Assembly: GCF_036365525.1 (NCBI RefSeq)
Contig: NC_090397.1
Span: forward strand, 42,413,679-42,477,678
Source: Heterodontus francisci
Taxonomy: Eukaryota
Length of the DNA stretch: 64,000 nt
Reading direction: 5' to 3'
A program made the position numbers and the translations under genes. Of the stretch, positions 1 through 64,000 are shown piece by piece (within the stretch, counting starts at the first letter, position 1; the number at the start of each line of letters is the position of its first letter). A model generated the notes under the pieces. The model saw only the letters and a list, made by a program, of their open reading frames with translations, searched no databases and had not been told where the DNA came from.

Positions 1-21
1 GCTTATTTAATTAACTGGTAC

Positions 22-1011
22 TGTTACGACCGAGGCAGGAGGAGTGCATTGTCTTTTCTAGCTCCACTTCTCCACAAGTCATAACATATATTTAAACGTT
101 TACCTAGTTACCGGTACAGCCAATCATACACTTTATTTTTTATCCCAGAATAAAATACTCCAACCAGGTTTCTTTAACAAACAACAAAACTTTCAGTTTA
201 CTATAAAACAAGACTTAACCAGTAATGAAGCAAAGCATTAACACACAGACTGAAATGTGAAAGTTCGCTTTTTAAATTACCCAATTACATTCACACACAC
301 TGGAAAAATACAGAAATTCTCTCTGCAGAAGTCTATTACAAAAAAGGCAAAAAAAAAAGACTACTTGGCCAAATACTTGCTAATTCTTGACACAAAAAAA
401 GATATGGAAGGAAGTTAGTTGTCCCTTTTATGGTCTGGCGTCTGGGTACACGGAGACGGGTCACTGGGATTGTTTCAGAAGCAGTTCGTTCTGGAGATGT
501 TGAGAATTATTCTAGTAGGCTTTCCAGAAGAATGTGGCACCGGGGTTATTCTGCCAGCACATACTTGAATCACAGGATTTTTCTCAGCTTCTCAGGAGTT
601 ATGCAGCATCAGGGATTTTGGCTCTCCCATTCTGTATTTTGGCAGGATTTCTTCAGAGGTAGAGAGGAGGTGAGCTGGGTGGTTTCTTTTTTCCTTGGCA
701 GGAAAACACCAACTGTCTTCAAACAGTTCACACCCCCCAAAACAATGTCCAAACTCCAAACAGAGAATCAACCTCCTGATCTCCATAAACCTTGACATGT
801 GGCTTCTCTGTAATCATTTTTTCCCAAGTCACCAAGGATTCTGTTGTTTTCTGAGCCCAAATCACAGGTGGTTTCCAACACAGGTGGTTTTCAGACAACA
901 TATCAAGTGTACTTTCAGTGAACTTGGTAAAAAAAAAACACATCCATGGAATCTTTTCAGTTTTAACACATATCCTCAAAAAAATTAAAAAATGGAAGTA
1001 CTTTTGTAACA
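22..1011 (-). mobile_element. 3' LTR of a Ty3/gypsy (Gmr1-like) retrotransposon
   Basis: Begins TGTTAC (22) and ends TGTAACA (1011); flanked at 1012-1024 by a purine-rich tract on the minus strand (CCAAGGATGGAGG) directly after the RNase H coding region. Confidence 0.8.
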
Positions 1012-3037
1012 CCTCCATCCTTGGAAGAATGAAGTTTCATTACAAAGAGTGAAAAAACAGAAGATGAAAAGTATTAAAACACATTTACGCATTCATTCTC
1101 ATTCACTCTTTACCTGTAGCTAATACAGTTCAGCTTTCTACCATCTTTGCATTCAGATAAATCAAAGCAAAGTTAGATTCTAGACAAAGCATCTGCAAAT
1201 ACATTTTTTTTCCTGCAATGTGGATAATCTTTAAGTAATAAGGTTGTAATAGTAAACTCCATTGGAATAGTCTGACATTCTGGTTTTTGAATTTTTCCAC
1301 AAAGGCTAGGGGGTTATGATCAGTATATACCTGTGTCTCTGTAGTCATGGCAGACATAGACTTCAAAATGCATAAGAGCTAGTAATAAGCCCAGGGTTCC
1401 TTTTTTCATGGTTGAATATCTTTTTTGGTGTCGATTTAGCTTTTTGGAAAAGTATCACACTGGTCTTTCTATGCCTGATTCATCACCTTGTAACAGTTGC
1501 TACTTTGAAAGGCTTAATGAAATTTGGAGCAGCCAAACTGGTTCATTAATTAAAATGGTTTTCAGCCTCTCAAAGGATTCTTGGCCCTCCCCTGACCAAA
1601 CTACCTTGTTTTTTTTTGTAGCAAATCTGTCAGTGGAGCAGCTATAGCATTAAAATTTGGTACAAACTTGTGGTAGATATCACACATCCCCCAAAACCTC
1701 ATGATTTCTTGCTTAATCTCAGGGGTAGGGAACTCCACCAATGCTTGTACTTTTGTTGTTCTTGGCAACACTTGTCCTTGCCCTACTGGGTAGGTTACTC
1801 TCACTTTTACAAATTCACTTTTGGCAAGGTTTATCACTAAATCAGCTGATTGTAATTTTCTAAACAGAGCTTCTAGTTGTTTCAAGTGGTCCTTCCAAGT
1901 ATCACTGTATTTCAGCGCATCATCAAGTTAAACTACACAGTTAGGAATCCTTGGTTCATTAGTCTCTGAAAAGTGGCCTGGGCTTTTTTTGGCCTGAATG
2001 GCATCACTCGGCATTGGAAAAGACCGTCTGGTGTGACAAAGGCCGACATTTCTTTAGCTCAGGGTGTTAAATGAACCTGCCAGTATCCCTTTAACAAATC
2101 TATTTTTGTAAGAAACATGGCACTGCCCACTCTGTCAATACAGTATTCCAAGTGAGGAATTGGGTAGGAGTCTGCCTTTGTTACTGCATTAACATTTCTG
2201 TAGTCTATGCAGAATCTAGTTGAACCATCAGGTTTAGGCGCCTACACAGCTGGGGAACTCCAGCTGCTTTGACTGGGTTCAATGAGGTGGTTTTCTGGCA
2301 TGTACTGGATTTCTGCTTTCACCTGGGCCTGTTTCTCTGGACTTAAGCGATAAGATGCTGTTTGAAAGGAAAGGATTCCCCTACATCACATCATGTGTGG
2401 CTAAGGTTATACATCCTGGCTTGTCCCGACAGACTTCTTTAAATGTTCTGAGTAGCCTTGTTAGGTCTTCTTGTTGTTCTGCATCTAAATATGAAAGCAT
2501 AGTGTCCAATCTCCCTAACAATTCAGTATTAGCCAACTGGATAGTAGGAGGTTCAATTTGAGAATTGTCTGGGCCTCCTTCTGCCTCATCCTCATTATCC
2601 CTTTCATCCTTCACTGCCCTTACCTCCTGACATACCTGTGCTTGCTTATCCTCCTCCCAGCAATGATATTGTTTCAACATATTGATATGACACAGCCAAT
2701 ACTTTTTCCAGCGATCTGGGGTATCAATCAAATAACTTACTTTACCAATTCTTTTGACCACTTTATATGGACCACTGAACATTGCTTTCAGCAGTTCACC
2801 CTGTAAAGGCAGTAATACTAACACCTCATCCCCTAGTTAAAATGTTTGGGTCTCAGCATGCTTGTCTGCCCATTTCTTTAAGGCTGTTTGGGAAGCTTTC
2901 AGGTGTTCCTGAGCCACTTTGCAGGCTCTCATGAGCCATTCCCGGAACACGGATACATAATCTAGCACAGAAGATTTGTCCCTCTGTTCTAAAAACTTTT
3001 CTTTAATTAGTTTTAGACGACCTCTTACCTCATGTCA

Positions 3038-3426
3038 GAACAAACAAAGAACAAAGGAAATTACAGCACAGGAACAGGCCCTTCGGCCCTCCAAGCCTGC
3101 GTCGATCCAGATCCTCTATCTAAACATGTCGCCTATTTTCTAAGGGTCTGTATCTCTTTGCTTCCTGCCCATTCATGTATCTGTCTAAAAGACGCTATCG
3201 TGCCCGTGTCTACCACCTCCGCTGGCAATGCGTTCCAGGTACCCACCACCCTCTGCGTAAAGCATATCCCCCCTAAACCTTTCCCCTCTCACTTTGAACT
3301 CGTGACCCCTAGTAATTGAATCGCCCACTCTGGGAAAAAGCTTCTTGCTATCCACCCTGTCTATACCTCTCATGATTTTGTACACCTCAATCAGGTCCCC
3401 CCTCAACCTCCGTCTTTCTAATGAAC
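3038..3426 (-). mobile_element. CR1 LINE 3' fragment nested in the gypsy integrase
   Basis: LERRRLRGDLIEVYKIMRG motif and simple-repeat tail; interrupts integrase at PFELVHGH|EVRG with GACAT duplicated. Confidence 0.85.
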
Positions 3427-3841
3427 TGATGTCCATGAACTAATTCAAAAGGACTAAAACTGGTAGACTCATTAGATGAATCCCTGGTAGCAAACAAAAT
3501 ACATTCTAGCCCTTTATCCCAATCATGGGGATATTCATGACAATATGCCCTGATCATTGGTTTGAGGGTCTGATGGTACCTTTCTAAAGCCCCATGTGTC
3601 TGTGGGTGGTATGCTGAAGATTTTAACTGTGTTATACCCAAATTATTCATAACTTCCTGGAAAATTTTGGACATAAAATTGGAACCTTGATCCGACTGAA
3701 TCTCAATCAGTAATCCATGTCTAGTGACGAACTGGGTTAATTCTCTACCACTACCTGAGCAGCAAATATTCTCAAGGGAATGGCCCTGAGAACCGAGTAG
3801 CCATATCCATGATAGTGAGTATATATTGGTGTCCCACTTTT

Positions 3842-4350
3842 AGAGTCATAGAGTTATAGAGTTTACAGCACAGAAACAGGCCCTTCGGCCCAACGCGCCT
3901 GCGCCGACCATCAAGCACCCGTCCTAACTAATCCCATTTTCCCGCACTTGGCCCTTAGCCTTTCATGTTATGGCGTTTCAAGTGCTCATCTAAATATTTC
4001 TTGAATGTCGTGAGTGTTCCTGCCTCTACCACCCCTTCAGGCAGTGTGTTCCAGATTCCAACCACCCTCTGGGTGAAAAAATTCCTCCTCAACTCCCCTC
4101 TAAACCTCCTGCCCCTTACCTTAAATCTATGCACCCTCGTTATTGACCTCTCCGATAAGGGAAAAAGTTTCTTCCTATCTATTCTATCAATGCCCCTCAT
4201 AATTTTGTATACTTCAATCAGGTCCCCCCTCAGCCTTCTCCACTCCAAGGAAAACAACCCCAGTCTATCTAGTCTGTCTTCATAACTGAAATGCTCCAGC
4301 CCAGGCAACATCCTAGTGATCTCCTCTGCACCGTCTCCATTGCAAGCACA
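3842..4350 (-). mobile_element. CR1 LINE 3' fragment nested in the gypsy integrase
   Basis: ORF 3955-4377 LGLFSLEWRRLRGDLIEVYK..FFTQRVVGIWN; interrupts PLPKTK|SG. Confidence 0.9.
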
Positions 4351-6192
4351 ATTTTGTTTTCGGTAAAGGTAGTACACAGTCTACCAACACCCTACTAAAT
4401 GGTTCCCCAAAAACTGGTATGGGAATTGGAGGTGCTGGTTTTATGGCAGGGTGCAGTTTTCCCACAATCTGACATGTACGGCATGTTTTACAAAACTGCA
4501 CCACGTCCTTGGGAAAGATGCGGCCAGTAAAAATGTCGACTTATATGTGACTGGGTCTTCCGGATCCCCACATCTCGCTATAGGAATTTCATGGGCTATC
4601 CTTAATATTTCCCGGTCTTACTTGGGCGATACCACTATCTGGTAAACTACCATCATTCTTCGTCCGCAGGTCTGTGAGGAGGTCTCTACTTCCTCATCAG
4701 AATCCCATTTTTAATGTAGTAGCCTTCCGGAATTCCATTTGCTTCAGCTTCAGTTAGAGACGATTGTGCCACTTTATTTAACTCTGGATCGGCTTGCTGA
4801 GCCTTGATCAGAGAAGACTTGCTGAACATTTCGTTCGGATTATCCAAATCCCCAAAGAAAGTTTCAGATATCCGGCTGTCTGTTTGTGATGCCAATTTTA
4901 CCTCTGACAATGGAATTTGTTTAGCCTTAGCTTGGGTCACTACACATGAAGGAAAAATTCCTGGAACCTTTTCCTGCAACTGTCTGTCTCTTTAACTTCC
5001 CTTGGTTTTTCTGTTACTGCTGGAGAAGCTACTACCTCCGCTCCAGCCAAATCATTCTCCAGGAGTAGGTCAACTCTGTCTACAGGAAAACTATGGACAA
5101 CTCCTACAGTTAGCATTCCAGACATTAGGTCACACTCCAGGTGCACCCAATACAAAGGTACAGGTATATACTCCCCACCGATACCATTCACTGTAACCTT
5201 GGCATTCAATGTGCTCTCTGGTGGAAATGTTATGCCTTTCCCCAGCAAAAGAATTTGGATGACTCCTGTATCCCTAAGTATAACTATAGGTTTACCTGCC
5301 TCACTTGTGGGACAAGGAATTACTTTTCCTTTTGACAAGAATTCTCTATAACTCTCAGGTACCTTATTCATTTCCCTTGCACTCAAATGACTGGCAGTGA
5401 TTTTACAAATGCCGATCAGATATGTGGGACATTGGTGTAATCAAACAAGGGGTTGGTTGGTATCAGGAGCCACAAGAGCACTTCCGAAACAGTACCTGAA
5501 TCCTAAGATTCTGTCATACCCTTAAAATCAAATCCTACATCCCTTTTAGTTTCTATATACACAAGACTTACCACAAGTTTTGTTCATTTATATTCTCATC
5601 ACTTTTTTTCCCTCCCTTCATCTCCTGAAAGCATGGAATTCTTTCTGGAGTATGGTTCCAGGGGCAGTGATTGTCAGTAGCTCTCCCAGTACAGGTGTGA
5701 GGTCATGTTTAGGCTATTTGTCAATGTGGAGTATCACACTGAAGCATGGTGCTGACCTCAGCCAACATCTCACACTTCCACAATTAGAAATAAGCAACAG
5801 GAACCCTGCCTGATTTTTCCACCAGAGTTGTTGAGGTCAATTTTAGCACCCTGACTGTCTCCCTGGCTGAGAGCAGTTAATTCAGCACAGGTCAACAATT
5901 GAAGCTGGGGTCTTCATTGCCTGAGCTACTCACTGACTAAACTTCATGAGCCACTGGAAGAATTCACCATAATATTTTAATCATATATCTTCCTATAATA
6001 TTGAGGTAAAGGATTTGATTGGAAAGCTATCCTGTGTCTGGGAAATGATCAAAGAGGGAGTGGCAGATGCCAATAGCTGAGTGTCACAGCAGGAGAACAG
6101 ATCACATAACGTAATAGTGTGGTGACCAAACAATTGTGGATTTAAATAACTGGACCAAATTTTCAACGTTGCTTAAGTTCTATGACTTGTAC

Positions 6193-6353
6193 CTGTAGGT
6201 ATAGGGTCCTTTTTGCTCAAGCACAGGTTTAGCTCCAAGATTCATAATTTCTAATGGATTTTTAACATTGAAGAGCCAGAACTGCCTGTAGACAGGGCTT
6301 CCTGTTTGTATCCAGTTTTCATATGCAAGGGTGCCTTCTTCAATAACGCCTTC
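6193..6353 (-). CDS. CD36: CD36 second coding exon (161 nt)
   Basis: TAG acceptor and GT donor; encodes EGVIEEGTLAYENWIQTGSPVYRQFWLFNVKNPLEIMNLGAKPVLEQKGPYTYR, matching CD36 QVVLEEGTIAFKNW..VYRQFWIF..GPYTYR; same size and phase as the human exon. Confidence 0.95.
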
Positions 6354-7316
6354 CTATAATAATGATCGGGAAAAAAACTGTTTTAGATAGCCTAAAATAA
6401 CACAATAACCAGAAATAGTTCCTCATTAGTTTTGAAATGTTAAACTACTTCAAGATCTCAGGGAATCAAGCTGGGGAGCAAGCTGGAAAGTGGATTTGAG
6501 GCCCAAGATCAATCATGAATATTGAATGGCAGAGCAGGCTCAATGGGACGTATGGTCTACTCCTGCTCCTATTTCTTATTTTCTTATTACAGAGAATCAA
6601 CAATCAGGTTTCTCCACACTGTGATAGTGACTTACATGAAACTTCTCTCACACCAATCACTTATGCACCTCACCCGATCGGACAGGTCAGGCAGCTTGCA
6701 TACAGTGAATGGGTACATGTGCTAATATTGCTGCAGGTGGTGGGGGTGTCGGCAGGACGAAGCTGCAAATTGTGGCATTGGTGAGCTGCAGTGCTGGTGG
6801 GTCTGGCAGAAAAAAAGGCACAGAGGCTTCTCTCATTACAGCAGTGTTGTGAACAACTGTCACCTTGTGGCCCCAATTCCACCTTCTATGAAATGCACCT
6901 GCTTTGGGGGCTCCAGAGGAGGGACTGACAGGAATACCAGATGGTAACACCACCCTGCTAGTCCCGCTTACTACCTTGATATCAGATTGAAAGGGAGCAT
7001 ATTGTTATATCCCAGAAAGCAGTTGGTGAAGGATGATACTTTATTCAGTCTTACATTTATTTATCGAGTGAATCATTATAAGCATGCACCTTCTAATCCA
7101 AGCACACCACAGTTTCAGTGAGTGTCTCTTTATATGTGCTCAAGTGAAACCCCAATTAATGCCCTCCATCTGCATATAATTAAACACAATTGATATACAA
7201 TTCGCACATATGTGGGATCTGCCTCATCACTGCTCCCATACTTGTCCAGGATCACTAGTAAAGTGGAGTGAAGAACTTGTCGTGCCTGGAACCTCCTCCA
7301 TTTCTTGTTTGTTCCA

Positions 7317-7712
7317 CAGAATCATAGAATTATTACAGCACAGAAGGAGGCCATTCGGCCCAAAGTGTCTCCGAATGAGCAATTCACCTAGTGCCATTCC
7401 CCCGTCTTCTCCCTGTAACCCTGCACATTCTTCCTTTTTAGATAAGAGTCTAACTCCCTTTTGAAAGCCTTGATTGAACCTGCTTGCACCACGTTCTCAG
7501 GCAGTGCATTCCAGACCTTAACCACTTGCTGCGTGACAAAGTTTTTTCTCATGTCGCAATTGCTTCTTTTGCCAATTACCTTAAATCTGTGCCCTCTCAT
7601 TCTCGATCCTTTCATGAGTAGGAACAATTTTTCCCTATCTATTCTGTCAGGCCCCTCATGATTTTGAATAACTATCAAATCACTTCTCCGCCTTCTCTTC
7701 TCATGCCAGCAG
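7317..7712 (-). mobile_element. CR1 LINE 3' fragment
   Basis: RGHRFKV..VVKVWNALPENVV motif in ORF 7388-7828 and CATAGAAT-type tail. Confidence 0.8.
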
Positions 7713-8139
7713 CTAAACGTTTTTGAGACTGGCTTACAAAGATATTGGGATGCTGACACGTTTGAGTTAGAGAGTTGCGGTTTATATTTCTCCCAAATTT
7801 CATATTTTAATTCAAGCTGGTTATGCAATGCTCAGTTTATTTCATGAAGCTCTCTTACAGCCAGCAGAAAAGAGAACAACCTTCAATCAAGATTCAAACC
7901 CAGATGCCAAAGATGTGAGACCAGTGTGCTAACAAATCCAGTGAGTATCAAATGATTTAATGAGTGAATAAAAACAACAGGAATTTGTTGTCTTAGACCA
8001 TAGCACACTCACATCACCATTATTTTAGTAAGTATCAGCAGTATAGTGCAGCAGAAACATAAATATTAAAAAAATGTTCAGCACATACCTATTTTTAAAG
8101 ATATAAGTAACATTATTCATGTATAAAGTTAGAATGTAC

Positions 8140-8259
8140 CTTATTGACAGTATCCTGGATTATTGCATTTCCAATTGGTATCAGAATACCTCCAATTATC
8201 AACAACAGCGCACCAACAGTAATTCCAATACTAAGTAAAACTTTTCTGTTACAGTGCAT
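8140..8259 (-). CDS. CD36: CD36 first coding exon (120 coding nt; N-terminal Cys and transmembrane helix)
   Basis: ATG at 8259; MHCNRKVLLSIGITVGALLLIIGGILIPIGNAIIQDTVNK then GT donor in phase 0; matches CD36 MGCDRN..GGILMPVGD.LIQKTIKK and joins in frame to 6353. Confidence 0.93.
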
Positions 8260-8448
8260 TATTCCCAATCAGGCTAAGATCAGGCAAACTCGAATGTTGC
8301 AGGACAAAGGCAGCAGCCAACAAACAATGCAAGAAGACAGCCCGAGAATCCAGGAGCCAGTTAAAAGTCCAACTTTTTTGTCAGAAGATGAAAGAACATT
8401 TAAAGACAAATAAGAAGAGTGAAGCACTAATAACATGGGGTTTGGCTG

Positions 8449-8524
8449 CGGTCAAGGTCAATGCACACAAAATTTGCTTTCACAAAAACGTACAAAGTTC
8501 AGTTAGCAAAGTTCACATGATAAG
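8449..8524. promoter_or_regulatory. Cluster of nuclear-receptor half-sites and a GATA site upstream of the CD36 ATG
   Basis: TCAAGGTCA 8452-8460, CAAAGTTCA at 8493-8501 and 8507-8515, TGATAAG 8518-8524; a minus-strand TATAAAA lies nearby at 8597-8591. Motif matches only. Confidence 0.35.
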
Positions 8525-9026
8525 AAACATATGCTGACAATACTAGTGATGCTTGCTTAACAGATTCATATTGCTCTCCTCGATCTGCTATTTTATAAAT
8601 ACAATTTGTTGTTATTTTACCAAAGGGCTTAACCTATTTAGAATAACTAGGATAAGACCGCATTAAAATAGGGGACAAAGCAATGTACCATGAAAAGGTT
8701 AAATGTTTGTCTGCTAAAACGGCCAAGATTCATGGAACTGGCACAGATCAATTGAGCAAAGCCAGGAGATCAAGCAAGAAAGTCTTAAGCATGTTTCTCT
8801 CCCCATGTGCTCCAAGCATGATCTTCCATTTTGGGAAAAATTTCTGTGCAGCTTTGCTCCGACAAAATGTTTCATGAAGGACCTCAGATACATGTACAGC
8901 CAGCAATTAGGAGGGTAAATGGTATGTTGGTCTTTTTTTGGAAGGGAGTTGGAGTCCAAGAGTAAGGAAGTCTTGCTGGAATTGTACAGGGCTTTGGTGA
9001 GACCACACCTTGAGTACTATGTATAG

Positions 9027-9790
9027 TTTTGGTTTTATTTCCAAAATATACTTTATTCATAAAAATCTGCAAAAATTACATTGCCAAACAGTTTCAAACA
9101 GCACCAAAAAATACAAACATTGCAAGGGAGATCAGTTTCCTTCTATACTATCATGGGTTTCTTCACAACCCTTCCATTTCACTATTGTCATGCCAATTAC
9201 AGTTTTACATTTACAGCAAAAGAAAATATCAACGATACAGTTCGAGGGGTTTCCCATGGATCCAGCCCCTCAGTTCAGCTTGGTGGGGGGCCTTACACTG
9301 TGGTCTTTCCCCATTGAGCCTTTGCTGCGGCTGCCCCAAGCTTTAGTGCGTCCCTCAGCACGTAGTCCTGGACCTTGGAATGTGCCAGTCTGCAACATTC
9401 GATGGTGGACAACTCTTTGCACTGGAAGACCAGCAAGTTTCGGGCAGACCAAAGGGCATCTTTCACCGAATTGATAGTCCTCCAGCAGCAGTTGATGTTT
9501 GTCTCGGTGTGCGTCCCTGGGAACAGCCCATAGAGCACAGACTCCTGTGTTACAGAGCTGCTTGGGATGAACCTCGACAAAAACCACTGCATCTCTTTCC
9601 ACACCTGCTTTGCAAAGACACATTCCAGGAGGAGGTGGGCGACCGTCTCTTCCCCACCACAGCCAACGCGGGGGCACTGTGCGGAGGGGGCGAGACTTCG
9701 GGTGTGCATGAAGGATCTGACGGGAAGGGCCCTTCTCACCACCAGCCAAGCAACGTCTTGGTGCTTGTTTGAAAGTTCTGGTGATGAGGC
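9027..9790 (-). mobile_element. Tx1/L1-clade LINE 3' end (zinc-finger domain and A-rich tail)
   Basis: ORF 9293-9868: AWLVVRRALPVR..CPRVGCGGEETVAHLLLEC..VW; minus-strand AATAAA and A-rich tail near 9030-9060. Confidence 0.8.
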
Positions 9791-10146
9791 ATGTGTATAC
9801 CAATGAATATACATTGCACACCTAGGTTCTGTTATAAGATTACTTTGCGACCTCAACTTTAAAGTCACTGTGATATTTTTGTGTCCTTAAAACCTTACTC
9901 TAGTTTATTCTGGCTCTTGTCCTGTAGATTACTCTTGGGAGTCACTCCCAGTTCCCCATTTAAAGTGTAACTACCATGCCTGGAAATCGCTGTCTAGTAA
10001 TCACCTATTTTATGATTCCATAAATTCTCACTTTGGTTGCAAAAGCAGTAGAGCATCACACCAGATCTTAGATATTTAGACATTAGATCTTTATGGTAAA
10101 TATCCCTCCACCCAGCTCATTGAGTAGACAATATAAGAAAAATATC

Positions 10147-10965
10147 CTCTCGCTCCTCGCTAGCCAAGGCCCCAAACACTCTTTTCAGGTGAAGCAGCGA
10201 TTTACTTGTACTTCTTTCAATTTAGTATATTGTATTTGCTGCTCACAATGTGGTCTCCTTTACATTGGGGAGACCAAACGCAGATTGGGTGACTGCTTTG
10301 AAGAACACCTTCGCTCAGTCCAAAAACATGACCCTGAGCTTCCTGTCGCTTGCCATTTCAATACACCCCCCTACTCTCATGCCAACATCTCTGTCCTGGG
10401 ATTGCTGCGTTGTTCCAGTGAACATCAGTGCAAGCTAGGGGAACAGCATCTCATTTACCGATTAGGCATGCTACAGCCTTGAGTTCAATAATTTCAGAGC
10501 ATGACTGGCCCCCTCCCTTTTTTTATTTATAGTTTTATTTTTTTATTTTAGTTTGTTTCATAATTTTTTTTTTACCATGTGCCTGCCCACTGTTTATTTT
10601 CATGTTTGTGCTTTTGCCAGGGCTGCTCATTTTTCTGTCATTTAACACCCACTCTGCACTAACACTGTCTTTCACCACACCATTAACACACCCTTTGCCT
10701 TTGCTGCATGACCTTCTGGTCAGTTATTCTCTGTGACCCTCTGTCCTATCAACACCTCCCCTTTTGTTATCTTTTCCTGCACACCCGCTTTATTTTCTTA
10801 AAATCTATTACATTTCTAACCTTTGCCATTTCTGATGAAAGGTCACTGACCTGAAACATTAACTCTGCTTCTCTCTCCACAGATGCTGCCAGACCTGCTG
10901 AGTATTTCCAGCACTTTTTGTTTATTATTTCAGATTTCCAACATCTGCAGTATTTTGATTTTATT
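10147..10965 (+). mobile_element. 5'-truncated Penelope-like element (GIY-YIG end plus 3' repeat) with 16-bp TSD
   Basis: NLVYCICCSQCGLLYIGETKRRL..EH; ATATAAGAAAAATATC duplicated at 10131-10146 and 10966-10981. Confidence 0.9.
10828..10864 (+). ncRNA. Minimal hammerhead ribozyme motif in the Penelope 3' region (degenerate copy)
   Basis: CTGATGA (10832-10838), stem II AGGTCA/TGACCT, then GAAAC. Confidence 0.6.
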
Positions 10966-11024
10966 ATATAAGAAAAATATCTCCATTCTAAGAACTAAGT
11001 TGTCCCATTAAATTGGAACAATTC

Positions 11025-11965
11025 TGTTATGAACGCTGGACTTTGTAACATGATTACAACAATTGTGATTTTTAAAAAAAAGTTTAACAATGGAGTCCGA
11101 AAGGACATGTGACCTCACATCCACTCTGCTAAAGGACAAGACAAATCAAAGACATTTTTGGGGAATAAAGACTGCAAGGCTAACACCTGAAGAACAATGG
11201 GTTTCACCCTCCCAAACTTTCGGGTCATTAAAAAAAGGAGTCAATGATTTTCAAGGTGCAGATGTATCAAGCGACTGTCAACACCTGGGAACAATGGAAG
11301 GCCCAGGTGGTTCTGTGAAACCAGACTTCTGGATTTTGCAAACTGGATTAGGATAATAAGCTATTGATTTATGAGTCCAGATAAATTTATATTTTCTGAA
11401 GACAGAGAGGCTGTAGGGAGAAAACCAGTGGTTGGAGGCTCAAGGCAGGCTGTAAGAAGTGAACCCAGTGGTTGCAGCTGTATAGCAGGCTGTAAAGAAA
11501 GACAACCAGGGGCTGCAGCCTCAAAAGAGAGAGGGGATGCCTGAAACAGCAAAAGGCTGCGAAGACTTAAACTTTTTCTGAAAGTTGAAGCGTAGATAAG
11601 TAGAAGACCAGCAGGATCACTAGGAATCACCTCATTTACAGACGTCCAGTTCAGACGTGCTCAGAGTAGTAAGCCAAGAGGCCATTCATTTTGAAAAGGT
11701 CTGGGAGATCCAACCCATTGCTACTGGAAGGAATTTGGGACATTTAACCACAAAGGATATCCCCATCTAAAAGGACTGTGTAACGTATATGTGTGGTATG
11801 AGGTTTTCAAGTATGTTAATAAGTAAAGAAAATACCTTTCTTTGTAAGCTGCGGTATCAGTTACTTACAAAGTTCTGAAACATGAAATATTGTGTAATTC
11901 TTTAAATTGGTCTGGGGGTTCATATCTCATATTTTAACATTAATGGTCTCACTGAGGTTGTAACA
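11025..11965. mobile_element. Solo LTR
   Basis: TGTTA...TAACA termini; AATTC duplicated at 11020-11024 and 11966-11970; no coding remnants. Confidence 0.75.
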
Positions 11966-12374
11966 AATTCCAGCAATAGATTTTGTGTCGAACCAAATGA
12001 TATGCAACTTCCCTTTAAATGTTGTTTTAATCGATGCTGTACAAAAACTCCACTTCTTCAGGGCCCTGTGGATGTTCACTCTCACTGTGTCCAAGATAGA
12101 GTTTACATTACAACTGGAATATTATTGTGAGACATCAACCTCAATTTATTCTGTCTGTACGCAGTTCCATTAATAGTGAAATGCTTTTTAAAATATAAAT
12201 GCTGCATAAAACAGGACGTGTGATCTTTGAAAAAGTTTAAGTTAATGTTTAAGAAGTAGTGGGATTCTCCACAAGGTTCTGTCCCACAGTGAAACAGGCA
12301 GAACTTCAGCCAATGATTCCCCTCTGTCAACATGTTCAGTTCCTTCAATCAGATCTTTTCCACAGCGAGGCAAC

Positions 12375-12475
12375 TTTTCTGATGAAAGGTCACAGACCTG
12401 AAACGTTACTTGTTTCTCTCTCCACAGATGCTGCCAGACCTACTGAGTATTTCCAGCACTTTCTGTTTTTATTTG
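12375..12475 (+). mobile_element. Short Penelope terminal fragment with hammerhead core
   Basis: CTGATGA-AAGGTCACAGACCT-GAAACGTT followed by CTCTCTCCACAGATGCTGCCAGACC. Confidence 0.7.
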
Positions 12476-12519
12476 AAAAATAAACGATTTTGTCAGCGCT
12501 TGAGACGTTCTTTAATCAG

Positions 12520-12789
12520 GGACACTTTCACCCCGCAGGATGGGCGGACACTCTTTCAACGTGGACACTTTCACCCCGCAGGATGAGCGGACACTCTTTC
12601 ATCGTGGACACTTCCGCCCCGCAGGATGGGCGGACACTCTTTCATCGAGGACACTTCCGCCCCGCAGGATGGTCGGACACTCTTTCAACTTGGACACTTC
12701 CGCCCCGCAGAACGGGCGGACTACTTTTCATCGTGAACACTGCGGGGCGGATATTCTTTCATCGCGGATACTTCCGCCCCGCAGAATGG
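12520..12789 (+). repeat. 43-bp tandem array (5 full, 1 deleted, 1 partial unit) at the SAYSD1 promoter and start
   Basis: Units start at 12520, 12563, 12606, 12649, 12692, 12735 and 12766; consensus GGACACTTCCGCCCCGCAGGATGGGCGGACACTCTTTCATCGT, containing ETS (CACTTCCG) and GC-box (CCGCCCC, GGGCGG) motifs. Confidence 0.9.
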
Positions 12790-12953
12790 AGGGCAAGTTG
12801 GCAGAATGGCGAGTGCGGCAGAGGACGCTGGAAAAGCTGCCAAGTGACAGCAGCTTTTGGAGAAGTTGCAGGGTTTTCAGTGCTTTGTGGAACAGGCTGC
12901 CGAGAGATGAGTCAGAGTCCCAGCAGCGGCCCCGAGACACGGCCGGGAGCCGA
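12786..12953 (+). CDS. SAYSD1: SAYSD1 exon 1 (56 codons)
   Basis: MEGKLAEWRVRQR.. resembles the SAYSD1 N-terminus MEQRLAEFRAAR; CpG-rich; CGA|GTGAGT phase-0 donor fits exon 2. Confidence 0.8.
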
Positions 12954-13080
12954 GTGAGTGAGTGAGGCCGCGGGTCCGGGAGGCCCAGGACAGCCTTTTG
13001 TATGTGGACTGAGTCTCCCTCTTGTCCAGTCTCTGACTCCGAGATCTGGCCCGAACCGTCTTCTCAGCACCCTTGAACCG

Positions 13081-15975
13081 CCACCCCTTTCATCCCCATC
13101 CCCCCCCCCCCTTTCATCCCCCCCCCCTTTCATCCCCCCCCCCTTTCATCCCCATCCCCCCCCCCTTTCATCCCCATCCCCCCCCCCTTTCATCCCCATC
13201 CCCCCCCCTTTCATCCCCATCCCCCTCCCCTTTCATCCCCATCCCCCCCCTTTCATCCCCATCCCCCCCCCTTTCATCCCCATCCCCCCCCCTTTCATCC
13301 CCATCCCCCCCCCCTTTCATCCCCATCCCCCCCCCCTTTCATCCCCATCCCCCCCCCCTTTCATCCCCATCCCCCCCCCCTTTCATCCCCATCCCCCCCC
13401 CCTTTCATCCCCATCCCCCCCCCCTTTCATCCCCATCCCCCCCCCTTTCATCCCCATCCCCCCCCCTTTCATCCCCATCCCCCCCCCTTTCATCCCCATC
13501 CCCCCCCCCCTTTCATCCCCATCCCCCCCCTTTCATCCCCATCCCCCCCCTTTCATCCCCATCCCCCCCCCTTTCATCCCCATCCCCCCCCCTTTCATCC
13601 CCATCCCCCCCCCTTTCATCCCCATCCCCCCCCCTTTCATCCCCATCCCCCCCCTTTCATCCCCATCCCCCCCCTTTCATCCCCATCCCCCCCCTTTCAT
13701 CCCCATCCCCCCCCTTTCATCCCCATCCCCCCCCTTTCATCCCCGTCCCCCCCCTTTCATCCCCGTCCCCCCCCTTTCATCCCCGTCCCCCCCCTTTCAT
13801 CCCCGTCCCCCCCCTTTCATCCCCGTCCCCCCCCTTTCATCCCCGTCCCCCCCCTTTCATCCCCGTCCCCCCCCTTTCATCCCCGTCCCCCCCCTTTCAT
13901 CCCCGTCCCCCCCCTTTCATCCCCGTCCCCCCCCTTTCATCCCCGTCCCCCCCCTTTCATCCCCGTCCCCCCCCTTTCATCCCCGTCCCCCCCCTTTCAT
14001 CCCCGTCCCCCCCCTTTCATCCCCGTCCCCCCCCTTTCATCCCCGTCCCCCCCCTTTCATCCCCGTCCCCCCCCTTTCATCCCCGTCCCCCCCCTTTCAT
14101 CCCCGTCCCCCCCCTTTCATCCCCGTCCCCCCCCTTTCATCCCCGTCCCCCCCCTTTCATCCCCGTCCCCCCCCTTTCATCCCCGTCCCCCCCCTTTCAT
14201 CCCCGTCCCCCCCCTTTCATCCCCGTCCCCCCCCTTTCATCCCCGTCCCCCCCCTTTCATCCCCGTCCCCCCCCTTTCATCCCCGTCCCCCCCCTTTCAT
14301 CCCCGTCCCCCCCCTTTCATCCCCGTCCCCCCCCTTTCATCCCCGTCCCCCCCCTTTCATCCCCGTCCCCCCCCTTTCATCCCCGTCCCCCCCCTTTCAT
14401 CCCCGTCCCCCCCCTTTCATCCCCGTCCCCCCCCTTTCATCCCCGTCCCCCCCCTTTCATCCCCGTCCCCCCCCTTTCATCCCCGTCCCCCCCCTTTCAT
14501 CCCCGTCCCCCCCCTTTCATCCCCGTCCCCCCCCTTTCATCCCCGTCCCCCCCTTTCATCCCCGTCCCCCCCCTTTCATCCCCGTCCCCCCCCTTTCATC
14601 CCCGTCCCCCCCCTTTCATCCCCGTCCCCCCCCTTTCATCCCCGTCCCCCCCCTTTCATCCCCGTCCCCCCCTTTCATCCCCGTCCCCCCCCTTTCATCC
14701 CCGTCCCCCCCCCTTTCATCCCCGTCCCCCCCCTTTCATCCCCGTCCCCCCCCCTTTCATCCCCGTCCCCCCCCCTTTCATCCCCGTCCCCCCCCCTTTC
14801 ATCCCCGTCCCCCCCCCTTTCATCCCCGTCCCCCCCCCTTTCATCCCCGTCCCCCCCCCTTTCATCCCCGTCCCCCCCCCTTTCATCCCCGTCCCCCCCC
14901 CTTTCATCCCCGTCCCCCCCCCTTTCATCCCCGTCCCCCCCCCTTTCATCCCCGTCCCCCCCCCTTTCATCCCCGTCCCCCCTCCTTTCATCCCCGTCCC
15001 CCCTCCTTTCATCCCCGTCCCCCCTCCTTTCATCCCCGTCCCCCCCCCTTTCATCCCCGTCCCCCCCCCTTTCATCCCCGTCCCCCCCCCTTTCATCCCC
15101 GTCCCCCCCCCTTTCATCCCCGTCCCCCCCCCTTTCATCCCCGTCCCCCCCCCTTTCATCCCCGTCCCCCCCCCTTTCATCCCCGTCCCCCCCCCTTTCA
15201 TCCCCGTCCCCCCCCCTTTCATCCCCGTCCCCCCCCCTTTCATCCCCGTCCCCCCCCCTTTCATCCCCGTCCCCCCCCCTTTCATCCCCGTCCCCCCCCC
15301 CTTTCATCCCCGTCCCCCCCCCTTTCATCCCCGTCCCCCCCCTTTCATCCCCGTCCCCCCCCCTTTCATCCCCGTCCCCCCCCCTTTCATCCCCGTCCCC
15401 CCCCCTTTCATCCCCGTCCCCCCCCCTTTCATCCCCGTCCCCCCCCCTTTCATCCCCGTCCCCCCCCCTTTCATCCCCGTCCCCCCCCCTTTCATCCCCG
15501 TCCCCCCCCCTTTCATCCCCGTCCCCCCCCCTTTCATCCCCGTCCCCCCCCCTTTCATCCCCGTCCCCCCCCCTTTCATCCCCGTCCCCCCCCCTTTCAT
15601 CCCCGTCCCCCCCCCTTTCATCCCCGTCCCCCCCCCTTTCATCCCCGTCCCCCCCCCCTTTCATCCCCGTCCCCCCCCCTTTCATCCCCGTCCCCCCCCT
15701 TTCATCCCCGTCCCCCCCCTTTCATCCCCGTCCCCCCCCTTTCATCCCCGTCCCCCCCCCTTTCATCCCCGTCCCCCCCTTTTCATCCCCGTCCCCCCCC
15801 TTTCATCCCCGTCCCCCCCCCTTTCATCCCCGTCCCCCCCCCTTTCATCCCCGTCCCCCCCCCTTTCATCCCCGTCCCCCCCCCTTTCATCCCCGTCCCC
15901 CCCCCTTTCATCCCCGTCCCCCCCTTTCATCCCCGTCCCCCCCTTTCATCCCCGTCCCCCCCCCCTTTCATCCCT
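13081..15975. repeat. C-rich minisatellite, unit about 20-21 bp (CCCC(A/G)T C8-9 TTTCAT), roughly 140 copies
   Basis: Read directly; 5' block has CCCCATC, remainder CCCCGTC; homogeneous 20-bp block at about 13680-14540, then 21-bp units. Confidence 0.98.
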
Positions 15976-16155
15976 TGACCCCCAAGCCACACCCTCTTAC
16001 TCAGCTGATAAATACATAGGAAGGTTCTTTGCTCTGCACAATCTAACTGCCCTGAATATTTTATTTGTGTGTTCACTACTTTATATGTAAGTGTATTTAA
16101 CTTCTGAAAATACATAATTGGAAGCCGAGTAGTAGTGCAGGATTTCTTCCCAAAA

Positions 16156-17214
16156 ATCCATCAGGATGAAATTTATCAGACAGCTGTTTTTGTTACAACT
16201 GCCTCCAGTAGCACTTGTAAAAAGTAAGTGCCACACGTACACGTGAATGGAGAGAGATTTCATTTGTAAAACTGGTCCTTTAAACTATGTCACAGTTGAA
16301 TGTTTACTTTTCATAAAATTTCTAAAAGTCCATTCCATAACATTTCGAATTGGTCATTGAAGAAAGTGCTATATGGTTCGTGTTGATTCCACAAAGCTTG
16401 TGGCATAGTGCAGGATAGGATATCGACAGCAGAGTTTTGGATGAGCTGCATTTTTGCAGTGGGTGCTGGATGGGAGGTTGGTTAGGGAACATTGGAATAG
16501 TCAAGTCTGGAGATTCTCTCAGTAATCAACAAATATCTTTCACACTGTGATATCTGTGTCTGGAACTAACAAACTGAACTCTACTTCATTGGCAGTGCTG
16601 TGCCTTTGCAGTTTGCACGTTCTGATAGTGTTATCTATTTATTGCCATCACATTGCATGCATGGGCACCATTTATCTTGAATTTACAATTTTAAATTGTA
16701 AATTTTTTTATATATTTATTTATGGGATGTGAGCGTCACTGGTGAGGCCAGCATTTATTGCCAATCCCTAATTGCCCTTGAACTGAGTGGCTTTCAAGGC
16801 CATTTCAGAGGTCATTTTTAAGAGTCACCACATTGCTGTGGATCTGGACTGGAGTCACATGTCGGCCAGACCAGGTAAGGATGGCAGATTTCCTTCCTTA
16901 AAGGACATTAGTGAACCAGATGGATTTTTACAACAATCGACAATTGTTGATTGTTGACTGTGACATCATCATTAGACTAGCTTTTAATATATATGCAGTA
17001 TGTTGTTTTTAAATCTGCCTACACATTTCACAAAAAGTTAAACTTCACTTTTGCCCTCATTAGTCAACACTGAACTGTGACATAGCTTAAAGGACCAGTT
17101 TTGTAAATGAAATCTCTCTCCATTCATGTGTACGTGTGGGGCTTACTTTTTGCAGGTGCTGCTGGAGGCAGTTGTAACAAGAACAGTTGTCTGATAAATT
17201 TCATCCTGATGGAT
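16156..17214. repeat. Inverted repeat with 142-bp arms (16156-16297 and 17073-17214)
   Basis: Manual pairing gives 131/142 Watson-Crick pairs with no gaps; near-identical peptides appear in ORFs 16081-16263(-) and 17107-17370(+). Confidence 0.95.
16722..16980 (-). mobile_element. LINE 3'-end-related repeat
   Basis: Shares GGGATGTG..GGCCAGCATTTATTGCC..ATCCCTAATTGCCCTTGA with the copies at 24310, 29596 and 31463. Confidence 0.6.
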
Positions 17215-20189
17215 GGTGTAATCTTCAAAGGAGTTGGAAGAGATTCAACCTTGGGAGGCTTAAGATGGACACTACAGAGGTTTCCTTTTTGTCAGAAAAT
17301 TTTTCCTTTCAATATTACATTCAATTGGATGGGTGGTATAAATGAGATCTCTCCCTTACGTGGGTTGTGAGCAGTGGAAATGTCTTTTGTGTTTCTATCA
17401 TTGAAAAATGACAAAAAATTAAGAATATTGCTAGGTTTAAAAAGGGATCCTAATGAAAGTTAATTACAAACTCTTAAACAACATGAACAATGTTTTCCTA
17501 TACTTTTTTTCCCCTCTTCTATGTGCTACTGACTGTAATTCACTGAGGATTTAATCTCTGAATTATCCCATTAGCTCGATTCTTAGAAATTAAAATCTTA
17601 TTTCACAAAGTGGAATTGAGTAGCCTCCAGGGCACGTCATGTGAAACAGACCCCATCTTCCCTGATGAAACAGAATGATCGAGTGCTTATTGCACATGAG
17701 TCAGCCCTGAATAATTTACATCTAACTAATACTGTTTAATGTTCTATGAAGCTTTATTCACTTGTTTCTTTTCCTGAAATTATCTCTATTTCTATTTGTT
17801 CTCAGGATGTGGGCAATGCTGGCAAGGCCTCGTTTATTACCTGTCCTTAGGTGTTCTGAGAAGATTTTGTGGGGGCCTATTTGAAACACTGCAGTCCTTG
17901 CAGTGATTGTGCTCCCGCAGTGGTATTGGGTAGACTGGGGCGCTCAACTTTTTTGCTTCTGAAGCCATCTTGCTTTGTTATAAAAATTCCACCCATCCCC
18001 TGTAACGTAACAAGTATTTTTTCCAGCATTCGTGGTATTTTGCTTGTATATAAGTAAAGCTCAAGAATCCCTCCCCTCCCCAAGAAAGGTTATACATGGG
18101 AACAGTACAGATAGAAATCAAAAAAGCAACATCTACATTGTGGATGGGGATAAAATTATAAAATGATGAAGCTAAGAGACCTATGAGACTTGTGTATTAA
18201 GAGTGAGTTCCTCATATTGGTTATACATGTGACTTAATGTGGATGATGCTGATGGTTAATCACTGCCTCGTGCATTGAGAAGAGCTGCAATCCACCAAAC
18301 TCTGTGATGATAAACTTGACACTCACCATTGCCCAGAATTCTTTGTAACTGCTCGTTCCTTACTCGACCTAATTGCCTACAGATAAAAGCACTGGATACT
18401 GGGCACTGAGCAGCACGATATCCCATCCTGAACTGCCTTGCTCGAGGTCTGCTGAGGCCTGCATCATTTTCCTTAACCTGCTTCAAGGCCTGCTGTACAG
18501 CTCTGGGGCCATTAACATGCCACCGCATGGTGTATGCAGGCCATGAATGCAGACGAAGGTCTGCAGCGCTGTTACATTTACCACTACGTGTGCGCAGCCA
18601 GAATAAGGAGAAGGTGGCAGAAAGAAGGCAAAAAAAAATGAATAGTTGGATTTTACCAACAGCGGCGCCAGAGGTGGGGAGCAAATGGCAGTTTCAATGG
18701 TGCAAATGGCAATGTGCAGATACCTTGAAACCTTCTCACGGCCACTATTGGGCCAAGGGCTCCCATTGAGAATCCTGAGTTGACACTTCTGGTGATGATG
18801 AAGGAATGACGATGTATGTCCGAGTTGTGGTAATGTGTGTCTTGGAGGAGACCTTGAATGTGTTGGTGTTGCCATGAAATTGCTGCAGCTGACCTTCTTG
18901 ATGGTAGAAATTGCAAGGGAAGGAGTTGCTGTTGCAGTAATCTTAGTGGCATGCTCTGTTCATCCTGTAGATCAGACATGCTTAATTCACAGTGTATTGG
19001 TGATGGGAGGGGGTGGGAAGGATAAAGCAAGATAGATGGTAAGGTTTTTTCTTCCTGAGTGTTTCAGCTTCTCTCATCCAGACAAATAGTGACTATTACA
19101 TCATACTACTGACCTGAACCTTGTAGACGGTGGCGAGGTTTTGTGAGGTCAAGTGCTGAACTAACCATTGCCTTGCTTTTGTAGCCATGGTGTTGCAATC
19201 ACTTTGGAAGGGAATTGAGTGGGTTTCCATCACTTGATATACCCCACTACTGCACTGTATTTCTCACTCTGTTTATACTGGAGGACGAAGCAAGTTTATA
19301 TTTCCTGCTGCCCAACTACAAGTACAGAATGCTCATAGTTGGGCAGCTGGAGACACGATGAAAATACAAACTTGTTTTGTCTTTCAGTAAAATAGAACTA
19401 CATTCTTGAAATAAAAAGTACCCTCTAGAGTAAGATAACATTAGGATCCCATTCGGAGCCCTTTTTGCTGCTGTGCTTGTTGCAGCATGTTTCCTGTAGG
19501 TGCCGGGGTCACCTTCGGGATCTCCAAACGGGCACCCAGAATCCAAAAAGATGAAGGTAGTGTAAGCATTGTTTTTTGGACTGTGCCTGCTGAACAACTA
19601 TTCACATTTTGTCAGTTATTTAAAAGATTTGCACTTCAACTCCACATGGTTGGAAGTAAGTGACTGAAGATTCAGTCTATAATCAGGCTGGAGTGATTGA
19701 CCACCTTCAGTGCTGCAAGGTTCTCATTCAGTCCATCGTGGCTGTTCCAGTTCTTTGAGTTATCCAAGTAGGACCAGTCCCCCCTCTTTCCCCAAAGCCC
19801 TGCACAGTTTTTACTTTTCAAGTATTCAATTCCCTTTTGAAAGTTGTTATTGAATCTGTTGGCACCATCCTATCAGTTGGTTCTGATGCCGAGTTGACTT
19901 ACCTATTTTCCTTGGGAACATTATTGTACCATAGCTTGGTTTGTCTGACTGTATTTGGCGTTCATTTTGGTTGTGATCCTGGTTGTTTTTACTATTTTAC
20001 TGTTGCTGTCATTGTAATTAATCTGATCACATACCTGTCCTGCACTTGTCACTTGTCAATGAAAATGTAAAACCAAACATTTGACAGTTTTGTACACCAA
20101 GAAAGAAACTGAGTGATCAGCATAATTGGTCCTCAGTCCAATCACAGCTTAAAACTAGAAGTTCAGAAATTATTATTTTTTTTTTGCAG

Positions 20190-20525
20190 GTAAAGAAAGA
20201 AGATGGCCAGAATTGGTTCCAAGAGAGATTTGTGACGCAGCCTGTTGAATCTGATCACTCTGTCTTCACAATTGTGACTATCCTGAAATTCCTGCTCTGG
20301 CTGGTCCTACTCGGCCTCTTCATTGAGCTGGAGTTCGGCCTGGCATATTTTGTACTGTCGATGTTTTATTGGATTTACATTGGGACACGAGACCCATCCA
20401 AAAAGAAGCAAGGTGAAATTAGTGCATACTCTGTGTTTAACCCTGGCTGTAAGGCTATTGAAGGGAGTCTGACAGCAGAACAGTTTGAGCGAGAACTTCA
20501 GTACAGACCCCTAGCTGGCAGATGA
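20190..20525 (+). CDS. SAYSD1: SAYSD1 exon 2 (hydrophobic hairpin and SAYSVFN motif, stop codon)
   Basis: Poly-T-GCAG acceptor; LKFLLWLVLLGLFIELEFGLAYFVLSMFYWIY..GEISAYSVFNPGCKAIEGSLTAEQFEREL. Confidence 0.97.
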   Translation, partial: VKKEDGQNWFQERFVTQPVESDHSVFTIVTILKFLLWLVLLGLFIELEFGLAYFVLSMFYWIYIGTRDPSKKKQGEISAYSVFNPGCKAIEGSLTAEQFERELQYRPLAGR

Positions 20526-20719
20526 CTCTGGCCTGAGGAAAACTTTTATTTTATTGTACTAAATGTTCATAGGGGTTATATGTACCTGAAGTAACCAACA
20601 CAGTTCTTAGTGTGCTCCTGTAGTCCCTTAACCTATGTAGGTTAACAGTTAGTAGGTATCATCCAGGCTGCAGATTGTGCACAGGTTACATGAAGGGATT
20701 TTGGTGATTATTTAATTAC

Positions 20720-20725
20720 AATAAA
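20720..20725 (+). terminator. Candidate SAYSD1 polyadenylation signal
   Basis: First AATAAA after the stop codon; further hexamers at about 21100-21200. Confidence 0.4.
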
Positions 20726-21744
20726 AGGCAACAGTTAAATTGACATTTTTTTACTTCGAAGTTTTAGTGCCACTGAATGTATTTTACTGTAATTGTGGCT
20801 GCACACTCTCCATTAAGACAGGAATACTGTACAGGTGGCAATGTACTTCCAGCATTTAAATGAAAGTGTGCTGCATTAAATAATCTAAGTGCCCTGCAAC
20901 TTGCCTGGAAAATGCCAGTTGTCCTGCATTCCTTCCTCTGCTTTTCTGTTTTAATGCATAGATTGGGTTACAAAGCAGTAATAAGTCTGTGGTCATATAA
21001 CCTTATAAATTATGAGTAAAACTCAGGCAATTTATTGATGTTACCTGTTCCCTGCAAACCACATTTCCACCCATGATGCTCGTAACAATAGCTATAGACA
21101 ATAAAGGATATTTCTTACATTTTACAAAACAGAAGTACGCAAAGTTGCTGCAATAAATATTGACCTTGCCAGTGGGACACATCCCATGAACGAATAAAGA
21201 AGTGGTACACAAAGTAATTTTGTGTCAGTCATATGACAAGCTCCCATCTCTTATCACATGATTCAAGCTGAAGTTCCACACATTAGTTTCTTGTAACATC
21301 ACAAATTGCTTTCTCGATTGCTGCAGGATTGCATCCAGTTGTTCAAGTGGCCAGCAGAATTTCGTCTCGGATGTGAACCAGACTTACTACCTGACACCCC
21401 TCTTCCATTCTACATTCCAATTTCTTATGTTTCAGTTTTGTTTTCAGGCTACCAATGACAAATATCTGTGTGTAGATGTAGTGTTCATCACTTATCCTGT
21501 CACTCTACAAGAGAAAAATAAAGGAGGAACCTGCATTTCCAAATCACTTTGCAGTGTGGGCAAATGTGGTAGCCAATCTGTGCACAGCAAGGTGCCACAT
21601 GCAACACTGAAATCAGTGCCCAGGTAAACTGCTTTTGCTTTATTGGTTGAGTGCTTTAGTGTTGACCAGTACACTGGGAGAATTCTGCCCCTCTTCAAAA
21701 GGTGCAAAGGGATCTTCTACATTAACACAAACTTGCATTCATAT

Positions 21745-23365
21745 ATGGCTACCTTGACTACATTTCCTCACACCTTGCCTCCTGTAAGGACTCCATTCCA
21801 TTCTCTGTCTCTGACGCCTCTGCTCTGATGATGCAAACATCCACAACAGCGCTTCTGATATGTCTTCCTTTTTCCTTAACTGAGGAATTCCCCCATCCAC
21901 TGTGGTTGACAGGGCCCTCAACTGTGTCCGGCCCATTTTCCACACCTCTGCTCTCACCCCTTCCCCTCCCTCCCAGAAAGGCGATAGGGTTCCCCTTGTT
22001 CTCACTTTCTACCCCACAAACCTCCACATTCAAAGGATCATCCTCCACCGTGTCCAGCATGATGCCACTACCAAATGTATCTTCCTCTCCCCTGTCAGCA
22101 TTCTGAAGGGATTGTTCCCTCCGCGACACCCTGATCCACTCCTCCATTACCCCCGACACCTCATTCCCTTCCCACGGCCCCTTCCCTTGCAATCGCAGGA
22201 GGTGTAATACCTGCTCTTTTACCTCCTCTCTCCACAATCCAATGCCCTAAATGCCTCTTTCAGGTGAAGCAACAATTTACTTGTACTTCTTTCAATATAG
22301 TATATGCGCTGCTTACAACGTGGTGGTCTCTACATTGGGGAGACCAAACGCAGATTGGGCGATCGCTTTGCAGTGAAGGCCTGCTATCCGACCCGAACCT
22401 GACGCCGGCCTTCCGAGTTCGGCTTTCGGGCTCAGACCAGGTCCGGGTCGGACGCACACTGCGAGAATTGCAGCTAAGTGTTAAAAGTAAACAACTGACC
22501 TGAGCTGGGAGTCCGGGACATCAAAAAAGGAAACTCTGAGTCTCTGTGATGTCATCACGCACATGCTGCAGCTTCCTGAAGATTGGGAGTGGCAAGGTAA
22601 GTAAAGGGAACATTCCAGTGGTCGAGTCAGGCGCATGAAAAATTGGAGGGACACGGGCCGGGTGGGGCTCGGGTCCGATGTGGGTCCTGTTGCGTTCAGG
22701 TCAGATTTTTTTCCCCTGACCTGAGCAGGCCTTTACTTTGCAGAACACCTTCGCTCAGTCCAAAAACATGATCCTGAGCTTCCTGTCGCTTGCCATTTCA
22801 ACCCCCCCAGCCCCCTGCTCTCACGCCCGCATATCTGTCATGGGATTGCTGCAGTGTTCCAGTGATCATCAACGCAAGCTCGGGGAACAGCACCTCATTT
22901 ACCGATTAGGCATTAGCCTATGGACTGAACATCGAGTTCAATAATACCCCCCCACCCCCCAGCCTTTTTTAAGTTTTAGTTTTTTTAAAATTTCATTTTA
23001 TATTGGTTTCCATCATTACACTTTTTTTTAACCATGTGCCTGCCTACTGTTTTTTCATGTTTATGCTTGTAACTAGGGCTTTCATTGTTCTGTCATTTAA
23101 CAGCCTCTCTGCACTAATGCTTTGTCTTTCACCACACTATTAACACACTCCGTGTCAGTTATTCTCTGTGACCCTCTGTCCTATCAACACCTTCCCATTT
23201 GTTCTCTTTTGCCCAACCTCCACTTTATTTGCTTAAAACCTATTACATTTCTAACCTTTGCCAGTTCTGATGGAAGGTCACTGACCTGAAACGTTAACTC
23301 TGCTTCTCTCTCCACAGATGCTGGTAGATCTGCTGAGTATTTCCAGCACTTTGTTTTGGTTTTAT
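21745..23365 (+). mobile_element. Degenerate Penelope-like element interrupted by a MITE
   Basis: Homologous to the 45623-47965 element (DRVPLVLTF, YIGETKR); 3' region has a hammerhead variant CTGATGG at 23267. Confidence 0.85.
22374..22735. mobile_element. Non-autonomous hAT-type MITE
   Basis: TIRs TGAAGGCCTGCT and AGCAGGCCTTTA; perfect 8-bp TSD CTTTGCAG (22366-22373, 22736-22743); subterminal CCCGA/TCGGG repeats. Confidence 0.85.
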
Positions 23366-23905
23366 TGCACTCATATAGTACCTTTAAGGTAGCAAAATGT
23401 GCCAAGGTGCATCCCAGAAATGTTATAAAACAAAATTTGGCATTGAACCATTTTGAGGCAGATGATGGAAAGCTTGATTAGAGAGATAGCTTTTAAGGGG
23501 CATCTTGAAGGAGGTGGGGTGGAGATGTTTCGGGAAGCAATTCTAGAGCTTAGGGCCTTGGCAGCTGAAGACATGTCTGCAATAGTGGAGCTTTTGAAAT
23601 TGGGGATTCTCAAGGCCAGACCGGGAGGGGCACAGATATCTTGAGGGTTGTAGGGCTTGAGATTACAGCGATAGGGAGGCATGAGGCAATGGAGGGACTT
23701 GAAAGCAAGCGTGAGAATTTTAAAATCGAGCCTTTGCCTGCCTGAAAGCCAGTGTAGTGGTGATGAATGAACAGAATTTGGTGTGAATTAGGACGCAGGC
23801 AGGAAGGAGTTTTGGATGACAAGTTTACAGAGGGGGAGGATGGTCAGGCGTGTATTGGAATAGTCAAGTCCAAAGGTAACAGGCATTGTTGAGGGTTTCA
23901 GCAGC
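23366..23905 (-). mobile_element. L2-like LINE 3' fragment
   Basis: Reverse-complement similarity to 34225-34680 and same-strand similarity to 52010-52560; L2-type 3' end. Confidence 0.55.
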
Positions 23906-24309
23906 ACCACCACCTTAAACATTCACTCTCTGTACCACCCATGCATAGTAGCAGCAGTGTGTACCATCTACAAGATGCAGTGCAGCAACTCGCCATGCTT
24001 CCTTCGACAGCAGCTTCCAAACCCGTGACCTCTTTCACCTAGAAGGACGACCACTGTCTCAGGGTCAGGTGATGTTGCAGAATTGGAAATAGGCGGTCTT
24101 AGTGTTAGGGTAGGCTGATGGGGCCTTTGTTGAACGGCTCATCCAAAAGATGCTGCCTCCCAAAGTGTAGCACTGCTCTGTACTTCACTGAAATAGAACC
24201 CACACCTGACATGGAGACAAGATACTACTGCTGAGTTGAGACAGGCATCCAAGTAAGAAAATGCTATTCTATTATCCATACCATGTGTGAAATTTTTTAA
24301 AATGTATTT

Positions 24310-25540
24310 TATGGGATGTGGGCGTCATTGGCAAGGCCAGCATTTGTTACCCATCCCTAATTCCCTTGAGAAGGTGGTAGTGAGCTGCCTTCTTGAACTG
24401 CTGCAGTCCATCTAGTGTAGGTACACCCACATGCTATTAGGGAGGGAGTTCTAGGATTTTGATCCAGCGGCAGTGAAGGAACGGTGATATATTTCCAAGT
24501 CAGAATAATGTGTGGCTTCAAGGGGAACTTGTGTGGTGTTCCCACGCGTCTGATGCCCTTGTCCTAGGTGGAAGAGGTTTTGATAGGTGCTGCTTGTAGG
24601 TGCCCTTGTCCTAGGTGGAAGAGTGTTTGGAAGGTGCTGCCGAAGGAGGCAGCAGTGCATCTTGTAGATGGTACACACTGTTGTCATTATGTGTCAGTGG
24701 TGGAGGGAGTGAGTGTTGAAGGTGGTGAATGGGGTGCTGATGAAGCAGGCGGCTTTGTCCTGGATGGTGTCGAGCTTTCTGAATGTTGATGGAACCGCAC
24801 TCATCCAGGCAAGTGGAGAGTATTCCATCACACTTGCGCCTTGTAGATGGGAACAAGCTTTGAGGAGTCAGGAGGTGGGTTACTCACCACAGAATTCTCA
24901 GCCTCTGACCTGCTCTTATAGCCACAGTATTTATGTAGCTGCTCCAGTTTAGTTTCTGGTCAATGGTAACCTGCAGGATCTTGATAGCGGGGGATTCAGT
25001 GATGGCAATGCTGTTGAATATCAAGGGGAGATCATTAGATTCTCTCCTGTTGGAGTTGGTCAATGCCTGGCACTTGTGTGGCATGAATATATTACTTGCC
25101 ACTTATCAGCCCAAGCCTGACTGTTGTCCAGGTCTTGCTGCATATGGACATAGACTGCTTCAGTATCTGAGGAGTTGCAAATGGTACTGAACATTATACA
25201 ATCATCAGCGAACATCCACACTTCTGACCTTATGATGGAGGGAAGGTCATTGATGAAGCAGCTGAAGATGGTTGGGCCGAGGACACTACCCTGAGGAACT
25301 CCTGCAGCAATGTCCTGGGGTTGAGGTAATTGGCCTCCAACAACTACAACCATCTTCCTTTGTGCTACATCTGACTCCAACCGCGGAGAGTTTTCCCCTG
25401 ATTCCCATTGACTTCAATTTGGTTCGGGTTCCTTGATGCCACACTTGGTCAAATGCTCTCTTGATATGAAGAGCAATCACTCTCATCTCATGTCTTGAGT
25501 TCAGCTCTTTTGTCCATGTTTGGACCAAGGCTGTACTGTG
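24310..25540 (-). mobile_element. CR1/L2-group LINE: RT C-terminus and 3' end
   Basis: AFDQVWH, GVPQGSVLGPTIFSCFINDL..MFADD motifs. Confidence 0.85.
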
Positions 25541-26442
25541 GTCAAGAAAATGTCCAATTAAGACTTCTCACTAATATGCAGAAAATACTTCAGTTACAAA
25601 GTTAATTTTCTCAGTAATGCATCAATTGCTGCAATGTAAGCAATTACTAGGACTGTACTGGAAGAGGTACAAGCAAAGCTTTTTGGATAAAGTTGAGCAT
25701 GTGAAGCTTTAATTCAAGAATAACATACATAAAATAAATGGTAACTTGAACACAAATGTATATACCCCAATGTTTCATCAGAGATTTTAAAGCAGGAAGC
25801 TGAATTCGCTATCACTATTCAAATTCTGATTGCAACCAGTGCCGTCTCCTCTTTTTAATTGAAAGTGCTTAACTCAAATTACTGGGTAATTAACATTTTG
25901 AGGAGTTAAAATGACTGAATTAACAGGAGTGCATTGTGTATGTTGTATAAAATGCTTAGTTGAGTTTCTTCAGCTATCCCTGCCTCTCTTAGCCCAAGTG
26001 TACGCCCAGGAATGCTTTAGAAGGGTGATATTTGGATAGGAAATGCAAATGGATGAGAATAATAGGCAGCCCTCATTTTCCAATCGTGCAGGTCACCTTT
26101 TTAATGTTTCTGAATTTTTTTCATCCAAAAGAGCCCATACTACTCTTTTCCTGCAAAATGAGCTTCTCATCATTACATCAGTTTTAATGTGTTTGTTAAA
26201 ACATTTAGGATCACATTTGCTTTGTCTGAGTTTGTATATTTTTGATATGTTTTTTTGATGCTCAGTGTTATACCCTAAAGGGTATTCCACTGTTCCTGTA
26301 CCAAAGTGTTGTTGAACAATCTCTTCCAATCTGTTTAGGTATTCCCTCATTTTATTATACACCTGGCTCCAGGTTTTTCACATTTTTTGGCGCCTCAGAT
26401 CATATTCAACTTGATCACTGTGACTGCTGGATTTAATTCCCT

Positions 26443-27012
26443 GTACAGCTGTACAGAACTTTAGTTAGGCCACACTTAGAATATTGTGTGCAGTTCTGGT
26501 TGCCACACTACCAGAAGGACGTGGAGGCTTTGGAGAGGGTACAGAAGAGGTTTACCAGGATGTTGCCTGGTCTGGGGGGCATTAGCTATGAGGAGAGGTT
26601 AGATAAACTCGGATTGTTTTCACTGGAACGACGGAGGTGGAGGGGCGACATGATAGAGGTTTGCAAAGTTATGAGCGGCATGGACAGAGTGGATAGTCAG
26701 AAGCTTTTTCCCAGGGTGGAAGAGTCAATTATTAGGGGACAGGTTTAAGGTGAGAGGGGCAAAGTTTAGAGGGGATGTGCGAGGCAAGTTCTTTACACAG
26801 AGGGTGGTGAGTGCCTGGAACTTGCTGCCAGGGGAGGTGGTGGAAGCAGGTACGATAATGACGTTTAAGAGGCATCTTGACAAATACATGAATAGGATAG
26901 GAATAGAGGGATACGGTCCCCGGAAATGCAGAAGGTTTTAGTTTAGGCAGGCATCAAGATTGGCGCAGGCTTGGAGGGCCAAATGGCCTGTTCCTGTGCT
27001 GTTTTGTTCTTT
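26443..27012 (+). mobile_element. CR1 LINE 3' fragment
   Basis: [39 protein letters not shown]. Confidence 0.9.
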
Positions 27013-27499
27013 GTACATTTCTAGGTCTTGGCTGTTATGAATATCAATGCTAAACTGCTGGCAAACTAGGGGGAAATTCTGCTTCTAATGTTTACGGGGA
27101 GATTTTCTGCTTTGGTGAACCTTATTAATCAGAGAGTAGTGTGCTGTACTTGATTTAAATTCACTGGCAAGGCCAGATATAACCTTTTGAAGGATCCTTT
27201 TGCCTTCAGAGCATTGAGTCATGGCAAAATACATTAGGTCTCTAATCTCTGAATACTAAAACAAGTAACATTCAATTATTCAGTCGCAATGCAAATATTT
27301 ACCTGGCAACAGGCAATATATTCACCTTCAAAGATATGCAGAGATGTAATGGTGATAACCAAGTTTGCAATGGACAAAGGGCACCATTTCCCAATATTGA
27401 GATATCTAATCTGATACAATAAAGTGGCCATTTAGCACTTTTCAAATCAGACAAAACTCAAAAGTGTAGTAAACAATGAGATTGATGGGAACAAACGTC

Positions 27500-28230
27500 A
27501 GCAGGACACCAGCAGGACTGGTGAAATGGGCAGACACATAGCAGGTGAAATTTAATACAGGGAAATGTGAAGTTATACATTTTGGTAGTTAGAATAAGGA
27601 GCAGTAAAATGAACTAAATTGTATAATTTTAACTTTAGTGCAGGAACAGAGAGCTGGGTGTGTGTGTGCGCGCAAATCTTTGAAGGTGACAGACATGTTC
27701 AGAAGGTTGTTAAAAAAGTATGTGGGACCCTTGGCTTTATTAGTAAAGACATAGAGCACAAAAGCAAGGAAGTTATCTCAAACCTTCATGAAACAATGGT
27801 TAGGCCTCAGCTGGAGAGTTGTGTTCAATTTTGGGCACCAGACATAAGGAATGATGTTAAGGCTTTGGAGAGAGTGCAGAAGAGACTCGTTAGAATGGTT
27901 AGAGGGATGAGGGACTTTAGTTATGTAGGGAGACTGGAGAAGCTGTGGTTGCTGTTCTGAGAGCAGAGAAGGTTAAGAGGAGATTTGATAGAGGTGTTCA
28001 AAATCATAAATGAGTGAGTTATTGTGATCTGGAATGTCACTGCCTGGAAGGGTGGTGGAAGCAGATTCAATAGTAACATTCAAAAGAGAATTGGATAAAT
28101 ACTTGAAGGGGAAACAATTTACAGGGATATGGGGAAAGAGCTAAGGAGTAGGATTGATAGGATAGCTCTGCCAAAGAGCTGGCACAGGCATGATGGGCCT
28201 AATGCGCCTTCCATGCTGTATTCATTCTAT
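27500..28230 (+). mobile_element. Old CR1 LINE fragment
   Basis: VRPQLESCVQFWAP..LERVQKR in ORF 27619-27960. Confidence 0.8.
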
Positions 28231-28934
28231 GAATGACTAGAAGAAAAGGCGAAGCTGATCAGAAATGTATGAGGCAATTGTATTGTCCCTTTCACTAATT
28301 CAAATTAGATTGCTAACTTAGGAAAGAACTCGTCAAGTGTGCAAAACACGCCACAAGTGGGTGCAGCCTGATTTGCCTGGCATTGTTCTGTTAGTCTTCC
28401 TCTTCATCCAAAGAGTACAAATATAGAGGGATATCTGTGGTGAAATCCATTGTGATACTAAGGATGGATAAAAAACAGCTGTGCTAAAGTTGCCACCTTG
28501 TCTCTTGACCACCCAAACTGAAAAAAGAAATGCATGATAAGAAATGTAAAAATTAGATCAAATGCTTGCAGTAATTTCTGGAGGATAATTCCTGTTCTGA
28601 GGAATTTTTCAACCTGCTTTCTCAGAATAAATGACTGAGGTGGTTAAATTGACATTTTCAAGATTCTAAAGGGCATTGTTAAAATTGATCCATGCAAAAT
28701 TAATCCAAGCAAAAATTGTTTCAGGGAATTGAAAAAATTAATCTTGTTCTTTGTGGTGAAAGGATCAAATACCAGGGGATGCTTTAAAAATTCGGAAGTT
28801 AGAAGAAAACCTGCATTTATATTCTGCTTTTTATTACTTAAGGACATTCCAAACCACCTAATAGCCAATGAAATTCTTGCATAATCGCTTTTGTAATATA
28901 GGGAAACACGGTGCTGAAACAGGGACGTTGGTAA

Positions 28935-29290
28935 GTGTGTACCATCTACAAGATGCACTGCAGCACCTCGCCAAGCCTCCTTCGACGGTACCTTCCAAAC
29001 CTGTGACCTCTACCACCTAGAAGGACAAGGGCAGCAGATGCATGGGAGCACACCACCTGCATGTTCCCCTCCAAGCCACACACCATCCTAACTTGCACCT
29101 GTATTGCTGTTCCTTCACTGTCACTAGGTCAAAAGCCTGGAACTCCCTTTCTAACAGCACTGTGGGTATACTTATACCAGATTGGCTGCAGCGGTTCAAG
29201 AAGGTAGCTCACCAGTTGTTCAAGGACAATTAGGGATAGGTAAGAAATGCTGGCCTTGCCAGCAATGCTCACATCCCACCAAAGAATTAA
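28935..29290 (+). mobile_element. LINE 3' end (24310 family)
   Basis: TACCATCTACAAGATGCACTGCAGC..SKAWNSL..LQRFKK. Confidence 0.75.
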
Positions 29291-29595
29291 AAAATTGAAT
29301 GTTTCAGTATTTTAGGTTTTAAGTTTCATCAACAGGTACCCATTTCGGTTGGTATTACAATAACATTTTGAACACTAAAGATCTTTGTAGAAACCTCAGG
29401 CTTTATTCTGTACTTGGTCAACATTTTTTGCAAGATATTGTAACACCACACAGATATTTCCTAAGAAAAAGAACTACATATTATAGAAAATAAAGTTACA
29501 AGCAAATATTAAAACAGCCGGATATCCAAAGTTTAATGAAAGCCCCTACAGATCTGGACTTTTTTTAATATATAAAGATGGATTTTTTTAAATTA

Positions 29596-29945
29596 TTCAT
29601 TCATGGGATGTGGGCATCACTGGCTATGCCAGCATTTATTGCCCATCCCTAATTGCCCTTGAGAAGGTGGTGGTGAGCTGCCTTCTTGAACCGCTGCAGT
29701 CCATGTGGGGTAGGTACACCCAAAGTGCTGTTAGGGAGGGAGTTCAAGGATTTTGACCCAGCGACAGTGAAGGAACAGTGATATAGTTCCAAGTCAGGAT
29801 GGTGTGTGACTAGCAGGGAAACTTGCAGGTGGTGATATTCCCATGCATCTACTGCTCTTGTCCTTCGAGGTGGTAGAGGTCGCAGGTTTGGATGGTGCTG
29901 TCTAAGGAGCCTTGGTGCGTTGCTGCAGTGCATCTTGTAGATGCT
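29596..29945 (-). mobile_element. LINE 3' end (24310 family)
   Basis: IYKMHCSN..GSKSLNSLP..LQRFKKAAHHHLLKGN. Confidence 0.8.
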
Positions 29946-31462
29946 GCTACTTGCGTACATTCTCACCCAGTATATTGACTAATTATGCTATTTGTTGGAG
30001 GTAAATTTTGAACAGTTAACAAGCCTGAATTTGAGTACAATTTACATATGGAAATGTTAAAAGTCAGTGTCACATACTATTTAGAGGGATAATGGCAGAA
30101 ATAACTCCCTAATGCTTCTACACCAAGTGTGGAGAAGCTATGGAGGATTTCTTGGCTATTCTGGGTGTTGGATTGAAGATTTGGACTAAAGATTTAAGTC
30201 CGTTATTGGAATTTCCACTGATCTTCACTTAATTCATTACTAGGTCTCCATATGGAGTAGGCTGGCAGCTACCATAATGTATTTATACTCCAGGAGTTGC
30301 GCATCCTGTATAAATTTGTCATCTTTTGAAAACAGTAAACTTGGAGGTAATTTTACTGTATTGGCTTTTCTTGTATCATTAAAGCCTCAGTTAAGAGATT
30401 CTGAAAAGAGCTCCACAATTTTGGATACTTTATCACATTTGAGACAGTTAAATGTATTTTGTAAATCCAACATTATGTTACTGATTATCTGTGTATTTCT
30501 TCTGTGTAGTTATAATTATTGTAAATAAATTTGACTGTGTTTTAGCCTGAATGATATGCTTGAATGACTGTGTGTTTTTCACCTTTCACAATGGACAGGA
30601 TTGCATGCAGGGATTCTATGCAACCTCCCGTGAAAAATATTGCAGTAAAAAGTAATTGATAAACATGTGCCATGCTTTTCCATTCACAGCACACAAAAGT
30701 GGAACATTCAGCTCAAAGAAGTTCAGGTCTGCCGATGGAAACTAAATTTTGAACATGAAATAAAGAGTATGGATTAAAGGTCACACACCTGAAACGTTGA
30801 CTGTTTCTCTCTCCACAGATGCTGCCAGACCTGCTGAGTATTTCCTGCATTTTCTGTTTTTATTTGTGTATGGAAGTCTGAATCTTAAAAAATGCATATT
30901 GTAACCTTTCCACTGGGTAAGAAAATGTTCCATTCTCATAGTAATGTACAATTGCAAACAGCAGTAGCAGAAGAAATGTTTCAATCACGAGGTAACATAG
31001 AATGCTGTTTCTGAAAGATTGGGATGTGCAGGTATTGATTTCTTCCATGTGTCTCCATCTGGATGTTGATAGATTCTGGTCACCATTATTCTGTATCCCT
31101 GTAATCTGATCCCAGTGTAACCGAAAGAATCTATTATTATATAGACTGCTGTGCAACAAAAGGTATTGGGCATAATCAACTTACCATCCACATGAAGTGA
31201 AGCTGAATGCTCAGCCACACAGCTGTCAGTGCTGTAGCTTTGGGAAGTGGAACGATACCGATTGTTAAACTAATAAATGCCGCCAGACAATTTCTGCAGT
31301 ACCCTTGTTACTCTACAGGAGAGACGGTGACTGCAGTCATGAAATGCCATAGCCTTTATTATAAGTTAATTTAGTAATTCTATGGTATTGGAAAAACAGG
31401 CTTGTGCTAATAATTTTGAACGCTGATTTAATTCTAATGCGACTAATATCACCATTTTTTAT

Positions 31463-31940
31463 GATTCACTCTCGGGATGCGGGTGGCACTGGCCAAGGCC
31501 ATACTTGTTGCACATCCCTAATTGCCCTTCTTGAACCAATGCAGTCTGTCTAGTGAAGGTGCTCCCATGATAATATTAAGTAGGACATTCCAGGATCATG
31601 ACGTGGCAACAATAAAGGATCAGCGATATATATCTAAGTTGGGATTGAATGGAACTTGGAGATGATGATATTCCCATGCACCTGCTGCCTTTGTCCTCCT
31701 TGGTAGTGGAGGCCGCAGGTTTTGGAGGTGCTGCTGAAGAAGCCTTGACAAATTACTGCAGTGCATCCTGTAAATAGTACATTCTACAACTATGGTACAC
31801 TGGTGATGAACGGCTTGGATGCTTAATGGATGAAATGCCGATCAGGCTGACTGCTTAGTCCTGGATGGTGTCTTGCATTTTGAGTGTTGTTGGAGCTGCT
31901 TGCATCCAGGCAAGTGGAGAGTTCCATCACGTTTCTGATT
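31463..31940 (-). mobile_element. Old LINE 3' end (24310 family)
   Basis: Diverged nucleotide similarity to 24310-24830. Confidence 0.6.
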
Positions 31941-33109
31941 TATGCTTTTTTTTCATACGTTAAGCCATTTTATTTGACAATTCCAACAAATAACTCAATA
32001 CCAGCAAGCGGGTGCAAAAAAGTTTATATAAACCAGGTGGGTAAGGCTACGGATCAGTGATGCATCCCCTCATCCTCCAGCTACATCTTTGCAGCTGCTG
32101 GAGAGACTTTGATCCTTTATCAGCAGACAGATTAAAAAAACAGGTTATATTTTTCAACTGTTATGCTTTTCAGTCATTTAAAGCATGAATCAGTGTCTTT
32201 TGACACCTCTGCGTTTTGACTGCTAATATTGGACACATTCCAAATAGCATGGTTCTAAGTAGCATGATGTATCTCTTGTCACAGGGCAACCTTGCATAAA
32301 TTAACATTTCATAAGCTTGTGCTATCAGGCCACTGCTTTGAATATAATGAGGGATAAAGACATAAGCAAAAGCAAGTACTTCAATGTCAAACCCACAGTG
32401 TCCTTGCTATCCATCAAGCTCTTGAATGATGACAAAGGAGAAGGAAGGTCAAATCAGAAGCAGTAGCCATGCTTTTAATTTTTTAAATTAGTGTCTAGGC
32501 CTAGCAATCATTCAAATGAAATGAGACAATACAGAAATATTTTGCAGTTTGAAACTGAACAGCACACTTGTTCTATCACTGTTACAACACAAATTCTCCT
32601 GACAGGACAGTCGTTTCAGGTGTTTAGTTTTTGAGTTATTTACAGTATATTTTTCTTTCCTGTCCAGTTAAAGACAATTGGATGGGGGACTGTTACATTA
32701 AAGTAACTAAGAAACATCAAATTACTCTCAAACTTTACTCAAAATATGTACAATAAGTACATTGGAAATATGCAGTGGGTTTCTGTTATTAAAAGGAGCA
32801 TAATATCCTTGTTATATTATTGTCCAAGCTAGTTTCATGTTCCTAGTTACACTTATACAAACTGGACAAGCCAAATAGGTATTTAAAATGTGTTTCATTT
32901 GAAAAATCAGAATGAAAGACTAGTCTCAGCCTCAACACAAATAAACAGATTTATTTTAAATTTATTGTGCGTATACACACACACATATATGTATGTTATT
33001 TTCAAATGTCCAATTAAAATGCTGAAAGGGCTGATGGTACAGATGGAAGCAGCATTTGCTTTTAGACCTAGACTACAAGATGTAATTAATAGTTTCATTA
33101 CCTTAGGAA

Positions 33110-33620
33110 GCCCTACAATGTTTTACAGTCAATGAAGTGCTTTTTGAAATGTTGGCACTGTTGTAATGGAAGTGTGGCATAAAATTTGCACACTGCAAGG
33201 TCCCACAAACTGCAATGTGATAATGACCAGATAATGAGGGAGAAAGCTATTTATTTAGTGCCATTTCTTGTGACACTACAGATTGACATCGATTCAGTGA
33301 GGTAGGCAGCACTCTGGGGCACTCCCTGCATGGTTCACATGACTTTCCTCAATTATATCATTGAGGAACACTGCACAGGTAGCAGCACCCAGCGCTGCCT
33401 GTCCCCAGGAAATCAACATATTTTTGCCTCGAGCCACTGCAGCACCTTGTGAATGAATTTCTCCCTCAACCTGTTTTAGCAATGTTGGTTAAGGGATAAA
33501 TGTTGGCCAAGACACTGGAGAGAGCGCCTCTGTTCTTTTATGCAATAGTGCAATGGGATCATTTGCATCCATTGAAGAGGGCAGAGAGGGCCTCAGTTTT
33601 ACATCCCATCCAACAGACAG
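33110..33620 (-). mobile_element. Deu-domain SINE fragment (interrupted)
   Basis: Reverse-complement similarity to 38270-38855. Confidence 0.5.
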
Positions 33621-34067
33621 CTTATTGATTTAGAGTTAGCTTAAAAAGGAAAGGAGCAATGCTTGCAAGGTACTATCTCTTCTTAGTCATGTATGTTAAT
33701 TTCTACTGTGAAATGATGAAACCAGGCGAGTAACAAATGCAGCTTAGATTTTTCCTTAGTTATTTTCCCTTCTTTTCCCTGGTTTCACCACTGAGGTGAG
33801 GAGGAAATCGATGATCTGCTCTTGGGCCTCCATTAATGCATGTCTGAACTGATCTCTGGGAGCTACATGAGAACAGCCCAGTTGGGATGGTCCCACTAAT
33901 TTCTCACTCCCTATATGGCGCAGCAAAGATAAAGTACTAAGTGACATGAAAAGCTGTAGTTGCAAACATCTAAGCATTGTCATACACTGGTGCTCCAAAA
34001 CGTTGTAGCATAATTTGAATTTCTCTCATGGCTTGGAGCAAAGCATACATCCCTGCATTTGTTCGGG

Positions 34068-34197
34068 CAGCATCTGTGGAGCGAGAAGCAGAGTTAACGT
34101 TTCGGGTCAGTGACCTTTCATCAGGACTGGCAAAGATTAGAAATGTAATATTACAGATTATTGAAGATTCCCAGCATCTGCAGCATTTTGCTTTTAT
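34068..34197 (-). ncRNA. Penelope fragment with an intact hammerhead core
   Basis: Minus strand: AGTC-CTGATGA-AAGGTCACTGACCC-GAAACGTT-AACT (core 34124-34092). Confidence 0.65.
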
Positions 34198-34224
34198 CCC
34201 TGTATTTGTTGTTTATTCAAATGT

Positions 34225-34680
34225 CATCACCCATCACCCCTGTGTTCACTGGCCTTCATTGGCTCCAGGTCCAGCAACGCCTCAAATTTAAAATTCTCGT
34301 TATTGTGTCCAAATCCCCACCTATTGCTGTAACCTCCTCCAGCCCTACAATCCTCTGAGAACTCTGCCTTCCTCCAATCCTAGTCTGCATCCCAGATTTT
34401 GCCCCACTATTGGTGGCTGTGCCTTCAGATGTCTAAGGCCCTCAGCTCTGAACTTCCTTCCATAAACCGCTCTGCCTCTCCACCTCTCCTGCTTTAAGAT
34501 GCTCCTTAAAATCTACCTCTTTGACCAAGCTTTTGGTCACCTGTCCTAATATCTCCCTATGTGGATTGGTGTCAAATTTTGTCTGATTATTCTCTATAAT
34601 ATACAGAACAATGTAGGATTACATAAATATAAAACACCTTGGAACATTTTGCTACATTAAAGGCACTTTATAAATGCACA
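34225..34680 (+). mobile_element. L2-like LINE 3' end
   Basis: PITPVFTGLHWLQVQQRLKFKIL motif typical of L2 ORF2 C-termini. Confidence 0.7.
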
Positions 34681-34911
34681 TTGTTGTTTGTCCATTTACT
34701 TATTTCTTGAATGTTTCAGCATGTACACGTTTACTGCGGAATGGGGTAGCCTATTCCACTAGTTACCTGCCCTAATTATTTAAGATGCTACCTTTGTTTT
34801 TAATTATGCTTATTTACTTCCTAATTCAGAATGAAGATTTCCTTCACATCCAGTTGGCTTGCTTGGAGATAATAAGGAAACAAACTGCAAATGTAAACCT
34901 TAAAATGTCAT

Positions 34912-35210
34912 CACAGTGGTGCGGTGATTAGCACCGCAGCCTCACAGCTCCAGTGACCCAGGTTCGATTCTGGGTACTGCCTGTGCGGAGTTTGCAAGTT
35001 CTCCCTGTGACCGCGTGGGTTTTCGCCGGGTGCTGCGGTTTCCTCCCACATCCAAAGACTTGCAGGTTGATAGGTAAATTGGCCATTATAAATTGCCCCT
35101 ACTGTAGGTAGGTGGTAGGGAATATAAATGGGTGGTTGTTGGTCGGCGCAGACTTGGTGGGCTGAAGGGCCTGTTTCAGTGCTTGTATCTCTAAATAAAG
35201 AAATAAAATA
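34912..35210 (+). mobile_element. HE1 / V-SINE
   Basis: tRNA-like A and B boxes, V-domain GTGGGTTTT..GGTGCT..GGTTTCCTCCCAC, and CR1-like tail. Confidence 0.85.
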
Positions 35211-36933
35211 AAAAGACTGGCAATACAGAGAATAAAGGTATGTTTCTGCTCGAAGCATTGGTTTCCCTTTTATTTTACAAATGTTTCTATTTATGATTCC
35301 CTTTATGATGTTGAAAACTTAAATCAGATTCTTCCATTTACCTTTTGTCCTTTTTATTATAATGAGGCCAGAGATAACTTCTTAACCACTGCTCACCTTG
35401 AAATTCCTCGATCTTTTGTTGATTGTCGCGGCTATGATTGGACATAATGTTCCCTCTGACTGTCGAATGTACTTGAAAACTCATTCTGTTTGTTACCATC
35501 ATTGTTACCACTGCGCTGATTCTTCAAGTGTTTGATAAATCAGTACACTGAAATCTGCGGCATTTTGTTTAATGATACCATCTTGTACGCACTTACTGTT
35601 TTACAGCCATCAGCAGACTGTGGGTACAACAATTTTTCAAATTCATAGTATCCCAGAAGCATAAGAATGTCTAATAGGTATTGTGTAAAATGATAAAATG
35701 TCAACAAATATATATGATTCTGACAAGTTCTTGGATAATGTCCCAGAATTACTAGGCAATAGGATAAGGTTTGAACATGTTAGTGATTACTTTTATTATG
35801 AGCTAAAGTTTTAAAGAAAAACCAGCAACCTAAGAAAAAAATATTTTATTTTATCATTACCGTTTTGTTGTGGTGTTACCATTGAGCAGTCAAGTCGTTG
35901 AATGAATGTAAATTTTTTTTACAGGTTCAGACAGTTTCAGCATAATACAGTGGCGATATAAGTCGAAAAGAGCAGCAAATATTATTGGGCAAAAACATAT
36001 AATTTGTTTTCTGGTTGACACTGAGTACATGTGTGAAGTTTTCCATTTCTCTCTCACGAACCTGCACTCGGCATTCATTCTCATCATCATCTAGCATTCC
36101 ATCTATGCTTTAATTATTTTGTGGAAAGTGAATACTGTTGTCCAAATAGCAACCATGACTTTTCATTGTGCCTCTTTCCTGTTTATGTTTCTATTAATTG
36201 AGTCATAAACCTTTTATGTGAGTGCCTGGTAAACTCTGTTTTGTGTGTCCAAGAACAGCAGTTCCTAAAATAATTTCCCGAGTCAATTTATATTCAGGTG
36301 GTAGCTTGGACCTGCTAATTGTGAGATGTTTACACAGGGTGAGCTGACTCTTTTCCAGTAAATATCACGTACATTCATTTAATCGTTACACTTTTTTTTC
36401 CATTTTTTTGTACGGAAGCAACAGTTAATTTGTTTTATTACTGATAGAATTAAAGTGGCTCTCTGTGTAACATCCTCATTGCTGATCATAGTTTATGCTA
36501 TGATATCACTATGGGGCATATTCGCCAATATGAGAAAAAAATGTCGGTCGAAATAAATTTCTAACACGATGTCTCTTTAATATCATTTCACATGTCAAAC
36601 GATAACTGATTCCCCCATACTGAAAGTGCATTTCTCTTTTATATTAAACCCGTGACATTTCATAAGAGAGCGTTCAGCTATTTGAACTGACAATGTTAAA
36701 GTGAAAAAGTCGTTTGTTTTCTCTAATTTAAAGTCGGTCTGACTAGCATATGAATTATAAGATTAAGTGGCCATCGTCTCAGTGGTGGGTATTGTTTTCC
36801 TTTCATTTTATTACAGGCGCCTCTGCTCTGCTGTAATTACATTTCATTCAGTGCTGGGGAACCTTGCACACAATACGGGAGCCATTCGCCAAATGCTGCA
36901 CAAGAGTTGATGTCCTTCAGTGTAAGTCAAGCC

Positions 36934-37051
36934 ATGGGCAGTGGCTGCAGCAGCAGAAGGTCTGAAGCCAGCAGAAAATCAAAAGCTATTGACAGACTAC
37001 TGCAGCAGGAAGGGCAAAAGACAACACTGGTGGTGAAGCTTCTACTGCTTG
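36934..37051 (+). CDS. GNAT3: Putative alternative first coding exon of the G-alpha gene (exon 1a)
   Basis: GCCATGG Kozak context; 118 nt; MGSGCSSRRSEASRKSKAIDRLLQQEGQKTTLVVKLLLLG; G|GTGAGT phase-1 donor, identical in size and phase to Gi/t exon 1; strong acceptor upstream at 36816/36817. Linkage to GNAT3 is inferred. Confidence 0.75.
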
Positions 37052-38269
37052 GTGAGTAGTGATTAAAGTAAAACTTTCCAACTTGAAGCATCCCTGTGGC
37101 CATCAACTTTTTGGTTGAAATAATAGGAAGAAGCAGGTAGGACAACACTTACTCCATTGGGAAAGTATGTGGGAACAAGTGATTCATTACGCTATTTATT
37201 TTTAAGCAGCTTTATGAAACAAAATACTGCACTTACTTGTGTCTACTTCAGTATATGCTAGTGTCTGAACGAATTTAAATGCAGTTATATACACTAGGTC
37301 ATTTTTCAATAATTGTCTATTTGCACACACAAATTGATATTTATATTCCCTACTAATAAAAGGGTTCCAGATTTCTGTGCTGCCCAGCTTCTTCCCAACA
37401 CCAAAGTTGTTTGAATTAGTTCCATTGAAAGATAATATTTTTGAATCAAATGGCTGAGAAGTGAATATTTGACATTGGTGTCATTATCTATAACTGATAT
37501 AAAAACAGAGTGCTGGAAATACTCAGCAGGTCAGGCAGCATCTGTGGAGAGAGAAACAGAGTTAACATTTCAGGTCTATAACTAAGTTATATAAATCTTT
37601 GTGTTATTTCTTGTAGCTCTTGAACCTGAATCAGGATTTCTGGTGTTTTTTACACAAGTGGCAAATTGTCCAGCAGCCAGCATACTGTAGGAAGGAAATA
37701 ATTTTGCATTCAGAAAAATTCATTCATAACGTGCACTTTTAAGGCCCAGGCCAACAATCTAGACTGTAAGTTATCTAGTGAGATTTATAATTATGCCTTT
37801 ACAAAGTGTAAGTTAGTTTGCAAATATGGCAAAACAAAAATTGACTGGTTTCTGACCAGTTTGAATTCGGTCAAGAGATTGGCTGCTCATCCCGGTTTAA
37901 GTACTGTATTTCTGGCAGGACTTCAGCAAAGAATAGTGAAGCAATATGGTTCCGGGGCTAGCAGTGTAGTACACAGAAATAAACCTTGGACATCATTTCA
38001 GAACTTAGCTGGGAAATTTCAGTCCAACTAAGCCAGCATCTAGCCATAGCACTGAACAAGGGCCTTGAAATTATGCTGTGAGATAATTTATTTTAAATGG
38101 GTAAACTGTTCGACTAAAGTAACAGAGAGGAGAACATCGGGCGAATTCATTAAGTGCTCAGCCACTATAGTTAGAGTTTCTAAAACTCTCAACACTGCCA
38201 TTAGTCTGGTGGAAAATCAGTGGAAACCCTGTAGAAACTATGTAAATAGTTGCGTACATATCTCTCTGA

Positions 38270-38855
38270 GGCTCAGCAGCCATGGCTCAGTTGGTACACT
38301 CTCATCTCTGAGCCACAAGATTCTGCATTCAAGTCCCACTCCAGGACCTAATCACAAACATCAAGGCTGATACTACATTGCAGTACTGAGGGAATGCTAC
38401 ACTGTCGGAGATGCCGTCTTTTGGTTGAGACGTTAAACAAAGGCCCCGTCTGCCCTCAGATGTAAGTAAAAGATCCTATGGCACTAGTTCCAAGAAGAGC
38501 AGGTATGTTATCCCTGGTGTCCTGCCCAATAGTTATCACACAAACAGATTTTTATTATCTGGTCATTATCATTCTGATGAAGGGTCACTAACCTGAAACA
38601 TTAACTCTGCTTCTCTCTCCACAGATGCTGCCAGACCTGCTGAGTATTTCCAGCATTTCTTGTTTTTATTTCATGTTTCCAGCATCTGCAGTATTTTGCA
38701 TTTTTATCACATTGCTGTTTGTGGGAGTTGCTGTACATAAATTAGCTGCCGCATTACAACAGTGACTACACTTCAAAAGTGTTTAATTGGCTGTAAAGCA
38801 CTTTGAGATGTCCAGTGCTCGTGAAAAGCACTATTATAAATGCAAGTCTTTTTTT
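38270..38855 (+). mobile_element. Deu-domain SINE (SacSINE1-like) with a nested Penelope hammerhead fragment (about 38572-38705)
   Basis: tRNA-like head; GATGCCGTCTTTTGGTTGAGACGTTAAAC..AAAGATCCTATGGCAC Deu core; L2-like tail; CTGATGA at 38574. Confidence 0.75.
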
Positions 38856-40099
38856 TCTTTTCCACTGATCTCCCAGAAGAAAACCCTAGTAGAAGTTCTA
38901 TTCCTAGTAACCCTAATATTATTACATAGCCAAGATCTTATGTTGGGTCAAACAAAGTTGAAACTTGCAGTTCCTGTTCAGATGCTCAGGTAAACTGACA
39001 AGATAAGAAATGTCGAAGTTATTTCTTACTGTTATTCCAGTCACAGGACACTTATTGTATGGAAGATAGGAGTAAATTTTGTTATAAACATATCCTCAAA
39101 AATGTTGAAGAGGCTGAGCCCCAATTAAAATTATAAATTACATTGACTTCAATGCAAATAAAAATCAGAAGAGATGTATAGCAGGCTGCTAATTCATTGT
39201 CACCCATTTCACGCTATCACACAAAGTCAAAATGATCTCCATTGTGTTTTGTAGAATGTGGTGTAACTATCCAAAGCATGTTTAGTTCACAAAAAGTGTC
39301 ATATAGTTATTTTACATATGAACTGAAATGATGTGCAAAATTATACAGTGGTAAAGAAGTTAAATTCTTTGCAGTTCTCTTCACATTGGCATTGAGCCAT
39401 TTCTTAAATGAAAGACTTTTCATGTTACACTGCAAGTACAGGGCAGCTGTTTATAGTGAAAATAGTAAACCTTTGATGATGCTGATCTTTGAAGTCTTTA
39501 CTTCATGATTCATTTCTAAAGTTCAGCTTATTTTCAAAAATGGCAACAAACAATATTAAGAAGAATCAAGATAAGCATAGCTACAAAGCATCCCTCCCTA
39601 TCTCTAATACTATCGATTAAAAATATTGATGTTTAGAAATGCTTCTGGATATTTCATTTAGATTAAAAATTGGCTGATCTATCTGACATTCATGTAGGGG
39701 AAGTGAAGATTTTGATCACTGATTGCCTTATTCTGAAACCTATAAATTAGAATTGTTTAATTTTCAGTGTTTAGGTTCATAGCTTGTTGTGTTCAATGTC
39801 CTGTCTAATTTCCTTGTCATTTTTCCAAAGAATTGTGACAGTGTAATTATTATTTTTCATTCTTGGAGTTTACCATTTTACAATCAACATGCAGTGTAAA
39901 AGAATAAATAAACTCACCCCTCAGATCATTGCAATACATTTTACGCTGTTTATTCAAAATCCATTACAATGTACAATATTTTACTTTTAATCTATTAACA
40001 CTTGTATTTTGTCTTCCCAAAAATTACCATTATCAAGATTTCACCAAGTGGAATTTTCTGTTCCCCAAAGAAACACATGACACGAGCAGGTTCATCAGG

Positions 40100-40470
40100 T
40101 TTAGGCATCGGCTCAAGGTCCACTCCAGAGACTGATCAGAAAATCTAGACTGGCCCTTCAGTGTAGCACTGACAGAGTGCTACACTGTCAGAAGTGACAT
40201 TTTTTCCATAAGATGTTAAATCTAGGCCCCCATCTGCCCTTTCAGGTGGATGTAAAAGATTCCATGCAACTGTTTCAAAGCAGAACAGGGGAATTCTCCC
40301 CGGTATCCTCAACCAACACCATCATTGTCCATTGTCTGTTTGTTGGCAAATTGACTGTCACGTTTCCTACGTTACAACAGTGATTACACTTTAAAAGTAC
40401 ATTATTGGATGTAAACTACTTTGGGATGTCCTGAAGTTGTGAAAGGCTCTATATAAATGCGGGGCTTTTG
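40100..40470 (+). mobile_element. Deu-domain SINE
   Basis: Similar to the 38270 copy. Confidence 0.65.
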
Positions 40471-40662
40471 TTTGCAATGGAATCACCTTGAATCATTTTT
40501 GCAGTGAGTACTAGTGCAGGTTATTGGAAATGTTTTCATTATACTGCCCACATAGAGGAAATTGTGAATAGCCTTATTTAACTGGTAATGAAGAAAAAAA
40601 TTATAATGAAATGAAAATTTGTTATTCAAGCCAGAAAGGGAGCTCTAGTATGAAGTACAGTA

Positions 40663-41005
40663 GCACAGTGGCGCAGTGGTTAGCACCGCAGCCTCACAGC
40701 TCCAGGGACCCGGGTTCGATTCTGGGTACTGCCTGTGCGGAGTTTGCAAGTTCTCCCTGTGTCTGCGTGGGTTTCCTCCGGGTGCTCCAGTTTCCTCCCA
40801 CATGCCAAAGACTTGCAGGTTGATAGGTTAATTGGCCATTATAAATTGCCCCTAGTATAGGTCGGTGGTAGGGAAATATATAGGGACAGGTGGGGATGTG
40901 GTAGGAATATGGGATTAGTGTAGGATCAGTATAAATGGGTGGTTGATGGTCGGCACAGACTCGGTGGGCCGAAGGGCCTGTTTCAGTGCTGTATCTCTAA
41001 ACTAA
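40663..41005 (+). mobile_element. HE1 / V-SINE
   Basis: Near full length, highly similar to the other copies. Confidence 0.9.
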
Positions 41006-41679
41006 GCACCTTAAAGGCATATCATCTTCTAGTAATTTGTGTTCTAAGACAATTTACCAATGTGGTAAATATTTGAATACACAACAACAAAATCAGTAAT
41101 GTTTAGCATCTTGGAAAATTATGTACTTTATTTGTTATAAAGATTCATATCAGCAGGAAAGATCATTAGACCCAACAAGCCAGTCCTTTTTGACTAAGCT
41201 CGACCCCATTTCCTGTTTTCTCACCATATTCTACAATCCCCCTCTCTCCCCTGAAATGCATCTACTTACCTCTTGAACCAGTTATAGTTATTGTTTCAAT
41301 GGCATTTTTAGCTCAATCATTTAACAAGTCTATTTCCATTTGCCAAAATATTTCCACCCAATTTCGCTTAAGTATATGTCCAGAATGAGAAAAAATAATT
41401 TGGCCCTTCACAACACATCCCTCCAGTAGGCCAATGCACCCAGCTGGTATCCAACGTCAGTTTGCCTTATTCCAAATATTTACCAACATTTAAGTTAGGA
41501 ACTATTTTAATTTAAAATTTATGTCCTCCTGTCCTATTTCACTTTAACTAATTTCTGCATTCACCATATCTATATCATTTAGTATTTTATATTCTGAGGT
41601 GAGATTGCTCCTTAATCACCTTCTCTCTAGACTTTAGAGTTTAAGTCTCTCTAATCTTTCCTCATGGATGGTTCATCCA

Positions 41680-42420
41680 CAGTACAGAGGGATCTGGGTG
41701 TCCTGGTACAGGAATCACAAAAAAATTAATATGTAGGTACAGCAAGTGATTAGAAAGGCAATTGGAATGTTTGCATTTATTGAAGGGGATTCAAGTATAA
41801 AAGTAGGAATGTGCTGCTACAGCTGCACAGGGCCTTAGTGAGACCGCATCTGGAGTACTGTGTACAGTTTTGGCCTCCTTACATAAGAAAGGATATAATT
41901 ACATTAGAAGCAGTTCAGAGAAACAATAATGCCAGAGAAACATGCGGCTGATTCCTGGAATGAAGGGGTTATCTTATGAGGAAAGGTTGAGCAAGTGGTC
42001 TTATATCCATTGGAATTTAGAAGAATAAGGAATGGTCTTATTGAAACGTATATGATCCTGAGGGGACTTGCCTGGGTGGATGCTGAGAGGATGTTTCCCC
42101 TTGTGGGGGAGTCTGGAACTAGGGGACACGGTTTAAAAATTATGGGTCTCCCATTTAAGATGGAGATGAAGAGAAACATTTTCTCTCTGAGGGTTGTTAG
42201 TCTGTGAAATTCTCTTTGCCAGGGAGCAGTGGAGGCTGGGTTATTGAATATAATCAAGGCTGAGTTAGATAGATTTTTGATTGACAAGGGAATCGAGGGT
42301 TATGGGGGGCAGACAGGAAAGTGGAGTTGAGGCCACAATCAGATCAGCCATAATCTTATTGAATGGCAGAGCAGGCTCGAAGGGATGAATGGCCTATTCC
42401 TGCTTCTAAGTCTTGTGTTC
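41680..42420 (+). mobile_element. CR1 LINE 3' fragment
   Basis: [14 protein letters not shown]; ERMFPLVGESGTRGH. Confidence 0.85.
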
Positions 42421-44051
42421 ATGATGTCCCTTTTACACTTGGTGTTGCATTAATTTTTTGTGACCCCTGTTCAATATACATATGCTGCTTTTGAAGTCTG
42501 GTGACCAAAATGGTGGAGAAGACTCTCTGAATGTGCTCTGACCAGCATACTATATAAAACCTCAGTATAACCTCTGTAGACATCAGAAAGCTGTAAACAT
42601 TTTGTGTGATAAACAAAGTTCATTGTTTTTTACCATAATTTCTAATTGCCTAAGTAATTGTATTGTGCGATATTGCATTATTTTCTGGCAAGTTAATTTG
42701 CTGTTTGAAAGTAACTAATCATTCATATTCTTTGCAAGTGCAAAATGAGTATTTCTTAAAATATGAAGATATGAGGAACTGAACTCTCAAATAACAACAG
42801 GACTCATTCAGTCAAGCTTAAAAATATATTTAGAAACCTGTTGTTTAAAGGAAATTTCTCAGTTCAGTGATGGTATTTAATTATTTTTTAATACCCTTAA
42901 TAGATTTTTCCCAACGTTGGGTAGTATGTCAAAACAGTACAGCCAAAGACTGTTTGTGAAGACTGTGTTTTGAACCTGCCTGTTGCTAATCAACAGAAAC
43001 TACAATTGCTGATGTTGATGGTATGTGTTCACTGAAGATGTTGGAAGAAACCAAATCACAGTGAACCAAATGCAGCTTCCAAAACTGGGAGATCTGCCCT
43101 TGTTTTATTCATAGTGCTGAGCTCCTATTATATAAGCCTGCTTAACTGAATATTTGCCTTCAGCAGTTGGATCAGTCATTTATTAAATAATATATACAGA
43201 AGAAGCCTCTGAAGTATTGAAAGATTGAAAGCTTGTGTATTGCAGAATATTGCTGACAGACTTTTGCAAAAGGGCACAAAAAAGGACTGGATTATGTAAA
43301 GTATCATCTTCTGCAATACTAGATGCTCATGCAGCTTGACAGCTCCACTACAAAGGCCACCCACTCGACTGTAAGGATCCATCCTCCAAATCAAAGTTAA
43401 GACAATCAACCAGTCAAAAAAATTTCAACATAAGGTAATGATGAAGATACCGGTCTTTATTAATGGAGCAGGTTATCTGCTTTATGCAGTGGTCTCTGTT
43501 ATGAAAATATATCAGGAAAGAAACACAACAACATAAAAAAGGCAAAGTAAGGGAAAAATGGAAACAAAATTAGACTTCATTCTTCTTTTCAAAAATTAAA
43601 TAATTACAGATTTTCTTTTACAGCTACGTTAAAATACTTCAAGAAATCTTACCTGTCTTAATATGGCCCAATATATTTTTCTCAGATTACAGGTCCAGTC
43701 ATTTTTACATATTGAAACCCTAAAACAGAATTACATTTACTCCTCTCAAATCTGTAGCAGAAGTCTATTGTGGATAATCAATTCTATCATCTTTCTTTTA
43801 CATCTCAACTACAGACGTGGCGCAGTAAGCTTTTTCAAAAGTACTTTTGATGTGTGAATATCCTGCTAGATTCCTTAGGTCACATGATGGATCAAACAGA
43901 CTGATCAGAAGGCAAGCTATAGAAGCGGAAATGGGTTTAAGGCTTTACTTTTAATATCCGCTCTTCGGAGGAAGTTGATATGCTTGATGTACCTTGTGGT
44001 TTGATATTTTCTCGGACTCATACAGTTGGTTCAAAGGAGATTCATTCAATT

Positions 44052-44169
44052 ATGGGAAGTGCAGCAAGCTCAGAAAATAAGGAATTAACTAGGAGATCTA
44101 AAGAACTGGAAAAGAAAATCCAAGAAGATGCAAAGAAAGATGCCAGGACTGTGAAGCTGTTACTGTTGG
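44052..44169 (+). CDS. GNAT3: G-alpha t3 (gustducin) canonical exon 1
   Basis: [40 protein letters not shown], 118 nt, G|GTAACT donor; transducin-type N-terminus. Confidence 0.9.
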
Positions 44170-45222
44170 GTAACTGAATTTAACATTATTAATACTGACA
44201 TTTTGGTCCATTCTGGCAAAGGAGCAAATTGGTCTCAATTTACATCAGTTTTGGGAGCTGATGATCTGATCAAATCTAATTCCATGCAGATCCATTCGAA
44301 ACAGTTAGCAAAATTCCTGGCACTTTCAGTAGCCATAAACTGAAAGTACAGTCTTATTGCTCCCAAGGTAAAAACTGACAAGTCACATGTAGTCATGTGA
44401 GTGCTGAAATAATATGAAGTAGAGTGCACAGTTATGAATTTGAAGAAGTCTCTAGTCTTTCTTTAAGTAATCTGTTTAATATATTATGTTTAATGACTGT
44501 GATTACTGTGAATTATTGCAAAATCCAGTTTCAAGAAATGAAAATGCGTCAGTCTTTGAAAAAACACTCACCAGTTTTCTCTCCCTCTCCTCTTCTAACC
44601 ATTATTCATTTGTGAGAACTTCACGGTGTGTGTCAGTTGGTTATTTCAGGCGTGTAGTTGAGCCTGATCTGTCCTTGTACTGTACTCATACACAGACACT
44701 TCAAGTAGAGGCAGTTTGACAGTGATTTGAAGCAGAACTCCTGAGGTGATTTTCCTCTCCCGTACCCAGGGTGATTGAGGCCAATTGTCGCACCCTTACA
44801 GCCATCCCTATTGAGGCCACTGCTAACTCAACAAAGAATGGGGATCAAATTTCCAAGATCTTCCTTGTCTGCATGGCTGTATTACTCATTGGATGAAGTC
44901 TCTGAGCCACAAGACAAGCCTTAAGCCAAGGCTGTGGCTGGAACTAATAATATCATGTGCTGTATCTTTATTTGTTAATTTATACCTTGGCCTAGGACTT
45001 CTGCCATGCCTTGATTGGAATTCATCTCCAGTGTTTGTGGGTAAATTGGAGATGGAAACTTGTTATGGTGGATCTGTTTAAAGTTTTCTCTTTGCTCGCC
45101 ATATTGGTGATAGAGAAAATATGAGGTCAGAAACTCAGCTCAAAGTCGAAAGGACAATGGCAAAGGTAGGACATGGAATTGGTGGTGAGAGAATAAGTTT
45201 ATGGCATGGGCAGAAGATAACG

Positions 45223-45398
45223 GAATAAAAACAGAAAATACTGGAAACACTCAGCAGGTCTGGCAGCATCTGTAGAGAGAGAAACAGAGTTAATGCTTCA
45301 GGTTAATGATTTTTCATCGTGAAGGTTAATTCTGTTTCTCTCTCCACAGATGCTGCCACACCTGCTGAGCATTTCTAGCATTTTCTGTTTTTATTTCA
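45223..45398. repeat. Foldback made of two inverted Penelope terminal fragments
   Basis: AATAAAAACAGAAAAT..CTCAGCAGGT.TGGCAGCATCTGT.GAGAGAGAAACAGA pairs with its reverse complement about 40 nt downstream. Confidence 0.8.
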
Positions 45399-45622
45399 GA
45401 TTTCCAGCAACTGCAGTATTTTGCTTCTGCCAAAGATAATGCCTTTGGCCTTCCCACTGTTTAATTGGAGGAAATTACACTTCATCCAGGACTGGGCGTT
45501 GAAGAAGCAGGTTGATAACTGCAAGGTAACAGAGAAAAGATGTTGGGGAATCTTATCCAAACAGCGAAAACTCTATTATCATAGATCTGCCCCACCTCCA
45601 ACCCCAATAAGATCAATGGCGT

Positions 45623-47965
45623 ATAATAAAAGCAAAATACTGCGGATGCTGGAAATCTAAAATAAAAACAAGAAATGCTGGAACCACTCAGCAGGTCTGG
45701 CAGCATCTGTGAAAAGAGAAGCAGAGTTAACGTTTCGGGTCAGTGACCCTTCTTCGGAACTGACAAATATTAGAAAAGTCATAGGTTATAAGCAAGTGAG
45801 GTGGGGGTGGGGCAAGAGATAACAAAGGAGGTCTAGATTGGACCAGGCCACATAGCTGACCAAAAGGTCACGGAGCAAAGGCAAACAATATGTTAATGGT
45901 GTGTTGAAAGACAAAGCATTAGTACAGATTCGGTGTTAATGCACTGAATATTGAACAGCAGCAAGTGCAAACCTGAAAAAAAACAGTGGGTAAGCAAACT
46001 GAACAAATTAAGATGAAATGAAATAAATGCAAAAAAAACGATTGTAAAAAATGTAAAAAAAGAATGTAAAAAAAAAGGAAGAAAAAATAACTAAATGGGG
46101 GGCTGTCATGCTCTGAAATTATTGAACTCAATGTTCAGTCCGACAGGCTGTAGTGTGCCTAATCGGTAGATGAGATGCTGTTCCTCGAGCTTGCGTTGAT
46201 GTTCACTGGAACACTGCAGCAATCCCAGGACAGAGATGTGAGCATGAGAGCAGGGCAGAGTGTTGAAATGGCAAGCAACCGGAAGCTCAGGGTCCTGCTT
46301 GCGGACTGAGCGGAGATGTTCCGCAAAGCGGTCACCCAGTCTGCGCTTGGTCTCCCCAATGTAGAGGAGACCACACTGTGAGCAGCGAATACAGTATACT
46401 ACATTGAAAGAAGTACAAGTAAATCGCTGCTTCACCTGAAAGGAGTGTTTGGGGCCTGGTATAGTGAGGAGAGAAGAGGTAAATGGGCAGGTATTACACC
46501 TCCTGCGATTGCAGGGGAAGGTGCCATGGGACGGGGACGAGGTGGTGGGGGTAATGGAGGAGTGGACCAGGGTGTCGCAGAGGGAACGATCCCTTCGGAA
46601 TGCTGACAGGGGAAGGGAGGGGAAGATGTGACTGGTAGTGGCATCACGCTGGAGGTGGCAGAAATGGCGGAGGATGATCCTTTGGATATGGAGGCTGATG
46701 GGGTGAAAAGTGAGAACAAGGGGAACCCTGTCACGGTTCTGGGAGGGAGGGGAAGGGGTGAGGGTAGAGGTGCGGGGAATGGGCCGGACACGGTTGAGGG
46801 CCCTGTGAACCACAGTGGGGGGAAATCCTCGGTTGAAGAAAAAGGAGGTCATATCAGAAGCACCGTCATGGAAGGTAGCATCATCAGAGCAGATGCGTCG
46901 GAGACGGAGAAACTGGGAGAATGGAATGGAGTCCTTACAGGAGGTAGGGTGTGAAGAAGTGTAGTCGAGGTAGCTGTGGGTGTCGGCGGGCTTATAATGG
47001 ATATTAGTAGACAACCTATCCCCAGAGATGGAGACAGAGAAGTCGAGGAAGGGAAGGGAAGTGTCAGAGATGGACCATGTAAAGGTGAGAGAAGGGTGGA
47101 AATTGGAAGCAAAGTTGATAAAGTTTTCCAGTGCGGAAAACTGGAATACGACAACACCATACGACAACAGCACCACCCTTGTCTGCAGGTTTGATGACCA
47201 TGTCGGGGTTAGACCTGAGAGAACGGAGTGCCTCAAGTTCAGAGGGGGACAGGTTAGAGTGAGTGAGGGGGGCAGAGAAATTGAGATGACCAATCTCTCG
47301 CCGACAGTTTTCAATGAAGAGATCAAGAGTGGGTAAAAGGCCAGGGGGAGGGGTCCAGGTAGAGGGAGAATGCTGAGGCGGGTGAATGGGTCTGCTGGTC
47401 GGGGGGAGGACTCCTGGTCAAAGAAGTGAGCCCGGAGGCGGAGGCGACGGAAGAAGAGCTCAACGTCATGCCGAGCGCGAAATTCATTGAGGTGGGGGCA
47501 TAAGGGGATAAAACTGAGACCTTTGCTGAGTACAGAACGCTCAGCATCAGAGAGGGGGAGGTCAGAGGGTGTAGTGAATACACGGCAAGGGGTCAGATCA
47601 GAAGGGGTGGGGTCAGAGGGAAGTGAAGCGGAAGGAGGATCTGGAGGGGCATTAGTCCCCATCAGCTGCTGGAGCTTGCATTCCTTAACAACTGAAAGGA
47701 AGAAAAAATGTTTTTTGTTAATGCGTCGGATGAGACGAAAGATGAAATGAAACTGCGGAGTAGAACAGCTTTGAGATAAGGTAAGGCGGTGCTGCTGGAG
47801 AGAGAGGTCCAGTGTGTGCATGTGGCGGCGCATAGCACTGAGTGTGGATCTCAGGATGCGGCGAGAGTAGCAGTCTGAGGAACGTTGTATTTCTCGGAGA
47901 TACCTGTGATCCTGGGTGGTTTCAAAGCATGATGGGTGAAACTGCAGTTGGAATCCACGTGGAAT
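45623..47965 (-). mobile_element. Penelope-like element with an internal RT deletion and complete GIY-YIG domain
   Basis: ORF 46106-47833: LSKGLSFIP, LPFLD, IHYKP, IPFSQFLRLRRICS, NVVYCIRC..YIGET..EH; most of the RT core is missing near 47150; hammerhead variant CCGAAGA at about 45757-45725. Confidence 0.92.
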
Positions 47966-50164
47966 GGCATGTCCAATTTGCTAGATTAGTGCTGCTTTGA
48001 TCACCTCTGCCACTTAGACTACTGGAACTGTGATTTATTGCTCCAAGATCAATTTCCCTGAAACAAAGACTTCTTTTTACTGAGCTTTGTAGATTTATTG
48101 AGCTAATGTAAAAATAATTATCTGTCAGACATTCTAGCTGCCGGAAAATTTCCTGTTAAATGGAATTGAATTTTTGAAAGCCGTTTAATGTTTTTATCGA
48201 TTCACTGATCTCTGGTCTCTTAATTGCGTCAATTGCTAATTTTAACATCTCTGCTCTCTTAACAGCATCAATCGCCAATTTTAACATCGATCCAAATATA
48301 TCTTTCTTTTGGAATTTATGTTGATAAATCTAGTATATTTAATTCTGCATAAATAGGATAGTACGTCAGTAAGTATTTAGTTGAAGGAATAAATGTAAAA
48401 TGGTCTTTTTAAAGAGGTAAGACGACTCTTAGAGACTATGTAGCAGGTCTAAATTTAAAGCCAGGGATATCAGAGAAATGAGTTATCAAATTGTAACGTC
48501 CTCCAAATCTTGCATTAAGCTTTTAATATAATCCCCTTGCAAAATACAGGGTGCATGCTTTGAAATTAATTTTCCCACCAATGTCTGAAAACAACTCCAA
48601 CCTAGAAGCTTTCAATGAGCTCGGGTGCCTGCAGCCACACATACTGTCCATATCATACCCAGGAATGACTTTAGAAAACAAGATAAATAATCCAACTAAC
48701 AGATTTGTGGTAAATTCTTGAAACAGGTGAAATGCATGCTTTTACTAAGCAGAATAACAACTGGACAAGTACTGCAATATCATTCAATATCAATTCGAAT
48801 TGATAGCGAATATTTGTCACTAACCTGGCTGTGGCAGATTTTAATGAGCTGTCCAGCACATTTTAGTGTAAATTTGATGAGGATCTAACTAATACCAAAG
48901 ACTCAAATATGCTGTTCCAAGAATATTCAGGCCAATATTTCAATTAAAATAATAGAACCTATGGAGTAAGAAAGATCAGTCAATAAATTGCAGTCTGACA
49001 GAAAAATAATTCTTACAGGAGCTGTTGACCATTTCTTGGAGTAATTTATGGAAGATTGCTGTCAAAAGCCACAGCTTATTTTTAAAATTTTCTGATTATC
49101 TCTCCCTAAGACCACTCATGTTGAATTATCTTTTCATGGGCACTAGAAACAAATCTTAATGTATAATCATAGACAGTGAGTGTCCACAGGCTATTTGAAT
49201 GTCAGCAGCACAGCCAAACCAAATCTTGTCCTACCCCAGAGTCCCAGAGATATACATTTTCCAACAAAGGAAACCTGATAGTTGCCTTTTCCCCTATCTA
49301 GAGGACACTGAGGTCAATTGTAGCACCCACACTATGACCTTCACTATATCAGCCCAGGCCAGTGATTGAATCTGGAACTGCCTTGCTCTGTGCAGCACAG
49401 TACCACACCATATGGTGTATTTAGCCATTGTGGATTTTACACCAATTGCTTTAATGATGCAGTTAGATATAAGCAACCAAATAAAGTTATTTTAATTTCT
49501 TTAAATTTGAATGGGCATTAAGATCTTTGGAATGCTCTAGCTCCTTTATTGCAAATTGTTTTCATTACTCCCTTTTATTCCATTTAACTTTTCAATATAA
49601 TCTGTTGCATTTATCCTGATTTTCATTTTTTTGCTCATCTAGGTGAGGGTATTAGTGCTGGGGAATGGGATTCTTCCACTTTCAGATAACTAATGTCAGC
49701 AGAAAGCACTCCTCGGTCAGATGTACCACAGCCAAGCTCTATTTACCTCTGCCTCAACAACGCACCTCAGCTACAATCTCAGAAGAACAACCCCTATCAC
49801 ACCAAAATGACATTTTCTCCTTTTCCCACAACTGCCCTCCTGCAGTCTCACTGAGTGAGATTGCTAAGCAATGCCTGAATCAGGTGCAGTTTTGTGCTGG
49901 AGACTGAGACCCTCGAGGAACTGGGCTGAGACTGCTAAACTCATTTCACAAAGCATCCTTATGGGCAGCTGACATAGGAATTGAACTCAGGTCCCAGAGG
50001 GGAAAAGCCAGTTTCTAACCCATTGGAGCACCCAACTCCCCAAATCCTCCATTTTGTAGAAAATGTAGCAACTTTTAAGAACAACAAAAGAATATTTGGA
50101 CCAACAAATCTACTGCATTTTCATTGATTTTAACTCCACCTTACTGCCTTCTCAATACATTGGG

Positions 50165-50475
50165 GTGGTGCAGTGGTTAGCACTGCAGCCTCACAGCTCC
50201 AGTGACCCAGGTTTGGTTCTGGGTACTGCCTGTGCAGAGTTTGCTAGTTCTCCCTGTGACCACGTGGGTTTCTGCCGGGTGCTCTGGTTTCCTCCCACAG
50301 CCAAAGACTTGCAGGTTGATAGGTAAATTGGCCATTGTAAATTGCCCCTAATGTATGTAGGTGGTGGGGATGTGGTAGGGAATATGGGGTTAATGTAGGA
50401 TTAGTATAAATGGGTGGTTGTTCGTCAGCACAGACACAGTGGGCCGTAGGACCTGTTTCAGTGCTGTATCTCTCT
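50165..50475 (+). mobile_element. HE1 / V-SINE
   Basis: Matches the other copies. Confidence 0.85.
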
Positions 50476-50688
50476 ATGACATCCATCTCTTCCTTTCTTT
50501 GTTTTTTTTTCTTGAATCCCATCATATTATTTGTTGCAGAAGCTTCTGCAGGTCATTCAAATTTTTTAACATTTTAACAGATTCCGATCCATTATTTGCT
50601 AACAGTCTGCCTCACCAGAAAGTACATTGGAGATTAATATTTTAAAATGAATTATTGTCCTGTTTGTTTTCTTCATTTTATGTTACAG

Positions 50689-50731
50689 GTGCCGGTGAAT
50701 CGGGTAAAAGCACAATAGTCAAACAGATGAA
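50689..50731 (+). CDS. GNAT3: G-alpha exon 2 (P-loop, 43 nt)
   Basis: TTACAG|GT GCC GGT GAA TCG GGT AAA AGC ACA ATA GTC AAA CAG ATG AA|GTAAGT = (G)AGESGKSTIVKQM(K). Confidence 0.95.
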
Positions 50732-51073
50732 GTAAGTAGTAGAAGTTAAACGTAATCCTGTAGCAATAAATGCATGTCGTGTATTGTTTGACAGCTTAAA
50801 TAATCTATAGCACTAGTTACATTTATAAAGGTTCTTGATCATGTGAAGGTTTCATCAAGACATCTATTAATCAAAGATAAGGAAATGATCCAATCTTCTG
50901 TCAAAGTTTCCAATTGCCCATAGTATAAGTTGAAGGGTAATTAAAGAGATGGAAACGCCACAGTGAAAAAGTTTCACAACAATTTCAACAGCATAAAGCA
51001 ATACTGTATAAAATAGCCAATATTTTGAGGCAGTTGAAACCGATACAGTAATTTAGCATCAAATTCTGCCAGT

Positions 51074-51964
51074 TGTTACGAGCAGGTGGAAAAGAGGTCT
51101 ACGGTTCCCTTTCAGCTTTCACCTGGTCTTACTGTAACAGGGTTTAATTTTAAATACACTGAGTTTTTAGCTCTACCTTGGTGAGTCCTTGTTCAATGCT
51201 TTCCAATTATAAGGCAAAGAAACCAGCACAAACATGCTTTCTTAGGTTTAAAGAAGAAAAGTTGAAATTTATTGAACTTAAAACCTAATTTGGTTGAAGC
51301 CTACGGATACACAACTCGCCCACGCTAGCATGCATACACGATACACACGTGCAAATAGAGACAGAAAAGAGCAGAAGAAAAAATAAAGTGGAAAAGTTTG
51401 AGGCAATATCTGAAGAGTTTTTGTTACGGTTCTTCAAGCTCACTGTCGAGTCCTTGATTGTAGGTAGTTCTTGCTTTTTCTTGGGGCCCAATATTATTCT
51501 TAAACCTTGTTCGCAGTAGGAGACTTTTTTCTCTCATGTGTCTTCAGTCGATTCGGAGGCTTCTCAGAAAGAAATGGGAGCAGAGAGGACAGTTCTTCTC
51601 AGTTCAGGAGCAAACAGACTTTCTCAGTTCAAACTGTTTGAACAATTCAGAAAAACCCAGGTTACCAAGCAGGTTAGTCATGTGACTAACGGGTCTGACC
51701 ATGTCTTGTATTGTATCACCTTAGCAGTCTCCAGAATGCTCCTTTTATACACAATACCTGGTGATCAAGGTCCATCGTGGGTTAAATGTGTCAGGGAATG
51801 GTCCTGTGTCCTTCCAAGCACTATCTGTTAATATGCAAATATTTTTTCCAGCCACAGCTGATCTGTTTAACAAGTCCTTTGTTCACTCCAGTAACAGTTT
51901 AAAATCAATGTTCATGACAAAATTAATGTGCCTCATTCTTGGCAGGCGGGGGCCTAGCATGACA
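51074..51964. mobile_element. Solo LTR (gypsy-type)
   Basis: TGTTACG...CATGACA termini; CAGT duplicated at 51070-51073 and 51965-51968. Confidence 0.7.
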
Positions 51965-53189
51965 CAGTGTAGAGAAACTGTTAAAACTTCATTTTCATCT
52001 TCTCCTAGCAACAGCTTGCATTTCTATAGCATTAACATAGTAGAACATCCCAAGGCACTTCCCAGGAACAAATTTGACACCAAGCTACGTAAGGAGATAG
52101 GACAGATGGTCAAACATTTGGTCAAAAACTTAAGTCTTAAGGAGCATCTTAAAGGAGGAGAGAGACATAGGGATTAAGAGGCAGAGACGTTTAGGGAGCT
52201 TAGGGCATAGGCAGCTGAAGACAGCTAGCAATGATGCAGCAGGGATGCACGAGAGACCAGAATTAGAGGAGCACAGGTATCTCAGAGCGTTATGGAGTTG
52301 GTGAAGATTACAGAGATAGGGAGGGGAGAGGCCATGGTGGGATTTGAAAACAAGGATGAGAATATTTAAATATTCTCATATTCTCAGTAGGTTAGCAAGC
52401 ACAGGGGTGATGGGTGTAAAAGACTTGGTGTGAATTAGGATATGGGCACCAGAGTTTTGATGAGTTCAGGTTTATGTAAGTTGGGAAGATGCAAGCACAG
52501 TCAGGAGAGCGTTGGAATAGTGAAGTCTAGGGGTAACAAAGCCATGGATGAACTCTTCAGCAGCAGATGGAAGGTGGAAGTAGCCAGTTTTTGTGATGGA
52601 GCAGGTATGTGGCCAAGAGCTCATTTACTGGACAAATACAGTGCCAATATTTGATTGGAGGAATCTTCTGTTCAGTACTGGATGGTGGACAAGCTATGTG
52701 AAAAATTAGAGACAGTGGGAGAGTGTTGAGAGAGGTGGTGATGAGCTAGAGATGGGTGTTGTCAGCATACGTGTAGAACCTCACCTGTTTTTTTAGATGA
52801 TGTCGCCGAAAGGCAGCATGTAGATGAGAGATGGGAGGAGGCCAAGGTTAGATCCTTGGGGGATTCCAGAGGTAACAATGTGGGGGAGGGAAGAGAAGTC
52901 ATTGCAGGGGATTCTCTGGCTACGACTGGATAGATAAGAATGGAACCAGGTGAGGGCAGTCCCAGTGAGCTGGATGACGGAGGAGAGGCATTGGAGGAGA
53001 ATGGTGTGTTGAACTGTGTCAAAGGCTGCAGACAGGTTGAGCAGGATGAGGAGGAATTGTTTACCATGGTCACAGTCACATAGGCTGTGATTTGTGACTT
53101 TGTTGAGAGCCATTTCGGTACTGTGGAGGGGTGGAAACCTGATTGAAGGGATTGAAACATGGAGTTGTGGACAAGTTGGGCATGAACTG

Positions 53190-54335
53190 TGTAGCGTTCC
53201 ACAGGGATCTCTGTTGGAGCCTCAACTATTCACTGTAGTTAATGACTTAAATGACAGGACAGAGAACCACATATGCAAGCTTGCCAATGGCACAAAGATG
53301 GGCTATAAGCAGTGTAGATGGAAGTATAAATTACAAAGAGGTATTGCTAGATTAAATAAATGGGAAAAACTGTTACAAATGGATTTCAAAGCAGGTTAGT
53401 ATCCAATCATCCACTTTGGATCAAAAAGGGATAGATCAGAGTACTTTCTAAATGGTGAAAAGCTAGAAACAGTGGACTTAGGAGTCCATGTACATAGATC
53501 ATTAGAATATCATGAACTGGTACAGAAAATATTTTTCTGGAATGCTGGACTCCAAGGGTTAAATTATGAGAGATTAGACAAGCTAGGATTGTATTCCATG
53601 GACTTTAGAAGTTTAAGGAGTGATTTGGTTGAAGTTTTCAAGATATTGAGGGAAACTGATAGGTAGATAGAGAGAAACTATTTCTGCTCATTGGGGAGTC
53701 TAAGACTGGGGGACATGGCCTAAAAGTTACAGCCAGACCTTTCAGGAGTGAAGTTAGTTTAGTTTAGACATACAGCATCGAAACAGGCCCTTCGGCCCAC
53801 CGAGTCTGTGCCGACCATCAACCACCCATTTATACTAATCCTACACTAATTCCATATTCCTACCACATCCCCACCTGTCCCTATATTTCCCTACCACCTA
53901 CCTATACTAGGGGCAATATATAATGGCCAATTTACCTATCAACCTGCAAGTCTTTGGTATGTGGGAGGAAACCAGAGCACCCGGAGGAAACCCATGCAGA
54001 CACAGGGAGAACTTGCAACTCCACACAGGCAGTACCCAGAATTGAACCTGGGTCACTGGAGCTGTGAGGCTGCGGTGCTAACCACTGCGCCACTGTGCCG
54101 CCCCTCTTCTTCACACAAAGGGTAGTAGAAGTTTGGAACTCTGCAAATGACAATTGATGTTAGATCAATTGTTAATTATAAACTGAGATTGATAGATTAT
54201 TGTTAACCAAAAGTATTAAGGGATATGGAACAAAGGCGGGTATATAGACAAAGGTCACAGATCAGCCACGATCTCATTGAATGGTGACAGAACATGCGCA
54301 AGCGGCTAAATGGCCTAATCCTGTTTCTATGTTAC
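53190..54335 (+). mobile_element. CR1 remnant
   Basis: SVPQGSLL, ERLDKLGLYS..LRSDL motifs and CR1 tail. Confidence 0.75.
53754..54104 (-). mobile_element. HE1 / V-SINE inserted in CR1
   Basis: Full-length reverse complement with CTAAA-repeat tail. Confidence 0.9.
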
Positions 54336-55151
54336 TTTTTAGTAACAAGGACTTTGGAGAGAAAAGGGAGAATGGAGATGGGGCTGTAATTGCAAGTACA
54401 GAGGGGTCAAGGAGGGTTTTCTGAGCAGAGGAGTGATGATAGCAGATTTGAAAGGGGGCAATATCTGAGAAGAGGGAACTTTTAATAGTATCAGCTAATA
54501 TTGGAGCAGAAAGGGAAGTTGGATGGTCAGCACTTTAGTGGGAATAGGATCAAGGGAGCAGGAGGTGCAGCTCATGGGCAAGATGAGCTCAAGAGGACAT
54601 GATGGGAGATAAGAGAGAAACTGAAGAAAGATGTGAGTTCAAGCTAGGGCAAAGGAGAGCAAAGGGTTAGGTGAAGGAAGGGGCAGCTATATGGATGGTA
54701 TCAATTTTTGTGACAAAGCAATCCATGAGATGCTCACACTTTTTGTTGGAGGTGGAGATTGAGGAGGTGGGGGGAGAGATTTCAGAAGAGAGTGGAGAAG
54801 AGAAGCCAGGGATTATCTTTGCATTCCAGGATGATCCTGGTATAGTGAGCACCAGAATCCTTATAATTCCTCATTAAAAATGAGTTCTTTTATTTAGAAA
54901 TCAATGAACGTATTCTTATTTGGATAACCTAAATACACCATGTCTGTTATATATATTTATAAACTGAACTATTACTTTCTATGATTACCACTCATTCATT
55001 AAAAAAGGAAAAGCCTTTTAGAAATGTTTGCTAATGTGTTGCATCTGACTATTAAACCACTGATTAAAGTGGTTATTCTCAGCAACACCATTGCACCTTT
55101 ACTGTCAAACCTGTCCTCTGCACTGAAACTGATATATTTTTTCCCTCATAG

Positions 55152-55293
55152 AATTATCCATAAAGACGGTTACACAAACCAGGAATGTATGGAATTTAAG
55201 GCCATCATTTATAGCAACACAGTACAGTCCATGCTGGCAATTGTGCGGGCAATGTCCTTACTAGGAATTAACTATCAGGACCCAGCCAGGAAA
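55152..55293 (+). CDS. GNAT3: G-alpha exon 3 (142 nt)
   Basis: CATAG acceptor, GTAAGT donor; [47 protein letters not shown]; [12 protein letters not shown] and YSNT are GNAT3-like. Confidence 0.93.
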
Positions 55294-58200
55294 GTAAGTA
55301 ATTATTTTCACTCTTGAGTGTGTATAACATACTTGCTTAAAATTGTTCTTCTTTACTGGGTTTTCTGGTGTTATTCCCACTATTCACTTCAGCACTATCT
55401 GCAAATTTCCTGCCTGGTTTCACACTTTAGACCAGTTATTGGGGGGACAACTTCAACTTCCATGATGCGTTTCTCTTTCACACATAAGTGAGTGTAACCA
55501 GGTAAGTGGGCAGTTAAAAATTAGTAGATTTCTTACCCACTCGGATCCCAACCATTTCCAATTCAGTGTTTGCAGGAGAATGAGGAGCCCACCTAAAGAA
55601 AATAGGGGCCTCATAAATTTATGAAAATCAGAGTCCTATTGAATCCATTAGACCCCAGTGCAATTTGAACCGGGCCTGAGCAGGAAAACTGCAACAGCAT
55701 TCCTGCTAGGCAGAAGCAGGTGTGAAGATAGAACAGTCCCTTCTGGTAAGTCTACATCTTTCCTGTGAGAGGCCATGAGGGACAGAAGTTCTTCTCTGGG
55801 CCCCACAAGGAAAGTTGCAGCCTCCCTTGCCACAGTCTCTTCCACTTCCCTCCTGCAATCTCCTCCCCACCATTTACCTGAGGTTGCCCAATCTTCACCT
55901 GCCAGCGGTTATCCTGCACCCTAGCCATGCCCATTCCTGGCTAAAAGTGGACCGGCAGCACTAAAATGAGGCCCAGGAGTTGAAATACCGCTGGGCCTGA
56001 AATTTAGACTGGCGAGTGTGTTTCCAGTTAGTTCTGTCCCCTCCCCCTCACCAAACTTGAGCCAAAGTCAGGTTAAAAATTGACCCCATCTACTTTAACT
56101 TGAATTTTATGTGCATCCAGCGGCATCATTCGCTCACAACTCTTGATAAAATTTGGTTTTCTTCGGCAAAGCTGAATATTTCAATTTACTGTTTTACTTC
56201 TTTTCTGATTACATCTGTGTAATCACCTGAAACCAGTAATAGGAACGGACTTTAAATTGGGATTTTGCTTCTTTTCTCGATCTGACTTCATATCAGCCTT
56301 TGGCAGAAGATAATTTTTTAAAATTCCTATATTTCAATTTGACTGGCTGATAAAGAATAGACTGTGGGACGGCAATCTCACCACAGAAAATCATTGGAGC
56401 TAGCGCTCTGCATATTTCTGTATTGAAGATGAGATCTGACTGCAGTCGATGGGTGAACTGGGCACAAAAATTGGAGGATAATCAGCAATGTTTCATTTAA
56501 TTTATTAGCAGCTAATCCACTGAAACATCTGTAACATTAATCTCAGGGGGAGGGAAGACGGGATCTTTCCTTGTTAAAAGTGACAGTGTTATAAATGGAA
56601 TATAGTTTTCTATGATTGACAACACTTATACTTTAAAATCTTATGGTTTATATGAGGTTCAGGGATTCTTCTGGAACAGCCACAATCCAGCTCTTTGGCA
56701 ACTCCATTTGTAAAAACATCCAGCTTTGAAAATTCAGTCACTAAGATGATCCATTTAGAACCATTGGGTCAAGTACTTTTACCATTCAGCTCACCTGTGC
56801 AAGTTCTTTGCTATTTAAATCTAAACCCTGCATCTTAATCTGCCTCAAATGTTTTATCAGATAATGTTTTTGTGATGCACACTGTTCTCCACTTAGAATT
56901 AGGTTGAGATGATTGAAGCATATTCGATTTAAGAACTTTAGCTGTCAAATGGTGAAGCCGTCCATCTCATCTGTAAAATGGTCTCGTCAAATTATTCTAC
57001 AAATTTGATTCTTCTGAATTATGTCCCAAATTGTACAGGTTAAAGGTTGAATAATTTGCACCATCATCCAAGCATCTTAGCCTCTTTGATTATATTTTAT
57101 TCAAACAAATAGAAGAAAAGGCTCATTGTTGCTCTTGCAAATTAGTCGTGAAAGCTTACTCCTGCTGATCAATACACACACATTATTCACATCACGCAAA
57201 TTGTCATTCACTTCCCAAAATCGTAATCTCATCACAAAAATGTCATTGGATTGCTTGTACAAGATTTTTCTTGACATGTTTCTTCTGAGGCTCCTTAATC
57301 TCTAAAATGACCACAATCTTACTTTAAATCTTCAGAACTCAGGATACATTTTTGAAAAGATTAAGTGAATTGTTGAACTCTCCAGAGAAATGTCACATTC
57401 ATATGCATGTGTGCAGTCAACTGAAGAATAGGACTTGGCTCTAGGGAATCTATTTTACACATTGTCACGTTCTTTTTCAAATAAGATCACAGCATATCCA
57501 GCTTTATCAGCGAGAAGGCAGTTTTTCTCTTCTCAAACATTTTTTATTCAGGTTGCCAAAGCAACCAAACAATTGAAGTATGATGTTTTCTGCAGGTGTG
57601 CTCTTTACCACTAGAACAAAAATACATTTTATTGGTTTCTCAAATATTATCAAAGCTTTTTAATAGAACAGGGATTTTAAAGTTGGCTTATTTGAGGATC
57701 AACAGAAAATCTATTCTGCAGATTGTATTCCAAGTACAGCTGATTATTCTTCAATATTCTAGGGAATTGAAAATATGGGGATGATAATTTGATGCTGGAT
57801 ACCAGTAGTGCTGATGTGCATCTTACACAAACAACACCTGTGTCAATCTGGTAAACATAGCCTTAAAAAGGCTAACAGCTCAAAAATTGAAAAAAAAATT
57901 GAAATTCTTCATTATATTTTGGATAATTTTGTCCATAGGTCTTTTTTTAATCAGCAGTGTAATGTTACATATCATTGACTATGAAAAATTCAGAGCTCTT
58001 TTCTCTGCCTTGTTTGTATTTAATTATATGCAGATGCTGGGCATTAACTGGTGATTTACTTGAATCCCTAAAAATTGACAGAGACTGAAACTGTGGTTGT
58101 TGAGTTAGGAAGTGTATGCTTGTAATGTGTAACTGTAAATAAATGTAAAATGTAAATATATATTGTGTAAAAATTGGCTCCGGTTCTATCCTCCACCAAC

Positions 58201-59531
58201 TGGCTTTCTGGAATAGAACATGTTAGTGGACAATGGTTACCTAAAGGTAAAGGTTAGAAGCTAAAAAAAAAGTCAAACCAAAAAACTACAATCTCAGTAG
58301 CCATTGTAGAATATGGCAGAAAGAAAATCTAAATTGTCATGGTATGATTACCTGCCGATGTTTTTGGAGTCTGAACCGTATGACCAGTGGAAGATTGAAG
58401 TGAATATGTGGACATGGGTTACATCTGTACCAAAGAGGAAACAGGGTATGGCCTAAGCATTGTCACTTCCTACCAGAAGTATTTTATGAGCTGGATGTCT
58501 GTCAGTTGGATATTGAGGAAAGTTTGGACCTTCTATTAAAGTTCTTGGATAAAATTTACAAGAAAGATGGTCTGTTAAGTGGCTATGAGGCATGGTCCCA
58601 TGATAGATTTCAGAAAACAGATGGACTTTCCATGGAAGATTATATCATGGACTTTCACAGATTGTATAAAAGATTGCCAAAATTCAATTTGGGGATCCCT
58701 GGATCAGTACTAGCATTTTAAATTACCAGATTGTCCTAAGGTGTCTCATATGGACAGGCTACTGGTTCTAATTGGTGTCAGTTCTTGGAGAGGGTAACTC
58801 TGTTGGATCAGATGTCTGCTGCTTTGAAAAATATTCTTGAAGGACAGTCATTTCCTTCATGAAACAATTAGGACATTCCAAAGTGCCACAATGAATAGTG
58901 AATTCAATGATTCCCAGATTTCGGAATGGTCCAGATTCTAGATGGAGATGCCAATACAGTGGAAGGGTTAAAGACAAGCAGAATGAGGATGAAAGCACCT
59001 CAGCAGATTTGGCTATGGCAGCAGAATACAGAATTGGAACAGCAATAATCAGTGAATAAATCCAAGGAATAGGTGCTTCAGGTGTGACTCAAATTACCAT
59101 TATGCGATGACCTGCCAAAAGTGGAAAGACAGGATCCTCGAAATGACACATGATGAGAGAATTCTGAGGAAGAGGATGAAAATAATATTGAATCTGAACA
59201 ATTATATCGGTCATAAGGAGTTTTAGTCCTGTGATGAATGTGTTAGTTGCAGACTCATTTAACTATGCAGTGTTGGATAGTGCAAACTCTTCAAAGTTAT
59301 GTGGAACAGATTGGTTGAAAAGTTATCTTGATTCATTAAGCTGTGAGGATCTATACACGGTTAAGGAATATAAAAGTTCTACTTGCTTTAGGTTTGGTGA
59401 TGACAGCATATTGAGGTCAGTAAAGAGAATTGTAATTCCATGTAAAATAATTGCAGTAAGCCATTTTACAAGTACTGATATAGTATCCAGTGAGATACCT
59501 GTGCTGTTGAGTAAACCTATGAAAATGCACA

Positions 59532-59879
59532 GGGGCGGCACAGTGGCACAGTGGTTAGCACCGCAGCTGCACAGCTCCAGCGACCCGGGTTCAATTCCAG
59601 GTACTGCCTGTGTGAAGTTTGCAAGTTCTCCCTGTGTCTGCATGGGTTTCCTCCGGGTGCTCCGGTTTCCTCCCACATGCCAAAGACTTGCAGGTTGATA
59701 GGTAAATTGGCCATTATAAATTACCCCTAGGATAGGTAGGTGGTAGGGAAATATAGGGACAGGTGGGGATGTGGTAGGAATATGGAATTAGTGTAGGATT
59801 AGTATAAATGGGTGGTTGATGGTCGGCACAGACTCGGTGGGCCGAAGGGCCTGTTTCAGTGCTGTATCTCTAAAAAAAA
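59532..59879 (+). mobile_element. HE1 / V-SINE nested in the copia element
   Basis: Full length with A-tail. Confidence 0.9.
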
Positions 59880-61575
59880 GAAACTTGACAGTATGATAAG
59901 GCAATTTTTTATGGAAAGTCAGTGGATCTGTAGATCCACTAATCAGGATACTATTGTATCCCTTTAACAAAACCTGATGTTTCTTGTCAATGTTAAATAA
60001 GTATTAATGACATCAGGTGATAAGAATCAGAGACAGAAAGCAAATTGTCTTAAAGTTACATAGACAATTTGCTTACCCGACTTGTCAAAGATTAAAAATC
60101 CCTCTGAAGGATGCATGTGTGGTTGATGAGGATATGAGGCTAATATAGAAGAAATTAGTGAGAAGTGTGAAATCTGTAAAAAGTAGCAGACGTTGCCATG
60201 TGCCATTGTAAGCCTTCCATTGGCACATGACTTTAACGAGGTAGTTGCATGGACCTAAAGGTATGGGGTAAAGGCAGAAATATTTTCATTCTACATTTTT
60301 TAAAGCTGGTGACCAGATTTAGTCCTTTCTGCAATAATACTCAGTAAGGACAAAAGGGTAATCCTAGACAAAATCATAGAGAAATGGATAGAGACTAGAA
60401 TTAGGGCACCAGCAAAGGTTCTGATTGATAATAGAGGGGAATTTGCCAATGATGAGTTCAGAGACAGGTATGAAAACATGAACATCATAGTCATGAATAC
60501 CGCAGCTGAAAGTCCTTTCAGCAATGGACTCCGTGAAAGAAATCATGTGGTGATCGATAAAATGCTGCATAAACTTTTCGCTAATCAACCAGACTGCCTT
60601 GGAATGGGCAGTTCATGCACAGAATTCGCTCCCTATCAATTGGCGAAATCCCAAATTGCCTTCTGTGCTGTGCGATAGCCCTCTGCTCTATAAGGTACCA
60701 CAATTAGTTCAATTTTTTTCTACATATTTGAATGCATTATGTGCAGGGAGATGAGCTTTCATCAAGGCTGAAGTCTCAGAGAAGATTTGGAGAGCCCTCA
60801 GGCATTGTATAAGACCATTCGAGATAGAATTTAATTCAGGAGATTTGGTGTATTACAAAAGGGGGGATCATAGGAAATGGAAAGGCCCTGGTAAGGTAAT
60901 AGGTCATGATGGTAAGACAGTACTTATCAAACATGTCAATCAAACTGTTAAGGTTTATTTTTCATGATTAATTGAAATTAATTACGAAATCTCAGACTCT
61001 GAGCAGCTGATGGAAGTAAACGAGGCACCTTGCACCTCAAGTGCTCATGTGTTTTGTGATGAAGGTCCTGAAGAACAGAGCATGGCAGATCAAGGGCTGG
61101 GTAGTGGTAATATGAGTGATCATGATGCACAGAACAGTGCTATCGCATCCACAGGCAAATTGCCCAGAGTGGGTTACTCGGGTGACGTATATTCCAGAGG
61201 GGTCTAATGAACAAAGGGCTGTGACAATTGAGGGACGTGCAGGAAAAGCTACTGACAAGATTAAATATCGGTTGACTGTTCAGGATGATGGCCAAGAAGT
61301 GAGGTCCATGGATTGGCAGAATGGGGTGAAAGAGTGTAACGTAAGAAAACACAATGTAAGTACTGATTGTGGGTCCAGAAGTGACTGCTGTATCGGGAAA
61401 CAATCGTGTACCAAGGAAAGACTCTCTGATCGTGCAAAAGGGAGATCTCGCAGTAATAGTCACTACAGACAGAAAATTGAAGTAGAGGCCATAGCCTGAA
61501 TAGATTACACAATGTAATAAAGACTCAGAACTGTCTTAACAGAACCAGAAGCAGAAGTCCTCATTTTTAAAAAAT

Positions 61576-61827
61576 TTATTTAGAGATACAGCACTGAAAC
61601 AGGCCCTTCGGCCCACCGAGTCTGTGCCGACCAACAACCACCCATTTATACTAACCCTGCAGTAATCCCATGTTCCCCATCACTTACCTATACTAGGGGC
61701 AATTTACAACGGCCAATTTACCTATCACCTGCAAGTCTTTTGGATGTGGGAGGAAACCGGAGCACCCGGCGAAAACCCATGCAGACACAGGGAGAACTTG
61801 CAAACTCCGCACAGGCAGTACCCAGAA
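61576..61827 (-). mobile_element. 5'-truncated HE1 / V-SINE nested in the copia element
   Basis: Reverse complement of the HE1 3' two-thirds. Confidence 0.85.
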
Positions 61828-63024
61828 TGATTGTTAGGTTTTGGTGGCTGCCAATAAACTTGAGAAAAAGCTAATGAGAAGCAAAACAAAAGGAATTGGA
61901 TAGTTGGAGAGAGCTTGGAATTTATTCTGACGTACCAGATAAGGTGTCAACCAGCCTGTCACCCCAGGTGGATTTGTACTGAAATAGTGCTTGCAGATGG
62001 GACTTATGAGGCCAAAGCTAGGCTAGTTGCTAGGGGTTTTGAAGTGTGACTGGGTGATGCTGATGCTGGAGTGGACTCTTCCACAGCTGGGAAAGTAATC
62101 TTGAAAATCTTTTAGCTCTTTTGGCCACATATTCATGGGAGTGCAGATCAATCGACATAAAAGCCATGTTTCTGAAGGGTGATGCTCTTCAAAAGGAAGT
62201 GTTTCTGAAAGCACCCAAAGAGGCAGCAGATGCAGAAAGAAAACAATGGAAATTAAACAAATGCTTCTATGGCCTGAATGATGCTCCCAGGGTGTGGTAT
62301 ATTTTGGTGAGATCTGTTTTGCTGAAAATAGGTTGTGTTCAACTAAGAGCAAGCCCCGCAATGTTTTATTGGCATCATAAAGGTAAACTTTCAGGCATCT
62401 TCATGATGTATGTCGATGACTTCTTATGGAATGGTACTGCAGAATTTGAGAAATGTATTATTGATATTAGATGGAATTTAAATTTGGAGTCAAGCTTGTG
62501 GGGCTTTAAAATATATTGGTTTAGATATAAAGCAGACTTGTTCTAGAGTAACTTTAATTCAACAATCCTATTTAGAGAGTGCTACTTCCATCCCGGTTAG
62601 TTGTACTAGGTACTAACAGAAAGATAATGTTATATCTAAAGAAGAGACTGAGTAATTGCGAAGCTTGATTGGTCAGTTGAACTGGTTGGACACTTCGACT
62701 AGACCAGATGCTAGTTCTGATGTGTTGGAGTTAAATACTACAATGAAAGACCCTAAAGTCGAGCATGTTTTAAAGGTGAATAAAACATAAATAAGCATTT
62801 CTCTAGATTTAATTTTTTAATGTTCCCATCCTTAGGTGACCCAAAGAACATGAAACTAGTTATTTTTAGCAGCATCAGAGCCACAACCCTGGTGCACTCA
62901 CTCAGAGTTCCATGGATTTATAGAAACTGGCATATGTGTCCAAACAATTTCCAAACCATCTTGGGGTGAATCAGTTTGCAATGTTGATTGCCTTAAAGTA
63001 TTAATTTTATGGGGAAACCACTGA

Positions 63025-63378
63025 TTAGATTAGATTAGAGATACAGCACTGAAACAGGCCCTTCGGCCCACCGAGTCTGTGCCGAACATCAACCACCCAT
63101 TTATACTAATCCTACACTAATCCCATATTCCTACCAAACATCCCCACTTGTCCCTATATTTCCCTACCACCTACCTATACTAGTGACAATTTATAATGGC
63201 CAATTTACCTACCAACCTGCAAGTCTTTTGGCTTGTGGGAGGAAACCGGAGCACCCGGAGAAAACCCACGCAGACACAGGGAGAACTTGCAAACTCCACA
63301 CAGGCAGTACCCGGAATCGAACCCGGGTCCCTGGAGCTGTGAGGCTGCGGTGCTAACCACTGCGCCACTGTGCCGCCC
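63025..63378 (-). mobile_element. HE1 / V-SINE
   Basis: Full length with CTAAT-repeat tail. Confidence 0.9.
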
Positions 63379-63632
63379 TATACTTTATACTGATGTATAA
63401 AGAGCACTTCAAAACCCTAACTCTTTGTGTGAAATAAAATGGTTGGCAGCTAAGAAAAACTTATTTTGGCTTGTATTGTAATATAACAGAGCACATTTCA
63501 TACTTCGGTTAGTAGAACTGCTGAAACTCAACATATATTTAGGCCATTTCCATGAAAATTTATACTTATACTTTCCAATATCAAATGACAATGTTCATAA
63601 ACGATGTATTTATTGTCTACTTTTCCCTACAG

Positions 63633-63790
63633 GCTGATGCGCAACACCTTTTTAATCTGGCTGATTCAGTAGAGGAAGGGAGTTTGCCAACAGAACTTGT
63701 AGAAATCATTGGTAGGCTTTGGAATGATCCAGGAATTCAGGCCTGCTTTGAGAGAGCTTCAGAGTATCAGCTCAATGATTCTGCCTCATA
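63633..63790 (+). CDS. GNAT3: G-alpha exon 4 (158 nt); the gene continues beyond the window
   Basis: CTACAG acceptor, TA|GTAAGT donor; [52 protein letters not shown](Y). Confidence 0.93.
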
Positions 63791-64000
63791 GTAAGTGACA
63801 CTTATATTCTTTAGTCAAGAGATACAACATGAAAAAATACATGTATCTAGCATCATAATAATGAATTATAAAAAAAATGAACCATTGGCTTAAAATCAGG
63901 CCCTTTGAATGGTTAATACATTTGTATGAAATTGCTTTGGCCACTATCTTAACTAACCAGTTTAAAATAAATAGTTTAAAACACCACTTTCATGATATGG

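Follow-up and report, generated by a model that had tools for sequence, protein, structure and literature searches.

The GNAT3 locus of the shark Heterodontus francisci raises the question of whether one gustducin gene can begin with either of two first coding exons. The window, by which we mean the whole analysed stretch of 64,000 nucleotides of contig NC_090397.1, contains an exon (exon 1a) located upstream of the canonical coding exon 1 (exon 1b), and an initial annotation had described it as a second, Gi/o-like first exon of the gene. Exon 1a is a real, conserved second first exon. Its position in the gene, its history in sharks, the N-terminus it encodes and its age are considered below.

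Two first coding exons and one GNAT3 body

The coding features of the window are the following:

36934..37051, plus strand, GNAT3 exon 1a, the upstream alternative coding exon 1 (118 nt), with orthologues in two catshark models
44052..44169, plus strand, GNAT3 canonical coding exon 1b (118 nt), donor TGG/GTAACT
50689..50731, plus strand, GNAT3 exon 2 with the P-loop (43 nt), its acceptor being common to 1a and 1b
55152..55293, plus strand, GNAT3 exon 3 (142 nt)
63633..63790, plus strand, GNAT3 exon 4 (158 nt)
8140..8259, minus strand, first CD36 coding exon, in head-to-head orientation to GNAT3 (match to 5lgd_A, platelet glycoprotein 4, E 1.1e-4)

The coordinates of exon 1a, its length, ATG context, donor and peptide, and its phase relative to exon 2 were all confirmed as first described. 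The exon encodes Met-Gly2, Cys5, Ser6, the alphaN helix and the start of beta1. It begins in a strong Kozak context (aagcc-ATG-G) and ends at the donor TTG/GTGAGT in phase 1, in the manner of G-alpha exon 1 of the Gi/Gt/Gq type, that is, after 118 coding nucleotides covering alphaN and beta1 up to KLLLLG and at a phase-1 GT donor. Exon 1b lies 7,118 nt downstream; both exons end in the same phase (1) and leave the same Gly codon to be completed by exon 2. The window contains a single GESGKST exon, so there is indeed no separate P-loop exon between 1a and 1b.

When 13 G-alpha exon-1 peptides encoded elsewhere in the H. francisci genome were made into a search profile, with 1a left out, exon 1a scored 39.1 bits (E 7e-10), whereas the best background score among 18,580 open frames was 7.0 bits; the resemblance is thus not due to chance. 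Exon 1a can be aligned with exon 1 over all 40 codons, at the exact length, and both protein and DNA searches found it as a single copy in the H. francisci genome. No duplicate exon 1 was found near exon 1 of GNAT1 or GNAT2 in the same genome (about 80 kb upstream and 20 kb downstream).

Exons 5–8 of GNAT3 lie within about 36 kb past the window end. A tblastn search of the window and the 100 kb downstream revealed only one set of exons 2–8, which matches the NCBI model labelled Heterodontus francisci; this model uses exon 1b, to which it is identical at 40/40 residues. The gene is intact and has a single body. No other plus-strand G-alpha body was found within 100 kb, which makes exon 2 of GNAT3 the sole splice partner in reach of exon 1a. 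Splicing to another gene beyond the window had been put forward earlier as a competing outcome, and the 100 kb downstream contain no second exon 2–8 set.

The assignment of the gene to gustducin is borne out by both flanks of the locus and by the tree of the gene body. CD36, which adjoins GNAT3 at the human locus, serves as a synteny marker outside the gene, upstream and on the opposite strand. About 233 kb downstream there is a GNAI exon 1, convergent with GNAT3 and on the opposite strand, which we take to be GNAI1 from its sequence and position. GNAT3 and GNAI1 are a known gene pair (PMC3826523). In the tree based on exons 2–8, the gene falls within GNAT3 and not within GNAT1, GNAT2 or GNATX; the shark GNAT3 clade has a support of 100/100, and the GNAT3 rows, 12 in all, cluster together (79/95). 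Canonical GNAT3 genes of sharks, coelacanth and amniotes share with the present gene the CD36/GNAT3/GNAI1 locus, exons 2–8, and the length and phase of exon 1; their exon 1 differs from 1a, the identity between 1a and 1b being 18/40 residues.

Several other features of the window can be noted. Two repeat-free, mildly CpG-enriched stretches (35215–37489, around exon 1a, and 47501–48500, in the intron before exon 2) have observed/expected ratios of 0.54–0.69 against a median of 0.23 and are candidate regulatory regions. Between CD36 and exon 1a, a 21-bp C-rich tandem unit, G-rich on the opposite strand, is repeated about 140 times with 97% identity (13084–15974), and a 43-bp tandem array occupies positions 12509–12741. 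Intron 3 of GNAT3 (about 58300–62900) contains decayed retrotransposon-like coding fragments with integrase-like and reverse-transcriptase-like frames.

Conservation of exon 1a in other sharks

The N-terminus of the Scyliorhinus canicula model XP_038667429.1 is identical to exon 1a at 37/40 residues, and that of the S. torazame model XP_072327483.1 at 35/40. Both catshark entries, which are automatic NCBI gene models and were examined as proteins, run directly from the 1a-type N-terminus into the GNAT3 P-loop. An exon of the 1a type is thus present in the models of other species, which was the point of the orthologue search proposed earlier. The two models are named in generic transducin-like terms, begin at a Met further upstream and have no 1b isoform, so the two-exon arrangement is invisible in them; their use as catshark reference GNAT3 proteins calls for caution, since their N-terminus is atypical.

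N-termini of the 1a type were found in these two catshark proteins only among 176 scorable proteins (204 fetched), the next best reaching 20/40. With the 40 residues of 1a as the query, one protein was identified among 41 candidates of 71–2000 residues, that of S. canicula (93% identity), and the S. torazame model was found in the cluster of this protein. The same query gave no candidate among annotated proteins of 22–70 residues, and no match at E<=0.001 among 1.84 billion representatives; all these searches cover annotated proteins and are insensitive at such a query length. A search of the ESM Atlas yielded short clusters without names and, at 0.76, a weak lead to G-alpha.

Exon 1a is as similar to its S. 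canicula counterpart (92.5% identity) as are exons 2–8 (91.7%; 91.4% for exons 2–8 in S. torazame). The in-frame stretch directly upstream of it matches the S. torazame model at only 13/24 positions with two gaps, compared with 35/40 for the exon (Fisher p 0.006). The upstream frame is open for 60 codons, and both gaps are in frame, as they can only be in an alignment built on translations. In a neutral simulation, the probability of retaining at least 36/39 residues without a stop was 0.40 at 0.05, 0.04 at 0.10 and 0.003 at 0.15 substitutions per site, and at 0.25–0.4 substitutions per site none of 20,000 runs did so. The identity of the upstream frame corresponds to about 0.3 substitutions per site, a crude yardstick of neutral divergence that rests on 24 gap-aligned codons; at 0.05 substitutions per site, the conservation of 1a would be unremarkable. 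The plain reading of these comparisons is that exon 1a is under coding constraint, and it is probably functional. Exon 1b, for its part, is identical at 37/40 residues to its counterparts in white shark and sawshark, and at 32–37/40 between orders. As 1a and 1b each differ by three residues from the nearest orthologue in another order, constraint has apparently acted on both in the H. francisci lineage.

GNAT3 models were obtained for seven sharks (nine proteins); two of these species carry 1a, five, H. francisci included, carry 1b, and none carries both. The 1b form is absent from the GNAT3 models of both catsharks. In the exon 2–8 tree, the catsharks group with Mustelus (99/92), followed by lamniforms, then H. 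francisci, and then the sawshark. With 1a in H. francisci and the catsharks and 1b in H. francisci, Mustelus, lamniforms and sawshark, it follows that, on these gene models, the two exons were present together from the ancestor of H. francisci and catsharks down to that of catsharks and Mustelus.

This history might have ended in an exon exchange, after which each lineage uses one exon only: catsharks would have lost or silenced 1b, and in H. francisci 1a (or 1b) would be an intact but unused relic. The failure to find both forms in any one species fits such an exchange, as does the lack of a 1b model in catsharks, although 1b is far nearer to the known transducins; isoform X2 of S. canicula has no coding exon 1 at all. 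However, both exons are intact in H. francisci, each 3/40 residues away from an orthologue in another shark order. The three changes between 1a and S. canicula are all conservative (K/R, Q/E and T/S), while an exon unused since the split of the orders would be expected to decay like the upstream frame. We consider the exchange unlikely.

Some observations on shark GNAT3 in general were made during this comparison. Among cartilaginous fishes, annotated GNAT3 proteins were seen for the seven sharks only; the best 120 matches included none from carpet sharks, rays, sevengill or chimaera, groups for which GNAT1 and/or GNAT2 proteins are present. This may reflect either patchy gustducin loss in cartilaginous fishes or an annotation gap. 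The receptor-binding C-terminus of lamniform and carcharhiniform GNAT3 is KGCGLF, as against KDCGLF, and in both catsharks Thr replaces the conserved Lys after the exon-2 Met. GNAT3 and GNAT1 are apparently located on one chromosome in both catsharks and on different chromosomes in H. francisci, white shark, basking shark and Mustelus; the catshark arrangement is likely a chromosome fusion.

The N-terminus encoded by exon 1a and its predicted consequences

The peptide was compared with a residue table of 49 distinct Gt and 11 Gi/o/z N-termini, from which XP_038667429.1, XP_072327483.1, XP_061428886.1, XP_006026686.1 and N-termini without MG at the 40-residue position were left out. It agrees with Gt at S3, G4, E11 and Q24, with Gi/o/z at A12, I19, D20, R21 and G27, and with neither at C5, R8–S10, L22 and T30–V33. 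Cys5, R8–R9, I19–D20–R21, G27 and L32–V33 occur in 0 to at most 2 of the 49 Gt N-termini. Exon 1a thus departs from the Gt type in having A-I-D-R-L at 18–22 instead of an ELEKK-type sequence, G27 instead of Ala27, L32–V33 instead of Arg/Lys32–Thr33, and Cys5. It also departs from the Gi/o type, where Cys3 is present in 11/11 Gi/o/z sequences; 1a has Ser3 and Cys5 instead, and none of the 49 Gt sequences has a Cys at either position. The BLOSUM scores of 1a over residues 1–33 are 61 with GNAT3-1b, 61 with GNAT2, 58 with GNAZ, 51–53 with GNAI1–3 and 37 with GNAO. The first description of the exon as Gi/o-like accordingly holds for the five Gi/o/z-type residues, but not for the four Gt-type residues, the position of the Cys or the highest BLOSUM scores, and no best tree joins 1a to GNAI or GNAO. 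It is better regarded as a mosaic of the two types.

Met-Gly-x-x-x-Ser is a consensus myristoylation-type motif, which together with a Cys among the first few residues characterises dually acylated membrane proteins such as Gi/o and the Src family. Transducins and gustducin are generally regarded as myristoylated only, with a single weak lipid anchor, unlike Gi/o. The combination of this motif with Cys5, pointed out in the initial annotation, is retained in all copies, Met-Gly-x-x-Cys-Ser being invariant in 3/3. Net charge over residues 2–10 is +2 or +3 in 1a, 0 in 1b and -1 in GNAT2, GNAI1 and GNAO. A precedent for a usable Cys at position 5 is Lck, which is myristoylated at Gly2 and then palmitoylated at Cys3/Cys5 (PMC7655920); like 1a it has Gly2 and Cys5, but it is a kinase and also has Cys3, which makes the analogy a functional one only.

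In the helix, residues 12, 16, 19, 20, 23 and 27 of 1a keep Gi-type or family residues and fall within a 100-degree arc, which we assume to be the G-beta face of alphaN. The changed positions 8, 9, 26 and 30 lie on or beside the same arc, so the argument from the helix face is not a clean one. Of the 176 scorable proteins, 174 have Arg or Lys at position 32; Leu is seen there in the two 1a models alone. An AlphaFold2 model of XP_038667429.1 has a helix at 13–34 and a strand at 40–46 but is of low confidence (mean pLDDT 55, residues 1–23 below 50) and is not counted as evidence. The alphaN-beta1 hinge, to which positions 32 and 33 belong, is a main receptor contact (PMC3877993).

Taking the gene structure and the peptide together, we favour, with reasonable though not high confidence, the view that exon 1a is a conserved duplicate first exon which provides an alternative start spliced to the shared exon 2, and thereby a second gustducin, predicted to be doubly acylated and altered in its coupling. 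An upstream promoter would give a 1a–exon 2 transcript, and a downstream promoter a 1b–exon 2 transcript. A search of sequencing runs for positions 36840–37051 listed no RNA run containing the stretch (three runs taken to be RNA, share 0.00), which speaks neither for nor against such transcripts. A transcript starting upstream of 1a would skip 1b: being a first exon, 1b would be removed along with the long first intron. The product of 1a would be a second protein of 354 residues, predicted to be myristoylated at Gly2 and palmitoylated at Cys5. The two products would differ in residues 1–39 only and have the GTPase, effector and C-terminal receptor-selecting parts in common. The 1a form is predicted to have a stronger membrane anchor owing to its two lipids and to the net charge of +2 compared with 0 over residues 2–10, to go on binding G-beta-gamma by means of the residues kept along one face of the helix, and to differ in its receptor contact, as Leu32–Val33 in the hinge replaces Arg/Lys–Thr. 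Two isoforms from one GNAT3 gene, as originally suggested, are likely, given the conservation of 1a and the two catshark models that connect it to the GNAT3 body. A gustducin isoform in which the anchor, the alphaN helix and the hinge alone are altered on an identical GTPase body would amount to a natural controlled experiment on the part played by exon 1 in membrane residence and in the choice of receptor. Such an isoform also bears on the G protein choice of shark taste receptors.

The prediction of double acylation depends on where translation starts, and two features upstream of exon 1a are relevant here:

36910..36912, plus strand, in-frame upstream ATG in a weak context (T at -3 and +4), 8 codons before the exon 1a ATG
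36795..36816, plus strand, possible acceptor, a pyrimidine tract with AG (17/20 pyrimidines), the AG ending at 36816

Use of the upstream ATG would add eight residues and bury Gly2, which would abolish myristoylation of the 1a form. The acceptor-like AG suggests that exon 1a may be preceded by a non-coding leader exon as yet unseen; upstream of exon 1b there are two sites resembling it as well. It is conceivable, therefore, that 1a is expressed but its product is not doubly acylated, either because the upstream ATG, or a start still further upstream reached through the acceptor at 36816, gives an extended, non-myristoylated N-terminus similar to the XL forms of GNAS/GNAL or because Cys5 is not palmitoylated. 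The upstream Met is present in 3/3 species (in both catsharks 7 codons before the 1a-type start) and forms part of both NCBI models, the upstream frame is open with in-frame gaps, and an acceptor-like site exists. On the other hand, the context is weak for the upstream ATG and strong for the second one, conservation is poor in the upstream residues (13/24) compared with the invariant Met-Gly-x-x-Cys-Ser, and the distance from the second Met to the donor is exactly the 118 nt of the family. Such an outcome appears improbable.

It is very unlikely that 1a belongs to another gene, is a pseudo-exon kept for a regulatory reason or owes its catshark joins to prediction artefacts: its surroundings are repeat-free with CpG observed/expected 0.66 in 36501–37000 (median 0.23), as a regulatory element might be, but there is no second exon 2–8 set within 100 kb downstream, GNAI1, the G-alpha gene that follows, lies about 233 kb away on the other strand, the same join appears in two separate catshark annotations, and 1a has kept its donor site as well as its phase and reading frame.

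Age of exon 1a and comparison with known systems

On the shark gene models, the duplication that produced exon 1a dates back to the common ancestor of H. francisci and catsharks or earlier. Third codon positions of 1a and 1b match at 13/39, within the range of 7–15 found between 1a and distant paralogues; they are saturated, so 1a is not a recent copy. When GNAV is omitted, the best tree places 1a as sister to all GNAT exons (77/84); a GNAT clade excluding 1a appears in 867/1000 bootstraps, and a group of 1a with shark 1b in 0/1000. Across trees, a clade of lamprey, hagfish and gnathostome GNAT exons that excludes 1a is found in 827–963/1000 bootstraps. With GNAV included, 1a pairs with it on a near-zero branch (77/0 and 87/32), which is likely a long-branch effect. 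The trees rest on 40 columns, too few to fix the origin: a shark-only duplication is not rejected (AU p 0.36 without GNAV and 0.23–0.30 with it), nor is descent from exon 1 of GNAI, GNAO or GNAZ (AU p 0.10–0.39; GNAI 0.10, GNAO 0.14). The exon phylogeny called for earlier thus gives a partial answer, with 1a outside all GNAT exons in the best trees and these other origins compatible with the data. Possibly, the duplication preceded the divergence of the three transducin genes.

A bolder and more doubtful proposal, which we put forward tentatively, is that 1a is a relic of an ancestral transducin N-terminus predating the vertebrate genome doublings and kept in sharks as a doubly acylated gustducin with a non-basic hinge. 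The duplication would then have taken place on the GNAT stem, before the appearance of the ELEKK-type helix common to lamprey and gnathostome transducins. Exon 1a would subsequently have been lost from GNAT1, GNAT2 and the GNAT3 of bony vertebrates and retained in sharks, and a membrane-locked gustducin of this kind might be the predominant or even the sole form that catsharks have. If the age suggested by the best trees is right, 1a samples the step from a Gi-like to a transducin N-terminus.

Alternative first coding exons of G-alpha genes are known from GNAS and GNAL, where an upstream XL exon resembling exon 1 is spliced to the shared exon 2 (PMC5896119). Exon 1a is likewise an upstream alternative first coding exon and would exchange the N-terminus through the shared exon 2. 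The XL exons, however, are long and variable, and their similarity is limited to the 3' part of exon 1 (PMC5896119). Exon 1a, by contrast, is a paralogue of exon 1 in its entirety and of exactly its length (118 nt), has its own myristoylation motif, belongs to the Gt family and has so far been found in sharks only. Local duplications of G-alpha exons include exons 7–8 of GNAO and exon 4 of GNAQ/GNA11, as well as exon 6 of preGNAI and exon 5 of preGNAQ in amphioxus and exon 5 of preGNAI in tunicates (PMC5896119). Like these, 1a is a tandem exon duplicate that would be used in place of its partner and diversify one interface of a protein. Those duplicates are internal exons chosen by splicing, while 1a is a first coding exon, likely chosen by promoter, that would alter lipidation and the alphaN helix.

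No description of a second first exon in shark GNAT3, nor of any such isoform for GNAT genes, was found in the literature searched, which did not extend to subscription journals; the earlier impression that no such isoform is known agrees with this. The sections of PMC5896119 considered here mention no duplicate exon for any GNAT gene, and its supplements with curated exon annotations could bear on novelty. PMC4948711 has no mention of splicing or exon 1, and nothing relevant is contained in the passages considered of PMC13113109 and PMC12703716. XP_038667429.1 and XP_072327483.1 already contain the 1a orthologue joined to the GNAT3 body. Alternative first exons as such were already known from GNAS/GNAL, and a probable one in GNAT3 is new as far as could be found. 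The scope of the finding is one gene in some sharks and a known mechanism, with expression predicted from sequence and gene models.

Two further N-termini were encountered in the comparison. The Lethenteron reissneri GNATX model XP_061428886.1 has a different, acidic N-terminus of 71 residues with KLLLLG before the P-loop, which shares 10/40 positions with exon 1a. No similar form is listed in the P. marinus GNATX cluster. This N-terminus is possibly an independent XL-like alternative first exon. Isoform X2 of Alligator sinensis GNAT3 (XP_006026686.1) combines a Gi-like Met-Gly-Cys start with an exon 1 that is canonical in all other respects; this start may be either an artefact of the model or another way of arriving at a palmitoylatable gustducin.
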